Assembly (NCBI GenBank): GCA_052327205.1
Contig: CM126220.1
Coordinates: 10,974,001-11,038,000 of the forward strand
Reading direction: 5' to 3'
Length of the DNA: 64,000 bases
Origin: Somniosus microcephalus
Taxonomy: Eukaryota
The translations under genes were made by a program, and so were the position numbers. The notes beneath the pieces were generated by a model. It worked only from the letters and a program-made list of their open reading frames with translations. It ran no database searches and had not been told where the DNA came from. Position 1 is the stretch's first letter; each line of letters opens with the position of its first letter. Shown here one piece after another: positions 1 through 64,000 of the stretch.

Positions 1-1008
1 CAAACAGAGGAGTTATAAAACGACCCCTCTGGGCTGGATGTGAAGGCACTTCTCCGAAGTAAAAGGCCACTGCATCTTTTCCTTGGTCTACCTTTAAATA
101 TCCTGGTAGTCCGCTGGGCCTCCCTGTTTGGAATTGCAGTTCTGCAGAGGCTTTCAAAACAATAACTGAGCCTTCCTTCTTCAGTTCATGCAGCTTTTCA
201 GTTGTGGAAATTCATGAGCGCCTTTATACTTGAGTGACTACTGCAGTTCTGAGCAGTGACAGGACATAACAGGGAAAACCACCCATGGCACCAGTTTCTT
301 CACTCGCTCATTATTTTTCCCAAAGAGAACAATGAATATCCAATATCTGAGGCCAATTTATCAATTTTCCAAGAAAGAAAAGTTTAAATAAGGCTGGAAG
401 AAAAAATATGTTGGCTGATGTTGCTTTCCAGGTATAACACATACTGAAATAATTGTGAATAGGAAAATTATGTAGCAATACATTGAAGGTAGATCACGGT
501 TATATGAGTCCAGATGGTTTGTAGTTATGACAGTTAGTACCCAGAACCTCTTCACAGCAGCTCGGAATAGGAAGTCAACACGTGGATGGGCATAAATCCA
601 CATTTCACCAATCTGCTAACTGGGCTTCAGTGCAGCACCAACACACTACCCAGAAAGTGCCATTGTTAACATGGCGATGCAGTAACACTTCGACATGAAG
701 TTGATGATTGACAGGTTGTTTATTGTCAAGTCTTCTATTTGAGCTCTACTCACCCATAATCATTAAACACAAGTGGTATAGTCGCTACTGAAAGATACCA
801 ATAGAAAACATGAAGCTTTAAAATAAAATAACATTTTCTCTGTTGCATTTGGTCCTTTTAATATGACATATGCAAATCAAGCAGAAGTAGGAATGTGCAA
901 TGAAGTGCTGTGTATGATATTCTCAAAGCACAAACAATGAGACCTTTTGATAATTAAAGCCACAAATCTGCCCTGCATACCAAACTGTCCCTAATTCAGC
1001 TAATTGGA

Positions 1009-1143
1009 AAGAACATAAGAATTAGGAGCAGGAGCAGGAGTAGGCCATACTGCCCCTCGAGCCTGCTCCGCCATTAAATAAGATCAGGGCTGATCTTCGA
1101 CCTCAACTCCACTTTCCCGCCCAATCCCCATATCCCTTGATTC
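1009..1143 (-). mobile_element. CR1 (HER1-type) LINE 3' tail fragment
   Basis: Reverse complement matches the 3' ends of the CR1 copies at 7150-7285, 26660-26790 and 39070-39200 (…GGAGCAGGCTCGAGGGGC…TGGCCTACTCCTGCTCC…TTCTTATGTTCT). Confidence 0.85.
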
Positions 1144-1474
1144 TCCTACCTTACCTGGGAGTGCTTTTGCTGACACTGGGTATTGAAATAGAAAGTACTC
1201 CCATTCCCCAGCACTAAGATCCCTCTCCTTAATGAGCACAAAAAAGTGAAATGAAACACTGACCAGCAAAAAAAAATCTTACCAGAAGGTTTTTACAAAT
1301 GTGTCACAACGCTATAGATCTGTATTAATTTGCACATTAATGTGTAGATATTGAAGCAGCTATCGCTCAAAGGTTCAGCATTTTCAGGAAGCAAATCCTT
1401 TTGACAGACACTACTGAATGAATGAATGGCCTACAGCATAACTGTAAAGATGGTGGCAGATAGGTTCCCTTCTT

Positions 1475-1785
1475 GGCCTGGTAGTTCTGAGCCATACAGG
1501 CTGGGAAGGTCCATGTAGAGTTAGCTAATCTCAAATGGGGCACAGTTGGCATCTGGATGCCCAAGTAGGGAAGGGAAATAGCTAACTGATCTCAGTACAT
1601 TGACTCCAGTTGGGAAATGCACATTGTGGACATGGAGTGAGGCTTGGCTGCCATACACTGCATGGCTGATTAGTCTATCAACACTCACTATCAGGACTCA
1701 CAGATGAAGAATGACCTCATGGATCAAGCACGCCTGCGGAACTGTACTTCAGCAAGAGTTTAGTGACAGCAGAAGGGGTAGATAA
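1475..1785 (+). mobile_element. Old SINE-like repeat with GAGTTAGCT(G/A)ATCTC core (unclassified family)
   Basis: Shares motifs (CTGAGCCATACAG, GAGTTAGCTAATCTC, TAGGGAAGGGAAA, GAAGAATG(A/G)CC) with degraded copies near 22.6-22.9k(-), 30.26-30.86k, 32.7-33.0k(-), 45.1-45.4k and 49.96-50.32k. Confidence 0.55.
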
Positions 1786-4162
1786 AACTTGTGAACAGAG
1801 GCAAGAATAGCAGAAAACTGAGTAATTCAGTCTTGATTTTACAATAAGCTTTAATTTCATCAGCAGGAAACTTGAAGAAAGGTTCAACTGTAAGGTCTGT
1901 TTTTAATTGTGTTTAGAATAAAATTGTGGCAAATTTGTCCATTGCTAGCTTTCATGTTACTGAACATGCTGTGATACGAACAATGAGGAATGCAGTTGTA
2001 GCAGTGTTTTATCAGTTCATTTTATGTGTATTCTTTAGTCTAACCAGCAGAATCTGTTCCTAGCTACCTCCAAACACATGTTCATAGGCTGAAAAATTAC
2101 ATAACTCTGCACATCAAACTAGTGTGGTCTAGAATCTGGGTTTTGTACGAATATTTTCAAATTAGCATGGAATCGTAGCTGAGTTCCTTGGCAGCAGACT
2201 TAATTTGTGGTTGACTGTTCTTGACAGATTATTGGGAAACTAAGCCCAGGTCCCATCTCAAATAATAAACAGCTTACCCGCTGACACATTGACAGCCTTA
2301 ATGGTTTTATACAAAAATGGACAGACTTAATGTTTCTACACAAGTGATCATCTGTCCTGATATCCTTAATGAAATTAGATTAAGTGCACCTGGGAAAATG
2401 CTGAGAAGGCACAAGACCTTCCGTCTCCTTTAATTTAAAACCAATTTGCAGAAATATTCTCTGAAGCGGGATGCTGAATGAGAGCAAATCCATTTGGACT
2501 AGTGCTGATAATTTTAATTCTGTCCCTCAGCAACGTAGAAATAACAACAGAGGACTGTGTTTGAGAATTTAATATGTCGACATCACTTTTAATGTTATTG
2601 TGTCTAAGGGCACATTTTGCTTGAATCAAAGGAAGAAATTTTGGTTCCCCTACAGTTTGCTGATGTGTTTCATTGCCAAAATAATATAACTTATCCTATT
2701 AGTGAATGACTCAAGCTGTGAGTGTCTGCAATACTGAAATGACATAAATGTGTTTATGGGACTAATAAAGTTATAAGTAATGAAGTTCCATTACAAGTGA
2801 TAGTTGCAATGTAATTGAGCATTTAAGACAGCATTACGTCATATAATGAGATGAGCAAGCATGTGTATGCAACATAGGATTCCTAATAGCATCGTGATTA
2901 TAAAGCCCGTGTGTGGAAGAGGGACATCCTGCATGAAGTGGTCACTGTGTGGGCTAACTGAAATTGGCTGCTGAATCTCACTGTGGACTAGAGTGCGAGC
3001 AATAATAACCTTTTCATAAATAATGCAGTACATTAAACGCCTTCTTGGTCATCTGCTTGGCGCATGTTAATAGTGTATTTTATTGACAGGATATTGCATG
3101 GTGTTAATTATAATGGTATAAATGCACTCTTAAAAGATAATGGTTTTGAAGAAGTCTATCCCCCTCTTTGCTCTTCCTTCCCCCCCCAAAAAACTGTTTT
3201 TTAAATCTGATTATTTAACTCTGAAGTGACTAAGTGCAAGTATGGTTAAAGCGCCAATTATATATTAACCCTCCCCAACTTTAACATGTGAAATGCTGTC
3301 ACAAAAAAAATAGAAGCACCCCTTTAGAGATTGCCAGGAAGAAGGCGGCCACCAATGGAACCTTCAATCTATTATTATTATAACACCTAACACCTGCCTT
3401 GGTTGTGCCCCCAATCCCCAGACTGCACTTGAAATGATTTGCAAGTAACTGCAGAAATGGCCCTAGACTGCCACATTGCGACTGTATAACTAGTTGGGCA
3501 GAGCGGTACACAAGTTGGATTCGAGGAGGAACCCTGGTCAGTTTTCTTTTTCCCCCATCCTATCTCTTGAGATTGGCAACTTTCTCTCTGGACTTGCATA
3601 TGTTTGTCCATGTGCGCGTGCGTGCATGCACATCTGTGTCGGTACACATCCCCCAAGTCTGACTTACAGCTAAGTCTCTTCGCCAGCGGCACAAATCAAC
3701 AATACTTTGTAACACAGTTGTTCAAAAAATTCCAACTTAATGTAATAGATCATTTTGTATTTGTAATACAATTGAGAAATGCTTGAGTATCAATCAGACA
3801 TTCTTGAAGCTGGTGTGAATGGATGGTTCTTTTTTCATATATCATAGCATAGACATGGGACTGAGTCCTCCCCTTTAACTGGGTGAGCAGCGTGGGTTTG
3901 CTGGTTATCTTGTATGTCACAGGACCCAAAAATGGGAAATTCAGACTGATGTAAGCAAGGTTAACCTCAGGTCTTGGTTCATGCCACTGTCAGTATAACT
4001 TATCATTGGAATTATGATTGAATCAGTTCCCCTACTTCCCATTACTGCTGCTGAATCTACTTATTGCGCCACCATATCCTTTCCTCTTTGTGTGTATTGC
4101 AACATCCTGTTTTGCATACTTGTCAACTGTCAGAACCATTCATATGAATTAAAAAAAAAAAA

Positions 4163-4545
4163 AAAATTAAAACCTTTTTCAAATCCCTCCATGGCCTCGT
4201 CCCTCCCTATCTCGGTAATCTCCTATACTTTGTACAGTAATCCCTACAATCCTCATAAATCTCTGCGCTCCTCCACTTCTGGCCTCTCGCGCATCCCTGA
4301 TTGTAATCGCTCCACCAGTGGCGGCCATGCCTTCAGCTGCCAGGCCCTAAGCTCTGGAATTCCCCACCTCTCCGCCTCTCCAGTTCTCTCTCCTCCTTTA
4401 AGACGCTCCTTAAAACCTACCTCTTTGACCTCTGCCATAATATCTCCTTATGTGGCTCGGTGCCAAATGTTGTTGTATAACGCTCCTGTGAAGCACCTTG
4501 GGATGTTTTGCTATGTTATAGGCGCTATATAAATGCCAGTTGTTC
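4163..4545 (+). mobile_element. L2-clade LINE 3' fragment
   Basis: Typical L2 ORF2 C-terminal sequence (FKSLHGL.P.YL…LRS…GG.AFS…P.LWNS-like) ending in the GGCGCTATATAAATGC(A/C)AGTTGTT tail shared with the SacSINE1-type SINEs. Confidence 0.8.
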
Positions 4546-5423
4546 TGTTGAGGGCAGCTTTGAATGTTAAACTAGGATTCAAACACTGGTCCATCTGGCC
4601 CGGAGGCCAGCGCCCATATCTGCCAAGGTTAAAGATTGCTGAAGTTATTTTTGTTGCTAAATAAAGTCCCCATATTTATGATAAATCCAAAGTTTCTGCC
4701 CTTTAGATAAGACTGTTCTGAAACATTCTTAAGTGTATTTTTAGATGCTTAAAGCTATCCTTATGCCATGAATTTCACTGTTTCAGTCTTTGTTGTGCTA
4801 TGGGAATTCTTGCCTCTTAAACTCTGCAGTCAGTCACCAAGATTGACGAGAAATATTCTATTTTGCGGCAACCATACCTTTTGAAAATTCTTGCTCTTAA
4901 AATTTTGAGATTATCAAGAATAAATATTGCACGATAATCCTTTCATCTCTGCAGGGGGTGTATGTTTCAAAAGTGAAAGTTATTTATGAATATTCAGGAC
5001 AGCAACCTTTCCAATTTTTGCAGTGTTTCCACAGTGCAAATTGAACATGTGTCTGCAGAGAGAGCTTTGATGACATTAAGCACTATAAGTACATTGATTT
5101 TATTGTAGGCTTACTCGACTGCATTACAGATACTGAAGGTGTGACTGTTAAAACATTCATTCAGTACGTTTGCATGCAAGAGAATTGTCGGTATCAAGCC
5201 TTCTACTTACTGTAGATTTTAAGGTCAGATCTGCATTGGATTATTGACTTTATACAGTGATGATATTGTTTGCAGTTTCCCATTCCATTGACGTCATTTT
5301 CAGTTTCAAACTTGAAGGTGCAGGGTGGCAGGTAACCGTCCTCTACAAAGTCTTCTGAGTTATAGTTAGGGGATCCAACATTTTTCAAGTACGCAATATT
5401 TGAGAGCCCTATGCCAGTAATTC

Positions 5424-5862
5424 AAAAAGAATGACTTGCATTTATATAGCGCCTTTCACCACCACTGGACATCCCAAAGTGCTTTACAGCAATGAAGTAC
5501 TTTTGAAGTGTAGTCACTGTTGTAATGTTTGCGCACAGTAAGCTCCAACAGCAGTGTGATAATGACCAGATAATCTGTTTTAGTGATGTTGATTGAGGGA
5601 TAAATATTGGCCAGGACACTGGGGATAACTCCCCTGCACCACTTCAAAATAGTGCCATGGAATCTTTTACATCGACCTGAGGGAACAGACGGGGCCTCGG
5701 TTTAACGTCTCATACAAAAGACTGCACCTCCGACAGTGCCGCGCTCCCTCAACACTGCACTGGCAACCTAGATTTTTGTGCTCAAATCTTTAGAGTGGGA
5801 CTTGAACCCACAACCTTCTGACTCAGAATCGAGAGTGCTACCCACTGAGCCACAGCTGACAC
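5424..5862 (-). mobile_element. SacSINE1-type DeuSINE (tRNA head, Deu core, L2-derived tail)
   Basis: Full-length reverse-complement homologue of 17102-17546 and 30333-30785; tRNA-like A/B boxes at the right end, GGCGCTATATAAATGCAAGT tail at the left end. Confidence 0.85.
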
Positions 5863-5896
5863 TTGACAATTCACAGCCAAATTGTTTGCACATCTT

Positions 5897-5995
5897 AAAT
5901 AAAAACAGAAAATGCTGGAAATACTCAGCAGGTCAGGCAGCCTCTGTGGAGTGTGAAACAGAGTTGACGTTTCAGGCTGATGACCTTTCGTCGTT
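5897..5995. mobile_element. Short Penelope-like-derived element with 15-bp target-site duplication
   Basis: AACAGAAAATGCTGGAAATACTCAGCAGG…GACGTTTCAGG motif, flanked by the exact direct repeat TTGTTTGCACATCTT at 5882-5896 and 5996-6010. Confidence 0.7.
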
Positions 5996-6797
5996 TTGTT
6001 TGCACATCTTGTTTGTTCATGCTTTCCAAGCTCCCTCCTTGAATGTGATCAGACATGTGTTCTAACAGATGATGCACCCTGAAGCTGGGGCTCACTAAAT
6101 AGTACTCTTTTGTGATGACCAAATGGTAGGGCAAGCATGGAATATATTTCAGTTTATGGTGTTTTTAATGGCATTTAAAGACCCAAATACCCATAAGAAT
6201 AAATTGATTGCTCTGTGCCACAGACCAGCGATGGTGGAAGGTTCGAGTTTCGCGCTGATTTGTTGCCAATCTGTAAAGTATTAAATGGGAGGATGCAATA
6301 CACAGGCTGCAAAGTCTGCCAGCAGGAGGAAGGGAAAAGCACACAGGTGACATTCGTGGCAGCCTGCCCACCTGACTACTGGTGCCAGTCTAGGTAGGTG
6401 AAGAAAGGGAATAAAAGATTTTCTAAAACTTGCTAAACTATGCATCAAAATTATTTTAAAGAAGAATCTTTTCTCCATAACTCGAAGATATCTATAAATG
6501 TAAGAAAGAAAAGGTAAAATTGAGAGAGTATAATTGTCCATGTAGAAGTCGACCATTTAATGAATTTTTTTCAGGAAGCATCATCGGTTGGTAAGCACAA
6601 AATTATTAGCATGAGTTGAGAATAGCCCAGGTCTATCTTAGACATTCGCAGAACTGATTTTAAAGCAGTAATCGTAGAAGTTTACGGCACAGAAGGAGGT
6701 CATTCGGTCCATTGTGTCTGTGCCAGAATCTCATGGGGTGATTCGGGAGCATCACAAACTGCAAGAATGATGCTATAGGTGTTGCTGTCCTCACTCA

Positions 6798-7285
6798 AGC
6801 GAAGATTCACCAGACTGATACCTGGGATGGCAGGAATGACGTATGAGGAGAGATTGGGTCGATTGGGCTTGTACTCGCTGGAGTTTAGAAGAATGAGAGG
6901 GGATCTCATTGAAACTTATAAAATTCGAACAGGACTAGACAGACTAGATGCAGGAAGGATGTTCCCGATGGCCGGGGAGTCCAGAACCAGGGGTCACAGT
7001 CTAAGGATAAGGGGTAAGCCATTTAGGACAGAGACGAGGAATTTCTTCACCCAGAGAGTGGTGAACCTGTGGAATTCTCTACCACAGAAGGCAGTAGAGG
7101 CCAATTCATTAAATATATTCAAGAAGGAGTTAGATATATTTCTTAAGGTTAAAGGGATCAAGGGATATGGGGAGAAGGCAGGGACAGGGTACTGAATTTG
7201 GATGATCAGCCATGATCTCATTGAATGGCGGAGCAGGCTCGAGGGGCCGAATGGCCAACTCCTGCTTCTATCTTCTATTTTTCGA
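6798..7285 (+). mobile_element. CR1 LINE 5'-truncated copy (ORF2 C-terminus + 3' UTR)
   Basis: ORF 6779-7195 RRFTRLIPGM…LYSLEFRRMRGDLIETYKI…FFTQRVVNLWNSLP; nearly identical to 26303-26790. Confidence 0.95.
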
Positions 7286-8439
7286 TGTAATCAGCTTTAT
7301 CGTATACTTTAGGCTTGGGAACTTTGTGTGTCATTGTTGCAAGTTTTTTGTGCTGGGTGTCATGCAGACCTTGAAAGACATGAGGTTTCTTGTAAGCTGA
7401 CATTGAATAATATCTTACTGGAAAATTTGTGATTGTGGCTTGTTATGCTCATTTGTTGAAAATGCTACTAAATGTTATGCCAAAATAGTGTTTTTCTGGT
7501 CAGTTGGTTAACTCTGATTTTAAACTTTAATAACAAATTGTGCACATTCAACATGTCTCCCTGCCCCCACATCATTACACTTAAACATTTAACATTTTAA
7601 ATAATACACACACTATCCGGTTGGACCCCGCCATAGTCAGATGGTTATTGAAGGTCATTGTCCAGGAGCTCACCTCAACGCTGCCCACGTGGGTGAGGCA
7701 CTGGCAGACACCTGACACCTTTCGGAACTGCACCTTAATAAGGAGTCAGCACCTTGAGAGGAGAAAAGTTGACACAAAAAATAGAATAAAAAGTTGGGTG
7801 TCAGTTGTAACCGTAACTATTTCTATTGGACACATCTCTCACAAATGTCTTATTAAATGGATTCAAATTAGTTTAATTACATCCAACAGCAGCAAGAGAA
7901 TATTAGAAGACAGTAAATATCCTGCATTTTCCAGGGCAGTATCGAAAATACAGTGTATTTTTACATTAAACAAAAGTTTGAGTCAGGGTGCCAGTATAGT
8001 TAATCAGAATTAATGATAAGCTAAGTTTCTAATAATATATCTTCTTTAAAATTGCTGCATAATTTGAATAATTGAGTGCAGAGTTTTAACTTTTTTCTAA
8101 AGAAAAATGTAAAATGCTTCCATTTAATAGAGCAAGAGTACAGGAAAAGATGAATAGGCTATACTGTTCAGAAAATGTAATTCCTCATATGAGAAACAGG
8201 CTGACAAATCATTCCATTACACTACATTTTAATGATCACTTATTTTAATTAGTTTGGTAGTCATAGCAAATTGGAGTCACTATGTTGATAATTTGTCCTG
8301 ATGTATAAAAGTCAAAATAAAGGTTCCAGATGAAGGTACTATATCTTATTGTTTTATCAAATACTGCAACATTTCTTAACTTCTCTATAGAGTTCCTCAT
8401 GCAGGAAAACTTCTTGTTTACATGAAAGGGCAAAATAAA

Positions 8440-9239
8440 CAGTCGACGCTGAGCAGGAGGGGAAAGGAAAAATGCACAGGGTTACGGTGGAGGACCAACG
8501 GCACAATCAAAGGGAAGGGTTTTGGTGGTAGGAATGGGGATGGCAAGGCAGAGAGGTAACTAGGCAGGGAATTCTAGAGAACAGGACAATAGTGGGTCAA
8601 CAAGCAGCTTGCATGTATGTTGATGATACCTAGCTCTATCTCTCTGCTTCCTGTATTAATCTAAAGCCTGTGGCTACACTCTGCATCGTGGAATGGGAGA
8701 TGAGAAGTGAGGGAGGAATGGAGAATGTAAGGACGCGAGATTGGGGGAGATCACCAAATTACGATGGGGCAAGTCCGTGGACAGATTTGAAGGTGAAGAC
8801 GAGAATTTTGAATGAGCTTGGGGAGGACGGAAGTGATGGGTGTGTAGGATTTTGAGTGATTTGGATGTGTTCAAGTTGTGCAAGGAGCCCATCGAGGCAA
8901 CTGATGGAAAAATTGAGCCTCAAGGTGAGGGCGAGGTAGGGCTGGAGGCAGGGAATGTTGCGGAGGTGGAAGAAAGTCATCTCGATAGCAAGGCAGATAT
9001 GGTGGAGGAAGCTAATCTCTAGATCAAGCAGGATGCTAAGGTAATACGCCTCGCATTTAGCCCTTCGTAGCAGCTAGAGAGGTTGATGGAATCATGGCCA
9101 GAGACATGTAGAGCCAAAGTTGAAATATTGGCTCCTCCAGGTCTTGATGTCAAATAGGCAACTGCAGAGTGTAGCCACAGGCTTTAGATTAATACAGGAA
9201 GCAGAGAGATAGAGCTAGGTATCATCAGCATACATGCAA
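8440..9239 (-). mobile_element. Degraded L2-clade LINE fragment
   Basis: Minus-strand remnants (FFHLRNI…, FKILVFTFKSVHGLAPS) and a YADD-like RT motif at the right end (reverse complement of about 9200-9239). Confidence 0.7.
8609..9239. repeat. 77-bp near-perfect inverted repeat (8609-8685 / 9163-9239)
   Basis: The arms are reverse complements with one mismatch by eye; spacer about 477 bp. Confidence 0.9.
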
Positions 9240-10878
9240 ACATACCTTATTCCAACAGCATTGTAACAAATTATAGATTTTCACGTAGATATTAAAAGAA
9301 AAATTGAATAATGGAAATCTGAAGTAAAAACAGAAAATGATGGAACTATGCGAAGATAAGTTAATATTTTGAGTTGAGACCTTTTGTCAAAATTCAACAG
9401 GTATCCAGTGCTGTTTTGGCATCAGATTACAGGTGCGAGATAGATCTCTATCAGTCTTAGCTTAAAGTATTGAGAAAGCCAGTAAATTAATTTAATGTAT
9501 TTAATTAGCCACTTTTTTGCGTTCACTAACTATAATTATATTCAATCCTGGAAGTCTTGCAGTAGTTTGTAAGAGAGTAAAGATTAAAAAGCTAAATTGG
9601 TTCTAGGCTTTATTGCCAAAGGCAGAGAGACTGGTTTTATCACCGTGGTTAGCTCGTACATTGTGACTTAGTCAAGGTTCTTCCATTGAAATAAACTTGA
9701 ACTGAAGCTTTTCAATTTTTGATTACCCTGAAATTGTCAAAATACTTCACTTCCTTCAGTCTTTGATTTTAAATTGAGGTCAACTATCTGAACACAGCCA
9801 ATCCGTTACATTGCCTTTCTCATTTGCTAACTGTATTAAAATTATCCGAATAATATGTGAATATGCTGTTTGTGGCCAATTTAAAATCCTAATGTCAGTA
9901 TTGATCTCAGTATTTCATTTACTGGTATACTGCAGTATTTCACACCTGTTTTGAATGAATAACTCATACTAATATTTTGCCGAATGTCTTGTGGAAATTA
10001 GTTATCATTGTGAAACAAATTACTAATTGTTCTATTAAAATATATGACTAGTTAGGATTAGTAGTAGAGGTGTAGGCTGACATTTTATTACAAATAGGAA
10101 CTGACTTAAGCTTGGAAAGTCCATAAAGCATTGTTATTAGACTGCATCCATTGTAAAATGAACAAGAAAGTCTTGTGTAGTAACTAATGTGCTCTGCCAT
10201 TCAAATAGAGAATAAATGATGACTGGGAGAGTGTTACAAGGCAGTAATATACTCAAGGGATTCGGCATATACCCTTAGAGCAATTTCCAAGTAGTGTCCA
10301 AACTCATAGTGCGTTAGAGCCTTGAACATATTCCAAAGCAGTGTTTTTTTAAATAAGTTCCATACTTCTTATCGATTTGGAGCTGTCCCTTTGGAGTTGT
10401 ATCTTCCACTATTGCTGCCATTATGAGCATGGGATTTTTCTGCTGCCATTGTATAACATGATGTGAAGGGAGCATTTTAAAGCATAATGATGCCAAACTG
10501 GAGTTACAGTGAGTTGGGTGAGATTTTCTGCCCTTCACTGCTGAAGGCACTAAATAACACTTTTGTACAGGTCCCTGGACTCCAGCAGCCTTCTGGTATA
10601 TCACTTCACTCAAGTGACCATTCTTTAAGGCAAGTGTGAACAATTGCAGAGTGCTTCACAGCTGAGTCCAATCCAGTTCACACAAGCACAAAGGCATTTC
10701 TGGGCTACTGCCACCCTAGCGGAGATCCATTAACCAAGCATGCACTGAGGATCCAACTGCTACCTTTCTGGTCTGTTTGGGTCACTACCACACTCAGGTA
10801 GAATTACAAACTGAGTGTTAAGTAGAGAAATAATCTGTACTATGGAGGCATAGTACTCCTGTGTGTGTCTTCTGTATT

Positions 10879-11372
10879 CGTGAAGGCTTTGGAGAGGGTA
10901 CAGAAGAGATTTACTAGAATGGTTCCAGGGATGAGGGAATACAGTTACGTGGCTAGCCTAGAGAAGCTGGGGTTGTTCTCCTTGGAGCAGAGAAGACCAA
11001 GAGGAAATTTGATAGAGGTGTTTAAAATCATGAAGGATTTAGATAGAGAAACTGTTTCCAATGGCTGAAGGGTCGATAACGAGAGGGCACAGATTTAAGG
11101 TGATTGGCAAAAGAACCAGAGGCGACATGAGGAAAGACCCTTTAACGCAAGGAATGATTAGGATTTTGAATGCACTACCTGAGAGGGTGGTGGACACAGA
11201 TTCAATAACAGCCTTCAAAAGGGAATTGGATAAATACTTGGAGAACAAATTGCAGGGATATGGGGAAAGAGTGGGAGGAGTGGGACTAACTGGATTGCTC
11301 TTCGAAAGAGCCGGCGCAGACTCGATGGGCCGAATGGCCTCCTTCTGTGCTGTACTATTCCATATCTTAATG
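10879..11372 (+). mobile_element. CR1 LINE 3' fragment
   Basis: ALERVQKRFTRMVPGM…LGLFSLEQRR; GHRFKVIGKR…; CR1 3' UTR ending GGCCGAATGGCCTCCTTCTGTGCTGT. Confidence 0.9.
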
Positions 11373-12554
11373 TAACCAGCTTATCCAGGAAGCTATGTGA
11401 ACAAAAGCTTTTGAACTAGGTGGCTTGTAAGTGCAGGCCTGATAAGCCCAATGGCTGCTTCTGTCCTGTGACATTCTGTGATTGCTAGGTTTCCTTGATA
11501 CAAGTTTCTGTTTTCGCTGTTTCAATTGATTTAGTTTTTCAGGATATACCTAGAGCAGTCCAAATATCCGTTTACGTACACTGCTTCTGGTGCAAGCTGC
11601 TATCTGTATGTTGAAAAATACTTGTTGAAAATGTTCTCCTCTTAAGCCATGACACATGCGTTTGATGATGGCCCCCTGATACCTTGGCCCAAAAATACAC
11701 ATTCTTCATGAGTGGGTTGGAATGGTGAGTGTGATGGGTTGTGTGGCTGTGGGGACGGGGGGTGGGAAGTATCCAGCAGGAGTGGTACTTCTGGCTGACG
11801 ATGCTCCCCCGCCCCCTGCCAGCAGCACCCCATAAATTAACTCAGCAAAGATCAGGATTAAATTTGGCTTCTCGTGGCTCAATAGCACACTATGTACTCT
11901 TTGATCCAATGGGGGAAGCTGTTCTACACTATTTGATCAAATGTGATCTGGGTGTTTTGAAAGGCAGACACTGCTTGGTGAAATTAGTTTTTTAATCTTC
12001 AATTTAATTTTTTTTTAAATTTCCACTGAAGGACAAAAGAGAGACATTCATTCAGAAATACTTACTGTAATCCTACAATAATATTGAATGGCCTACTATA
12101 AATGTTTGTATATTTATTGAAAGGATAGAAGTAGAGTTTAGATCAGCTCGATCTAAATTAACGTACACAAACCAAAATAATGTGTGCCTTCATAGACTGC
12201 ATTGTTGGCAGGCAGTGCTTAAACTTACTTATTAATTCTAAATCAACAAAAATAATTAGCTTGCAGCAAGGGACAGGATTTGGTGCCTCTAATAGCTTTT
12301 TAACAATGTCAGCAAAGGTGGTGAAGCATGGTGTGCCCATGCACTGGAATAGTCTGTTCTGTCTCTATGAAGCACCTCAGATGTTTACATTAACATGCTG
12401 TTTGTTGTTGTAACAACATAGGTTTCAGTCCACCATTGCTCATGTGGTGAGTTCCTGCTCTTGGCTGTGCTGCCATAAAGGCAAGCAATTGGTTGCAGGA
12501 CACTTGCCCCACAATGAAGGAAAATTGAAGCATGTGTCACACGCCACTGACCAG

Positions 12555-12915
12555 ACAACAACAACTTACATTTCTATAGTGCCTTTAATGTAGATAAATG
12601 TCCCAAGGTGCTTCACAGAGGCATGGTAAAGAATGGGCGTCAAGTGTAAAAGCGAGAGATTATGACGGATGGCCAACAACTTGTGCAAAACAGGTGGATT
12701 TTAAGAACGGTCTTGAAGGAGGTGGAGAGGCAGAGGATTTGGGAGGGAATTTAAAAGAATCGGATTTAAGGTGGGGCAACTGGGGTGGGGGAATAAACAA
12801 GAGGATGGAGTCAGAGAAATGAAGTGTTCGGGAGGAGTTGTACGGCAGGAGGAAGTTAAAGAGAGAGAGAAGAACAAGGGATTTAAAGACGAGAACAAAA
12901 TGTTTGAACACTGCT
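12555..12915 (-). mobile_element. L2-clade LINE 3' fragment
   Basis: ACAACAACAACTTACATTTCTATAGTGCC is the reverse complement of the L2 tail; minus-strand LVFKSL…YNSSRTL remnant. Confidence 0.65.
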
Positions 12916-15900
12916 CGAGCGTTACAGGTAGAGGCCCAACCTCTGGGCAAAAGGAAAGATGCACAATGCAGGGATAACTAAAACAACATAAAACATTTTA
13001 AAATGCCTTAATTTGCCTCTTCAACATGAGTGGTTTCAACTGAGAGTTCAGATGAAGGTGCACATTGCAACCTCACTGGAAAATTCAAGAGTGATGTCTT
13101 TTAATTTGTCCTAGTTATAACCCTATCTTTACCTTTCCTGGTGTATTAATTTAATTTGAACAAAACACTGGCGCAATAAACTGTTACTACAGTGGTTATC
13201 ATATGAATATGTGATGGAGCAAGTATAAATTACACTGTGTGCCGTCATCTGAAATGGATACTAGTTGGAATTGATCGGAATTAGCAGCTCCATCTTATAA
13301 GAATTGCTCAAAGTGTTTCCACTAAGAGCAGCAGGCCTTTAAATGGTAGGGTGTGGACTTCAGTTCACATTGCTTGCAGATGTGCATTGTAAAAGTAGTT
13401 TTTTTTATTGCTGGCTGTTAATATCCTTAGTTCTGTATAAACATAATGCTGAAGTGCTTTTATTCAACAAACATGACCCAGCAGTAATTAATTTCAGGTT
13501 TGCAGTACTGTAAATGGAAACCAGACATTGCTCAAATTGTAGTGTATGGTCTCCTGCTACAATCAAGGCAAGGTAAACAACATTAAGCATTTGGCTGCTC
13601 TTGACTGGGCCAACACGAGGCTGAAGTCATGGTTTTGTACGGAGGGCAGTCTTGTCATCTGCGTCATAGGAATCTTATGCACAGAACATTGTTGTTCAGC
13701 TTTTTTTTTAAAAGTCTTTCTGTGATGTGGCGATGCTGTGGGAAGGAAGGAACAATCAGCATGTCTGGGGACTGCCAAACAACTTGCTCAGCTGGGTTGA
13801 ATTAACTTAAAATAGAATACATGTGCTTTTCACGCAACTGAAATCCTTTGATGTTTGAAAGATGTGCTGTACCAAGAGAAATGAGCTTGAAAGCTGGACA
13901 CTGCAGGTGTGTTATCACTTTGATGGGGACTTGTTAGTCAGCATCATGCTTTCTGCACTGGGGAGGGAAGTAACATGTGGATTAGACAGTTGGAGCAGTG
14001 ATTACTGCTAATGGCAAAGAAACTGCCATGCACTGAAGGGAGCAAATATGGCGCTAACTGCTGTTAATGTTAGCAAAAGCCTTAGAAGCTCTAGTTGCTC
14101 CCCAGTGGTTCACTTTACAGCGTACAAAGTCCATTTAATCCATAAAGCTTGATAGAGTGTGCATGGTCCCTAGTTTCATCACAGGAGTGTCAGAAAATTC
14201 ATTGCACATCTGCACTGGAAAAGAAAGGTGTAAGCGGCCAAGAACCATTTCATAAAAGCTAAAGACAAAAATGCACAGATGGCAGGAGCTGCTGCAGCTG
14301 TGGTTGGTATTTAACTACTATTTTATTGGTAAAATATGGGGGGTGAAAAACTGTGTGGGATTCATTAGGCAAGCCTGCTGTGGTTCTGATCAGCACGCCA
14401 ATCTGCATGGCGTGGCTCAGATCCAGACATAGTGCTATAAATTTTAAACAGCATCTTAAATCAAAGCCCCAGGCCTGTCGCGCACTCTCCTTTCTTTATG
14501 CCCTTTTTAAATCTTGATTGTTCCAGAAGAATATGAAACGGCAGAGAAGTATGTTATGTCATAAAAGTGCAATCCATTACCCCAGAGTTTCTCCATCTGC
14601 TTCCATGGGCGTTCTGGGAGCCTTTGTGATTATGAAGGAATTCTCTTAGGCCATTACCAGGAAGAGGAAAAAGGCTTACTGTAGACAGCTTAATGGACTA
14701 ATTTGTAACTGGAAGGGGGAAAAATGAGTTGTTGGCTGTGGTTTAATTTGACAGAGAGTGGCAGCACAAATGCTAAATGTGATGAGTGAGCAGACATGCT
14801 CATTTGTGCAGTGCACTTTACAGGGCCTCCTAGTATTCTCCTGAGCATCGTCACAATTATGTTTCTTCCTCGCAGTCTGCAAGGAATGGAAAATGCACAG
14901 TAAAACAAGGCTCAGAGGACTGTTAAAAAGAATGGGGCTGACAGAAGTGGCTACATCCTCTCTAACTTATTCATGTGGGCCTTGAGAAATACAAATTGCA
15001 ATCAGTGCTTTGCGCTTGGTAATGTTTCTTTTGATGATCATGTTTTTTAATGAACAAGCCTGTTAGTGATTTTGCACGATGACCCCAGAAGAACTGTGGC
15101 TCACTTTGGAGCTTTGCGCTCCGATGAAGTACCTGATAAAGCGCCATCAAGGCAAATAGAATGGCACATTAATGTTATCACCACCTATTTAAAAGCGTAC
15201 TGCAGTAATTGCTCAGTTTTGCCACCAGTTGTTTGCCATAAAGTGCAATAATGTGAGTGCTGATTATGTGCTTATAAAGACATACTAATACCATGATGGA
15301 TTCATTTAAACTAATAGATTTTTTTTACCTCTCTTTTCCACCCCCCCCCCCCCGGCCCCAAAGCATGTCACCTTGGGTTCAGGGGGAGACTGTGTGAATG
15401 GAAACTTGCTTAAAGTTGTTGCACATCGAGCTGGCATCCAAGCAAGTTTCTCTTATTCTGGGAAAGAGGAAAAAACACCTTGCTGGCTCAGAGGCACACT
15501 GGGTTCGGTTGTCGAGACAGCAAGGCTCCTATTCACTCCTTTTCCCTCCTTGGCTTTCAGCTGGCTTCATCTGTTCCAAGGCCCCAAGGGCTTTAACAAG
15601 CACTAGATTGTTAGTGACAATCAGACACTTTAACACTTAAGGTAGAAGGTTTGATTTAATCGCTGAGCTGTCATTTATTATTTGTCTGCTGTGTTCCACA
15701 GGGGCGACTGCTGATCAAATGCCTACTCCCAGGAGCACAGTTTTTTTTTGTTATGTCTAAATCCTCAATACAAATTGCTGAGCTCCCTGTGGTCCCATTG
15801 GGACCCATTACTGCCTGTGGGGCATTAAAGATCATTAATAGTGCTGTCAGCAAGGTAGCCAGTTGGTTATCTTCTCATAAATAGGAAATTAATACATTGA

Positions 15901-16799
15901 CTTCATTAATAATACCGTGTGTAGCTATTTTGTTCCCTGGTGAGCAGACAATGTATGGGTCTGTGTTTGTGGGTAATGTGATAAGACATAACTCTAAATT
16001 AGCATCAAATGTCTTGATTCAGGAGCAAGGACTCAATTACTCAGGAGATTTTTATTTCCAAACCTTCATTTGCATTGTTTGATAGTAGAAAGGCACCAAT
16101 TTGCCGCATTGTTAGTGCTTTATTAATTTGGCTATCCAGTTTCGGCTGCAGTTGGCATTCAGGCAAAGAGGAAAAATGCCTCTGGTTCAGCAGAGGGTCA
16201 GTGCTCTCGTTGCTCACAGGAAAGGTGATGTTCCTTAATGAGGGTAAAGGATATCATTATTTTATGCGTTGTTTCGTTTTGTTAGCTGATAAGAGGAAAA
16301 GCTATTCATTACGCTTTTCGCTGTTATCCTGAAGGTCATACCTGTTGGCGGGAGCCTTTTAGAATGCAGAAGTAAATTGTCTCAGGGGCCCTTTAAAAGA
16401 AAGCTTACCTTTCACAAGTGCTTCTGTTCTTCTGCAGTGTGTTAATAAAATGTAACGTTCAAAAATGTCCACCTGGATGCAGAACATAATCCCGTCTGCC
16501 AAAATCATATCCAGTTTAGTGTTCGCTTTGTTGTGGTTGCACAAAAAATTTGCATTTGATTTCCTTAAATGCGATAACAGAAGAGTTATTAAAATCCAAG
16601 TCATTCCGTCTGATTATTGGTCGTGTTAATTAGAAAGGGCTGCTGGACTGCTACAGCACTTCTCATTTAGTTGATCCTTTTTGGAGCTTTACCAGGCAGC
16701 AGAAAGATCAGTATGAATGTTAAACATTCAGTGTGAATAAACCAGGTGCCAAACTATGCTGAGATTTTGTATGTAGTCTGAGCCATTTTTACATTGCAG

Positions 16800-16896
16800 T
16801 GTAAGAACTGTGTGGAAGTTACATTGCGATGCAACATATGGCACCTCCTGTTACAGAAGCCACCATGTTTTTGTACTTGAAGGAGGAAGATTCAAG
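16800..16896 (+). other. Candidate exon of the host gene (5' UTR or small coding exon)
   Basis: Acceptor-like TTTTTACATTGCAG ending at 16799 (alternative TTACAG at 16856), consensus donor AAG|GTAAGT at 16897, and a perfect Kozak GCCACCATG (ATG 16865, MFLYLKEEDS…). Lies at the end of a TE-free block. Gene not recognised. Confidence 0.4.
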
Positions 16897-17101
16897 GTAA
16901 GTGTTGGTACGGCATAAATTATGTGAAATGTATACAGTGGGAGAAATATCTTTTACTGATGTGCTGAATTACAGATTTACCATTCAAATTATAATGTTTA
17001 TAAACATATATGCAGCAGCTGTGCCATACTAGTAGCATGATACCATGAATATTTCCATGGTCATAACTATTGTTTGGGCTTGGACTACTTTACTACTAAC
17101 A

Positions 17102-17546
17102 AGTGTCAGCCGTGGCTCAGTGGGCAGCACCCTCGCCTCTGAATCAGAAGGTTGTGGGTTCAAGTCCCACTCCAGAGACTTGAGCACAAAAATCCAGGCT
17201 GACATTCCAATGCAGTACTGAGGGAGTGCTGCACTGTCGGAGGTGCCGCCTTTCAGATGAGATGTTAAACCGAGGCCCCATCTGCTCTCTCAGGTGGACG
17301 TAAAAAACCCCATGGCACTATATTGAAGAAGAGCAGGAAAGTTCTCCCCGGTGTCCTGGCCAGTATTTATCCCTCACTCAACATCACTGAAACAGATTAT
17401 CTGGTCATTGTCACATTGCTGTTTGTGGGTGCCGCGTTCCCTACTTTACAGCAATGACTGCACTTCAAAAGTACTTCATTGGCTTTAAAGTACTTTGGGA
17501 CGTCCTGAGGTCATGAAAGGCGCTATATAAATGCAAGTCTTTTTTC
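17102..17546 (+). mobile_element. SacSINE1-type DeuSINE, full length
   Basis: AGTGTCAGCCGTGGCTCAGTGG…GGTTCAAGTCCC (A/B boxes), Deu core GGAGGTGCCG.CTTTCAGATGAGA…, tail GGCGCTATATAAATGCAAGTCTT. Confidence 0.9.
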
Positions 17547-18421
17547 TTAATTAAACCAAGCCCCTGTCTGCCTGTTCATGTGGACTTTAAAAGTTTCCAC
17601 AGCACTATGACTCCAGCCATGGAGAGTTTTCCCTTTGACCCTCATTGACCTAATTTTCCTTGATACCTTACTGGGTTGAAAATCAAGGGCAGCTACTCTT
17701 GCCCCTCCTTTGGCATTCAGTTCTTGTCCTTGGCTGGATCAAGGTTGTGACGAGTTCTAGAGCTGAGTGGTGCTGGAGGATACCCAAACTGAGCATTGGT
17801 GAACAGGTTATTGGTGAGTATGCGTTGCTTAATGGCGCTATTGATGACTCCTTCCATCTGCTGATGATTGGGAAGATGCTGATGGTGCAGTAATTGGCCA
17901 GGTTAGATTTATCCTTTTTTTTGTGAATAGAACACACCTGGACAATCTTCCACATTGTTGGTTAGATGACATCGTCATAGGTGTACTAAGACTGTTTGGC
18001 TTGTGGGGCAGCTAGCTCTGGTGCACAGGTCTTTAGCATTACAGCTGGAATGTTGTCAAGGCCCATAGTCTTTGCTGTGTGCATTGCACTCAGTCGCTTC
18101 TTACTGTCATCTGTGATCTTATGGACCTTGGGAGAAACCTAAGTAGGATCATCCACTCAGCACTTTTGGCTGAGGCAATTGCAAACACTTCAGCCTTCTC
18201 TCTTGCACGTGCATGCTGGGCTCACAATGCTTGAGGATGGGGATATTTACAGAGCCTTCTCCTGTTAGTTGCCTGGTTGTCCATGACCATTCTCGACTGG
18301 ATATGGTAGGACTACAGAGCTTTGATCTGTTGGTTGTGGGCCCACTTATTTCTGCCTATAGCTTGCTGCTTTTGGTATTTAGCATGCAAGTAATCCTGTA
18401 TAGTAGCTTCACTAGGTTGGT

Positions 18422-18729
18422 ACAACAATAACAAAAACCCCTGCATTTATATAGCGCCTTTGACGTCGTAAAATGTCCCACGGCACTTTGCAGGAGTGGT
18501 ATCAAACAAAATTTGACACTGAGCCAAATCAGATTTTAGAACAGAGATAGGTTTTATGGAAGAAAGATAGGTAGAGAGGCGGAGAGGTTTAGGGAGGGAA
18601 TTCCAGAGCTTAGGGCCTAGGCAGCTGAAGGCACAGCCGCCAATGGTGGAGCAATTAAATTCGGAGATGTGCAAGAGACCAGACTTTGAGGAACGTAGAG
18701 ATCTCGGAGTGTTATAGGACTGGAGGAGG
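18422..18729 (-). mobile_element. L2-clade LINE 3' fragment (nested)
   Basis: YLLQSYNTPRSLRSS…GGCAFSCLGPKLWNSLP and the reverse-complement tail TGCATTTATATAGCGCC. Confidence 0.8.
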
Positions 18730-18796
18730 TATCTTATTCTGAGGAATGCCTGGTGCTGTTCCTGGCTGGCCCTTCTACAATCCTTATAGAACCAGG

Positions 18797-19227
18797 AATA
18801 ACAACAGAAAATGCTGGAAAAACTCAGCAGGCCAGGCAACATCCGTGGAGAGAAATTAGTGTCGACGTTTCGGGTCTAACCCTTTTTCAAAACTGGAAAG
18901 GAAATGAAATAGATCGAAAGGCCAGGCTGGGAGAGAACAAAAGAAGTGAAGAGACATTAAGAGGTATTCAAAACCAGACGAGATGGTGATAGGACAGTGG
19001 AGACAAAAGACGGCTCAGATTAGGTGTGAAGTGTTCTGGCAGAATGAGAGACAGCTGCCATGTGGGAGAGAAAAAAAAGGGGGGGAAGGCCCAAAACAAA
19101 GATGTGGATGACCCCGAAACGTCGACTCTATTTTCTCTCCACGGATGTTGCCTGGCCTGCTGAGTTTTTCCAGCATTTTCTGTTGTTATTTCGGATTTCC
19201 AGCATCTGCAGTATTTTGCTATCGTTC
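18797..19227. mobile_element. Penelope-like-derived element with long inverted arms and 10-bp TSD
   Basis: About 80-bp inverted arms (18797-18877 vs 19110-19190); direct repeat TAGAACCAGG at 18787-18796 and 19228-19237. Confidence 0.8.
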
Positions 19228-19965
19228 TAGAACCAGGGTTGGTTTCCCAGTTTGATGGTAATCACAGAGTGAGAAATATGTCGGGCCACGAGGCTACTGA
19301 TTTGTGGTGACCTACATTGCCTCATGGATGCCCAGTTTGGACTGCTAGGTCTGTCCTTAGTCTGTCCCACTTAACATGGTGGTAGTGCCACATTAGGATG
19401 TCCTCACTGTGGAGGCAAGACTTTGTCTTCACAAGGACCTTGCGGTGGTTTACTCCAACCAGTGCTATTGTGGAGATACAGGTCTGCAACAGATAGGTTG
19501 GTGAGGTGAAGGTAAAATAGGTTACCTCTTCATGTTGGTTCCCTGATGCAGGCTCAGTCTGGCAGCTGTATCATTCAGGACTTAGCAGCTTGGTCAATCA
19601 TGATTCTACTGAGCCACACTTTGATGTCCCTAGAGGACATTCTATCCCCTTGCTTCCCTCAATTGTTCCTCTAAGTGATGTTCAACATGAAGGATAACTG
19701 AGAGGGGCAGTAGGTGGTGATCAGCAGGATGTTTCTTTGAACTTGTTTGACCTGAAGCCATACAGCAATATGTAGAATTGATGTTGAGGACCCCCAGGGC
19801 CAAGCCCTGAATACCACTGCTGAGTCTATCAAGTGGCACAGGACACATCCAGGGATGGTGATGGAGGAGTCTGTGATGTTGGCTCATAGATATGATTCTG
19901 TGAATATGATTATATCAGGCCGTGGTGAGATTTAAACTCTCAGCCTCTGGATTGTTAGTCCAGTA

Positions 19966-20288
19966 CAGGAAACTTTCAATTAACCGGCCACTAAATAACC
20001 GGAAATGTCGGTTAACCGGCAAAATTCAGGAGTAGGTTCAGATAACTTTTTTTACTTTTAGTTACTTTTTTTTACTCATTTCTGGCTGTGCAAGCGCCTA
20101 ACTGAAGCTGTTGCTAAGCTACAGAGACGCTTGCAAGCTGTGCTGATTGTTTTGAAGCTGTTGGGTTTGTTGCTTTAGACGGAGCGCTGAGCTCCGTATC
20201 TTTTAACTATAGCGCTTGATTCTCTGGCATTGTTGATAGACCGGCACCAGCTTGGTCCCGTCCGTGCCGGATACCAGAAAGTTTCCTG
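19966..20288. mobile_element. Tc1/mariner (Tigger/pogo-like) MITE
   Basis: TA|CAGGAAACTTTC … GAAAGTTTCCTG|TA: 12-bp perfect TIRs with TA target duplication; internal (T)AACCGG repeats. Confidence 0.8.
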
Positions 20289-20975
20289 TACCATAATCAC
20301 TAGGCTGCAGCATACATGAATACTCTGTGAAAAGACACTATATAAATGCAAGTTCATTCTTGTCCCCTGAATGCCCACAGTTAATTTCCCAGCACTTCTC
20401 TAACCCAGTCTCCAACCTCCTCAGAAACATATATAATTCCCAAGACTGTCTCTGGCCCAAAAATGGTTTGCTAATATAAACTACTTTTAGCTCTGTGACT
20501 TTATACAAAAATTAAAATAATTTTTCAAATTAACTGTTGGGCATTACATAAAACTTATTCTCCCGTTGGCACAGTTGATTCTATTAAAAATGCCTAATAT
20601 TCTATGTAAAATGTAGACTATGGCAGCCAGGCTGCTCTTAAAGCCTGCTGTGCAGAAATGAAACAGTAAACATGGAAGTGGGAAACCATACAACTGCAGA
20701 CATAAATTTTCAAGATGTTTCATTAGTGTGGCAGGCTTTTATGGCACTCACTGCATAATGGCCCAGCAGCGACAGCATTTATCGCACACCTAAAACACTC
20801 TTCTCAACATAGATATTACCTCTTAAATATAATAGTATTATCACCAGTTTTTTTCATGAAGCTGAAATACTAAGGCAATAATACAACGACCTGCAAATGT
20901 TTTAACTTAAAGTGGGATTCTAATATATTAGTTATGGACCTACAAATACTACTGTCAAAAGTGCAATCTAATTAA

Positions 20976-21143
20976 TACGATAGCAAAATACTGCAGATGT
21001 TGGAAATCCGAAATAACAACAGAAAATGCTGGAAAAACTCAGCAAGTTTTGAAGAAGGGTCAAACCCGAAACGTCAACTCAAATTTCTCTCCACGGATGT
21101 TGCCTGACTTGCTGAGTTTTTCCAGCATTTTCTGTTGTTATTT
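20976..21143. mobile_element. Penelope-like-derived hairpin element with 14-bp TSD
   Basis: Same family as 18797-19227 in the opposite orientation; inverted arms AAATAACAACAGAAAATGCTGGAAAAACTCAGCAAG; direct repeat TGCAATCTAATTAA at 20962-20975 and 21144-21157. Confidence 0.8.
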
Positions 21144-22559
21144 TGCAATCTAATTAACATTGCTTATACTACAACGTAGACTTATTATTAAGTCTTTTAC
21201 ATTGTATTAATATTTTAATGAAACCTGCTGTAACACTATGTAATAAATGTCCACTTTCAACTATTTCTATTTATTATTTGAAGAAAGTTACAATAGTATT
21301 TATATTTAGAGCAACATGATAAAATGTTGTCTTTATAAGTTATATAGTGAAATATTGAGCATGTACAAAAACAGATTACCTATATAAATGTACTTTCCAG
21401 TAATCTACATTATCAGAATATATAGATCTCTTCTAATTACATCCTTTTCAGTCAGTAGTTAAATGTTCTTTTCTTCAAGTTTGTTTTCCAGCAACGTATG
21501 CAAGGAAATGAAGTGTGTATGTAATAAATTCTAAGATTAGACGAGAGATTACAGTGGTCTCATTGGTAACCTACAGGAAGGAGCTTAGGTTTTGCATAGA
21601 TATTTCCAGATCAAAGCTTTCCCCTTCAATTTTGCCATTTGCCTGAATATTGCTATAAACAATTTCTGGCTTTCTGTAAGGAAGTCAGATAATCTTAGCT
21701 GATTTGCGGTTGCCCCTTTATTGGCTTGCCAACTGCTGATTTCTGTGATTCAAAAGGAGGGAGGACATATGTTGAAATTTCTGACCTAAAATTTTAACTG
21801 CTGAGAAGTGGAATATAGACGTGTTGCCCTTTGAAAACAAAGTGTACATGGCAGCTTTCATGAAAGCTAAAATTCCCCTGTAATTATGGCTTGCAAAACA
21901 TATGCTGTGTAAAGTATGTCATAAGCGTTGTGAAGAAAGATGAGATCACAACGTTACACCCTGAATATTGCTTTATCAATAGAGTCCTGCTGATGTGCAA
22001 CGAGCAAAAACATCGGTTTTGTCAAATTTGTTAAGTGTTGAAATGTGTTTTAGGGACTCTGTTCAATAAATACACGTATTTTTTAGGATAAGTTTTTGGA
22101 GACAGTTTGCTCCAGGACCGAGTGCATGCACTCTTCATTTCCAATTGACAGGGCAGAGGTTCAGGGAAACCCTTGCCTTTTTTTTTGGCTGGACAAATTC
22201 AGCTGAGAGAGGCTTCTCAGAGATTGGGCTCAAGGCAACCTAATTTTGTGGATACCACGGATGATTAGGTTGCTAGATGGGAACCAAGTCAGATTTGGTC
22301 CATTACAGCCATCAGTGCGAGAAGATCTTTCATCCTCTTTCCATGGGCTGGAACGGAAACAAACTTTCCAGAGCTCCCCAGTATCTGAGCTGCTATCCTT
22401 TTGCTGGTGTTTTGTGCTGTCATGTATCTACTTGACGCAAGCTAATCTATGCATAGCAGACTTCTCTACATTTGCAAGTTACAATATTTGGTTGGGCATT
22501 ACCACCAGGAAATTGATTGTTTCTCCTTTGTATTGTTTTTCCTTTTTCTCCCAGTTTTA

Positions 22560-22870
22560 TCTCCTCATCGCCTGCTCACTTTGGAGCCGTAGACTCCTTG
22601 CTGGAGTATGGTTCCATAGGGCACATACAGTACCTCATCCTTCTTCATGTCTGACCCCAGACAGTGACCAAAGGGGCACCTCCGCCAAGCCTGATCTATA
22701 CTCACTTGATGTGTGCAATTCCATAAGCGGTCTCTGGATAGCAATCAGGAAGCTGAGTCAGTTTTCCCCTCTCTAATTAAGGGGTGCTAACAGCCCTATC
22801 GCCACCCTGCTTGGGATTAGCTAACTCTGCATGGACAAGGATCGAAGCCGGGACCCTCTTCCCATGTTCA
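22560..22870 (-). mobile_element. Old SINE-like repeat (GAGTTAGCT core family)
   Basis: GATTAGCTAACTC…GGATCGAAGCCGGGACC is the reverse complement of the family head and core. Confidence 0.5.
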
Positions 22871-25362
22871 GTATTTTTTATTATTGCTGGCTTTCCTTTC
22901 TTTCTTTCTGACCTTTGCTGGTTTTTCTCTTCCCTTTCTTTTCTTTCTGTCAATCGTGAAGTACAAGTCACCTGAAGAAAGGAAAGTGCATAGTCAAGCA
23001 AGAAGGGCACGCAAGAGCTTCACTGAGGGCCGACTGGGATTGCCCCTTTTATATAAAGAAGGGCAATCGAGCTATCCTTGTCCATGCCTTGTTCCACCAT
23101 GAGATATTTTAAGGCACCTAATGAGATGTAGACTTTATAAAACAAAACACTTTGGCATTTGGGAGTGAGTACAGGTTGGCTGGGATCCCCCAATGCTCCA
23201 TACTAAGCTAATGTGTCAAGAACATTGTATAACACTAGTAAAAAAAAACGTTGTTCCAACTTCGCTCAGCAAATGTTCACACCAATGCTCCGTCTTTTTA
23301 AAATCCAAAACTGAAGCTTGGCTATAAATTTAAATTGCCATAAGAAAAGATCTTCTTCGGATTCCATTTTACACTCCAAGCACAATTTACACTTAATTCC
23401 ATGAGAGAGAAAATAGGGAATGCATTATTGTTTAATACTCTACAAATTATTTTATTATATTGTGACGTTTTAAGCCGTGTATTTGATTCAGAACATTTAA
23501 CTTTATCACGAAGCAGCAGCTGGCTGGTGCTACCACAACGGCTGAGTTCCTGAGAAAACTTCTACAGCGGCCGCTAAATAAACCATGAGGCACTAGCAGC
23601 TGTCAGGAAAATTGTAAGAGGCCCTTAACCAAGACACATGGATGTTTATAATTCACAGTTTGCAATTGTTGTCACCAGAGATTTGTATTTCCTCTTTGCA
23701 GGGGAAAAAAGGAAGGATAAAATTGGTACCATAACAGATACAGACTTTCCTTGTTTGAAAGATGGGATCCTATTATTTACTTAAGGAAATAGCTGGAGAT
23801 TTATTAATAACCTCTGGCAAGTGAAATAGCTTTAGTGATTTCCATATGTGACCTGGTCTGCAGTCCTCTTGGCTGATTGAGCATGCAGCTTGAACCAAGG
23901 ATCTGACCTTGCTTGTCTGAAGTGCTGTTGGTAGACTCCCAAATGTGGAGGCTAGCAAAACAAGTAATTTAACACTTTCAATTCGAGACACACAGCATCT
24001 TTACAAGGATGTGCGTTACAGATAGTTTAAAGTTACTGTAGTAATTGCAAAGGAAACTGCATAATAAGAGAGTGCGCCTTTTGTCCTACACAGATTGGAT
24101 TTAGAAAGTACCAGAAATCAGTTAACAGCAGACTCCGTTTGTTATTGGCCTTGGCGTATAGTTTGATGGTATTTCATATGATTTCAAAGCAACATTCCTG
24201 CTTTGCTCAGGAAAAGTACACAATGGTGCATGATTTATTCCTTTTGCTGCGATCTGCGGAGGACTTTAATTAATGGTTACCGTCCCGCATCTGAAGTCCC
24301 CGCAGGAGATGTTGACAAGTGTACGGAAGCTGCTTCCATATTTAGTGTACTTTTAGGTGTCAAAAATTGACCATGTCGCATCATTTCAAAGTTTACATTC
24401 TGTGCATTTGATTGGCTGAAATGCACCCTTTAAAACTGGTGATGTGCTTTAGAAAAGCTAGCTTTTTGATGGTTGCTTCCTGCCTCCAGTATAGAGATTC
24501 AGGAAGAAGAGGGTAACTGAAAAATGTATGAAGATTTTTTTTGTGAAAAGGTTATATAGAAAAATAGTTAGAAAAAAACCCTAAAATGTGATTTTTAAAA
24601 AGCACGAGATAATGAGGGAGCACGAGTGGAGGGGAGAGCAGTTAAGTGATTATTATTTTAATTGTATTTTAACTCCTGAAATTGCAACTTTTTATTACTC
24701 TATTAATACTACTTTTAACATCCCAAAGCATACAAAATCGTCTGGCTGGAGAGAGAGAAATTTTACTGCATCTGCTTGCAGTCCAAGAGTTAATATTGGC
24801 ACCTAGTTCTTTTGCATATACTGTATTGTGTTTTAGTGTACCACACTCCAAATTCAGCAACAATATATTAGTCTTGACAGTTTGTAACTTAACTTTATTT
24901 TCTCTCTCTCACCTCCCAAAGTATCAGATGGCTGAAATATGTGATTGCAGTGACGGTGGTATATTGGCATCATATAAAAGCTGGAATCCTTCATGCTGCC
25001 GTTTGCACATGAAGGATTCAGTGTGACTTGTTCTGCTCACTAAAATGAAGGATGGAACATTCTCCATTTATCAAGCGTACTTGGGTCAGTTATAGTAGGG
25101 GTGTTCAACCAATTGGAGCAATGGCTGGATCCATGAATCACAACGTGTAAGTAGGCATATGAGTGAAAGCCTTTGAGTCAGGCAGAATCTTGATGAACAC
25201 CACATCCAATTACCAATTTATTTTCCATTTTTTGGAGTCTTTTTGGATCACATCACTTCTACCTCCTTTTCTCCTCTTCCACCCTCTTTCTTTCTCGTTT
25301 ATTCTTTCTCATTCTTTTTTATTCTTTCTCTCACCTCCCTCTCTTTGACTCTCCAATTTCTC

Positions 25363-26791
25363 CAAAAAGGGTGGTAGAGAGAAAATGGGGAATTACAGAC
25401 CGGTAAGCCTGACATCGGTAGTGGGGAAAATACTACAGTCTATTATAAAGGATGTAATAGCAGAGCACTTGGAAAAAAGTGACCGGATCGGACAAAGTCA
25501 ACATGGATTTACAAAAGGTAAATCGTGCTTGACTAATCTACTGGAATTTTTTGAGGATGTAACTGGTAAAATAGATAAGGGAGAACCAGTGGATGTGGTG
25601 TATTTGGATTTTCAAAAGGCTTTCGATAAGGTCCCGCATAAGAGATTAGCTTGTAAAATTAAGGCACATGGGATTGGGGGCAAGGTATTGACTTGGATAG
25701 AGAACTGGTTGGCAGACAGAAAGCAAAGAGTTGGAATAAACGGCTCTTTTTCCGAGTGGCAGGCAGTGACTAGTGGGATACCGCAGGGATCGGTCCTTGG
25801 ACCCCAGCTATTCACAATATATATTAATGATCTGGACGAGGGAACTAGATGTAATATCTCCAAGTTTGCAGATGACACAAAGCTGGGTGGGTGTGTGTGC
25901 TGTGAGGAGGATGCCGAGAAACTTCAGTATGATTTGGACAGGTTGGGTGAGTGGGCAGAAGCATGGCAGATGCAATATAACGTGGATAAATACGAGGTTA
26001 TCCACTTTGGTGTCAAAAACAGGAAGGCAGATTATTATCTGAATGGCAATAGATTGGGAGAAGGGGAAGTGCAATGAGACCTGGGCGTCCTTGTGCACCA
26101 GTCGCTGAAAGTAAGCATGCAGGTGCAGCAGGCGGTTAAAAAGGCAAATGGTATGTAGGCCTTCGTAGCGAGAGGGTTTGAGTACAGGAACAAGGATGTC
26201 TTGCTGCAGTTGTACAGGGCCTTGGTGAGACCACATCGGGAGTATTGTGTGCAGTTTTGGTCGCCTTATCTGAGGAAGGATGTTCTTGCCATGGAAGGAG
26301 TGCAGCGAAGATTCACCAGGCTGATACCTGGGATGGCAGGAATGACGTATGAGGAGAGATTGGGTCAATTGGGCTTGTACTCGCTGGAGTTTAGAAGAAT
26401 GAGAGGGGATCTCATCGAAACTTATAAAATTCTAACAGGATTAGACAGACTAGATGCTGGAAGGATGTTCCCGATGTTCGGGGAGTCCAGAACCAGGGGT
26501 CATAGTCTAAGGATAAGGGGTAAGCCATTTAGGACAGAAATGAGGAGGAATTTCTTCACCCAGAGAGTGGTGAACCTGTGGAATTCTCTACCACAGAAGG
26601 CAGTTGAGGCCAATTCATTAAATATATTCAAGAAGGAGTTAGATATATTTCTTAAGGCTAAATGGATCAAGGGATATGAGGAGAAGGCAGGGACAGGGTA
26701 CTGAATTTGGATGATCAGCCATGATCCCATTGAGTGGTGGAGCAGGCTCGAGGGGCTGAATGGCCTACTCCTGCTCCTATCTTCTATGTTT
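25363..26791 (+). mobile_element. CR1 LINE, 5'-truncated, 1.4 kb, RT domain with premature stops
   Basis: ORFs 25385-26077 (GNYRPVSLTS…QHGF…YLDFQKAFD…GIPQGSVLGP…SKFADDTKL) and 26201-26704 are in one frame broken by TGA at 26075 and TAG at 26156; CR1 3' UTR follows. Confidence 0.97.
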
Positions 26792-27189
26792 CTCCCCTCC
26801 TCCTTCACTTCCGCCCCTCCTCCTTTGCTTGTCTTCCATGGGGTTGGGAACTGCATGGTGAGGCTCCACATCCCTTTTTGAACCCTTTTAAGAGCCATTT
26901 TAGGTCTTCTGTTGCTTCATGGTGGGGTGGACAATTGTTGACGGCAATCCTCTCAGAAGAGCCTCAGATAAGGTAAGTGAACACTGTTAATGAAAACCTG
27001 TTGGCAGAACCGACATATCGTCACGTGGGGTGTGGGAATAAACCAGTCAGATAACACTACAGCCTCTTGAAACAGAGACATCTACCTCCATTTCCCAACA
27101 GTGCTGTTGTCCACCTCCCAGTAGTCAACCTGCACCAGGAATGCACTGTATTTTGGGGCTTTAGCTAGCAGTTTGAAGTTTGTGTACAC

Positions 27190-28230
27190 CGTAACCAACC
27201 TTGATAAAGTTCCACATGAAAGGCTGCCTTCAGAGCTGATTGGTGCTGCTTCTGATCTACATAAATGGCATGAATTCAGATACTAAACTTGTAGTGGGCA
27301 ATAAAGTCAGATAAAGTAGTCAAGGATTTACAGACGGACATAGACAATGAGGGTAATTTGTTCTATTGGTGCAGGCAGAAAATTGTCAGTTGCGGTCACT
27401 GACTTAATGGAAAGGAAAATCGGGAAGGATGCATAACGGTTGATCCGCAAGAGTCAGTTTTCTGCCCACACTGAAAGTAAAAATGACCCCCAATATCTAC
27501 AAGTGAGCAGGGCTATGGCAATTGATATTCAATATAGATCCGTGCAAGGTCTCACACATTGTTAAATGAATTGGGGGACATAAAGAATGATGTTGATTAA
27601 GCTCAGACAGAGGCTGGAGAGTGATCGTCGACTCAACATTGACCATGTCCATTCATTGCAGGGCAACAATTAGCAAAGCAAACAGAAAAAATATATCTAT
27701 ATATAAAATATACAACCAAATCAGCAGAGTTCTATACAGTGCTCTGGTCAGACCACACCTTGACTACTATGTTCAGTTCTGATTCCTGAGAGACGAGGGA
27801 AGAATCATAGCTCCGGATCTGGTGCAGGAAGGACAACGAGGCTAATCCCTCTTGTCAGAGGCATGAGCTTCAGGGAAAAGTTAGAAAAAGCTGTAATTCT
27901 TCAGCCTTGAAAGGCGATGAATAAGGGGACCTTGCAGAAGTATATAAGATACTAAGGGAATGGAAAAGGTAACCCTTAGCGCTATTTAAAGTTGAACCAC
28001 ACTGCAGGACAAAGAGATACATGTACACATTGGTAAAAGGCAAGTTGAGGAGTAATGTCAGGAAGCACTTCACAGAGGGATTAATACTTGGAATGGTCTC
28101 TGGCCCGGGGAGTGCAGGCAAAAACTCTGCAGTCATTCAAGAGGCAGTTTGATGCTTGATGGAGAAGATTTTAGATTTTTATGGAGGGCTAAACTTCATG
28201 GGCTGAAGAGCCTTCCTCAGCTGCATTTAA
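27190..28230 (+). mobile_element. Old, heavily degraded CR1 fragment
   Basis: Remnants TTGATAAAGTTCCACATGAAAGG (FDKVPH.R) and CTGGTCAGACCACACCTTGA (LVRPHL), plus a CR1-like 3' end at about 28200. Confidence 0.6.
27349..27492. mobile_element. Small hairpin MITE nested in the old CR1
   Basis: Ends GAGGGTAATTT… / …AAAATGACCCCC; internal GGCAGAAAA / TTTTCTGCC inverted pair. Confidence 0.5.
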
Positions 28231-28397
28231 TCTTCAGTGATCTCCCTGTGACTGATTCTCTCCATGGCTGATCCCATTATCCTCCTTTCTGATACACCCA
28301 CCGGCAGCTCACTTCTACCCAGGAAACACTAATGACAGTAATCTGCAAACAAGAGTGGCACAAACCGATCAAAACCCACACCAGGGTCTTTGATGTT

Positions 28398-28605
28398 TTA
28401 CATAGGAACAGGAGGAGGCCATTCAGCCCTCGAGCCTGTTCTGCCATTCAATGAGATCATAGCTGCTCTGTATCTTAACTCCAGCTCCCCACCTTGGATC
28501 CGTAACCCTTAATACCCTTGCCTAACAAAAACCTATCCATCTTGGATTTGAAATTTTCAATTGACCCCCAACCTGAACAGGAGAGAGAGTTTGAGATTTC
28601 CACTA
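28398..28605 (-). mobile_element. CR1 3' tail fragment
   Basis: CATAGGAACAGGAGGAGGCCATTCAGCCCTCGAGCCTG… is the reverse complement of a CR1 3' UTR. Confidence 0.75.
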
Positions 28606-28719
28606 CTGTTCTTGTTGCATTTTGCAGAGTACCCCAGGGTAGTCTGGTTGGCAAAATGCATTAATTGGTGAGTTTCTGTGCTAGATAATCCGCATCCCAT
28701 GGTGAATGCATTCTGTAAG

Positions 28720-29020
28720 TGATATACCTATCAATTCGTCCAATAAAAAGCGACGAGTTAGGAACGTAACTAAAGGTTTTTATTGACTAAATAACAGAGC
28801 CCACCCTCGTGGGTGATCGGGTCCAACAAGGAGGAATACCAGCCAGTCGACTACCTTTATACCTGGGCAGGTAGGTGGAGCCATGGGCGGAGTCGGAGGT
28901 GGTCAGCCCAGGTATAACAGCGCGACAAGAGGCGACCTCGTATCGTGATACAACAGTGATAACGGTGATAACAATACAACAGTGATAACTATAGTGTAAC
29001 GATAAAAGTGGTTTACCACA
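28720..29020 (-). mobile_element. Solo LTR (301 bp) of an LTR retrotransposon
   Basis: TG…CA ends with a 5-bp TSD GTAAG (28715-28719, 29021-29025); on the minus strand TATAAA (about 28856-28861) precedes AATAAA (about 28779-28784); CpG-rich. Confidence 0.75.
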
Positions 29021-29399
29021 GTAAGTACGATGCTTCTGCACCAAAACAAAATCCGATTCCCTCAGGATGTCCAACCTCTACTCTCCCCAGGCACCATTGA
29101 AGAGTCTGCATTTCCTTAGCCCCGTACACGATGTGGCATTTTTTGCCATCCGCATTAGTCAGATTAAATACTGGGGATAGACCCGTTGATGCCCACTTAC
29201 ACCCACCCATGAGGTGGATCAATAAACTTTCAGTGCAGAGCTGCTCTGCGGACAGGATGAGATTACGAAGTATGCTGGATTTGGCCTGCAGGCTAAGCGT
29301 TGAACACCTGCAAGTTATTGCGCTTTCAGTGCAAAGTTCTCTCTGTTCTGCCCTAGAGAAACAGAAGAGTGGCATTTTTGCATTTCCCGCATCAGCCAT

Positions 29400-29625
29400 C
29401 TTGTGGCCTGTCTGAATGGGATTGCCAATTAGTGCTGAATTAGCGACAGTTTTTTGCTGTGGGGCCATGCCCGCCAAGAATTGGACTGAGACTGCTCAAA
29501 CTTACTTACAGAGAACTCTGACAGCCAGCAGACAGAGAACACTTTCATCCCATCTTCTGGGCAAGATTTAAGCTCAGACCCCAGCAGTGAAAGGCCAGTG
29601 TCTAACCCAGTGTACCGCCCAGTCC
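29400..29625 (-). mobile_element. LF-SINE-like ancient SINE fragment
   Basis: Reverse complement contains GGCCTTTCAC (tRNA-like head) and AATTCAGCACTAATTGGCA, resembling the recalled LF-SINE consensus; a second copy lies at about 43680-43837 plus 44941-44998, split by a CR1. Confidence 0.5.
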
Positions 29626-30332
29626 CTCCACCTCGTTGCTCCCTGGTGTGCGTGAGGTATGCATACTATTTTTTGGTGGGATTCCATTTCAGCATGCAAC
29701 TAATTTTATTGTCTCGTAGAACAAAAGTCCAAGAAATATTTTGTGTGTGGAGAAAAATGGATACTTCTTGGTAAATTACAAGGTAGCAGTTCAGCAAAGA
29801 TTTTAGGAAAATGTGAACCGTGAGTATAGTTAAATTGACTGAAAGAGGTGTCTGCTGTTGTCTGTGGTACATAAAAAGTAGTGAACAGCTATTTACTTCC
29901 AATGCCACGTTGCCATTAATGTTACCTCTTCAAGATAGTGTGTGACTTAGGGCCTCAAAGGATAGCAGTGTTATTACTTGAGACCTGAAGGAATATTGAA
30001 TTTATGATGTAGAAAATGCCTATATTTGACAGTAAATTAGATGATTACCTTGTATATGTTATAAATCCATTCGAGCGCGCAGGGATAACTTTTTTTTAAG
30101 TATTTAATTTAACTGGGGCATTTTAAAATGAAATGTTAGGTACCTTTAATTTTTCAGCAATTGTGTTGGCCTTGTCACACAAACACGAAGCTGTGCTTTA
30201 CCAACTTAAACATGCCCAATCTGAGCACCCCCATTTCTTTATGGCTGAATATACTCCCTGGAATGGTACTGAGCTTTATGGGCCAGGAAGGACCCAAATT
30301 CAGTCCCCAATCTGTGATAAATTAACTAATTT

Positions 30333-30785
30333 AGTGTCAGCCGTGTTTCAGTTGGTAGCACACTCTCCTCCCTATCAGAAGGTTGTGGTTTAAAATCCCA
30401 CTCTAGAGACTTGAGAACAGAAATCTAGGCTGACACTCCAGTGCAGTACTGAGGGAGTGCTGTACTGGCGGAGGTGCCGTCTTTCGGATCTGCTCTCTCA
30501 GGTGGACATAAAAGATCCCATGGCAGTATTTCAAAGAAGAGCAGGGGAGTTATCCCCAGTGTCCTGGTCAATATTTATCCCTCAATCAACATCACAAAAA
30601 CAGATTATCTGGTCCTTACCACTTTCCTGTTTGTGGGAGCTTGCTGTGCAAATTGGCTGTCGCATTTCCTACATTACAACAGTGACTACACTTCAAAAGT
30701 ACTTAATTAGCTGTAAAGCACTTTGGGACATCTGGTGGTCGTGAAGGGCGCTATATAAATGCAAGTCTGTCTGTTTTCTTTCTTT
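30333..30785 (+). mobile_element. SacSINE1-type DeuSINE nested in an older SINE
   Basis: Homologous to 17102-17546; it interrupts the GAGTTAGCT-core repeat, which continues on both sides (30260-30332, 30786-30860). Confidence 0.85.
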
Positions 30786-32699
30786 AATCACAGCTGGGTT
30801 GGTGATTACATTGCTACAATTGCCTATAGTGTCCCAAATCTAGGGAGGGGAGAATTTATTTTTCAATAACTAGTAATTGTTTAACCAGTACTCTTGCTAG
30901 AATTTGCAGTTTGACTGAGGATACATTTATGCCGGAGTTACTGGTCTGCATATCAGTTCCTGCCAGGAAATTCCTCATGGCTCCACTGGAATTCTCCTGC
31001 CCAGCAGAGTTCTGCAACGGTGTGCATACAGACATGCATAGAGCTGGCGTCCTAACCATTAAATGTTTTGAGAGAATGGGCGGAAGCATCCGCGCTCTGA
31101 AACATTTAAATCAATTCCAGTAAGTATATGAAATGCCCAGGTGGTCCATACGACCTCCTCAGCACTTTTTAAACAAGGTTTGATATCATATTGCAGTAAT
31201 ACTCCTTACGGTATTCAAACCAAGCAGCATGAAACTGCCTCCTTCAGGGGTCTCACACGGCTAGGCTCCAGAGGTGGGTCGTGAGCCAAGTCCAGATTTC
31301 TACCGCAACTTTGGTGCCATTGCAGAGTGGAAATCAGTTATGCGTTTAATATAACTTAACTAGAACTAGAGTCTTATACTTATGGGGGAAGGGAGTCATG
31401 ATGCAGAGAATATGATCCCCATCATTTAGCAAGAACTGTTGCTATCGACAAGAGACATAAAAGATAAAGATTCCACAGTGTTACAAGGCTTGCTGAGTGT
31501 TGCAGCTTAATCTGGATCTATCTCCGTTCACGAGTTTAAGATCACAATGGCTCTTACCGATGGAGGGGGAGGGGAGAAGCAAGAGTTTGATATCTTTCCT
31601 ATTTCCACCTTTGTGAACAACAGTCAAACAAATTCTCAACAGCTGCCCCCGAGTTTTATTTTGGTATCGTTTACCAACTTTCTATGAGTTGGAACTGCAG
31701 TGAAACTCTATTCAAAGATCTCATTAATCCACTTGAATTCTTTTTTTAAAAACTTTTCATCTTTTGTAGAATTACATCCCTCATAAAATTTTATTTACTA
31801 AAGCTCAGTTAGTCTACCAATTCTGATCCTGTTAGGCACACAGAAAATAAAAGCTATGTTTGTTGTATCCTTGTTCATAGTATGTGCATCTACTCTCTTT
31901 GACATCAATAGACTGGCCATTTTCTATAAGAGAACTGCTCTCCCAAGAACCAGATTTTTCCTGTTAAACTATTTTAGTTTGTAGTAAATGTCTCCAGGAA
32001 CCTTTAATTAGCCATGTTTTGCACTGATAGAAATTAGACCATCATTGTTAAAAGGCATAACAGTTGGCTTTCCCATGTCAGTAAGTTGGCTTCAGGAGTC
32101 GCTGGAGAATTCAATGTCGAAATTAACCATGTCTTCTTTATCTTCCCCCCCCCCCCCCCACCCTGAATCACCAATATAGAAGTACTTTTAGATTGGTGTT
32201 TTTATTTAGAACCCCAGCAGAGCATCCGCCGTGGGCCGAGTCCACATGCTAAAATGCAGCTCCTTTATCCTGGTGACCGAATCATGGCAGTGTAAAAGTG
32301 CTATAAGAGTGGTTGCCATCATGCTGTGTTTGTACTACAGAAGGTTCAAGCATAAAAGCCACAAAGGCCAATGAGCCCAGCTGGACCACAGAACATTGCC
32401 TTATAAAAACACTTTTACACTGTGGTATATGTGTTTAATTAAGGTGCTGAATGTATATCACCCTAAGGTGCTATTATGAAATTTTGCTGCAAAACATTTC
32501 CAGTTTATGTTAACTTGGAAAACTTAAAATTTGTAGTACATTTTAATTTCTACATTAACAAAAGGTGCATTTGATACATTATTTGCTTGTACGCTGCCAT
32601 ATTATACATGAGAAATCACTGGTAACTAGCTGAAGAATATCTTTTTGGGAGTGTTTTGCAGCAAATGTTTCTTCCCTTGTTGCCTCCTTTTTTTTGAGG

Positions 32700-33030
32700 A
32701 CAATGTCTATTAGGTGCAGTTAGTGACAACCTCGTCCAAATGGCCATTCTTTGTGTGTGAGCCTAGACATCGTGTTGGTAGGTTATTCGATCACGTGGGG
32801 GTATCACGGTGACCCCAACAGTATCTACATATTGCCAGCAGGCAGTTAGTGGATAGCTATCAAGAGCAAGAACGCTGACAAATCTTTCATGTCTCTAGCC
32901 CAGGGCCAGTCAGGTCAATTGTAGCACCCCTCGTGCTGCTTTTGCTGAGATCAGCTATCTCAATCAAGACCAGGGATGGAAGCTGAGACCGTCATAGTCT
33001 GTATGCCTCAATCCCACAGCATGCAGTGCA
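32700..33030 (-). mobile_element. Old SINE-like repeat (GAGTTAGCT core family)
   Basis: GCTGAGATCAGCTA and AAATGGCCATTCTT are reverse complements of family motifs. Confidence 0.5.
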
Positions 33031-34943
33031 TTTACCTGAGGACAGGTAAATGTTTGTCTTGTTGGTCTGGGAGTGGTGCCAAGGGTGTAAGTGTACAGTA
33101 TGGGGAGGAGCAATAGAGAAGAGGTAACCAAAACCAGAACAGGGAAACTGTCGAAGATAGATTGTCTAACCATAGCCCCCAGTGGGTTAAGTCCCATTTT
33201 ATATAGAGGCAAGAATATAAAATTAGCAACTTTCATCTTTCTCTTTGTTTAACCATTAATGTCAGATTCTTGTTTATGAGGAATGTGATAAGAAGTGGTT
33301 CTTAATGGCTTAATATTTAATACAGCATGTTAATGGAGGTCATACTTGTAAAAGAAAGACATTTTCGTCTGTATCATTGAAGTCGTTTTTATTTTCCCAT
33401 AAGGGAATGCTTCAGTTTTCACATTTAAAGATGACATTTTGCAAAGAGTCCAGTGCCCACACACGAGTATTTTTCAGTGCTGCTGCTCAGCTGAAAATTA
33501 TGTTCTCATCTCAGCTCTCCCTCAGGGTGGACATGTTGGCCTGTACTGTCCTGCTGCGATGCTAAAGTAGTATGTCCTTTGCACGGACCACCACTCTGTG
33601 TGAAATACTCGAACAGACGGTGGCCGCAGTTGCTCCTCAGTGCCTGTCTGTCCCTGATGAATGCACTCCTTTGGTGAAGCTGACCTGCTCTCTAGCAGAC
33701 CACTGTGACATTGATACAGCTCTCCTAATGATGAGAAATGGAGTTATAATGCCAGTTGTTGAACCGTAGGCTGCAAATAAATGTGCTTCAGAGAACCGCC
33801 ATCAGTGCCTCTAAATGGATTATATATTTTGTTTGGTAATCCAATATTTAATACCAGTCTAATCTCGAGTGGTTATCTCTCTTCCACTCAATGACAAGTG
33901 CCCTGATTTTTCTTCCCTCAAATGGACTGATTCACTGTTCCTAGTTTCATTCTTTATATTATTTATTCTTGACAATATTATTTTATTATCTGTCTGCCCT
34001 GATTGCCCTTCATTTTTATATATTCATTCCTTTGTCAGTGACCCGTTCCTGAGCTTCTAACCAGTGAAGTCCACTTCACGCATTGCCTGCTGCTTTTTTT
34101 TTTAAAAGCTTTCACTGTTCTATGTTTCTATTGATCTTGAATGCTGTAAGATGCAAATTACTATGCTTGACAGGGTTTGGGGCATTTTATCATCAATGGA
34201 AAGTAATTATCCCCAGCTACACTGATATTGGATTGTTAAGCTCGAGGATAATGTGCTACGCAAGTCCTCAGAAACTGGCCCACCTCTGGGATTTGTGTGA
34301 ATATGATGGATAGAGGGAAAGGAGAATGGCTGACTGGGGCTCCTCTGGGACATATCACAACATGGGGGCTGTTCGTTTTTTTTTTATTCATGTGGCAAAG
34401 GCACTACTCAGATTCATTCTTCCAGGACTCGCTGCTGTGATGACTGCTGCTGAGTTATATTTTTGAGTGGATAGGACACAGGTTTCCTCTGGTTATTTCA
34501 GTGTAGTCTGCTGCCATTGCTCTTCCTAAATATCAAAGTGCTGTTTATGAAAAGAACTTGCTGTCTAGTTCCAATTAATATTTTGTTCCTGAGCAGTAAC
34601 TTTTTTTTAAGCTACAGTTCTCTGTCTTGGATGGACTGTAATTGATTTTTAAATTATTTTGTACATTTCTTAATCTGCATGTACCAAGAAAACGGAACAA
34701 GATAACTTCATAGATCTTGTGTTCGACTGTCAAAATCCCAACCAGAAGGCCAGAGCTTGAACCTGGTGTTGACTGACTTTTGGATCTGGCTGCCCTGGTT
34801 TGGTGGGTGGGCTTTATTTGCTCTATACAGGATTGCAGCACTTTATAGCAGTGAAGAGCTCCAGGAGAAGGTGAAACCCATAGGGTCAAGACCCATCACT
34901 GAGAAATACAACTCCTTTTGGGCAGTTTGGGGAGAAGGATAAA

Positions 34944-35945
34944 CCTCGCAACTACGGGCTAGTCAGCCTAACATCTGTGGTGAGGGAAACTTTCAGAGAC
35001 AAAATTAATTGTCACTTGGAAAAATATGGATTAATAAATGACAGCCACCACGGATTTCGTAAAGGCAAATTGTGTTTGACTAACTTGATCGAGTTCTTTG
35101 ATGAAGTAACGGAGAGGGTTGATGAAGGTAGAGCGGTTGATGATGTGTATGTGGACTTTCAAAAGGCGTTTGATAAAGTACTGCATAATAGACGCATGGC
35201 AGATGCAACTTAACGCAGAAAAGTGTGAAATGATGCATTTTGGTAGGAAGAATAAGGAGAGGTAATATAAACTAAATGGTGCAGTTTTAAAGTGGGTGCA
35301 GGAACAGAGAGACCTGGGGGTGTACGTACACAAATCTTTGAAGCTGGCAGGGCAAGTTGAGAAGGCTGTTTAAAAAAAAAAAAAAAAAGCATACAGGATC
35401 CTTGGCTGTATAAACAGAAGCTAGGAAGTTGTGCTAAACCTTTATAAAACACTGGTTAGGCCCCAGCTGGAGCATTGTGTCCAATTCTGGGCACCACACT
35501 TTAGGAAGGATGTAAAGGCCTTCAAGAGGGTGCAGAGGAGATTTACTATAATGGTACCAGCGATGCGGGATCAGCTACGTGGAGAGACTAGAGAAGCTGC
35601 TCTAAGGAGGAGATTTAGTAGAGGTCTTCAAAATCATGAAGGGGTTTGAATAAATAAGGAGAAAATGTTTCCAGTAGCAGAATAGTCGGTAACCAGAGGA
35701 TGCAGATTTAAGGCAATTGGCAAAAGAACCAGAGACTAAGAGAATTTTTTTTATGCAGAGAGTTGTTGTGATCTGGAATGCACTAACTTTCAAAAGGGAA
35801 TTGGATAAATACTTGAAGGGGAAAAAATTTGCAGGGCAATGGAGAAAGGGCAGGGGAGTGGGACTAATTGGAGAACTTTTTCAAAGAGCCGGCACAGGCA
35901 AGCTGGGCCGAATGGCCTCCTTCTATGCTGCATCAATCTATGATT
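34944..35945 (+). mobile_element. CR1 LINE 3' fragment with internal deletion
   Basis: HHGFRKGKLCLTNLIEFF…DFQKAFDKV joined directly to WQMQ.N…; LYKTLVRPQLEHCVQFW; CR1 3' UTR. Confidence 0.9.
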
Positions 35946-36227
35946 TATGCAGCTGTATGTACAACTGTTCAGATAATCTTGCACCACCCCCCACCCCAAA
36001 AGTAATAATATAATAAACAGTGGTGGAGCAATCGAAGGGCATTTAGCATGATTCTCAAGAAGACATCCTGTAACTCACAGTGGGAATGCCTTCCAATCAT
36101 GCAGAGTAAATGTCCATTAACTTGGCTGCATGATCAGCCAGCTATAAAACCATTTGTGTTCAGAGACGACTCAAAATTCACATGTTTATGTGTGCCAATC
36201 CTTTAGGTTACTCTGTACAAGTTCTGT

Positions 36228-36306
36228 AGAAGGGTTTCGACTCTGTTTCTCTCTCCATGGATGTTGCCTGGCCTGCTGAGTTTTTCCAGTGTTTTCTGTT
36301 GTTATT
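36228..36306. mobile_element. Single arm of the Penelope-like-derived family
   Basis: CTCTCCATGGATGTTGCCTGGCCTGCTGAGTTTTTCCAG…TTCTGTTGTTATT matches 19130-19190. Confidence 0.7.
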
Positions 36307-36479
36307 CCTTAAGGATACGCATCCCATTCTAATGTTTTTGAATGAAAGAGCACTTTTCAAACAAGGATTTGGTAAAAGATGGTTAACATTTTATACCTGC
36401 AATAAATTGCAGAGAATTTTTTTTATAAGTGTATAAATGCCAGTCAATCTTCTGTGCCATTAGCACAGCTGGAGTCAAG

Positions 36480-37132
36480 AGCAAGTGTAGTGTTGAGGTG
36501 AAGTAGGATAAGAGGACGTGGGTTCATTGAACCAGTGTGCACAGTGCTTCAGTCCCCATTTCAAAGAAGTAGGGTAGGGAAGGCAGAGTGATGGGGATGT
36601 GATGAGTGACACAACAGGATGAGGTTGAGTGTGGCTTTGCAGTAACGTTTCGTGATCTACTGAGATCATTGAAAGGCTTGCGCCACTGCAGCCTGGTCCT
36701 CTTGACGACATCCCTGCTTGTGTCCTCCTGTGCAATGTTCAACCAGGTTGTGTTGATCCTCTGGGGAGGTCTCTTCTGCCCATGGGAAGGGAAGAGGACC
36801 TCCCTGCGTGCTGTGGAGGGAGTCATGGGAGAGCCTGGGTGCAGCAGTGCTTGTCAGTGTTTGCTTTATTTCAATGCTGTAGAACACTGACAGCACAACT
36901 GTCAAAATAAATTTGCACATGATCCCTTTAAGGAAGCTGGCTTATGATGCGTCATCAAGTGACGTCATCAGACCCGCTTCCTTCAGTTGGCCACCAAACG
37001 CGCTGGGCGGGCTTAACAAACCCAATCAATGTAAAATCACTTTGGACAGCGGGCTTGAGCCAGCAGTAAGGTCGGCACCCGCCACCAACTCCGGCCGCAC
37101 CAGACCCGCCGAGGTAGGGGAAATCACGGCCT
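36480..37132 (-). mobile_element. PIF/Harbinger transposon remnant with Myb/SANT-like gene fragment
   Basis: Minus-strand AAPRLS…ARREVLFPSHGQKRPP…WLNIAQEDTSRDVVKRTRLQWRKPFNDL fits the trihelix Myb/SANT-like domain of Harbinger ORF1 (frameshifted); GC-rich terminus …GGGAAATCACGGCC at about 37132. Confidence 0.75.
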
Positions 37133-37430
37133 TAGTGCTGGTTGGAACATAGGAGTTTCTCTGCACAACAAGCTGAGGAGCAAAACTCAGTCGCTACAGT
37201 GCCGCTGCTGGTGGGAACCTATAATTACAGCATAATACATTTACGTAGCAGTTTCCATTATAAATGTAGACAAAAACATTTATAATGGAAATAAGTTAAC
37301 AAGGTATGTGCACAGAAGCAAGATTTTTATTATATATTGTAGATTTGTGTCCAAGTGAAATTGCAAAAGGTATTTGGAAGTAGGTAATTTGGAAACCCTG
37401 CTTTTTGTTTCCATGTTTGATACATTTATC

Positions 37431-39201
37431 ATATGTAGGTCCCTTACAGTCAGAAATGGGAGAATTTATAATGGGGCACAAGGAAATGGCAGAGCAATTA
37501 AACAAATACTTTGGTTCTATCTTCACTGAAGAGGACACAAATAACTTCCCAGAAATGCTAGGAACCAAGGGTCGAGTGAGAAGGAGGAATTAAAGGAAAT
37601 TAGTATTAGTAAAAAAAAATAGTGCTGGAGAAATTAATGGGACTGAAAGCTGATAAATCCCCAGAACTTGATAATCTGCATCCCAGAGTACTAAAAGAGG
37701 TAGCCATTGAAATAGTGGATGCATTGGTTGTCATCTTCCAAAATCCTATAGATTATAGAACAGTTCCTGCAGATTGGAGGGTGGCGAATGTAACCCCACT
37801 ATTTAAAAAAGGAGGGATAGAGAAAACAGGGAACTACAGACTGGTTAGCCTAACATCAGTTGTAGGGAAAATGCTAGAGTCTATTATAAAAGATGTGATA
37901 ACAGGACACTTAGAAAATATCAACGGAATTAGACAAAGTCAGCATGGATTTATGAAAGGGAAATCGTGTTTGACAAACCTACTGGAGTTTTTTGAGGATG
38001 TAACTGGTAGAATAGACAAGGGAGGACCAGTGGATGTGGTGTATTTGGATTTTCAGAAGGTCTTTGATAAAGTCCCACATAAGAGGTTAGTGTGCAAAAT
38101 TAAAGCACATGGGATTGGGGTTAATATACTTGCATGGATTGAAAATTGGTTAACAGACAGAAAACAGAGTAGGAATAACTGGGTCTATTTCGGGGTGGCA
38201 GGCAGTGACTAGTGGGGTACTGCAGGGATCAGTGCTTGGGCCCTAGCTATTCACAATATATATCAATGATTTGAATGAGGAACCAAATGTAATATTTCCA
38301 AGTTTGCCGACGACACAAAACTAGGTGGGATTGAGTTGTGAGGAGGATGCAAAGAGGCTTCAAGGCGATTTAGACAAGTTGAGTGAGTGGGCAAATACAT
38401 GGCAGATGCAGCATAACATGGATAAATGTGAAGTTATCCACTTCGGTAGGAAAAACAGAAAGGCAGAGTATTATTTAAATGGTGATAGATTGGGAAATGT
38501 TGATGTACAAAGGGACCTGGGTGTCCTTGTACACCAGTCACTGAAAGCAAACATGCAGGTGCAGCAAGCAGTTAGGCAGGCAAATGGTATGTTGGCCTTC
38601 ATTGCAAGAGGATTTGAGTACAGAAGCAAGGATGTCTTACTGCAGTTATACAGGGCCTTGGTGAGACCACACCTGGAGTACTGTGTGATATACTTGCCAT
38701 AGAGGGAGTGCAGCGAAGGTTCACCAGACTGATTCCTGGGATGGCAGGACTGTCGTACGAGGAGAGATTGGGTCGACTAGGTCTGTATTCACTAGAGTTT
38801 AGAAGAATGAGAGGGGATCTCGTGGAAACGTATAAAATTCTGACAGGGCTAGACAGACTGGATGCAGGGAGGATGTTTCCCCTGGCTAGGGGGTGTAGAA
38901 CAAGGGGTCACAGTCTCAGGATACGGGGTAGGACATTTAGGACTGAGATGAGGAGAAATTTCTTCACTCGGAGGGTGATGAACCTGTGGAATTCTCTACC
39001 ACAGAAGGCTGTGGAGGCCAAGTCACTGAATATATTTAAGAAGGAGATAGATAGATTTCTAGACACAAAAGGCATCAAGGGGCATGGGGAGAGATCAGGA
39101 ATATGGTATTGAGATAGAGGATCAGCCATGATCATATTGAATGGTGGAGCAGGCTCGAAGGGCCGAATGGCCTACTTCTGCTCCTATTTTTCTATGTTTC
39201 T
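37431..39201 (+). mobile_element. CR1 LINE, 5'-truncated, 1.77 kb
   Basis: ORF2 fragments 37622-38212, 38325-38702 and 38708-39112 (DWRVANVTPLFKKG…QHGFMKGKSCLTNLLEFF…RRMRGDL…) with frameshifts, plus 3' UTR. Confidence 0.97.
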
Positions 39202-39236
39202 ATCACCTTACATGGGCCTAGTATACATCTTATATC

Positions 39237-39390
39237 CAATGTTCCCTCTAACTTTTCTTGGCCCACGCAGCCCCTTTAACGGGCCATTCAAAATTCCACG
39301 CATGCGTCGTTTTTCTATTTAAAAGCCAGGTCTCTGGCTGCACAGGACCTTCAGAGCGCTGCGCGAGTGCACAGCTTAAAGGTAACATTG
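39237..39390. mobile_element. MITE with CAATGTTCCCTCTAA-type TIRs (probably hAT)
   Basis: CAATGTTCCCTCTAA … TTAAAGGTAACATTG; related copy at 40997-41166. Confidence 0.6.
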
Positions 39391-39647
39391 CATGAGTATA
39401 GTACTGTATGTATCTTTTTGAACCATAGCACTGAAGTGAAAATTTTGAAGTCAAACTATATCCTTTCCCGTTTTGCCAGTTTTAAAGTCTAGTTACTGCC
39501 TCTTTCATTTGTCAGTCAAATCCTGAGATACAATCTAGGGGGAAAAAACAGATTTCCATTTATATAGCGCCTTCCATGTCCAAAGCATTTACAAACAATT
39601 AAATAATCTTGGAAATGTAGTCACTGTTTTGTAGGCAAATCCTACTG

Positions 39648-39790
39648 CCCTAGTTCTATACAGAGATTGCCTTAGTCTACGACAGCCCTAGTTCTGTACT
39701 AAGATGGTCATGGTCTGCCACTATAGCACTAGTACTGTACTGAGACTGCTTTATTCAACAACTACAGCCCTAGTTCTATAGTGAGGCTGC
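39648..39790. repeat. Degenerate tandem repeat, about 40-bp unit, about 4 copies
   Basis: C(C/A)CTAGT(T/A)CT(A/G)TA recurs at 39648, 39687, 39728 and 39768. Confidence 0.65.
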
Positions 39791-40996
39791 TTCAGAACCA
39801 CAGGTCTTGCCCCACTGCATCACCGCCCCCCTGCCCTGAGAAGTAACTGATGATTCCATGAGAGGCCCCAGAAGGACATGTACCTTACGTTCTGCATACC
39901 TCTTCATTATGTAACACCTGCCTGTGTGGCAATAAATAAGCAATTGTAAAAGTAATTTCAAAGTTTCAAACTTGTTCAAACATCTTTTACGGGCCTAATA
40001 ATGAAATGAATAGAATGTTTTTTTTAATTAAATAAGAAAAGCAGGGCTCAACCCGTGCCAGGGCATAATTCAGATAATTGAAGAAACGTAAGGTTTAACA
40101 TTCAAAGTACTGCTCTTGGGTCTTACCATGGACACGGACTCTTTTCTGTAGAGATGTCAATGTACAGTCCATCACTTTTGTTGTTTTTAACTGTTAAGGT
40201 CACTGAAAAATAAATGTTAGAAGCTTAAGTATACATTGTGGACATTGTCAGAATAATGCAAACTAGCACAGTGAAATGTTAGAATGCATTTGCTGATTGA
40301 TAAAGGAGCTACAATGACACTCAGAAGATTTATCCTGGTCAGCTGTGGCTGCCAGTGATTTTCTTGCACCTTTCTGCTGTGCCCTGTAGCAGAGCATGTC
40401 GACAGTTTCACAATTTATTGCCATTTGTTAAAGGTGAGATTGCACATATATAGTTCAGTGACAATGTAGATTGTGAGGCACTATTTGTCTGTATTTCAGC
40501 AGTAATGATTCGTAGAAGGTTTGGCAAAAGGTTGGAGAAAATAAAGTTTACAGCATTAAAATTACATTAATATTCGAACACCACATGTACTTGTCTAAAT
40601 CTCTGTTTATACAGTTTTTTAATTAAAATTAATTTAAGATGTACTGTACTAAATTAAGCAGCTCTATGTAATCAATGCAATTTAAGATCATTCTAATTGA
40701 ATTCTGCTTCTGTTACTGACTTCGTTTTCCACTTTGTAGCGGAGCCAAATTTTTAACTCGTGTACAATAAACAATCTGTGAATGCAGTGCATTTATCCTA
40801 TAATTCAGTAGTGTCACAGTAAATTAAAAATCACTATGAGAGCGCCATGATGGCTCCATTGGTAAATACTGCACAGTGTGGAACTGAGCCGTGACCGTTC
40901 AATTCCTAATCCAAGCTATATTACCTAGGGAAGGAAAAAGCTCAGGACTAAGACTACGTTTATCTCATAGAGGTTGATCCAAACTACTGAAGACGA

Positions 40997-41166
40997 ATGT
41001 TCCCTCTGAGCTGCGCGCGTGCACGGCCGCACAGCAATCTGGCAGGTACCGCGCAGGCTGCTCACAAGTTGTTCCCGCTGAGATACCGCGTGTGTGTGGC
41101 CGGGCAGCAAAGTTAAACATTGAAATATACAAGCCATGTGCAACAAGGAAAATTCAGAGGAACATC
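40997..41166. mobile_element. MITE with ATGTTCCCTCTGA TIRs
   Basis: ATGTTCCCTCTGA … TCAGAGGGAACAT is a perfect 13-bp inverted pair; CpG-rich interior related to 39237-39390. Confidence 0.65.
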
Positions 41167-41282
41167 GCTCAATTCACAGGTAACACATGGTCTTGAGCAG
41201 AGTAAAGTGTAGTGGTTGGAATTAATATTGGGGAACAAAATAGTAAGGGGAAAAAAGTGTAAATGGACATTGACTATAATTA

Positions 41283-41955
41283 ATATAGTTAATAAGGCCA
41301 TAAAAAAGAAAACAAAGCACTGGGATTCATTTCTAGAGGGATAGAATTGAAAAGCAGAGAAGTGATAAACTTGTATAGAACCTTGGTTAGACCACACAGA
41401 GTACTGTGCACAGCTCTGGTCTCCATACTACAAAAAGGATATAGAGGCACTGGAGAGGGTGCAAAAAAGATTTACTAGGATGATACCAGAACTGAGAGGT
41501 TATACCTATCAGGAAAGATTGAACAGGTTGGGGCTTTTTTCTCTAGAAAAGAGAAGGCTGAGGGGTGACCTGATCGTGGTCTTTAAGATTATGAAGGGGT
41601 TTGATAGGGTAAACGTAGAGAAGATGTTTCCACTTGTGGGCGAGATCAGATCTAGAGGCCATAAATATAAGAGAGTCACTAATAAATCCAATCGGGAATT
41701 CAGGAGAAACTTCTTTACCCAGAGAGTGGTGAGAATGTGGAACTCGCTACCACAGGGAGTAGTTGAGGCGAATAGTATAGATACATTTAAGGGAGGCTAG
41801 ATAAACACATGAGGGAGAAAGGAATAGAAGGATACATTGATGGGGTGAGATGAAGAGGGGTGGGAGGAAGTTTGTGTGGAGCATAAACACCGGCATAGAC
41901 CAGTTGGGCCGACTGGCCTGTTTCTGTGCTGTAAATACTATGTAATATATGTAAT
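41283..41955 (+). mobile_element. CR1 LINE 3' fragment
   Basis: ORF 41459-41800 QKRFTRMIPELRG…RRNFFTQRVVRMWNSLPQ; same subfamily as the host of the 51.5-kb insertion. Confidence 0.93.
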
Positions 41956-43837
41956 AACTTCAGTGAGCTGTTGAGTAACAAGTATAACAAATATTGGCAT
42001 CTTTTGCAGTGTATGTTAATGGAATTTGATGTTATATTGTGAAATAATTCAGCATTATGCTGCTATGCAGAACCTCATTAACAAACATGTGATTGAAGCT
42101 TTATAGTGCAGATTTAGCTGTTTTATAATTAAATAAAATAGACACATTAGTTCCATGCCTGAATTTTCTGGAATGGAACAGATGCAGAAATTAGTGGCTA
42201 ATTAGTACAGATAGTAGGGAAGATAACTAGAATGGCTTATTTGCTCAGCGTGATTTTTACAGTATAATTGTTACAACATAAAGTGATTTGTTGCACAATA
42301 CTTGATAAACCTTAATCCTCACCAATCAAATGAAACTGCAGCGTACGAGACTGTTGGTGAGTTGTAATGTCGATCATTCCGTTTTATGTTCTATTCAAAT
42401 CTGAAGGTAATGGTTCATTGTAGGCCTTTTGCCAATTTATTGCAATAGGTAATTCAACAGAAATTTAAACGAGTGGCTTTGTCATCTCACTGGCCACTAT
42501 GCTCTGGCAAAACAGTACAAAATCTACAACAAGAAGAAGTTTCATTTATATAGCGCCTTTAACGTAGTAAAACATCCCACGGCATTTGCATATACAGTAT
42601 ATGGTACACCAAACATTATATTGTGTAGTAGATAAAATATCATGGCATTAAGATGTCATAAACATACTGCAACTTTCCTTTCACAAATGTAGCACATTTT
42701 CCTGTATTGAGCTGTTGAAAAGTCCCTGTAATACAGTATGATAGAGGTATGAGGTGCCTCATGAACTCACATATAGTCAGTTCTCTCACTACCCTCTTTA
42801 CTTTTATTTATGTTACAGTAGCTCTACTTTACTCAACTTATCATATGGAAGAAAATAAACCATTAAAAACATTTAATTACTTACTCTAACACAAAACATA
42901 ACAAAATCTAGTAATAAGTTCAGCACAACAATTGAAACACCGCGTCCTGCTGACGTTCATAAATGGACTGCCTTTTGCCCTCGTACTTTATGACATCAGA
43001 ACCATTCAATTAAATTACTGCTCTGCAACATGCTGCCAGACCGCCATTATCCTTTATGTGGATACATTTGATTTGGTTATTCAGATCCTGTTCTACAGAA
43101 TACTAGTGACGATATTGCAGTAAAACAAAAGATCTTTAGTTTATTAGCTAGGCAGCTGACATATGCATTGACTGCAAAGAACATGATCCAAACGAGCTGG
43201 AACTCAATCGGCAGGTTAGCGCAACTTTGCGTGAAACCGAACGAGCACTCAACCAGGATGCCACACCACTGTTATGATCATTTAATGTCTCCAATGAGTT
43301 TATTAATTGTTTCAATAATTAACAATGTTCAATCACCAAAATAATATGTTGGTACACCCATGTTCAATGATTATACACAAACTTGAATAAAGACAACAGT
43401 TCAAATGCAGTATATTTAAGGATGACTCTATAATGGCCTTGTACACGGATATTCATGGAAAAATAGTCCCGCTGAACAGGCCACCATCTATCTGGCATTT
43501 GGCTGCCAGGCAGGGGAACTTGGTCTTTATTCCCAGCACTCTTTGCTGTTAATTGGTTTTAGTGGCCCAATGGTGGGGTATGGTGGAGAGGGTAAGGGTG
43601 GCGCTGAGATATTAATTTTTTTGCTCCCAGCATTGAAAGGTCACGCCCTACTGCACAGTGTGACATTTCTTTTCCATTTCCCACACGAGCCATCCTGTGG
43701 CATCTCTGTGATATTACCAATTAGTGCTGAATTAGGAGGAGGTTCATGCGGTAGGCCTATGCCTGAATTGAGTCTGCCCAAACTCAATTTCTATAGAACC
43801 GTTAAGCCAGCAGAGAGAAAAGACTTTTGTCCCATTA

Positions 43838-44935
43838 CATAGGATTATGTAGGATATACGGCACAGAAACAGGCTATTCGGCCCAACCAGTCCATGCCGG
43901 TGTTTATGCTCCACTCGAGCCTCCTCCCGTCTTTCCTCAGCATAACCCTCTATTCCCTTCTCCCTCATGTGCTTGTCTAGCCTCCCCTTAAATGTATTTA
44001 TACTATTTCCTCAACCACTCCCTGTGGTAGCGAGTTCCACATTCTCACCACCCTCTGAGTAAAGAAGTTTCTTCTGAATTCCCTATTGGATTTCTTGGTG
44101 ACTCTCTTATATTGATGGCCTCTAGTTATACTCTTCCCCACAAGTGGAAACATTCTCTCTCTATCCACTCTATCAAAGCCTTTCATAATTTTAAAGACCT
44201 CTGTTAGGTAACTCCTCAGTCTTTTTTTCAAGAGAAAAGAGACCCAGCCTGTTCATCCTTTCCTGATAGATATACCCTCGCATTTCTGGTATCATCCTTG
44301 TAAATCTTCTCTGCCTCTCCAGTGCCTCTATATCCTTTTTATAATATGGCGACCAGAACTGTACGCAGTACTCCAAGTGTGGTCTAACCAAGGTTCGATA
44401 CAGGTTTAGCATGACTTCCCTACTTTTCAATTCTATACCTCTAGAAATAAACCCTAATGCTTGTTTTTTTTTGTGGCCTTGCTAACCTGTGTCGCTACGT
44501 TTAGTGATTTGTGTATTTGTACTCCGAGATCCCTTTGTTCCTCTACCGCACCTAGACTCACACCCTCCAAGTAATAAGTGACCTCCCTATTCTTCCTACC
44601 AAAATGTAATACCTCACATTTATCTGTGTTGAACTTCATTTGCCAATTATCTGCCCATTCTGCAAGTTTATTAATGTCCTCCTGTAATTAGTTGCAGTCC
44701 TCCTCAATATTGACTCCCCCCCCCCCCCCCCCCCACAAAATTTGGTGTTATCTGTAAATTTAGAAATTGTTTTTGATTCCAAAGTCTAAACTGTTAATGT
44801 AAATTGTGAACAGCAGTGGCCCCAGCACTGATCCTTGTGGAACACCACTACCCACCTTCTGCCACTGTGAATAGCCACCTTTTACTCCTACTCTCTGCTT
44901 TCTGTCTTGAAGCCAGCTAGCTATCCATTCTGCTA
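43838..44935 (-). mobile_element. CR1 LINE 3' fragment (1.1 kb) inserted in an LF-SINE-like repeat
   Basis: Minus-strand ORFs 44454-44639, 44191-44430 and 43998-44231 (KFNTDKCEVLHFG…LYRTLVRPHLEYCVQFW…). Confidence 0.93.
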
Positions 44936-45069
44936 GCTAGATTGGAAACCAGGTCCTAGAGGTGAAAGGCCAGTGTTTAACCTACTGCACCACTCAGTTT
45001 TCCCTGTGCAAAGTTTAAAAAAATAGATTTTCTGGCTTTGCTAATACCTCATTTAGCAAATGGACTACC

Positions 45070-45380
45070 TAGTGTGAGACAGGCTGATGGTTTCTGGTTT
45101 GCTCTCAGTGCTGAGTTAGCTGATCTGCAGCACTATAATTGATGTCAGCAATCCTGAGCTAAGGTTTCTTCTCAGCATTATACAGTGACCCCTGCTATAA
45201 ATTGTGCATGTGGACATCAGATAAGGACAGAATCGTTATGTCTTTATGGTTGAACTTACCCTAACTGCCTTACGCATGAGGCGATGTGAGGGTAATTGGC
45301 ACATATGGAACTACGCCTCAGTTTGAGTAAGTGCTTTCAGAAGAGATGGGGAGTAAGTGGAGGGAAGAAACAGAAAAAGA
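45070..45380 (+). mobile_element. Old SINE-like repeat (GAGTTAGCT core family)
   Basis: GTGCTGAGTTAGCTGATCT core plus downstream family motifs. Confidence 0.5.
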
Positions 45381-47054
45381 ATTAGAAACTAATTCATCTC
45401 GCATGGCATTCCACACAGGAAGTCAACACCAAATGTAATCTTCCGGTGAAGTGGGGTTAGAAGGTGGGCGATAATTGGAACAGGGTGTGCAGGTGTAACT
45501 CTCAATTTTTTCTCATTTTTCTGCAATACTTTAATTTTATATTATTATTTAGATTAAATGACTTAACAAGAATTTGGTAAGCAGAGAATTAGAGTTGGTT
45601 GGAGCATCGGGGTTTCTCTGTACAACAGGTTGAGGAGCTGGGAGACGCAAAACTGAGGTACTGCAGTGCTCCACTGGTGGGAGGTGGTAATTACAGCATA
45701 ACAACTTTGCATAGGCGGTTTCCATTGTAAATGGGGGGGACATAGGAATTTATCATGGCAAAATTAACAGGAAGTGCATGCAGATGTAAGAATTTTAATA
45801 TAGATGTAGAGGCAGCATTTTTATACAAATAATGTGGGATACGAATTATTCTAGAGGTACTCCTTTAAAGAGGAAGCCTAATTTAAGACAGGAATTTCAG
45901 AAATACATTTTAGTGGGATCCACTGCGCTTAAAAAGTCTCTTGTTCACAACTATTTTACTTTCGATCACAGTGCCATATTTTAGCTAGTTTAATATACTT
46001 GTTTATGCTCAAACCCACATTAGAACCTATATCTGAGCACTCAGCAGCCTCCTGTATTTAAACTTCCCCCACTATATTGCATAGTACTCCTGTCTTTCTG
46101 CCTCTGGTCAGTACCAAAGGTCCTGTATGCCAGTGATGAATCTTTACCTATTGAGAACACAACCGACTTATGATGTTGTACAGCTTTGACAGCAGTATTT
46201 AATCACACCGTTCTGTGTTGCCTAACGAAAATCAGTATACTTTATTGGAACAGCTCATTACAACCCTTGGACAGCAATTACAAGACTTCCTTCCACAACA
46301 ACATAGCATATGTAGCGTATCAAACCACAGAACAAAAAAACAGCCATAACCGTCCATTCAATCTTCTTCCATTTACAAGTTGTTGTGATTGAGCAGTAGT
46401 AATCAGGTGCTATGTGAGCAGTCTGTTGGCTTTATATTTCTATAGGTTCAAGCTAAAGAAACAGCGTACATTTTCATTTCAATGTCTGATGTGATCAGAA
46501 TTGTGCAGTTACTTGAAAGTGACAGAGAAACTGGTTTTGAGTCCTGACTGACACCTTTGAGTAGATTTGCAGGTTCAGAAGCAGATTAACTAGTTAATTA
46601 TCTCATTTGCTGTTTGTGGGACCTTGCTGTGCATAATTGGCTGCAAAGTTTGCCTACATAACAAGAGTGACTACATTTTAATAGTAATTCTCTGGGTGAG
46701 GACGTGGAAGGCACTATATAAGTGCAAGTTTGTTCTTATCGCTCTCGGCTAGATTCAAACCGTGGTTTTTGGAAGCAAAAGGAGGTTGCTAACTGCGATG
46801 CCAGGTTCCATAGCGGAGATAAATAAGCAGTACAAACCCATTGCCCCGATGGTGTTCACAACAGTTTGAGATTTTGCTTCTGGGATGTATATTTTTCCCT
46901 GGTGTTCTGATTACCACAAACATCTCCATTGGGGTTCTGGCATCAAAGTACTTTCCTTTACAACACAGTACTTCACAACAGAGCAATATTGCTTACCTTG
47001 CCTTCTGCAACTGTTGGATATAATTATAAAGTAAATTTTACTTAGATTCTCTAT

Positions 47055-47871
47055 AGGGAATTTTATCAATGGGGGCGCGTTGGAGGCGGGACTGCTGCTT
47101 GTTGGGTTTTAGTCCCGCCTCCATCGACGTCTGGCCAACCCACGCTATTTTCCCTTGATTGACCTTGTTAAGCCCGCCCTGCGGGTTTAGCAGGCCAATT
47201 AAGGGAAAGCCAGTGACCGAGAATGTCAGCGTATGACGTTTCATCTGTCAGACATTTTTGATAGATGAATTGTCATCGTTTGACAAACACTGACAATCTC
47301 TGTTGTTTGGTGAGTTCTTGTACTCAAGACTCACCAAACCTATTTCCTGAGTAGAAAGCAGATGGCTGTTGCATCGGAGAATCCAGCAGCCATTCTGTCA
47401 TCTCTGCCGTGGAGATGCCGGAGCCGCCGGATCCCCAACGATTGAAGCCTGCAGGAAGAAACAAAGGTAAGGAAACTTTTTCTAACACTTTTCACTCACC
47501 TCCCATACTTACCTCTCTACACTTGCACCCATCACTTACCTCCACAGTGCACATTTCGACCCCGCTCACCCCCCCGCAGACCCACTGCTTGCCTCGCTGA
47601 CCTTGGCGGGGTTTCCCGACGTCGGGAAGCCCGCACTTCTGTTGGAAAAATGGGGATAATCCTCTTAATTGCCTGTTAACAGGCAGTTAAGTGACTGTAA
47701 TCCCCTTCCCGCCTCGAGGAGACAGGACCCGGCACCGGTCGGGTACCCGCCTCCTGGGAAGATGGCACGGAGGCAGGTTGGGGACAGGTTCGGGACCCGC
47801 TCCCAGTTTCTGCCATTTTCCCAGCAGTCCCACCTCCCAACCTGCCTCCCCAGGGCTGTCAAAATTGCCCC
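47055..47871. mobile_element. Non-autonomous Harbinger-like DNA element
   Basis: GC/CpG-rich ends; the right terminus is …GTCAAAATTGCCCC, the left end resembles the reverse complement of 36960-37130, and there is a palindrome TTAATTGCCTGTTAACAGGCAGTTAA at 47665-47690. Confidence 0.55.
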
Positions 47872-49959
47872 CTCTATTTTTCCTTTTATTGTAAACCATT
47901 AGATTTAAAAAATATTAAGTCTCAAGTGTCTGTATAGATGTGAAAGGCTTCAGAACTTAACTTTTATGTAGTTAGGCAACTGTGTGGTAATTTTGGCATT
48001 GTACTCTTACTGAAAATTAAATACAGAATGATTCATCAAATAAATGCATATTCCAGAGTTACAAAAAATCAAATTCAAGATCTTTGCCCAATATTCAATT
48101 ATAATTTTATATTTTTAATTTAAAGCGATGTGATTATTCAAAAGTGAATTCATGACGCATCACAAATCTGAAATTAGTTTCAATGGTGGACCACATAACA
48201 CTAAATATTAACTGAACGATTCTAAGTAATTCAGCATACCTCCGTTTCTATGGTGCTGGTGCGTTATAGGTTAAAATAGATGATATTTGAAGGTGGAATG
48301 TAGGATCTTCACATGATGTACTTGGCGAGCAATCCATTTTCTCACTATTATCATCCAAACGATCTGTGTTTGCAGTAACCAAAGGTCGTCATGCATGAGT
48401 TAGGTCTGATGACAACTGTGTTTGAGCAGTAGGGAGAAAAATGAAGCGTCAAAGAGATATCTGACAGTCTAAACACAACCACCACAGCGTTCATGTTGGT
48501 TTAAAATGCTTCTACCGCAAGTTTTTCAAGCCAGGGTTATAAGAGGACTACTCAAAAATATATTACATGCACTTAATGGGTAAATTGATGTATTTGAGGA
48601 GGGGGGAGGCTTTTGGGGAGGGAAGATGACAGCTGATTCAAATTTTAGGAAGCAATTTGTCTCTTGTACATCACAAGTGAAATATAAGAAAAGGTGTCAT
48701 GACCAAAATATCCTAAGTAAGGAGTTTGGAAATATATGGAAGTCATTTACAGCAAGACTGTAAAAGCATCAAAGGGTTTGATTGCCAGTTGTCTGTGTAT
48801 TACAACCAGTCAACACAGGGAATAGATCTTTACAACTCTTTTTAAAGGTAAATGATGTTTGTAACCTTTGTAAACTATTTAACAAGACATTTTAACAAAA
48901 TTACTAGCTTTTAATTGTGCCAGTTAAAAAAAAATCTAATATTGTTAAGTTAGATCCCAAAACAATGCCATTAACACACTCATCATTAATAGTTTTTTCT
49001 TCCAGGGAATTATAAGATGCTTTGGCAGAAAATTTCAGCTTTTTATATAATGTGAGAAATAGAATCTCAACAGAGATTTTTTTTGAGGGGAGGAGGTCTT
49101 GTCTCAGGCCAAAACTGGTCTAACAATCTGACAACAGCGACCCTCCTGGATCTTTTTATCCTTGAATGCATCAGGCAGAATCAATCAATCAGTCTGAATA
49201 CTTAGCAGCTTAAGGATTCAATGCTGCATTCAGAGGCACACAGCTTTTTGAGGCTGCCTTTATATTGCCACTTTTACATCAATGCAAAATAGTTTAGGGA
49301 GCACATGAACACATTTGGAAGTATAAGTCAGAAGACTACTGAGCACATTAAACCCTGGTGGTATGGAAATTCCTCCTGGATGCCATCTCACCAATTTGAA
49401 TGCCCAAAACATGCAGCATAAATCCAACCATGGTGTTTATTTGTGCAGTTAAAGTCTTGTTAATGTTGCTGTTCTGTTTCCATTACTGACAGAAAACAGT
49501 TTAGACTTTGTTGATCTTTATGGAAGGACTTGCATACGCTCCATCTCTGCATTAAAAGAAAGGTGTGATCATGCTAAGTTCTCTTGCAAAACAGTTTGCA
49601 ACCTTTACTCATATTTCTTAGTATTGTGCAGTGACGTCATTGCATCACCAGCTCCCGACAGCTCTGTGGCTAAACATTGATTCAAACTTTTGGAAGTATT
49701 TACTGAGAGTGAATGAGCGGCTTATGCTCAAAGTAAGTGTTAAAGCACCATCCAAATTCCTAGTGAAGAGATACTTAATTGAGATATCAAAGAACTACAA
49801 TATTCCATAGGAGCCTGATTCTGTTGGTTTGGACCAAAATAAAACGTGTAAACAACAGTATTTAAATCCGTGCCAGTACTTAGAGTATCCAGAATGCAGA
49901 CTCTGCAAATTCTGGCATTGTGAGCAAAATGCAGAACTGGGAGGGAGCACTTTCCTAAT

Positions 49960-50320
49960 GTCACAACGACCGAGTGCACTACACTACATATACATTCAGA
50001 CCAGGATGTTTCCTAATGCAATTTCTTGCCCAGACTGAGTTAGCTGATCTGAGCTGTGGCTGGGGAGATGGCAATGGTCATGCTGCTGCAGTTGGCCTCC
50101 GTGTTCCCCAGTCAGGAAAACAAAAAGCAATCACCCAGTATTTCCTCTGCTCATCGCTGACTAATGGCATCTGCTGGAGAGTACACGTGAGGGGATAGCA
50201 TTGGGCTCAGCTGTGATGGTGATTCTCAATGTCTAGGTTTCCGCGTGAAGAACTCTCATTTGTGCCAACGTACTGGAAGGATGTCCATGTCTCAGCTTGA
50301 GCCACAGCCTTCAGGAGAGG
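49960..50320 (+). mobile_element. Old SINE-like repeat (GAGTTAGCT core family)
   Basis: CTGAGTTAGCTGATCTGAGCTG core and family tail GCCTTCAGGAGAGG. Confidence 0.55.
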
Positions 50321-51560
50321 GTCGGGCACAAACAAAATTCACCGTCAATAAACACTTTAATATCATAATTACTAAAGTTTTCAGTAGCTATGTGACCAAC
50401 AGTTAGAACTGTGGGGTTAGAACATATTAGTTGGAATATCATGGCCCTTAAATTCCTGGCCTTGGGAGGGCAGAACTGGGGCATACACAGGGTGTGGGAG
50501 GCCAGATTCCTGCCAGTTGCACCTGTCTTGTGACCAACCTAAAGTATGATGCAGGCATACTTATCGTAGAAAGGTGAAACTGGGGCCCACAATGCCATTT
50601 CCCAGGAGCACCAGGAGATTTAAGGTGTTATTTTTTTTTTTAATGTTCAGCTGCAATGTCCCAGCCCTCGACAGAGCAGAAAAAGTGTTGCAACAATACT
50701 TCTGGCCGCCCATAGGCAGGCACAGAGGGAGCACCATAAATGGCACCGATATCCACCCCCTAAACAACCCCATCCCCGGGATTTGCAACTCGTGGGTATT
50801 TTGCGAGCCCTAGCAATCTGCCTCACGAAGCACAAATAACACAGTTCTACCTGTGCTAGTATTTCCTTGCTTGTTGGTTTGTCCTGTTTGAACTTCATGG
50901 ACCTGGACTTTTGCAAAGGGCTGTTCTTAATGCTATTTGCTCATTGATGGATAAATCCTAAATCCTGAATCTGAATGCCAGGTATCAGCAGCTTCAGATG
51001 TATGCAGATTAATGAGAACATGGATTTAAACTTCACATGTTCCTGAGTTACGGTTATCAAACCATAAACCAAAAGCAGTTCATGGTTAGTCGTTCTGATG
51101 CTCATCCACCGTAGCAGTGTTTCTGTCCACTGCTTCACATTGTCTGTGTTGTGTTCCAGACTATCCATGGTCTCCCCCTTGTTTCCTGATTTTTCTTTTG
51201 AGCTGTTATACTGCTCAAGATTGCAAGAAAATTATGGGGCTAATTTAGAATTGATCTAACCCCAGCATCCAAAATACTACTTATTCACAGATTAAAAAAT
51301 AATTATAACTTTAGCCAATAGATTAATTTTTATAAACAAACAAAAAAAATGAGTACAGTAATGGGGGTTTGGCTGCTTGTTGTATTCTATTTATAACCAT
51401 CAGGAAAGACTGAACAGACTGAGGCTCTTTTCGCTTTTTTAGAAAACGGCTGAGGGGTGACCTAATAGAGTTCTTTAAAAATATGACGGTGTTTTATAGG
51501 GTAGACCTAGCAAAGACGTTTCCACGTGCGGGGGAGTCCAGAACTCGGTGCCATAAATAT

Positions 51561-51588
51561 GGCGGGAGTAACTATGACTCTCTTAAGG
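51561..51588 (+). rRNA. 28-nt fragment of 28S rRNA immediately upstream of the R2 insertion site (not a functional rRNA gene)
   Basis: GGCGGGAGTAACTATGACTCTCTTAAGG is the conserved eukaryotic LSU sequence that normally continues TAGCCAAATGCC. Confidence 0.95.
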
Positions 51589-51874
51589 TGGCCTGGGCTG
51601 GTGAGCTCTCGCAGTTCTACTTTGCGGGTGACTCCCGCGTGGCTTTGGTGAGAGCCCGCTCGGTATTTTGCTGGATTGAGTACTCCCTCATGCTTCCTTG
51701 AGTTGGTCTATCTGTGACTTCTTTAGGCGTTGCAGGGTAATTTCCCTCCCCCCGCGACTCCTGAGAAGTATCCAAGGTTACTAGTAACAGCGAGAATCTG
51801 GGGCTCTATATCGCTGCGAGTTGTACCTCCTAGTGGTCCCGCTGGGCAACACTTAGGTGTTGGCTGAAGCAACT
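51561..51874 (+). ncRNA. HDV-like self-cleaving ribozyme (R2 5' ribozyme), unit 1, apparently intact
   Basis: P1 GGCGGG(51561-66)/CCCGCT(51838-43) with G1.U wobble; P2 AGTTGT(51819-24)/GCAACT(51869-74); P3 ACC/GGT; L3 TCCTAGT; P1.1 CC/GG(51844-45); P4 CAACAC-TTAG-GTGTTG; J4/2 G-C51864-TGAA. Confidence 0.92.
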
Positions 51875-51895
51875 GGCCGAGAACCTCACTTTTTA

Positions 51896-52102
51896 GGTGG
51901 GAAGCAACCAAACCTCTCAACCTCTTCGGAAGTAGAGTGCCGGACCTTCGAGGACCTTTGAGGATCTCAGACCGGTTAGTCCACCGAATGTTGAGAGCCG
52001 CGGTTCGCAACCGTAGCTGCGGTAATCTTGCAGAGCTCTACGCCGCAGTGAGTCGTACCTCTGGGGTCCCACCGGCGGCCTGTGAGGGCAGTTAAACCGA
52101 CT
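51896..52102 (+). ncRNA. HDV-like fold, unit 2 (probably catalytically dead)
   Basis: P1 GGTGGG(51896-901)/CCCACC(52068-73); P2 AGTCG/CGACT; P3 ACC/GGT; GG; P4 GCCT-GTGA-GGGC. L3 is shortened (TCTGG) and T52092 sits at the catalytic-C position. Confidence 0.7.
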
Positions 52103-52123
52103 GGCCGAGAACTCTGCTAAATA

Positions 52124-52255
52124 GGCTGGATTGCAACTGAACTCCGTGCAACTTTGTTGCACTGATGTTGTAATAGCCACGGTGCCTTTGAGTGGTGGGC
52201 CGTGTGCGGGTCGTACCATTCGTGGTCCAGTCGGCGCTTTAAGCCTAACCAACTC
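52124..52255 (+). ncRNA. HDV-like fold, unit 3 (variant)
   Basis: P1 GGCTGG(52124-29)/CCAGTC(52227-32); P3 ACC/GGT; L3 ATTCGT; GG; P4 GCT-TTA-AGC; J4/2 C52245-TAA; imperfect P2 GGGTCG/CAACTC. Confidence 0.65.
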
Positions 52256-52838
52256 AAAAATAACTCAAATATTGGTTGGCGGCAACCATTTCCCCCCCGT
52301 AGGAGGGGTCAAGGAAAAAATTCATTTGACTCGTTGGAGTCAACTGTGAAGAGGCTTCAGTCAATTGCCTCAAGATTCAGTTTGGTCCTACCCGGCTGAA
52401 AGTTCCGCCACTTACAGCTTAATAGGCGTGAATAATGTCACATACCCTGGTACCAACCTAGGACTATCGAATCGGTGTCAAAGGCCAGTCAACGCCGTCT
52501 ACGCCTGGCACAGCGACCCCGGGACGCTCGTTCCAAAGTTGATGATATCGATTAGGGCAGAGGATTGACACCGCTTACTTTGTTAAAGTGTCTGTCAAAT
52601 CCAATGACTGCCCGAGAATCAACTGCCGGAGCCCCACGGGATGGGTATGGCAACCAAATTTACACATCAGATGATGAGGGATGACCATCATACTGAACGG
52701 TACTGGCTCAGTTCACTTACCTTGGTGGAGGCTTTCACGGTTGGTAGACTTGTATGGCCGTCGCAAGATCAGCCCAGTCCTTATAAGATCCTGGTTTTGC
52801 CGGCCACTTTGGTTGTGGTTAGCTGATGGACTTTTGCT

Positions 52839-52913
52839 ACGTGGACGAGCCACGTTAAGACTCAAAACGGACACTCACTTAATGGGGCTTCGGCCCCACG
52901 AGTGTGACAAAAA
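52839..52913 (+). other. R2-type 3' RNA module (pseudoknot + terminal stem-loop + short A tail)
   Basis: ACGTGG-ACGAG-CCACGT hairpin whose loop GAG can pair with CTC (52861-63); AAAA linker; ACACTC/GAGTGT stem enclosing TGGGGC-TTCG-GCCCCA; AAAAA. Confidence 0.75.
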
Positions 52914-54179
52914 TAGTCACTAATAAATCCAATAAATAATTCAGAAGAAACTTCTTTACCCAGAGAGTGGTGAGAATGTGGAACTTGCTACTACAGGTAG
53001 TGGTTGAGGTGAATAGCATAGATGCATTTAAAAGGAAGCTAGATAACTACATGAGGGAGAAAGGAATAGAAGGATATGCAGATAGGATTTGATGAAGAGG
53101 GGTGGGAAGAGGCTCGTGTGGAGCAGAAACACCGGCATAAAGACCTGTTGGACTGAATGGCCTGTTTCTGTGCTGTACATTCTATGTAATTAGCCGGACT
53201 TGGATCAAAAATATGTATGTGTAATGTATTTCAATACTCCACCAAACCATTGATTTCAATTGCCATTGTCAGAGATTTTTTACCCATTACCCTGAAGATC
53301 CACAGGGAGGGATGTATAGGGGAGAAAAGTACCTAAGAGCTCAGAGACAAATAGAAAACTAAGTGATGGGCTGGCGGGAGTGATAACAATTTACTATATT
53401 TTTTCTTGCTCAACACTGATGAAAGTCAGACAAATGGAATACATCGGGTAACAGAAATAAGTTTTATTCTGCTCCCTCCCCAAGAAAAACCCTTTAAAAC
53501 TACAGTTTTTGGGTGATGTGATACTATATACTTTCAGTTTTTACATTTAGATATCCAGGATTAGAATAAAACTATCCATCAATGCTTGCACCCCTCCCAA
53601 CATCAAAACCTATTCTATTACCCTTGCACCTACTTTACTGACTTCTTTGATACTCAGTACACCTGTCCTATAACTATAGAAAAAGTAGGATGTTTACATT
53701 ATAAAAGGAAAGATTGCCTATGTGTGTGCAATAAACGTGTTGGAATTCAATTTCAAGATCCTGATGGCATTCATAAACCAAGAAGTCATCATTAAAACTC
53801 CATGTCTTGATTTATAGCTCACTGGCAAAGGCATCTATTCTATAACTACAATTCAGGCAGCTGTAATTTCAGAACTAGAGGAAGGGAAGTGAATTGACAG
53901 TTGCACAGACAGCGGTGCACAGTCCCTTTAAGAGAAAGAAGCAGTCTGTGTAATCCATCTTTCTTGAATAGATCGGTTCAGTCTGCTCGCTGGCATTACA
54001 CCCTAAGCCACCTTAGGAGGTTGAAAGCGGCAGTTGTCCAGAGCGGCTCCAAAGCTGATTTGGAGGCTTAACAGTAACAAGATTGAGATTACAATGTGCA
54101 GAGGGTATTGCTCTTCGTTCATCATGGGAATTATGGATATCAAGACCTGAGAAAATCATCTTAGCACACAGTTTGCATG

Positions 54180-54237
54180 AGGGAAGCGGCTCCGGGACCC
54201 GAGTGAGGATTGAAACTCCGTTCTTTTGCTGTGTCTC

Positions 54238-54268
<31 letters not shown>

Positions 54269-54837
54269 CCCGGACAAATGAGCAAAGCAGCTGGGCAGCG
54301 CTGAGAGCCGCTCCGGAGCCCAGCCGCACCGCGCCCGTCTCACACACAAAACACACACACACACAACGGCAGGATTCACTTCATCGGCATTTATATATTT
54401 TGGAAACAAAACCAAAGGAGTAGCGGAGAGGGAGCCCCGAGCTGCTGGCTGACTGTGTGCACCGGGCTTTGCCAAGGTCTCGGAGGAAGCGGCAGCGACG
54501 GGCTCGCTTTCTGGACTGGGCGCCGGTGCTTGGTGCGGTCGGCGGGCAAGTCAGGTTGGTTTCTCTTCGCTCTGGCCGTTTCCGATTTCGTCTGTCTTCC
54601 TCCTCCTCCCCACCCCCCTCTCTCTAGAAAGAAAAAACTGGTATTTTCTTTTTAAAAGCCCGAGAATCCGGCCATATTTTTTTTTTACCAAGACTCATGT
54701 TTTTATGTTACCGCGAAGGGAATAAACGTGCCGGATAATTGTGGATTCCTAGATGGTTCGGGATTACTGCGCTTTTGCTTCTTGGATTGTGAGATTCAGT
54801 GGTTGGTTGTATCTAGGGAAATAACTCCCCGGTGTTG
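54180..54837 (+). promoter_or_regulatory. CpG island; candidate promoter and non-coding first exon
   Basis: Non-repetitive, CpG-dense, GC-rich segment ending at a donor-like TTG|GTAAGA (54838); its ATGs open only short ORFs. Gene not identified. Confidence 0.6.
54238..54365. repeat. (TG)13 and interrupted (CA)n microsatellites in inverted arrangement
   Basis: (TG)n at 54238-54263 and (CA)n at 54341-54365. Confidence 0.85.
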
Positions 54838-57800
54838 GTAAGATACAATATATACATTTCACTTTTTTCCCTTCTAAAAAGGAAATGCCCTTGTGTGTTT
54901 TATTGCTTCCAGTGTTTATTTTTTATTGTGTACTCCTCTGTCTTTGAGATCAGTAACAAAGGGAATCCTCCCTGTTGGCTCCGTGCCTTTTCGCCAAAGT
55001 AATAGCTCTGAGCGAGGCTGGCTTTCTTTCTAATGTGTGTGTGTGGGTTTTTTTTAAACAAAAAAAATACCATTATTCCTGCTATTTAGTCAAAGGTACA
55101 CGAGCTTAACCAGCTGGTTGGCATTACTGAACAACAAAGTTAAACGTTTGGGAGCTGGCTGCATGCTCGGAGTGAAGTAGATCATAGCATGGGGAAATGA
55201 GTCCAGGAAGCCCTTTGTCAGCTCACTGAGCTGCTTTCTTATCAAATATGAATCCAATAACTTTGGACAGTTGAAAAGCTGCTGGTATAAGGAAATCAAT
55301 ATTTCCTTGTAAAATCATTGGGCTCCTTTGTTTCCTCTGGTACCTTGTTGCTGTGAATAATCATGCAGCTGTTAAACAACTCCGTGTGTCTGCTCCCTGC
55401 CAGCACATTGAGGCAGCACTGAATATGTATTTTATAACTAGAAAAGACTTGAGGCATCTGAGTTTCCTTAGACAGATATTTCCCAGTTAGATTTTCCCAT
55501 TTAACCAATTAGACGAATAACCTTTAGAATGGCAACCGTCCTGTCTTGAATTTCTTCTGACGAGCAAGAAACACCTCTACTATTTTGAATGGGTTCCTTT
55601 TTGGTTAAAAAAAAATACATGGTTGCTAATAAACTATGCATCATCAAAAATACATTTTCGTGTCTACAAATTATATGCTCACAATATTTCATTAATAATT
55701 TAGGAGAGAAGCATTCTCTAAAATTGGCTCCAAGTCCATCGATAGTATTGTTTCGGATCAATTTATTTTAAGTAGTTTTCTTCTACCTAACACTTTAAGA
55801 CCCAAGGATAGAAAGCATCCCAATAAATGAAAGATTCCCGTGCAGCAGTTCAGCATTAAAGTTTTTATTTTAGTTCTATCTTATTTCTTTCAGAATGATC
55901 TTAGATACAGCTACTGAAGAACTGGAGCAGAGCTGCATTTACAACCATAGTCATGGGACTGGCATGTTTATGTTTTAAAAGACAAAGGCTGCATATTGTA
56001 GCCTGCCCTAGAACTTTTAATCTGGTAAACTCTTGCAGTTAGTCTAACCTTTGGATAGGACACCGTACATGCAGAAAAATAACTGCATTGTCTTTTGAGT
56101 ACAACATGTCAGGAGACTTGATTGTAATATATTGTCATTTATAATCGTTGCTGGTTTTCAACCTTCTTGCCGTTGTCTCCCCAGACAGAATTTGTTGAAA
56201 CATTTTACTTCAGGAGGGAAACCAAACAACTAGGCGTTTCTAAGCTCGAACATATATTTTATTTTGGAAATACTCATTAATGCAGACTGAATGATATGTT
56301 GTCGACTGCATTTATAGCATTGGGCACTGGTGTGCCTTTGCTGTCCCAATACTGGCCAGATCAAAGCCATTGAGGTTGGTAGTAATGTTAAGAAGGTATT
56401 CTGTTGTTGGAACGATGACCTTTCCACAAAACCCACTGTTCTACCAAAGACTCTGGGGTGGGCTTTGTTGCTTTCAACACTGAAGGTCACATCATTGTGC
56501 TTCCCTGTCTCACGAGGCCTTCAGAACTGCACAAAAAGCATCCTATTATCCCAGGCTTAAAGCAGTGCCTTCTTCACCGGTGTCTGGCACGATAAGTTAA
56601 AACAGTGTTTCCTCTTGATGCAGCATTTACAAGACAAACGTTCTTATCACTCCTGATTAATTCCTGCAGAAACGGAGGAAAACAGATGAAGAGCCTGAGG
56701 CGGGTTCCCTAGAGAAGTCATTTGTATGTTGTCACATGCTCCCTTCCATTAGTATGACACCACAATGAAAGTAAAAGCTGTTCTTCATTGTGTACCTTTG
56801 CCCCAACGTGTGTTCATCTCAGCCCCTCCCCCTCTCCACTTTCTTTCCGTTGCTGAAGATTAAAATGTGTTTAATTTTAAGGGGGGTTTAAAAGTAATTT
56901 TCTGCTTCAGTCCTTTAAGATTTGTTTCCAATTAATCGAACGTTGGTGTGAACATAAAGTTAAAAGCTTCCTTTGATTTGGTGAAAGAGAAGTGTTTCTT
57001 GTTCTTTTGTGGAAAGGTGCAGATGAGACTCTCAAGCAAATTGGCCCTTCTTATTCACAGCTTACGCTGTCTTGTTATCCTACAGCTGCGTTTTGATCTT
57101 CTAGTGCCATTGTGGATTAAATTGAGTCGTCTTTTGTTACCTTTAAGTGCAGTAATTAAATCAGCTCTGCATTGGTTATGTATGGTAAATGTCACTTGTA
57201 TGCCTGCGGGCTTGCTGAAGTTGTCATTTGCCAGATGTTTTTTTCCCCAGTGCTAATGATGGAAAGAGTGGGCTCCAAAGTGGCAAAGAGCCTTCATCTT
57301 CACCTTAGGAGCGTCACACTGCTCTCAGTCCCTTTTTCATGCAAGCTCTTGTAAACCTCCTTAGTGAATTCTGCATGTGAATAATGTATCAAAAATCCTT
57401 CAGTTGGAAAAGGAAAATAGCATTTTTAATTTATTGATTGCAAAGTAAATTAGTTTTTTTTTGCTGTACTGAAAAATGTAAATCTATTCTGTCTCCCCAT
57501 CCCACCATCCCACCACCCCACCACCCCCCCCCCCCCCCCCCCAAAAAAAACATTTTTTAATACTTGTTTATGGGTGCCATGATTTTTTCAGGTAAAGTAG
57601 GTGCTTGGCAAGATGGTGTGTTGCCATTATCAGGTTGAAAGTATGGCTTACCGACTTAAGTCTTTCAGTTGAATGTTGAAGAAAATTCAGTGTTTTTTAA
57701 CCTTGCAACAGAAAATTTGTAACCCTGGCTTTATGTCAGGCCAGCACTGAAATAGTTAAACGTAGCAGTTTTATTGCAAGCACCATGAACAGATGCATCA

Positions 57801-60800
57801 GTCACCCTACTGTCATCTACTGTGCGGTCGGTGCGCTCATTTCGTGACTAATTTTGTTCACCTTCCAAGGAGGGCTTATGTTAATGTATAGAAAAGCCCA
57901 AGTACACTTACAAAGGAAGGCAAGATATAAGGTCTTGAAAAAATGGGCTTCTTCATTAGCTGTGATCTGCTGAGTTTCAGCTCACATTAGGGTAATTAAC
58001 ACAAGTGCAGATTGCTGAACATCTGTGCATTTAACTCTGTGTCAGACTCTTAAGCTCATAACACATACAGAAGCACAGCACAAAATAGATGCTGCCAGCA
58101 GTGTCCTTCCTATCGTTATACTGCACCCAGGCAGTATTAGCGCCGTTCATCAACCCCAGCCCTCAGCCACATTTGTATTCTCTTGTCAGGGGGTTGGAAG
58201 CAAAGTTCGGGCAGTTTATTTTCTAGCTTCTGCCAGTCCTGAATTATGCATGACCAATTTATCATCCCCCCAACTGAAAACTAATTGTGTCCCTAGGATA
58301 TATTTACTAGAAATTATAGTTTGCCTTGTGAAGTCCCCAGGGCGGCTGGAAGCAGATGATGTGAGGGAAGTTGAACCTTGCAGTACATGTTTGATGGCTC
58401 CAGCTAGGGCAGGGACCTTTGATAGATTTGCAACTTTTGTGTTTTAATTTGACAGAGATATTTTCCTCAGTAAACATATAAAAACTCTGCCGCAGAGGAA
58501 GGAAGGCTTTAATCTGATCAAAAGTGTCCAAAGGCAAATAGAATTGGGAATGTGTCCTGGCTAATAGAAAACCCTGTAGAGTATGTAGATAATTTGTTTA
58601 TCGGTTGGGTAGCGTTACATTTATGAAATTACTATGCTCCTGGGCAATGGAAAGTGGAGAATGAGAGATGAGGAATAAAATTGTGATGGTCTTGCTTGTA
58701 GCTGCAGGGGGACTAGGATAGCGGCTTTTGCTGATAGCACGTTCATATTTGCAGCCAGACAGGCGGCTGCGGATCATCTGCCCTTTCATTATTCGCGAAA
58801 TGGCACATTAGCGGGCACAGGTTAGCTCATCTATTCACTGATGTTCTGCATGATCAACTGCGGCCTTTATGGCTTTTTAAAATATTAAATACTGATAGCT
58901 GACTTGTCTCTGCTGCCTTTGATGCCTCCCATCAATCATGCCAGCTGCAATTTTGCACCAAAGCTCAATGAAGGCTCATGCTGACCCTGTCTGCTTTTGT
59001 GCAGCAAAGTGTGGATCCTTCTAATTACGAGCCAGAACAGCGCAGCAGGTGAGGAGGCTTGCTGAGCGTCTTAGCCCACACCTGATAAGGCTTTCTAGGA
59101 GGAAGAAGTGCTTACGCGCTTAAGCGTGCTCACCGAGATACCTAATTATCTGTAACTCTCAAGTTGTGTAAAAGGAAAAGCTGAAGGGATGAAATAAGGA
59201 ATGGTTCCCCTGCTGTGACTGTGCAGCTTTTCACAGCTGATTAGATCTGAGCACTGATAAAGCTGTTGAAAGATGCCAGGAGGTGGTATGGTTTTCCTGG
59301 GGACGCAGAAGAGTAGAGAATGGAGGCAGGGGAGCCGTATCCTAAAGAAACATGGTGGAAACATAGCGTGTTGAATCAGCTGTCCTGTGGGGAGAAAATA
59401 GAGACAAGATTAACCCATTTACTGTTTCACTTCCCTTCTGGAGACTGGTGTAATGTGATTTCTACAGGGCTAGCCTACGCACACATTCATCCCGAGCAAG
59501 GGAGGACTTCAAATGAAATTCCGTGAAGCTGAAGCAAACTGATAACACATTAAAGAAAACAGCATATCCCTTTAGCTTTGGATAAGCTGGTTTGCTTTTC
59601 ACTGCCAAGTCTTTCATTTTTTTCATGCTAGCTGTCTGAGCTACAAGGCCAAGACTGAGGGAGACTTGGATTAGCCTCTGCAGACAATGCCTGCAGGCTG
59701 ATAGCCTGGTAAGAACAGCATGAAACACAAGGCTGTTGGCTTGACTGTGCCTTTAATATAGAGGGATCCTAACAGCGACTTCAAGAAATGTGTATAAATT
59801 CTCGATGAAGCCCTTCCTTACCAATTTGGAATCCTTTCATTCTCCGAATTTAATGTTAGCAAAAATGAAGATAGGCAAGTCGAAGTAGCTCTGTGCACAC
59901 TGTACGTTAGTCTGTCTCCCTTTGTATTTTTCTTTCCTAATTTTTACTTTGTGAAAAAGCGTGATATAAATATGCATAAATTTAGATGCAAGTAATGCGA
60001 ATTAAAGCTTCAGGTTACTGTGGTTAAATGTGACAGATGTAGGTTTGGTTAAAATCTTTTTTGAACTGCATCTGTTTCATGTGCAGTTGTAACGTATTGC
60101 CTATATGAACTGAAGTAATAAACCATAGAGGGGCCGTTAACTGCAGCCTAAATGCAGGTTTACTGTGGTAGGAGAGTTCACAGCAGTGTTTACATTTAAG
60201 ATTGCTATTAATCAGATTTATTTTAACACACAAATGGGCCTCCAATAAGGAGCCTCTGCTGGATGTTTACTGCTGCAAAGCAGTTTCATTATTGCAGCAA
60301 CACACAATGTGTGGCATTACTGCAACTGCACTGTCAGCTCAGTGGTTTGTGATGGGGTGTGAGACAGCCTCTAAGAGATGGCGTTGGAACACTTAACTTC
60401 ACACTGGCTGCAGTATTAAAGCAACTGGGGCACGACTTTTAAGTATCCCAGGTTGATCTGCTTTTTGAGTTTCTCACGTCCGAAAAGAATTGTCGCCAAA
60501 GTTTGCAGTTTTCCACCATTAAAAAATCTTGCCAGCAAGGATGCATAATCCTTAGTGTGTTTAAGTAATTGAGGTCTTCGCTCCCTTGACTAGCGACAGG
60601 TGCACATTTGGCAGTATAACTGCATACTCAAAAAGCATGCGAGAGAGAGTACCTGCCTATAATGTTCGCGATCTGTTCTGCATATCATGTAGGGTTAATT
60701 TGTAATCTAATTTTCTAGCATTGAGGTGAGCCTTTTATTTGGATAGCAGTGGTCTGTATATACTGAACTTTACTTCTTATCTGCAAACTAGTTTATCAAG

Positions 60801-62408
60801 GGTGTTTTATCACATTATGGTGTTTATTTTACAAACTCTTGCTGCCCCCACCTCAGTTTACTCCATTTCCATAATTTGTGAACCATGAACCTGTATCAGG
60901 TTTGATCTACGAGCACATTAACCAGCATCAGTGGGACGTCAGTCTCGTGGTTGCAGAGAAACGGTTTCATGCTTTCCCACACTGCTGAATTATTGATTTA
61001 TATGTCAAGATAAAAAGTATTTTCCCACAGTATTGAAATTACCATTCTAGGCGGGTCACTTGACTAATTGCACAAATTAACCTGTCTAATTGCACTCGTA
61101 ACTAAGTTTTTGAAGAGATGTGCAAGCTGATACTGGTGCAGATCTGATCTTTTGGCTGCATAGCCGAATAATCATGTGAACAGAAGTGTTGTGACAGGGT
61201 CTGTTCTGTAGACAGTGCTGTTTAATGTTCAGTGGTACAAGGTTTGACTTTGTATGTTTCCTACAGTATCTTAAAACCACAAGATCCTGTGAATGTGCAC
61301 AGAAGTATTTCATTCTTACTAGGTTAGGCATTTGCCTATGATAGTGTGATTTAAAATCTACTGTCTCTTGGTTAGTATAATTTACTGACAATTACAAGGG
61401 CAATATCCTACCTTAATTCATTACCCAAATTTGCTGTGCAGATTTACTGCCCAGTAATTGCTAATGTTGCTTGACAAGTTTAAAAAAAAAAATCCACGGA
61501 GATCTGAAATGAAATACCTTCCAGAGTTGAAATCACGGCTTGGAGCAGGAGGAGAAAGCTAATTTCCCAGTGATGCTGCAAGGACAGATCCCGTCAGTCC
61601 ACAGTTATATTTGGAGAAGATATTCTTGGAAGAAGTAAAACTTCATTGAAACCATCTGCAGTCAGATAAAGCTGTTTATCAATTGGGACTTGAGAACCAA
61701 TGGTGCAATGCTTCATTGTTGTATCTGGCTTGTATGTTAAATATTAGTGAACAGTTCGGACTTCTTTTTTAAAACGGTTTTCTTTCACTCAGTACAAGCA
61801 GTATCGGCACATCATGTGTACTGAAAGATTATCTGCTGAAGATCGCTTCTTAAAATAGAAGAAGCATTTTTGTCTGTTGTTTTGAACTGGATTAAAAAGT
61901 CTGCCCAGTGAAAACAGCTGATTATTACTACAGCGGAAGACGAGGGTCATATGGAAGAATTCATGAAACCGCTTCTCTGGTCACCCAAACTAAACAGCTG
62001 CTTATTTTCTGCAACTGGCCTACTCCCTGTTTACATTGAAGACTTTAGAACCAGTATAAATCCAGTGTGTGTATTTTAGCTGGAATAGAACATGTATTTT
62101 ACATTAAATCCACTGGACTCTGATTTAGTGCCAGTAAAACTGCAATGGAAACTGACAAGTGTGTCAATAGTATTATCAAGCTCAATGGTCACACCAAGTT
62201 TGCATCATGATGGGGTTAAAGTAGTGGATTATTTGGCTAGCTACTGTATTGGGTTCTGTAATGTAAATAGAGTGGCTTATCCGCTTTCATTTCTGAGAGT
62301 GGTATGAACAGGTAGTAACAGACTACTGCCAGTCTGCGCACTGTTGAGTGGAGGAAAGCAAAGCGCCACACAAGCTTACTTAAAGCATAGGCCTGGAGTT
62401 CATTTCAG

Positions 62409-62458
62409 TGGCATCCAACTAGGGGTGATCTTTCTGGTGCCGAAGAGCTAACAATATG
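62409..62458 (+). other. Candidate 50-nt exon ending in ATG
   Basis: TTCATTTCAG| acceptor (62408) and ATG|GTAAGC donor (62459) in TE-free sequence downstream of the CpG island. Confidence 0.35.
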
Positions 62459-64000
62459 GTAAGCTTTTTTTCTTGCATTAGAAATTAAAGATGGGTCATC
62501 AGGCACTTAACATTGGCTGCATGTTGCTAGTGGTGCACACGACCCTCTCAGATTGTACATTACCATTATGAAATATGAAGCATAATTGAGTCATTCAAGT
62601 TAAATTGACTGAGACCAGGCCCTTTTGAAACAGGAGTTTCAGCTCCCAATCAGAACAGGATTAATGTGTTTTTTTAAAAACCACATGTTGGTGCTACTTG
62701 TAGTAATCACTGGGTAATCTGGCAAATGTATAAACTCGCCCAGATTCCCAAACTTTCCAATGGAAGCAGCTGCCTATTTGTGCTGAAGCTGGAGGAATGT
62801 ATTTACAGTAGATGTCTGCAGTGAAATGGTGAATATATTGTTTTGACTTGCAGAAAACAAGGTTGCAGTGACATTGTGAGAGTCGCAGGCAAATACTGGA
62901 GCACTAACTTTAGTACTGTTGTTTTATCAAAGTTCAGTGTGCCAATTAAACCAGAAGTGGAAACCCCTTTTGACAAAGTTAAGAAAATAGAACAAAACTT
63001 TTACAGCAAACATGAGTTGACTTCCTCTTCTTCCTATCCCCTGCATCAGTAATGCTTCAACAGGCGGTGGGTGGGTGGGTAATGTGCTCCCCTGCCAAAG
63101 CCACTCTGGGATAGCCAGAAGAAGGTGCACAAGAGCAGCTTGTCGATGAATATCCCATGATTTTCTTTCCTTCCAAGTGGTAATTGCGTGGCCTCCACTT
63201 GAATTGCTTGGTAGTTGGAATGAAGGAAATGTGGAGTTGGAGACAGTGGAAGCCAAACTGGGGAGCATCTAATTCAGCGATGACAAGATTCAGTATTATT
63301 GGTTCAAATGGGTTATAATTCACATCAGAGGTTTGAATATGCAAGTTATAGACCTGATGTCTTCACCATAACCAAGGCATTAGACTGTTATCTGAAGTAA
63401 ATCTAATCCCGTTCACTCCATATACTGCCAGAATGAAGATCTAAATTACCCATTTGCAGTACAATTGGAATAGGGCAAATCTAATACAGGAAGGGAGTTG
63501 GTGCTGTCTAGTTTATGGACAAGCTCCGTGAAGCTTATGGTATAAAACTTAAATCTGTGCATATACATGCATGACTATGCAAATACACAGTTCCTAGTCA
63601 ACAGGGAATTGTAAGATGGCTGTTTCATTGAAAGAAGATGTGATGCAAAGCAAAACTTGGGATGAGCTTTTGTATCAGTTCTGCACCAGTGTATTTTTGC
63701 AGTGTTTCCATTGGAGATTTAAATTAACACTGGGTTTACCTAAGGACAAGTCTCCAGTCAAAAGGACTCTGAATCCAGAAGCCATCTGCCCAAAGCAATG
63801 TAGTTGGGTTCCATAACTGCTTGAAGGAATACCCCAGGGACCCTTTTGCAAAAAAAAAGGTTATTCAGATATCAGTAACCATCTTTACTTTTTTTTTAAA
63901 TTATAAAGTAGAAATCCTAGAAAATCTAGGCAAGAAAATAGTCAAGAGTGGGGCACATCTGGTGCTATTGAGAAAAACAGTGGTAAACCTTAACATGAGT

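Follow-up and report, generated by a model that had tools for sequence, protein, structure and literature searches.

An ORF-less R2-derived copy outside rDNA whose 5' end falls on the predicted cleavage site of its ribozyme

The window, i.e. the whole stretch of 64,000 nucleotides from Somniosus microcephalus analysed here, contains a SIDE-like copy derived from R2 that lies outside rDNA and interrupts a CR1 repeat. The features of this locus are as follows.

51392-51560, + strand: left part of the host CR1 copy (end of ORF2), alignable to the sequence on the left side of other insertions
51561-52913, + strand: ORF-less R2-derived (SIDE-like) element of 1353 nt, inserted in the CR1 copy
51561-51588, + strand: leader derived from 28S rRNA, positions -28 to -1, with G51561 as the predicted cleavage site
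51561-51566, + strand: 5' strand of P1 (GGCGGG), pairing with 51838-51843 (CCCGCU)
51567-51818, + strand: long joiner J1/2, the length of which varies between subfamilies
51819-51874, + strand: HDV-like core with P2, P3, L3, P1.1, P4 and the predicted catalytic C51864
51819-51824/51869-51874, + strand: P2 of the HDV-like core
51825-51827/51835-51837, + strand: P3 of the core, with L3 at 51828-51834
51829-51830/51844-51845, + strand: P1.1 of the core
51847-51852/51857-51862, + strand: P4 of the core
52051-52102, + strand: second, degenerate ribozyme-like module with a 5-nt L3 and a T in place of the catalytic C
52656-52913, + strand: 3' module, with 96-98% identity to another subfamily
52839-52913, + strand: R2 3' end with an A5 tail; 84% identity to the L152 3' end over 74 nt
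52914-53190, + strand: continuation of the host CR1 copy, starting with TAGTCAC, which is in register with TAGCCAA of 28S

The change from CR1 to 28S-derived bases takes place at 51561. The first foreign base, G51561, corresponds to 28S position -28 and opens P1 as the G·U pair G51561·U51843 at the predicted cut; the initial annotation, which had placed the end of CR1 at 51560, was correct in these coordinates. Bases 51561-51588 were identical in 28/28 positions to -28 to -1 of L037, an uninterrupted 28S unit in this genome, and the bases after the leader, TGGCC, matched 28S +1 to +5 in 4/5 positions. The base preceding the junction is T51560, its 28S counterpart C. Empty CR1 copies read ...CCATAAATAT-AAGA|TAGTCAC; CR1 thus extends to 51560. 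Four target bases, AAGA, are missing at the insertion and CR1 starts again at T52914, past the A5 tail. T51560 is ambiguous in that it fits CR1 and may be an untemplated or a shared base; in any case it is not 28S. The frame of empty CR1 copies that match the left part ends RTRGHKYKIV...FFTQRVV, and we take the repeat to be CR1 from this motif rather than from a library match. Two empty copies of the same target site lie elsewhere in the window, at 41659-41679 (+) and 44098-44118 (-). About 1.2 kb downstream of the insertion is a CpG-island-like stretch (54150-54800; CpG observed/expected 0.89 vs 0.37 and GC 0.53 vs 0.42 for the window), possibly a gene promoter.

A BLAST search of the window with 28S -1521 to +516 yielded the element's 33-nt match as the sole genuine 28S match. 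Two further matches were discarded because they stem from a repeat sitting within the reference unit and not from 28S; a repeat interrupts L037 (G000 C4) some 516 nt past the R2 site. An Rfam search of the window returned no family at gathering score and only chance hits in the surroundings of the element. Six RNA molecules ending at 51561 (depth beside 9, run X7; two RNA runs of related label) were set aside as support, because depths of 4.04 and 0.58 over 52 bases amount to 7 and 1 reads. These reads reach 51593, which is also the last base of the 33-nt match to ordinary 28S, and they may therefore be rRNA reads; duplicates are possible.

The element has no stop-to-stop frame above 115 aa, and tblastn against the intact R2 protein found no match (best E 0.23). 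In a comparison bearing on a possible origin by internal deletion of a full-length R2, alignment with six R2 copies was limited to the leader and the last 45-105 nt; L152, the reference for the 3' end, is a full-length R2 lying in 28S. Thus the copy shares with SIDEs the lack of coding capacity and a 3' end related to autonomous R2, while it resides in CR1 and not at the 28S R2 site. The ORF with reverse transcriptase and restriction-like endonuclease that marks an autonomous R2 is present in L096/L162 and absent here. It is an off-target, SIDE-like copy. The body of the element is about 90% identical to its nearest relatives, unlike the 3' ~260 nt, and relative to these a gap of 80 nt precedes the 3' module. 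A 3' module of another subfamily on a divergent body suggests, as far as sequence can tell, recombination or a template switch and thus a likely chimera. Sister copies have two to four ribozyme modules spaced about 200-230 nt apart (two in the window, three in L017, four in L012), of which in all three copies only the first has a full L3 and the catalytic C.

All helices of a complete HDV-like nested double pseudoknot, P1, P1.1, P2, P3 and P4, form in the window with standard pairs. J4/2 reads GCTGAA and holds the predicted catalytic C51864 as well as the A expected there; it has one extra base compared to the family majority. The fifth base of L3 is A in the window and C in 21/29 cores. The distance from leader to core varies from 64 to 241 nt among family members. 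In 28 distinct cores 95.8% of cells were paired, compared to 18-54% in slid controls, scores that are inflated by the relatedness of the cores and by the structure having been drawn from these same sequences. Two-sided, i.e. compensatory, changes were found in 6/17 pairs of the 28 distinct cores. P1 itself cannot covary because its 28S side is fixed. Its 3' strand, P1', reads CCCGCT in 25/29 and CCTGCT in 4/29 aligned cores. Only 2 of the 145 six-mers in 28S -150 to -1 pair fully with P1', those at -107 and -28, with the stronger duplex at -28, and no six-mer of the joiner at 51589-51818 does so. Because P1' pairs best at -28, the prediction of the cut site is independent of the junction. Pseudoknot-free folding gave P1 a probability of at most 0.1 in the window and 0 in a 28S-resident copy and is uninformative on P1. 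The modelled fold indicates that the ribozyme likely cut the RNA before G-28.

One junction proves little, and stray copies were therefore counted genome-wide. Family members were sought by a pattern of the ribozyme core that is blind to the leader. Among 67 matches 35 were in 28S, with 28S sequence present upstream, and 32 outside; after collapsing of 6 segmentally duplicated copies the latter represented 27 independent events. A CR1-mediated spread of the seven copies L004-L010 was rejected, since flanks 99% identical across 3.2-kb loci denote segmental duplication. Thirteen events start at G-28 (L001, L012, L013, L014, L015, L017, L019, L032, L035, L044, L049, L134 and L135; CpG transitions at -26/-25 were allowed and L134 was scored by eye) and another two, L011 and L136, probably do so. 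Three start at -27 (L022, L062, L063), seven have a shorter leader (-25 to -15) and two, L107 and L018, have none. Unbroken 28S past -28 was seen in 0/27 events. The sole candidate among them for a longer start is L062, which could begin at -34 if two mismatches are allowed; on the same terms L060, selected by its leader, could begin at -38. A lenient scorer that forgave T for C-29 put three copies including the window at -30; the -28 of the stricter scorer was adopted.

Across 24 script-scored events identity to 28S was 15/24 at -28 (one by chance) and 1/24 at -29 (Fisher p 3e-5). With the addition of 19 events that were selected by their leader and are thus biased, the values were 29/43 and 2/43. 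A start at -28 is also seen in three additional full-length events that were located by their 3' ends (L216, L218, L225), in stray protein-coding R2 copies (L031/L164, L151, L163, L153, L155) and in tandem duplications inside 28S units (L026, L071, L152). Truncation or microhomology can shorten ends and never lengthens them, which accounts for a sharp upper edge at -28. The starts outside rDNA pile up at -28 and 28S identity collapses at -29. This supports the proposal in the initial annotation that the junction naturally records the RNA 5' end at the predicted cut site; the pile-up runs counter to random starts of other ectopic full-length copies in 28S, by which the proposal could have failed. 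The junction very likely records the RNA 5' end.

Several further arrangements were noted among these loci. At L032 an inverted copy of the 28S leader (~1465-1521) lies directly upstream of the -28 junction and is snap-back-like. Many 28S-resident copies (L084-L090, L138-L148) share a 17-nt tandem duplication of the leader (-23 to -7), a propagated junction variant. L223 (G000 C28, 1649-5470), L213 and L036/L150 are head-to-tail concatemers of SIDE-like copies; one concatemer is joined to an inverted piece of 28S (-131 to -10) and a truncated R2, which suggests template jumping.

The CR1 site resembles the R2 target. TAG follows the A tail in 24/33 events (3 were not parsed), and in 13/43 events, one of them in a related subfamily, the 5' flank aligns to the same CR1 stretch. 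A pattern combining the 3' end with CR1 occurred at 29 loci compared to 1 in the control; 18 of these loci, about 16 events, carry R2 3' ends at the CR1 site, and the other 11 were dropped for want of an R2 3' end. Exact 32-mers of the empty CR1 site number 1630 in the genome, against 268 intact 28S sites. The CR1 site equals 28S at -5 to -2, +1 to +3, +5 and +6, also at -22, -20 and -19, and T-20 is present in 10 of the 12 empty CR1 copies displayed for site comparison. By eye, the 3' flanks of L003, L044, L107 and L225 hint at a possible second recurrent site, AAGG|TAGCAGG-like, in a LINE-like repeat. The genome contains no fewer than three R2 families that code for protein, together with another, short family (L162, L152, L155, L157). 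L162 is an intact R2 ORF of 1343 aa in 28S with R2Tg as its best PDB match (E 5e-225).

The source of the RNA is a separate question. In a tree of 41 rows, which left out 2 of 43 loci that have no anchor, the window falls in a clade of 10 rows (support 100/99), all outside 28S, and the assembly holds no 28S-resident member of the window's subfamily. The RNA could thus have been cut at -28 but have arisen by read-through of a stray master outside rDNA, its subfamily perhaps having left rDNA. With its complete ribozyme, a full-length stray copy would be expected to yield the same 5' end whatever the read-through transcript; moreover, L015 and L016 have a changed leader base in common. Yet a stray master should persist, and none of 23 candidate donors was more than 91% identical to the element body. 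The lack of a close donor together with the perfect 28S leader of the window favours a master in rDNA. In the tree the stray copies form a ladder and the 28S-resident ones stand mostly at the young end, a shape that speaks for turnover of rDNA masters. The three nearest relatives of the window begin within the leader, at -17, -16 and -23. Throughout the subfamilies the leader stays identical to 28S next to a module that diverges to 70-96%, a sequence pattern as expected if the leader is renewed from rDNA. We consider read-through of a stray master improbable; a lost or unassembled rDNA master fits better, and collapsed rDNA arrays may hide one.

Other explanations concern the end itself. Exonuclease trimming to the foot of a stable pseudoknot, without catalysis, predicts the same base, and the HDV fold is described as exceptionally exonuclease-resistant (PMC11371274). 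However, the predicted catalytic C is present in 26/29 first modules and P1.1 is kept in all 28 distinct cores, while both are lost in the downstream duplicate modules, which argues for selection for catalysis and makes trimming quite improbable. If T51560 were a deaminated CpG the true end would be C-29. A T does precede G-28 in 20/28 stray copies, but by hand count C-29 is kept in 0/28, whereas C-to-T changes at the CpG -26/-25 amount to only 5/28. In addition, the T is missing from the empty allele of the CR1-site copies L052, L067, L153, L014 and L155, which fits an untemplated A on the cDNA; a base preference for such addition was sought in the available parts of PMC8857657 and none was found there. 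T51560 is best taken as target-derived or untemplated, and an end at -29 seems very unlikely. The scattered shorter leaders of 7/27 events could point to a chance end of a truncated or DNA-level copy from rDNA. The mode at -28 with its sharp edge in several R2 families, and the A tails and TAG nick sites indicative of target-primed reverse transcription, leave this reading with hardly any credit.

Thus we favor, with good confidence, the view that the window holds an off-target, ORF-less R2 copy, likely a full reverse transcript of self-cleaved RNA, probably from an rRNA co-transcript. As for the co-transcript, which the initial annotation had regarded as cut by the ribozyme in vivo, the relatives of the element do sit in 28S genes, while its own subfamily has no 28S-resident member in the assembly; an rRNA co-transcript is the likely source of the RNA. 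The course of events may have been the following. A master copy in a 28S gene would have been transcribed along with the rRNA precursor. P1' would then have paired with 28S -28 to -23, in a fold supported by pairing and covariation, and a cut before G-28 would have left 28 nt of rRNA on the RNA. An autonomous R2 protein might have bound the 3' end of the RNA in trans and nicked the target-like CR1 site (TAAGA|TAGTCA compared to TAAGG|TAGCCA, with T at -20). Target-primed reverse transcription, the hallmarks of which are seen at the locus, would have proceeded from the A tail to the last RNA base. With no 28S available for annealing, the cDNA end would have been joined directly with a loss of 4 target bases.

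Self-cleavage is known for an avian -28 ribozyme (PMC11331408). The core mechanism and the reading of junctions as a record of the cut are already known: -28 is the commonest R2 cleavage site, and Eickbush et al. 2013 took tandem 28S duplications at rDNA junctions as an in vivo trace of the cut (PMC3774820). The ribozymes described there share with ours the fold, a P1 formed from 28S -28 and the use of junctions as cut record. In that work, however, a few per cent of the junctions within rDNA carry the record in the form of a duplication; the present copy is outside rDNA, and flanking 28S therefore cannot contribute to the leader. Drosophila R2 SIDEs (Eickbush and Eickbush 2012, PMC3414825) likewise have no ORF, a 5' R2 ribozyme, an R2-like 3' end and relatives at the 28S R2 site. 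In contrast, the present element has a vertebrate host, its cut is predicted to fall within 28S, at -28, and not at the boundary of the element, and it is ~1.3 kb long with duplicated dead ribozyme modules and many copies outside rDNA.

With engineered avian R2 (PMC11371274, PMC12222951) the present events have in common that the sequence immediately 3' of the nick is matched at off-target sites, that T-20 is conserved, especially so in the off-targets of engineered R2Tg (PMC12222951), and that the 28 nt are partly or fully retained at join junctions, as known from engineered systems (PMC11371274). Unlike those, they arose naturally in the germ line, come from several R2 families and struck one LINE position repeatedly. 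R2s are known in sharks and rays (PMC13188248, PMC5035012, PMC13580325). R2 copies outside 28S are represented by R2NS-1_SMed and R2NS-1_CSi (Kojima et al. 2016, PMC5035012), and decayed avian R2 copies flanked by 28S-like sequence are mentioned in the same paper. The families here differ in that they are still at the 28S site (35/67 core matches): target specificity is leaky, not lost. In the main texts of the freely accessible papers searched, R2 SIDEs are not described from vertebrates, natural copies outside rDNA with a start at -28 are not counted, and CR1 is not named as a second R2 target.

The feature is real and well supported at the family level. In rDNA the 28 nt anneal to target DNA of the same sequence, so that the RNA 5' end cannot be seen. 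It becomes visible in stray copies, where dozens of germ-line insertions from several R2 families point to -28 without recourse to an assay. A bolder reading, which we hold to be unlikely, is that R2 and its ORF-less parasites use the CR1 position as a standing second target and that the window's lineage may now spread outside rDNA, cutting itself from any transcript with the captured 28 nt of rRNA. If true, this would be a path by which a site-specific parasite of rDNA turns into a dispersed repeat headed by a ribozyme. The stray copies constitute a natural off-target catalogue for a protein family used in gene insertion into human rDNA, including a repeated strike at a LINE that matches the off-target motif from cell culture, and they retain SIDE-like lineages that are now absent from the assembled rDNA.

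Follow-up and report, generated by a model that had tools for sequence, protein, structure and literature searches.

The closest described systems are the R2 SIDEs of Drosophila. In the sections of PMC3414825 available to us, these have no ORF, an HDV-like ribozyme at the 5' end, an R2-like 3' end and a middle unlike R2, and they reside at the R2 site of the 28S gene and need an autonomous R2. An element whose family resembles them in each of these respects was identified in the window, by which we mean the whole stretch of 64,000 nucleotides of shark DNA that was analyzed here. The first fold of this element (unit 1) also resembles the R2 5' ribozymes, as the accessible text of PMC3774820 describes them, in having a P1 formed with 28S at -28, a P1 of 6 bp, a P2 of at least 5 bp, the L3 signature, the catalytic C and a long J1/2. 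Within the same genome, autonomous R2 copies (L054, L058, L064 and L065) have a homologous core, J1/2 stem and 3' tail.

Anatomy of the element and its insertion site

Because it begins with a 28S head, ends with an R2 3' tail, has no ORF and has relatives at the R2 site, we classify the element as an R2 SIDE in a vertebrate genome (Table 1). The longest stop-to-stop frame within 51561-52913 encodes 115 aa, and the head is identical at 28/28 positions to the 28S flank of rDNA-resident copies. The original prediction, made from the letters of the window, had recognized the link to R2 but missed that this is a non-autonomous SIDE with relatives in 28S rDNA. The motifs it quoted were found where it had placed them, namely the P1 5' strands (from 51561, 51896 and 52124), the cores of units 1 and 2 exactly, the core of unit 3 after refinement to 52209-52254, and the 13-mer common to units 1 and 2 (51872 and 52100).

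Table 1. Coordinates of the element, its folds and its target in the window
Feature	Position	Strand	Remarks
Whole element	51561..52913	+	R2 SIDE of 1,353 nt without an ORF; inserted off target; target site not duplicated
Target, upstream half	51423..51560	+	3' part of a presumably CR1-like LINE, split by the insertion
28S rRNA head, 28 nt	51561..51588	+	equals -28 to -1 of the R2 site
Unit 1 P1 5' strand	51561..51566	+	inside the 28S head; predicted cut before G51561
Unit 1 J1/2 peripheral hairpin	51788..51816	+	just upstream of P2
Unit 1 core	51819..51874	+	P2; P3; L3 UCCUAGU, 51828-51834; P1', 51838-51843; GG, 51844-51845; P4; catalytic C, 51864
Unit 2 P1 5' strand	51896..51901	+	diverged copy of the start of the 28S head
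Unit 2 core, likely disarmed	52051..52102	+	L3 of 5 nt (UCUGG, 52060-52064); U 52092 at the catalytic-C position; P1, P2 and P3 paired
Unit 3 P1 5' strand	52124..52129	+	placed by spacer alignment with the 28S head
Unit 3 core, likely disarmed	52209..52254	+	L3 AUUCGU; U20 absent; P4 short; P3 closed into a hairpin with a UUCG cap
Non-coding body of the three-fold subfamily	52255..52655	+	between unit 3 and the chimeric 3' segment
3' segment from the two-fold subfamily	52656..52913	+	window copy is a chimera
R2 3' tail	52841..52913	+	matches the 3' ends of ORF-bearing R2 copies, some in 28S, at 84-94% over 72-78 nt
Target, downstream half	52914..53092	+	presumably CR1-like; first bases TAGT (28S target: TAGC)

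The interrupted repeat is one that we take to be CR1-like from its translation. An empty site was present in reads and contigs, in which the flank ending at 51560 is joined to 52914 with about 3 to 4 bases (AAG) between them; by this comparison the insertion replaced some 3 to 4 target bases and duplicated none.

The window copy is a mosaic of two subfamilies. Its last ~250 nt are 93-98% identical to six copies with two folds, versus 85-92% to four copies with three folds, and its 5' part is 58-60% identical to two-fold copies, versus 84-92% to three-fold copies. The body at 52255-52655 showed no significant likeness to the R2 5' UTR or ORF (z mostly <2.5; zero blastn matches). The tail is probably the end at which the R2 protein binds and primes, to judge from its likeness to the 3' ends of R2. 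By eye, the first hairpin of the tail (window 52841-52870; L113:1846-1875) differs between subfamilies by a compensated change, and pairing of its loop with downstream sequence could form a pseudoknot.

Elsewhere in the window, RT-domain fragments of other LINEs (PF00078) were observed at 25349-26074 and 37613-38209. A Pfam scan of eight long window frames returned these two RT fragments and six frames without a family, and identified no host gene. A TG/CA microsatellite hairpin at 54238-54365 gave a weak, likely spurious match to mir-466.

Genomic distribution, target choice and 5' starts

A DNA search of the same genome returned at least 66 matches to the family (40 of 571 candidates scored), and exact-pattern searches gave 11, 63, 54 and 15 matches, with 0 for reversed controls. 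Thirty-seven family loci, picked by eye, have 28S sequence on both sides at the canonical R2 site; all represent the two-fold subfamily or variants of it, and such copies are likely to multiply together with their rDNA units. The three-fold subfamily of the window was not found in rDNA, all 11 of its copies being dispersed. Copy counts are not independent here, since seven of these 11 (L004-L010) derive from a single insertion that was duplicated along with the flanking sequence. Contigs of two organisms, one of them perhaps the source of the window itself, contain the SIDE family. A search for RNA records with the element listed none, and in two RNA runs of a related organism, depth over the element body was at most 3.6, too little for RNA ends to be seen; neither result bears on expression.

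Analysis of 75 loci with a profile of the core showed that SIDE copies hold two to five folds: the window's subfamily has three, as do several older copies, a larger subfamily has two and L040 has five. The last is a dispersed SIDE (L040:2300-3290, minus strand) in which the three middle folds have P1 strands of all G and all C. The same profile found one core each in four ORF-bearing copies of R2 (L054, which lies in 28S, L058, L064 and L065), where the core is followed by the ORF; the statement in the original prediction that R2 elements carry a single ribozyme thus holds for 4/4 autonomous copies in this genome. The first units of four other SIDE copies were 72-83% identical to R2 cores by blastn, and window unit 1 can be aligned to the R2 core but itself gave no blastn match.

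The R2 in L054 has an RT domain and is broken by stops, while L057 has a frame of 1,125 aa; Pfam analysis of the C-terminal pieces of R2 found no family. ORF-bearing R2 copies also lie outside rDNA (L049-L065; at least 48 matches, 40 of 162 candidates scored), some of them with a 28S head, and these many copies indicate that the autonomous R2 of this genome has relaxed specificity. In L044/L045, a 5'-truncated R2 shares an rDNA unit with an R2 3' end and a 28S segment that are rearranged and in part duplicated.

Dispersed SIDE copies show a target preference. TAG directly follows the 3' end in 21 of the 25 dispersed copies that were parsed (29 were given; one miss is a mis-parse), and the same position in the CR1-like repeat is occupied in 7/25, where the local sequence resembles the 28S target. 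This position is a natural off-target hot spot of R2-type insertion. Insertions at it (window 51545-51560/52914-52921, L013, L014, L033, L039, L093, L096 and L031) are separate events and come from different subfamilies. The TAG junctions, the lack of target duplication and the 5' truncations agree with mobilization of the SIDE by the R2 protein through TPRT, which we infer to be its probable route. Tandem elements, including a SIDE 3' end fused to the 5' end of an autonomous R2, were observed in L058:5100-5480 (minus strand), L087, L031 and L032, and the SIDE-R2 junctions among them are as expected from template jumps.

The 5' ends of dispersed copies bear on cleavage by the first fold. Among 29 headed dispersed insertions (30 rows examined, one mis-anchored row dropped), the start lies exactly at -28 in 16 (15 determined by script and L140 by eye), none of which carries the 28S base at -29; in the remaining 13 it falls between -27 and -15 (L107 judged by eye). 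In PMC3774820, so far as its accessible text goes, -28 is the commonest R2 ribozyme cut site. These starts point, indirectly, to cutting by the first fold in vivo. Tandem duplications of the 28S head were seen at the 5' junctions of L054 (3893-3930), L110, L116-L122 and L125-L128, and these match the -28 cut in the portion of PMC3774820 available.

Clean starts at the predicted internal cuts, which efficient cutting by internal folds should produce, were sought in the same way, and none was found among the 11, 54 and 15 pattern matches. All 11 matches of the pattern specific to the window's subfamily retain unit 1. Of the 15 matches of another pattern, 14 have upstream units; the other, L150, starts within ~3 nt of the unit-3 cut site and seems to include bases upstream of it. 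Copies without unit 1 among the 54 matches of a further pattern have their 5' ends either ~21 or 10 nt ahead of the site or within J1/2. A single-fold junction, in which a first core would run directly into the terminal context, was searched for as an exact pattern and gave 0 matches; both headed copies with a single core contain the start of a second unit.

Active-site bases and stem pairing in first and internal folds

The core profile gave units 1, 2 and 3 scores of 49.9, 44.7 and 34.0 bits, the next best score in the 64-kb window being 3.6 bits, although the profile was seeded from six cores of which three are the window's own, and is circular for those three. It found 0 matches in 280,470 bases of reversed loci, a control that speaks to background only, because the window's three cores are among its seeds. 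An Rfam scan returned no HDV-family match at E<=1; since it also missed the autonomous R2 core in L054, that test is insensitive here. On inspection of its sequence, unit 1 can form a nested double pseudoknot of P1, P1.1, P2, P3 and P4. Minimum-free-energy folding of the whole region, a method that cannot show pseudoknots, gave a z of -2.5 on 20 shuffles.

The original prediction described HDV-like folds in all three units. Their helices are indeed present, but L3 is shortened and lacks a UCC start in units 2 and 3, and unit 2 has U at the position of the catalytic C. P1.1, the pairing of CC in L3 with GG, is absent from both units, as is an L3 of 7-8 nt with U20 and G25. Unit 1 keeps U20, C21-C22, G25, the GG partner and C75. 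Across 155 parsed cores (two unparsed cores and three duplicates left out), L3 starts with UCC in 65/65 first-type cores and 4/4 autonomous R2 cores and in 0/86 internal-type cores, and CC occurs in L3 of none of the 86. Because first-type cores are partly defined by L3, the count by position is the fair one: by position alone, UCC occurs in no internal core, and the five leading cores without it come from copies that are truncated or carry deletions. By eye, 61 of the 65 first-type cores have C75. Position 75 is U in nine middle units from eight separate insertions, window unit 2 included, and window unit 3 retains C75 (by eye) and lacks U20.

In the available parts of PMC13635239, C75U and changes of G25 abolish or strongly lower cleavage by HDV ribozymes, and an R2 ribozyme with changes in L3 was inactive in PMC3774820, again in the text accessible to us. 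Loss of UCC is no proof of inactivity, because fast cleavage is possible in one ribozyme whose P1.1 is non-canonical (PMC13635239, same sections). These observations suggest that only the first fold is likely to cut still and that window units 2 and 3 are probably disarmed; catalytic states are, here and below, predictions from sequence. Folding of P4 over G38/G39 and C75 was considered as a marker of live and disarmed folds and was rejected, as first units and R2 show it too. Two autonomous R2 cores also have CC at 75-76.

Alternatively, all folds may cut, the internal ones being slower ribozymes that give nested 5' ends, excise pieces of 160-330 nt (which could circularize) or provide back-up release if 5' truncation removes unit 1. 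Most terminal units keep C75, and 32/86 internal cores, mostly of the rDNA-resident subfamily, keep U20, G25 and C75, none of them with a full 3-bp P3. By inspection, P1' of the two-fold subfamily pairs with the 28S head at 6/6 positions (L087). Headed copies without a first-type core exist (L141 and the first elements of L087 and L031), and the fast ribozyme cited above tolerates a non-canonical P1.1. However, the copies without unit 1 are singletons that were not amplified, window unit 2 carries C75U, the L3 loop of unit 3 is closed and U20 is missing there, and neither UCC among the internal cores nor a clean start at an internal cut was observed. We consider it improbable that all folds cut, and these same results do not support the original prediction of three working ribozymes, which placed cuts before G51896 and G52124 as well.

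The original prediction held that selection has maintained the duplicated folds, whose strands changed in sequence but stayed paired. Internal P1 strands were placed with an alignment of the spacers built without P1'; because these strands align under the start of the 28S head, each unit duplicates the head along with the ribozyme. P1 pairs were counted by script from this alignment, since the MAFFT alignment A2, in which seven rows with a short P4 are also misaligned, misregistered P1. At P1 positions 3-4, 17/22 cells over 11 lineages were paired versus 11.4 on permutation (p=0.002), and 35/42 over 21 types versus 25.4 on permutation, by a control that ignores relatedness. All four Watson-Crick pair types occur at position 4, and position 3 is mismatched in 5/21 types. 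For P2, two P3 pairs, P4 and the J1/2 stem in 30 internal units, 88.5% of 599 cells were paired versus 83.3% in shuffles, which likewise ignore relatedness; 0/500 shuffles reached the observed value, a slid control gave 22-35%, and 9/21 of these pairs had changed on both sides. Covariation across family copies, assessed in this way, exceeds the shuffles, and selection is likely to have kept the duplicated helices.

Internal P2 was 95% paired across the 30 units with a mean column identity of 57%. As a correction to the original prediction, the 3' strand of P2 in unit 3 is damaged (CAACT versus CGACT in the family; 52249 and 52251), in the window copy alone and amounting to one mismatch. The internal J1/2 stem was 97.2% paired, with 3/6 pairs changed on both sides, and alignments showed that a stem equivalent to the unit 1 J1/2 hairpin precedes every core as well as the autonomous R2 core. 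A stem adjoining P2 activates large HDV-like ribozymes, according to the portion of PMC4908430 available.

Phylogenetic analysis of 59 units set first units apart from all others (support 94) and grouped terminal units (88), with low support for middle units (41-68) among the nodes listed. Because the tree separates first and terminal units, the tandem duplications likely predate the subfamilies; later changes in fold number occurred by exchange in L110, L087 and L040. A reading of the last unit as the native R2 ribozyme, still in its former context, was not supported, z exceeding 3 in 2/30 comparisons, one of which involved a first unit.

This history would also fit a series of fossils, in which each internal fold was once a working 5' ribozyme whose P1 co-evolved at that time, was later displaced by a unit added in front of it and now decays without function. 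A shift of internal P1 with compensation has been published for the P1 strand alone (PMC3774820, in the text available), L3 is highly variable in internal units (27 types in 86), P1 is mismatched in L012u2, L033u2, L034u2 and L031u2, and tree support among middle units is low. Decay without function is, however, difficult to reconcile with the sister internal units L077u2 and L109u2 (support 91), which both lack UCC and differ by a compensated P1 pair, or with the pairing of P2 and the J1/2 stem across internal units of such low identity. Nor were single-fold junctions found, although unit number does change by exchange. We regard the fossil explanation as unlikely.

Stems could instead be kept only as insulation, so that duplicated strands do not mispair with unit 1, and have no positive role. 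Internal P1 strands, as copies of the 28S head, could compete for P1' of unit 1, and a paired partner would neutralize them. By inspection, however, the unit 2 P1 strand still pairs with unit 1 P1' at 6/6 positions (two G-U), and because of this the stems of units 1 and 2 are not orthogonal. Deletion of a unit would be simpler, yet no unit was found deleted as such. Insulation alone thus seems very improbable.

Proposed mechanism and comparison with known systems

We favor, with a probability of about two in three, a mechanism in which Pol I co-transcription, release by the first fold and R2 TPRT in trans act on an RNA whose internal folds are disarmed yet kept as structure. Master copies in rDNA would be co-transcribed with rRNA, and the first fold would pair with 28S at -28 and free the RNA by cutting. 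R2 protein acting in trans would then bind the 3' tail and copy the RNA into 28S or into look-alike TAAGR/TAG sites, such as the one in the CR1-like repeat. Folds two and three would be old tandem duplicates of head and ribozyme that lost L3/P1.1, U20 or C75 while P1, P2, P4 and the J1/2 stem changed in compensated pairs; the active-site bases may have been lost because an active internal ribozyme would cut the template. Internal folds would most likely now be compact non-catalytic modules that stabilize the ORF-less RNA or help to load R2 protein, and this role is the weakest step of the mechanism. The accessible text of PMC11331408 proposes that the fold protects templates and argues for a structural role of the R2 5' ribozyme fold, yet the dead mutant did badly: a fold inactivated by a C-to-A change and placed 5' in PRINT templates was severely inhibitory, so that a dead fold need not protect.

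That live and disarmed folds should be stacked and maintained by selection was unexpected. It is possible, and we put it forward tentatively, that the HDV fold has been taken over as a non-catalytic module that can be repeated, such that each extra disarmed fold behind the live one would make the RNA of this R2 parasite a better template or a better competitor for R2 protein. In this family, live and disarmed folds occur naturally within a single RNA, in two to five copies and with compensated stems, so a role of the fold beyond cutting is directly testable. If true, the reading of the internal folds as disarmed modules would provide a natural case in which selection acts on an HDV fold for its structure alone, and would supply a rule for designing templates in R2-based gene insertion. 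Dispersed copies also preserve a record of where the RNA was cut in vivo and of the relaxed TAG preference of a vertebrate R2 protein, and this preference, with its hot spot in the CR1-like repeat, bears on off-target risk in R2-based gene insertion.

In the mostly open-access literature searched, the text covered describes no R2 or SIDE with several ribozyme folds. No vertebrate R2 SIDE appears in the portions available of the sources searched, which include PMC3774820, PMC3414825, PMC5035012, PMC13188248, PMC5786205, PMC6765202 and PMC13580325. R2 SIDEs, which in that literature come only from insects, are here extended to a vertebrate genome. Among published R2s of cartilaginous fish, no second core was seen by eye in the first 400 letters of 12 of the 15 rows of Table S2 in PMC13188248. 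The duplication described in the accessible part of PMC3774820 is of the 28S/P1 strand only and not of a whole ribozyme, unlike that in the shark family.

Compared with the Drosophila SIDE, as the available sections of PMC3414825 present it, the shark family differs in its vertebrate host, in its length of ~1.3-1.4 kb versus 529 bp and in having two to five folds rather than one. It differs further in its internal folds without active-site bases, in a predicted cut at -28 inside 28S, in its many copies outside rDNA and in its several old subfamilies and chimeras. Like the R2NS families (PMC5035012, in the text available), it includes R2-type elements outside rDNA; unlike them, it is non-autonomous and has kept 28S targeting (37 loci) beside relaxed TAG sites. 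More than one ribozyme motif per transcript is also found in retrozymes and in Penelope-like elements with repeated hammerheads, but in the sections of PMC6765202 available these are hammerheads in terminal repeats that are meant to cut, whereas the shark family uses the HDV fold and its internal copies are apparently disarmed.

Follow-up and report, generated by a model that had tools for sequence, protein, structure and literature searches.

A 1.35-kb insert at positions 51561-52913 on the plus strand of the window (the whole 64-kb stretch of DNA that was analysed) is derived from the R2 retrotransposon, lies outside rDNA and interrupts an abundant CR1-like repeat. We regard it, with a probability of about 0.55, as a retro-copy that stems from a SIDE-like, non-autonomous derivative of R2 and that R2-type priming inserted at a pseudo-site resembling 28S. 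As far as its sequence tells, the insert is likely to represent a vertebrate R2 parasite, and it belongs to a small family whose several members have diverged.

Among site-specific non-LTR retrotransposons R2 serves as the model, and it is currently being engineered as a means of inserting genes. It has been reported from sharks (excerpts of PMC5035012 and PMC13188248); its cataloguing in cartilaginous fishes is of recent date. The word 'non-autonomous' has 0 occurrences in the main texts of these two papers, whose supplements may list relevant elements, and the literature retrieved with the phrase 'short internally deleted' included, by titles and abstract beginnings, none on vertebrate R2. 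At the level of main texts, titles and abstract beginnings, the literature searched agrees with the statement of an earlier note on this DNA that no such element has been described in chondrichthyans. Non-autonomous R2 derivatives (SIDEs) are documented in that literature only from Drosophila.

Composition and coding capacity of the insert

The high CpG content that had been ascribed to this block was confirmed: it contains 71 CpG at an observed/expected ratio of 0.77 (GC 0.523, with a concordant GC profile). The ratio drops to 0.31 and 0.50 in the flanks; over the whole window it is 0.37. The difference from the flanks suggests that the insert is young and was copied from a source that preserves CpG.

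The earlier note had described the block as free of an RT/RLE ORF, and this holds. The longest stop-free frame on the plus strand has 81 aa; both strands together contain 17 ORFs of at least 40 aa, the longest of 111 aa. A Pfam search with seven insert ORFs returned just two matches (E 0.09-0.13) and no R2 protein domain. Judged by the ORF lists and Pfam, the ORF of an autonomous R2 (zinc finger/Myb, RT and RLE) is absent. In a phmmer search against 1.84 billion representatives the 72-aa frame at 52608-52823 had one match, a translated tandem repeat, and thus no C-terminal ORF remnant is detectable in the insert. A second copy was not found by blastn in the 64-kb window, and Rfam revealed no Pol III head (tRNA, 5S or 7SL), the criterion for a SINE, either in the window at the gathering threshold or in the region of the insert at E≤10.

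The insert starts at a predicted ribozyme cleavage site

The first 28 nt of the insert (51561-51588, plus strand), GGCGGGAGTAACTATGACTCTCTTAAGG, correspond to the 28 nt located right upstream of the R2 insertion/nick site in 28S. They are identical at all 28 positions to the 84-nt 28S target oligonucleotide of PMC12180492, which reads ...GGGTAAAC GGCGGGAGTAACTATGACTCTCTTAAGG TAGCCAAATGCC..., and the identity noticed earlier is therefore exact. It ends at -28, where the window has T (51560) and 28S has C. G51561, the first base of the leader, is the predicted ribozyme cleavage site by 28S identity and by the -28 class, -28 being the commonest self-cleavage site of R2 in excerpts of PMC3774820. 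Since the 5′ end of the insert falls exactly where self-cleavage at -28 is predicted, its source copy would have sat at the 28S R2 site and would have been co-transcribed; judged from the leader alone, it must have resided in a 28S gene. Residence at the 28S R2 site is also a criterion for SIDEs; the copy in the window lies in the CR1-like repeat.

The predicted pairings form a nested double pseudoknot in the order of HDV ribozymes (P1, P2, P3, P1.1, P4). The 5′ strand of P1, GGCGGG (51561-51566), is 28S -28 to -23 and pairs, by one G-U and five Watson-Crick pairs, with CCCGCT (51838-51843) located 277 nt downstream. The J1/2 loop (51567-51818) comprises 252 nt, 22 nt of 28S and 230 nt of the element, and is within the range of silkmoth R2 ribozymes (216-498 nt, excerpts of PMC3774820). 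In the pair table, the catalytic core (51819-51874, plus strand) consists of P2 (AGTTGT/GCAACT, 51819-51824/51869-51874), P3 (ACC/GGT, 51825-51827/51835-51837), L3 (TCCTAGT, 51828-51834), the 3′ strand of P1, P1.1 (CC/GG, 51829-51830/51844-51845) and the P4 hairpin (51848-51861). The candidate catalytic C is at 51864, in the expected J4/2 place (GGC-UGAA-P2).

This core, which we call unit 1, is the only match to a strict HDV-like descriptor when both strands of the whole 64 kb are scanned. The descriptor specified a P1 of 6-7 bp with G-U or G-C as the first pair, a P3 of 3 Watson-Crick bp, an L3 of 6-8 nt with CC, GG after P1, a P2 of 6 bp containing no more than one G-U, and a C 3-5 nt before the 3′ strand of P2; among 300 dinucleotide shuffles of the insert, 2 contained any match to it. 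It was used instead of a loose HDV descriptor, which had 51 matches in 1.7 kb and was uninformative. The stretch CCTCCTAGTGG (51826-51836) agrees at 10 of 11 positions with the published R2 P3/L3 motif CCUCCUCGUGG, a sequence conserved in R2Dm and R2-1_TG (excerpts of PMC5035012). By these features unit 1 is an R2-type HDV-like ribozyme of the -28 class, predicted to cleave itself, and the complete HDV-like ribozyme of the earlier note stands at the level of sequence.

Rfam had 0 matches in the whole window at the gathering threshold, and at E≤10 three unrelated matches (E>3), none of HDV type, in 51400-53100; since a J1/2 of 252 nt exceeds the compact Rfam HDV models, this null result for the HDV families says little. 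The plain MFE fold of unit 1 (z -1.31) was uninformative, the HDV fold being a pseudoknot and invisible to MFE. A metagenome scan with a degenerate pattern of the ribozyme core detected at least 117 loci. A 28S-like leader (≤4 mismatches to the 28S leader, ≤700 nt upstream of the core) was found in 0 of the 117 listed, which indicates chance matches to the pattern.

The ribozyme unit is duplicated within the insert

The ribozyme unit has a diverged duplicate, unit 2, which was located at 51896-52112 (plus strand) by alignment of its core, which lies 230 nt downstream of that of unit 1, and by its P1 partner. Local alignment of the two cores (54 identical columns of 82) scored 167 versus 89.6 ± 10.1 for shuffles, and none of 300 shuffles reached this score. 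In unit 2 the pair table gives P1 as GGTGGG/CCCACC (51896-51901/52068-52073), with a partner of the kind that 34 of 2000 shuffles produce by chance, P2 as AGTCG/CGACT and P3 as ACC/GGT. Compensatory double changes relative to unit 1 affect P1 pair 3 and P2 pair 4. L3 is reduced to TCTGG, and its single C would weaken P1.1. A covariance model built from the two units found these units alone (E 5.6e-25 and 3.1e-22); the next match of this same-window model, at E 1.7, was an unrelated promoter-like region. The body of the insert thus contains the ribozyme unit in at least one further, old tandem copy.

A possible third, decayed unit at 52124-52254 (plus strand, GTCGTACC...GTGGTCCAGTCGG), which shows P3, GG and a partner for P1, was not secured: its alignment to core 2 was reached by 24 of 300 shuffles, a P1 partner arose by chance in 386 of 2000, and the covariance model was silent at E≤10. 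Decayed 28S 28-mers at the heads of the units (51896, 52124 and 52274) were likewise rejected on shuffle controls. The best score of the 28-mer against the rest of the insert was reached by 34 of 200 shuffles and the second best by 82 of 200, and the score of head 2 against the downstream sequence by 133 of 300. The 13-nt motif GACTG[G/C]CCGAGAA (repeat families D1/D2), which follows the 3′ strand of P2 in unit 1 (51871-51883) and in unit 2 (52099-52111), has a third copy at 52606-52618 (plus strand), the sole hint of a fourth unit.

3′ terminal module and insertion site

The 3′ terminal module (52839-52913, plus strand) consists of two hairpins with an A-rich linker between them and an A-rich tail. 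In the MFE fold the hairpins are ACGTGG-ACGAG-CCACGT (52839-52855) and ACACTC...TGGGGC-TTCG-GCCCCA...GAGTGT (52871-52905), followed by the single-stranded tail GACAAAAA (52906-52913). The MFE structure equals the centroid (z = -2.93), and none of 200 shuffles folded equally well; the plain MFE fold of the last 274 nt (z -1.85) was uninformative. The layout of two helices, linker and A-rich tail resembles that of the R2Tg and R2Bm 3′ UTRs (excerpts of PMC12222951). R2Tg ends with ...GATAAA before TAGCC, a short A run as in the insert. Of the R2-type 3′ module with A5 that had been proposed, the A5 (52909-52913) was confirmed, whereas the module is matched by architecture alone.

The left part of the host repeat, a CR1-like 3′ region at 51336-51560 (plus strand), was recognised by very high contig depth and by identity to paralogues (77.5% to 41510-41668, 72.5% to 44265-44109). 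The right part (52914-53191, plus strand; 86% and 80%) starts with TAGTCA, where the 28S target has TAGCCA, and copies of the family end at 53189-53191 in the contigs. Two uninterrupted paralogues in the window, 41510-41946 (plus) and 44265-43844 (minus), read ...CCATAAATAT AAGA GAGTCAC..., and the contig consensus of the host repeat is ...CCATAAATATAAG A TAGTCACC.... Compared with these, the interruption is clean save for 4 missing bp (AAGA), and the junctions have no target-site duplication. Of the precise interruption of a CR1 copy claimed earlier, the interruption is borne out, with 4 bp lost; the name CR1 is our assumption from an ATTCTRTG-type 3′ end, a motif absent from the CR1 paper checked.

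The 3′ junction falls directly on TAG, the insert being followed by TAGTC and the 28S nick site by TAGCC. When the paralogue-derived AAGA is used, the core site matches the 28S target in register at 9 of 11 positions from -5 to +6, and at least 9 of 11 would be expected by chance at ~1e-4 (a binomial estimate by hand). Upstream of -5 only 6 of 23 positions match (hand count), which argues against the pseudo-site. Off-target sites of engineered R2Tg have 4-5 matching nt downstream and a T at -20 (excerpts of PMC12222951). At the insert 4 of 5 downstream nt match, and a T is at -20 (51545) if the reading with loss of AAGA is right. The terminal AAAA (52910-52913) could also be the host AAGA with one change; the junction would then move by 4 bp, and neither the match to the pseudo-site nor the T at -20 would remain.

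Relatives of the insert in sequencing contigs

The insert is not a single copy: the contigs of four public runs contain several relatives at about 90% identity (variants ~89-94% identical to the interior of the insert). In run X2, two different contigs cover 51907-52066 with 9 and 17 differences per 160 nt at depths of 58 and 92 (unique-flank depth ~27, for comparison). Elsewhere in the contigs, one of 370 nt that is collinear with 52044-52445 has a depth of 136. These figures give neither copy number nor a ranking of element parts. In a SIDE the 5′ ribozyme and the 3′ end are homologous to those of an autonomous R2 of the same host; summed depth, which is equally invalid for ranking parts, is highest at 51756-51923 and 52680-52847 in three runs, a pattern that would fit such shared ends. 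The relatives cease to match the window at 52295, 52656/7 and 52821, and no listed contig crosses 52657 in the arrangement of the window; the relatives may be longer, ORF-bearing elements, and the ORF-less form may be unique to the insert. The junction between host and leader is contained in one contig (X4 record 25, 51537-51714, 0 differences), whose 24 host letters are below the 31-letter rule.

Origin of the insert

That the insert is the retro-copy of a non-autonomous R2 parasite, as first proposed, is favoured in part: by the -28 5′ end, the lack of an ORF and the several relatives. Under the mechanism that we prefer, Pol I would transcribe the element within the 28S co-transcript, and the ribozyme would free the element RNA with 28 nt of 28S still attached. 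The R2 protein of an autonomous R2 would bind the 3′ module and nick the DNA at the CR1-like pseudo-site TAAGA/TAGTCA (TAAGG/TAGCCA in 28S). Reverse transcription would be primed from the nicked bottom strand, with a few read-through 28S bases pairing with the primer. Since the 28S leader has no upstream homology at the pseudo-site, the 5′ end would be joined without the usual annealing, with 4 bp lost and no duplication.

A more far-reaching proposal, which we make tentatively and with some doubt, is that non-autonomous R2 parasites form a living family in this cartilaginous-fish-like genome, which would be the first such family in a vertebrate. It would have at least two tandem ribozyme units, the inner ones kept foldable by compensatory changes, would be trans-mobilised by the host R2 protein, and would occasionally land at 28S-like pseudo-sites in the germ line.

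As the main alternative, which we consider rather unlikely, the insert would have arisen once from an autonomous R2: either one internal deletion or template switch would have removed the ORF from its RNA or cDNA in the course of this one off-target insertion, or the DNA would have suffered a deletion later. The insert would then be a dead-on-arrival R2 copy, and the relatives in the contigs would be UTRs of ordinary R2. Consistent with this, relatives of ~89-91% identity cover 52513-52657 and 52656-52821 on separate contigs and run at 52656/7 into 54-109 unlike letters, as if an ORF were there, and an ATG at 52641 just precedes the break. The breaks may, however, mark stretches where the sequences have simply diverged, given the 85% likeness cut-off; one variant at least stays collinear for 400 nt at ~5x unique depth, and the frame at 52608-52823 has no homologue among the representatives searched save the repeat artefact. 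In R2Tg, moreover, dropping the 5′ UTR and cutting the 325-nt 3′ UTR to 100 nt removed >1 kb (excerpts of PMC12222951), from which we infer that a long R2 5′ UTR may be normal. The UGA in J4/2 of the insert points the same way, J4/2 of the autonomous Drosophila R2 having a stop codon and that of SIDEs none.

Copying of an R2-derived, ribozyme-processed RNA by another LINE (of CR1, L2 or L1 type), in the manner of a processed pseudogene, seems improbable. The copy ends with a short A run, and the window contains remnants of LINE RT (RVT_1, E 1.7e-32 and 2.2e-15); if the final AAAA is the host AAGA, a TCTT primer on the A-rich tail would leave no base lost or gained. Against this, there is no target-site duplication, the A5 is very short, and the junction is in register on the 28S-like TAAG-TAG-CA core. 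CR1-type LINEs, moreover, are considered to depend on recognition of their own 3′ ends.

It is highly improbable that the insert is a chimera of the assembly or a piece of rDNA transposed at the DNA level: rDNA and R2 are frequently misassembled (excerpts of PMC13188248) and the whole insert is spanned by no listed contig, but the portion of 28S comprises precisely those 28 nt that ribozyme processing predicts, the host repeat resumes in register beyond the insert, and the X4 contig, which comes from a different study, reads through 51537-51714 without a difference.

If the insert is indeed the retro-copy of a SIDE-like derivative, a vertebrate ORF-less R2 derivative would show which RNA parts the vertebrate R2 protein needs in nature, and the 28-nt 28S leader would be shown to travel with the RNA in vivo. 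The pattern of a germ-line off-target R2 insertion would be a junction on TAG with a small loss of target and no duplication. A family, if it exists, would document the off-target specificity of R2 as it occurs in nature and would offer a minimal template of natural origin for gene insertion with R2. The duplicated ribozyme unit poses the question whether internal ribozymes have a role in trimming the RNA or act as folds that stabilise or bind protein.

Comparison with known systems

The insert resembles SIDEs in its central part without recognisable origin and in co-transcription with 28S, to which its leader points. It differs from the SIDE compared in length (1.3 kb versus 529 bp), in the predicted cleavage site (-28, inside 28S, versus the junction), in the tail (A5 versus 14-38 A), in its J1/2 of 252 nt and in the duplication of its ribozyme unit. 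Unlike SIDEs, the copy is outside rDNA, and the host is apparently a vertebrate.

With the -28 R2 ribozymes of earwig, silkmoths, flour beetle A, planaria and zebra finch (Eickbush, Burke & Eickbush 2013, excerpts of PMC3774820) the insert shares a P1 made from 28S -28 to -23, the P3/L3/P1.1 core, a long J1/2 and the predicted retention of 28S bases at the RNA's 5′ end. The leader of the insert, in contrast, is on a copy outside rDNA, where it has no target to anneal.

The off-target insertions of R2Tg in human cells (excerpts of PMC12222951) are comparable in the non-rDNA site, the TAGCC-like sequence downstream (TAGTC at the insert), the T at -20 and the T/A-rich sequence just upstream, a match that hinges on the 4 missing bases being a target deletion. 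They are a product of overexpression, whereas the insert is natural and heritable.

R2NS elements of planaria and liver fluke, R2 lineages without target specificity, are also R2-derived sequences outside 28S; as described in excerpts of PMC5035012 they are autonomous and have no 28S leader, whereas the leader of the insert would place its source in 28S. TbRIME and NARTc, the non-autonomous partners of ingi and L1Tc (excerpts of PMC3414825 and PMC5814959), are likewise internally deleted non-LTR derivatives that keep a 5′ HDV-like ribozyme, but they are dispersed elements of another LINE clade, without co-transcription with rRNA.

The insert and the repeat it interrupts

The block at 51561-52913 of the window differs from its surroundings in GC content (0.48-0.56 vs 0.35-0.44) and, as the earlier note had claimed, in its richness in CpG: the observed/expected ratio is 0.77 in the insert, 0.31 and 0.50 in the flanks and 0.37 across the whole window. 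It splits a very abundant repeat, whose flanking parts (51401-51560 and 52914-53200) each match two unbroken paralogues in the window, 41510-41946 (+) and 44265-43844 (−), with 72-86% identity. These two copies are inverted relative to one another and some 2.2 kb apart. Across the break point both paralogues read CCATAAATAT-AAGA-GAGTCAC and contig loose ends yield CCATAAATATAAG-A-TAGTCACC as the consensus of the family, whereas the window has CCATAAATAT-(insert)-TAGTCAC. The comparison points to a clean insertion without target-site duplication, in which four host bases (AAGA) were lost; alternatively, the last AAAA of the insert may be the host AAGA with one substitution. The precise interruption of a CR1 copy described earlier thus holds for the clean break and the in-register paralogues, but four bases are missing. 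The repeat is probably CR1, given its ATTCTATG-type end.

Remnants of a LINE reverse-transcriptase ORF (Pfam RVT_1) were found at 25385-26077 (+; E 1.7e-32) and 37622-38212 (+; E 2.2e-15). A few hundred bases past them, 26543-26645 and 38951-39004 resemble the tail of the host repeat, which could accordingly represent that LINE family's 3′ end.

The 28S leader and the predicted ribozyme at the 5′ end

The first 28 bases of the insert (51561-51588) are GGCGGGAGTAACTATGACTCTCTTAAGG. An 84-nt 28S target oligonucleotide (PMC12180492) contains ...GGGTAAAC-GGCGGGAGTAACTATGACTCTCTTAAGG-TAGCCAAATGCC..., thus the insert opens, as had been proposed, with exactly the 28 nt preceding the R2 nick site. Identity with 28S stops at −28 (28 nt upstream of the nick): the window has T at 51560, 28S has C. 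Cleavage inside 28S is known for many R2 ribozymes (Eickbush, Burke and Eickbush 2013, PMC3774820); the commonest position is −28 (earwig, silkmoths, flour beetle A, planaria, zebra finch), and in ribozymes cutting there the 5′ strand of P1 is 28S sequence (PMC3774820).

A loose HDV descriptor (51 matches in 1.7 kb) was uninformative and was discarded. The strict descriptor specified a P1 of 6-7 bp with G-U permitted at the first pair only, GG after P1, a P3 of three Watson-Crick pairs, an L3 of 6-8 nt containing CC, a 6-bp P2 in which no more than one pair may be G-U, and a C located 3-5 nt ahead of the 3′ strand of P2. It had exactly one match on both strands of the 64-kb window; among 300 dinucleotide-shuffled versions of the element, no more than 2 had any. 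In this unit (unit 1, + strand) P1 pairs GGCGGG (51561-66) with CCCGCT (51838-43), P2 AGTTGT (51819-24) with GCAACT (51869-74), and P3 ACC (51825-27) with GGT (51835-37). L3 is TCCTAGT (51828-34), P1.1 is formed by CC (51829-30) and GG (51844-45), P4 is AACAC-TTAG-GTGTT (51848-61), and in J4/2 (GGC-TGAA) C51864, at the expected place, is the candidate catalytic C. P1 opens with base 1 of the insert, an agreement that the descriptor did not impose. At 51826-36, CCTCCTAGTGG shows a single difference from CCUCCUCGUGG, which Kojima et al. 2016 (PMC5035012) give as the most conserved R2 ribozyme sequence of R2Dm and zebra finch R2. The J1/2 loop (252 nt) is within the 216-498 nt of silkmoth R2 (PMC3774820). 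Rfam gave no HDV-type match in the window or the element region, a negative result that we attribute to the long J1/2. The HDV-like ribozyme claimed for the block is upheld as a prediction: unit 1 has a complete R2-type layout, and self-cleavage is predicted at −28.

J4/2 of unit 1 (51862-51868, GGCUGAA) contains UGA. A J4/2 stop codon occurs in 18 of 19 autonomous Drosophila R2 elements and in none of five SIDEs, the non-autonomous derivatives keeping ribozyme and 3′ end (Eickbush & Eickbush 2012). The UGA of the insert, in an apparent vertebrate, may correspond to the stop codon of the former.

A diverged internal copy of the ribozyme unit

A diverged copy of the unit 1 core lies 232 nt further downstream (unit 2 core, 52035-52112); the two are identical in 54 of 82 columns. 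The local alignment score was 167, as against 89.6 ± 10.1 in shuffles, none of 300 reaching 167. A covariance model made from the two units found only these in the window (E 5.6e-25 and 3.1e-22, scores by construction), the next match (E 1.7) being unrelated. P1 of unit 2 is fully Watson-Crick (GGTGGG 51896-901/CCCACC 52068-73, + strand; a partner arose by chance in 34 of 2000 shuffles), P2 has 5 bp and P3 is that of unit 1. Relative to unit 1, double changes affect P1 pair 3 (C-G to T-A) and P2 pair 4 (T-A to C-G). L3 is shortened to TCTGG, whose single C would weaken P1.1 and makes the activity of unit 2 doubtful. The 13-nt motif GACTG[G/C]CCGAGAA directly follows the 3′ strand of P2 in both units (51871-51883, 52099-52111) and occurs a third time at 52606-52618. 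A possible third unit at 52124-52254 failed the shuffle-alignment, P1-partner and covariance-model tests. An origin of the unit heads from 28S leaders, since decayed, was rejected, as local alignments of the leader were no better than shuffles. Judged from its sequence, the duplicated unit is a new observation on the element and probably a variant feature relative to known SIDEs.

Coding capacity and related sequences

No RT/RLE ORF was found in the block, in agreement with the earlier note. On the + strand no stop-free stretch exceeds 81 aa, and the longest ORF on either strand is 111 aa (17 ORFs of at least 40 aa); Pfam gave only two matches for seven ORFs, at E 0.09-0.13, far under the cut-offs. 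A C-terminal remnant is conceivable in a single frame (52608-52823, 72 aa), which matched no R2 protein in a phmmer search of 1.84 billion representatives. Its sole match (E 3.9e-07, eight stretches), P0001, is a 450-aa protein of eight near-identical 56-residue tandem repeats, most likely a translated satellite and no real relative.

We regard it as near-certain that the insert is the retro-copy of an R2-derived RNA, processed by its ribozyme and lacking an ORF, that came from an element in a 28S gene. We put a probability of roughly 0.55 on membership in a SIDE-like, non-autonomous lineage that R2 protein mobilises in trans, with this copy having reached a 28S-like pseudo-site. Its main competitor, loss of the ORF from an autonomous R2 in a single event, appears considerably less likely.

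Blastn against the window found no second copy. Parts of the element are present in four public runs (X1-X4, the last from a different study; none recorded as RNA), whose contigs were compared with 51000-53500 at 85% likeness. Summed contig depth was about 16-20 (X1), 27-35 (X2) and 3-5 (X3) over the unique flanks and 31-475, 64-920 and 0.9-263 over element bins, peaking at 51756-51923 and 52680-52847. Contig depth can neither rank parts of the element nor give copy number, for which reason the depths are taken to show the existence of several related sequences and nothing more. At 51907-52066 two distinct contigs of 161 nt occur in X2, one with 9 differences at a depth of 58 and one with 17 at a depth of 92; a contig of X1 shows 17 differences there and one of X3 shows 9. 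Along 52044/37-52445 two longer contigs follow the element collinearly, one of 370 nt in X2 (depth 136) and one of 377 nt in X3, each with 21 differences and 32 gap letters. Hence the element is not a single copy, which was one part of the case that the earlier note had set against its proposal; the contigs show its relatives in parts. Further contigs match 52088/52102-52295, 52513-52657 and 52656-52821 in part and continue with 54-114 unlike letters. These breaks, above all the one at 52656/7, which an ATG at 52641 closely precedes, are as expected if some relatives carry an ORF there, which fits loss of the ORF in a single event, but local divergence near the likeness cut-off would explain them just as well.

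Contigs of X1 (organism A) and X2/X3 (organism B) match both unique flanks (51000-51420, 53165-53500) almost exactly, with no other letters and one gap in the X1 right-flank contig; labels A and B may denote the same species or two that are very closely related.

The 3′ end and the insertion site

The last 78 nt are predicted to fold into two hairpins with an A-rich linker between, followed by single-stranded GACAAAAA (MFE = centroid, −25.4 kcal/mol, z −2.93; none of 200 shuffles folds as well). PMC12222951 gives the terminal 67 nt as the functional R2Tg 3′ module and prints the junction as ...GTTCGATAAA-TAGCC. The insert resembles this module in architecture, the level at which the two were compared. 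Of the R2-type 3′ module proposed earlier, the two-hairpin, A-rich-tail layout is confirmed; that the end is R2-type we infer from this analogy.

If A5 is the element end and the host AAGA was lost, the pre-insertion site TAAGA/TAGTCA agrees in register with 28S TAAGG/TAGCCA at 9 of 11 positions (chance about 1e-4 by hand estimate, about double with both parses allowed). Engineered R2Tg off-target sites agree with 4-5 nt of the downstream homology and have T at −20 and T/A-rich sequence just upstream (PMC12222951). Here 4 of 5 downstream bases agree, T is at −20 (51545) and, in the same parse, −9 to −1 is AATATAAGA. Between −6 and −28 the site agrees poorly with 28S, at 6 of 23 positions by hand count. 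Upstream of the site the 28S leader would be unable to anneal, consistent with a 5′ junction formed in the absence of homology and accompanied by a small target loss. If AAAA is instead the host AAGA, the 28S-site matches vanish and the machinery of a different LINE could have made the insertion, an explanation that we consider improbable. That the insert is an artefact is least credible of all. A 178-nt X4 contig (51537-51714, 0 differences) spans the leader/body junction, with only 24 host-side letters, under the 31-letter rule. None of the listed contigs of the four runs at 85% likeness crosses the 3′ junction.

Comparison with known R2 elements

R2 SIDEs are described from Drosophila (PMC3414825). 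R2Dwi_SIDE (529 bp, in 28S) shares 64% identity with R2Dwi in the ribozyme and 81% in the 3′ end, is unrelated to it in the middle and carries a poly(A) tail (PMC3414825), whereas the insert at 51561-52913 lies outside rDNA and has the duplicated unit. The SIDE-type reading thus includes two variant features, this duplication and a documented off-rDNA landing. R2 is named for angel shark in a figure legend of PMC5035012 and more broadly for Chondrichthyes in PMC13188248; in the main texts of both, the word 'non-autonomous' is absent. A literature search for 'short internally deleted' gave nothing on vertebrate R2 by title or abstract start. Accordingly, in the main texts of the literature searched we found no such element described in chondrichthyans, as the earlier note had supposed.

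Other features of the window

Downstream of the insert, at a distance of about 1.4 kb, there is a short GC-rich island (54250-54550, GC 0.55-0.61). The chance match of the ribozyme covariance model (E 1.7) brought up a CpG-rich, promoter-like stretch at 47060-47470 with GGGGCGCG, two inverted GGCGGGAC/GTCCCGCC boxes and CCAAT and TGACGT motifs, followed by a possible first exon with an ATG at 47363 and a GTAAGG donor near 47468.

Follow-up and report, generated by a model that had tools for sequence, protein, structure and literature searches.

Tandem HDV-like ribozyme units, those downstream of the first predicted to be switched off, in a non-autonomous R2 element of Somniosus microcephalus

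R2 SIDEs of Drosophila are non-coding elements in which a 5' HDV-like ribozyme is combined with the 3' end of R2 (PMC3414825; apart from PMC13343379, sources cited by PMC number are drawn on in part). Those described have one self-cleaving ribozyme, which compensatory changes have preserved, and come from rDNA, with copies at the 28S R2 site. Template jumping at the 5' end of R2 is known from the same source. Many R2 ribozymes cut at position -28, and according to a model for these the leader, which carries the P1 5' strand only, is duplicated to lengthen the 5' extension, the inner copy being expected to decay (PMC3774820). U at the catalytic position (C75U) abolishes cleavage by HDV ribozymes, and the engineered C75U mutants keep P1.1 and the double pseudoknot (PMC4227795, PMC13635239). 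An HDV-type fold raises the use of an R2 template, which the authors ascribe to stability; as a 5' module the fold itself, apart from cleavage, helps the protein-less template, and such modules were tested at the 5' end only and in single copy (PMC11331408). Chondrichthyan R2s have been catalogued in PMC13188248, the main text of which is without the word non-autonomous (one of its 16 supplements was covered in part), and ribozymes are not mentioned in PMC13343379. Within the part of the literature covered, outside subscription journals and repeat libraries, no description was found of an R2 passenger with HDV-like units that are tandem and non-catalytic.

The window, the whole stretch of DNA that was analysed, is 64,000 nt of S. 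microcephalus (assembly GCA_052327205.1, contig CM126220.1, positions 10,974,001 to 11,038,000, forward strand). It holds a passenger with the following features.

51561..52913, + strand, non-autonomous R2-derived element (SIDE-like) of ~1.35 kb, inserted in a host repeat (non-rDNA)
51561..51588, + strand, 28S rRNA-derived leader of 28 nt, the first 6-7 nt being the P1 5' strand of unit 1
52697..52912, + strand, 3' end of the passenger, homologous to the 3' UTRs of both autonomous R2 families of the genome

No long open frame is present in 51561-52913, which has no coding capacity. The 3' end aligned with the two R2 3' UTRs at local scores of 95 and 58 (shuffle maxima 36 and 35). Both of these families, in a genome of 6.4 Gb, are located at the 28S R2 site and their frames encode RVT_1. 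The host repeat occurs without an insertion at 41658-41689 of the same window, and the passenger flanks match it there. G51561 is the predicted cut site (-28), the position known for many R2 ribozymes (PMC3774820), and stands 28 nt ahead of the 28S/R2 junction at 51588; the sequence upstream of it is host repeat, not 28S. The copy therefore begins at the predicted cut site of unit 1, in agreement with a sequence-only reading of this DNA that had proposed a full-length insertion from that site.

The element has the layout of an R2 SIDE (cf. PMC3414825). Unlike the Drosophila SIDEs, it belongs to a family with 2-5 tandem units of which the first alone is canonical, in a vertebrate-type genome and with many non-rDNA copies. 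Sequence of 28S lies upstream in 29/71 passenger-family loci, which places those copies at the R2 site of rDNA; the window copy and its nearest relatives are dispersed and not in rDNA. Searches with Rfam gave no gathering-level match within the window and, at E up to 10 over 51400-53000, three matches at chance level only. The units were assigned as ribozymes by how they pair, by the 28S leader and by their homology to autonomous R2 ribozymes, Rfam detecting none.

The units of the window copy were delimited as follows.

51818..51874, + strand, unit 1 core, canonical (P2 5' 51818-24, P2 3' 51869-74)
51825-27/51835-37, + strand, unit 1 P3, with L3 TCCTAGT of 7 nt
51838-43, + strand, unit 1 P1 3' strand, with GG at 51844-45, P4 at 51847-62 and catalytic C51864
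51896..51923, + strand, unit 2 start, with the P1 5' strand (51896-51901) within a decayed copy of the 28S leader
51896-51901 with 52068-52073, + strand, unit 2 P1
52017..52048, + strand, unit 2 J1/2 hairpin (52017-22 with 52043-48), also found in the autonomous R2 ribozymes of this genome
52050..52102, + strand, unit 2 core (P2 5' 52050-56, P2 3' 52096-52102)
52057-59 with 52065-67, + strand, unit 2 P3, with L3 TCTGG at 52060-64 (5 nt)
52074-75, + strand, unit 2 GG, with T52093 and T52092 as predicted partners in an extended P4 that C52076-G52091 would close
52097..52104, + strand, 5' strand of an alternative helix of 8 bp with 52227-52234, which would disrupt unit 2 P2 and unit 3 P1
52124..52130, + strand, unit 3 P1 5' strand (52124-29 pairs with 52227-32)
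52178..52204, + strand, unit 3 J1/2 hairpin (52178-82 with 52200-04), which differs from that of unit 2 by compensatory changes
52208..52255, + strand, unit 3 core (P2 5' 52208-14, P3, P1 3' 52227-32)
52218-23, + strand, unit 3 L3 ATTCGT (6 nt), without CC and beginning with A
52233-34, + strand, unit 3 GG, predicted to pair with C52245 and C52244

Judged by its letters, unit 1 appears to have every feature of a canonical ribozyme; 5' ends of the family cluster in its leader, with which its P1 pairs as in the R2 -28 ribozyme (PMC3774820). The defects read earlier in the other two units were recovered: unit 2 has T52092 where unit 1 has C51864 and an L3 of only 5 nt, and unit 3 retains the C yet has an L3 without CC. 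Since C stands at both 52244 and 52245, the catalytic position of unit 3 is C in either register. P1 and P2 of the outer pseudoknot are present in both units, the P2 3' strand of unit 3 being weakened by a private A52251. P3 is intact in both, and L3 is not of 7 nt as it is in every first unit. Neither unit is expected to present an unpaired catalytic C in J4/2, that of unit 3 being predicted to pair. The window copy differs from its three closest relatives (L002-L004) only at G52077, C52249 and A52251.

Copies were collected by DNA and pattern searches of the genome, with the DNA searches scoring the best 40 candidates only. The survey comprised 70 passenger loci with parsable units; L005-L010, which share flanks with L004, were excluded from all counts. 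A profile search yielded 146 units, 61 at first position and 85 downstream. This search misplaces the P2 3' strand in some rows, and those were judged by eye. Units were sorted by TCC, every TCC unit being the 5'-most of its element with a P1 strand that fits the 28S leader; L065 unit 1 was assigned by hand. Most loci were found with queries containing or flanking a downstream unit, a bias against one-unit elements. The copies are related, many rDNA copies being near-identical, and the counts are not independent events.

L3 has 7 nt beginning TCC in 61/61 first units (profile search), and CC at L3 positions 2-3 is found in all 61 of these vs 0/85 downstream units. By reading of the table, the catalytic C is kept in 56 first units, alongside four single changes and one deletion. 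Downstream units with 6-7-nt loops have the catalytic C in 70/71; those with 5-nt loops (n = 14) have T in nine and C in five. Of the inactivating changes that were to be checked for fixation, the L3 defect thus proved general, and the catalytic T did not. In the window's own subfamily T is found in 8/9 insertions, L004 having C with the short loop kept. As the catalytic T is not universal, the loop defect and the re-pairing described below are taken as the common causes. Intact downstream cores were sought in other copies and none was found among the 85 downstream units. Defects common to separate insertions pre-date the insertion of the window copy, as had been supposed, and post-insertion decay was ruled out as their origin. 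An extra base at J4/2-P2 was also considered as a downstream defect and was ruled out, being present in autonomous R2 ribozymes with a canonical L3.

Elements carry 2-5 units, of which 1-4 are downstream and 0-3 are middle units; five were counted in L025. At least one downstream unit is present in 52/53 full-length copies, and the exception (L047) breaks off inside unit 2. Autonomous R2 loci have one ribozyme each (9 loci in one survey, 12 in another). Loci L004-L010 (C3 and C37) represent one passenger insertion multiplied seven-fold together with its flanks by segmental duplication. They have lost ~105 nt of unit 1 J1/2, and their unit 2 has the catalytic C together with a G-to-A change in the GG.

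RNAalifold predicted that in downstream units the GG after P1 pairs with the catalytic position and the next base, via C40-G74. All three pairs of this P4 extension are possible in 77/85 downstream vs 1/60 first units, L013 unit 1 (a deletion) being omitted from the latter; position 40:74 is G-G in 57/60 first units. The median gain from the extension was -4.6 kcal/mol for downstream and -3.2 kcal/mol for first units, and in the window -1.3 kcal/mol for unit 2 and -4.2 kcal/mol for unit 3. Pairing of GG with 75/76 was also predicted in 22/25 distinct first-unit P4 regions folded alone; in first units P1.1 would compete with it. Observed pairing was reached in 197/500 shuffles, which gives no covariation support, and in neutral runs of 2000 it was reached in 0 at the full rate, 63 at half and 179 at one-third. 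The support for the extension is a conservation pattern, not covariation. The extension would account for the survival of GG without its L3 partner, for the C kept in last units and for the tolerance of C-to-U. With GG re-paired to the catalytic base, the likely shape would be one pseudoknot with a long P4, not a double pseudoknot.

Unit 2 is very probably dead, since C75U variants are inactive (PMC13635239, PMC4227795). Unlike the C75U mutants, in which P1.1 persists, downstream units have P1.1 predicted to be replaced by the P4 extension, and most of them keep the C. For unit 3 this is less sure, given that the P1.1 of a fast natural HDV-like ribozyme is non-canonical, with U:A plus C:U (PMC13635239). 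We infer from sequence that the downstream units are very likely catalytically off or nearly off.

Retained pairing was assessed in alignment A1 of 39 downstream units, which was not fitted to structure and has two rows one column out of register at P1. For the whole structure 87.3% of 1063 cells were paired, vs 29.7-40.7% with partners slid by 1-3 columns. P1 was 90.5% paired with 4/6 pairs changed on both sides (pair 4: A-U 13, G-C 10, U-A 9, G-U 5, C-G 1), P2 91.9% and the J1/2 hairpin 98.2%. P1, the J1/2 hairpin and the P4 extension were recovered by RNAalifold unprompted. A neutral simulation used a tree built from the columns outside the stems. At the rate estimated from that tree the observed pairing was reached in 0/400 runs for each of P1, P2 and the hairpin, at half rate in 10/400, 13/400 and 1/400, and at one-third rate in 56/400, 57/400 and 5/400, respectively. 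Double changes on the same branch numbered 13 against a null mean of 4.1 (P1 alone, 4 against 1.75, p ~0.04).

P3 (76%), inner P4 (76%, where gaps misalign P4) and P1.1 (74%) were no better paired than in the neutral simulation. CC as the partner of GG in P1.1 is missing from 85/85 downstream units; wobble versions are possible and no better than neutral. The claim of the sequence-only reading that the double-pseudoknot shape had been retained was therefore supported for the outer helices P1 and P2 and not supported for P1.1 and P3. The main P2 change is at CpG sites and could come from two common mutations. The P1 strands lie ~100-200 nt apart and differ from those of unit 1; P1 is the best evidence, as such pairing would presumably not arise by local repair or by conversion from unit 1. 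Identity between subfamilies is 76% for last-unit cores, 73% for the body and 88% for unit 1, and cores barely above the body count against strong selection. Taken together, the outer fold of the downstream units is probably under selection.

In a tree of 39 short cores (~115-nt sequences) the downstream units formed one clade (support 100/99), and all passenger units grouped against the autonomous ribozymes (100/100). The latter grouping does not support a mixed origin, in which unit 1 and the downstream units would stem from different autonomous R2 families. Inheritance of an array from the helper was not seen, each autonomous locus having one ribozyme. The starts of downstream units were compared with the 28S leader beyond the P1 strand and gave z >0 in 36/39 and >2 in 17/39 (in the window, z 3.2 for unit 2 from 300 shuffles and z 0.1 for unit 3). 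With this resemblance the units look like whole former heads. Unlike in the model of PMC3774820, whole ribozyme bodies have been duplicated here and the outer helices persist. Of six array motifs, five were absent from the part of the R2 table of PMC13188248 covered (first 400 letters per cell) and the sixth matched two unrelated places.

In two-unit lineages (rDNA subfamily, e.g. L060 and L014 unit 2) the dead unit has a P1 3' strand that pairs 6/6 with the 28S leader and only 5/6 with the unit's own 5' strand. In L048 and L095 a second, 5'-truncated passenger head abuts the 3' end of another copy, a join that is the expectation of template jumping or of insertion into a junction.

With roughly even confidence, units 2 and 3 are read as duplicated former 5' heads that are predicted to be off and are likely kept as stabilising single-pseudoknot folds. 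The elements have one canonical unit and 1-4 downstream units of one clade, mostly with a decayed 28S leader. Template jumping or recombination would have placed a second head 5' of the one already present, and copying of the whole would have been open only to versions with a non-cutting inner head. Loss of the L3 CC and a G40-to-C change are then predicted to let G38-G39-C40 pair with G74 and bases 75-76, so that P4 gains three pairs and the catalytic base, either C or U, is held within it. Pairing of P1, P2 and the J1/2 hairpin was thereafter kept by compensatory changes, as the alignments show. The least certain step is the benefit, which may be that an uncapped RNA free of ribosomes is protected in a general way and folds in a self-contained manner, with the duplicate strands kept away from unit 1.

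A stabilising role and some other role are given about equal weight. As a 5' module the catalytic-C-to-A mutant is severely inhibitory (PMC11331408), so a dead fold need not protect; the modules in this genome are internal natural copies, unlike those of that study. Middle units are dispensable (0-3 per element). It is proposed tentatively, at somewhat less than even confidence, that a ribozyme has been switched off by re-pairing of its active site, arrayed one to four times and kept as a structural module needed for R2 copying. If true, an RNA enzyme would here have been exapted as a scaffold, and R2-based gene insertion would have a stabilising module ready to hand. Dead enzymes serving as scaffolds are familiar among proteins, and a documented natural case for a small ribozyme, with its family history and a predicted means of locking, would be unusual. 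Cutting and protecting, both of them tasks ascribed to the R2 ribozyme, would be separated here, which engineered templates have not cleanly done, and natural non-cutting internal modules would be available to try in R2 gene-insertion work.

A rather unlikely alternative, though likelier than those that follow, is survivorship with housekeeping. On this view head duplications are frequent, an element can be copied whole only when its inner copies are dead, and all that selection does is to weed out versions in which stray strands misfold unit 1, with no positive role for the downstream units. Fresh tandem duplications of a dead unit (L066, L103), the variation in unit number between two and five and a last-unit core identity near that of the body all fit this account, and the covariation that speaks for selection weakens if the rate was overestimated. 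Deletions are common (L004, L016, L089, L102), yet no array-complete copy without the last unit was seen, and P1 pair 4 occurs as A-U, G-C, U-A, G-U and C-G across ~100-200 nt, both of which speak against this account. If the units were only tolerated leftovers, they would still show R2 5' ends growing by whole-head duplication.

An improbable role is that of extra binding sites, by which the downstream folds would assist in trans capture of R2 protein by the passenger, or would promote second-strand steps. The J1/2 hairpin beside P2 is common to all units and to the autonomous R2 ribozymes, and a passenger would presumably have to compete for protein; an avian A-clade protein, however, needs no 5' UTR for either cut (PMC12222951).

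Last-type units such as unit 3 might instead be slow rather than dead, as variant ribozymes with a wobble P1.1, which we consider quite improbable. The catalytic C in 70/71 last-type units, the conservation of G1, G25, G39 and A78 at 97-100% and a first P1.1 pair possible in 36/39 units of A1 are in keeping with it, as is the U:A plus C:U P1.1 of the fast natural ribozyme (PMC13635239). Self-cleaving Drosophila SIDE ribozymes also have a U-to-A change in the catalytic region, at a U left unspecified in the part of PMC3414825 covered. Against this, the P3 pair closing L3 is broken in 23/39, pairing between C75 and G39 explains why both are conserved, and the first P1.1 pair was matched at 36/39 in 9-31% of neutral runs. 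The 5' ends of copies bear on the same question. Among 71 loci there are 18 truncated copies. The 5' end is full length in the other 53, made up of 24 rDNA copies and of 29 dispersed copies that begin in the 28S leader or beside it. No truncated copy has an aligned start less than 11 nt from a downstream G1, the closest lying at -11 (L108) and -21 (L092). L050 is ambiguous, since its best alignment begins 34 nt inside the last unit while its first ten letters also resemble the start of that unit. There is no clear start at an internal G1, which argues against efficient internal cleavage in the RNAs that were copied.

The same 18 copies bear on the earlier suggestion that the units are 5'-3' exonuclease blocks, which had led to an expected pile-up of 5' ends at the downstream units. 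None was seen, and there is no sign of an exonuclease stop. L108 and L092 do start shortly before a downstream G1, and protection by a 5' ribozyme fold has been proposed (PMC11331408, PMC12222951), but both sources, in the parts covered, concern a 5'-terminal fold, and two near-hits among 12 truncations starting in or after the unit 1 core are about what chance would give (~1 expected, by a rough hand estimate). RNA trimmed to an inner unit would moreover yield headless copies that could not be copied again, so an internal block would bring little benefit to the lineage, and this role is regarded as highly improbable.

The remaining suggestion, a conformational switch in which the last bases of unit 2 pair with unit 3, we scarcely credit, because the alternative helix is confined to one lineage, with 7-8/8 pairs in that of the window and only 2-6/8 at all other junctions listed. 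GACTGG (52099-52104) does pair with CCAGTC (52227-32) as had been read, the helix actually being of 8 bp. The extended duplex was calculated at -19.4 kcal/mol against -10.2 plus -9.3 kcal/mol for the two helices it replaces, and its pair probability was 0.76-0.79 in a pseudoknot-free ensemble, a model that overstates this helix since it cannot form P1 and P2 together. For the whole 5' region such a fold cannot judge the native structure. Covariation cannot test a helix of single origin; the P1 of unit 3 itself shows compensation in the same lineage.

One spot of a common host repeat that resembles the 28S target holds at least six dispersed passengers and one autonomous-type R2 (window 51500-51560 and 52914-52980; L013, L014, L051, L054, L095, L128), and it is a natural off-target site for R2. 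In the autonomous-type R2 family L121-L132 (C1, C4, C6, C8, C12, C18, C19, C22, C24, C26) many 5' ends lie outside rDNA, most of these with the 28S leader first. Partial tandem duplication of the 28S leader was seen at the 5' junction of rDNA copies L057, L059, L076, L087, L103, L109-L112 and L114-L116; such 5'-junction duplications have already been described for other R2 elements cutting at -28. In one autonomous R2 family (L062:266-420 and relatives) a long frame crosses the ribozyme, with its ATG inside P4. Directly 3' of the last unit of the passenger, a motif at ~52268-52308 is conserved in all subfamilies, with 67 exact pattern matches in the genome, and it may form one module with that unit.
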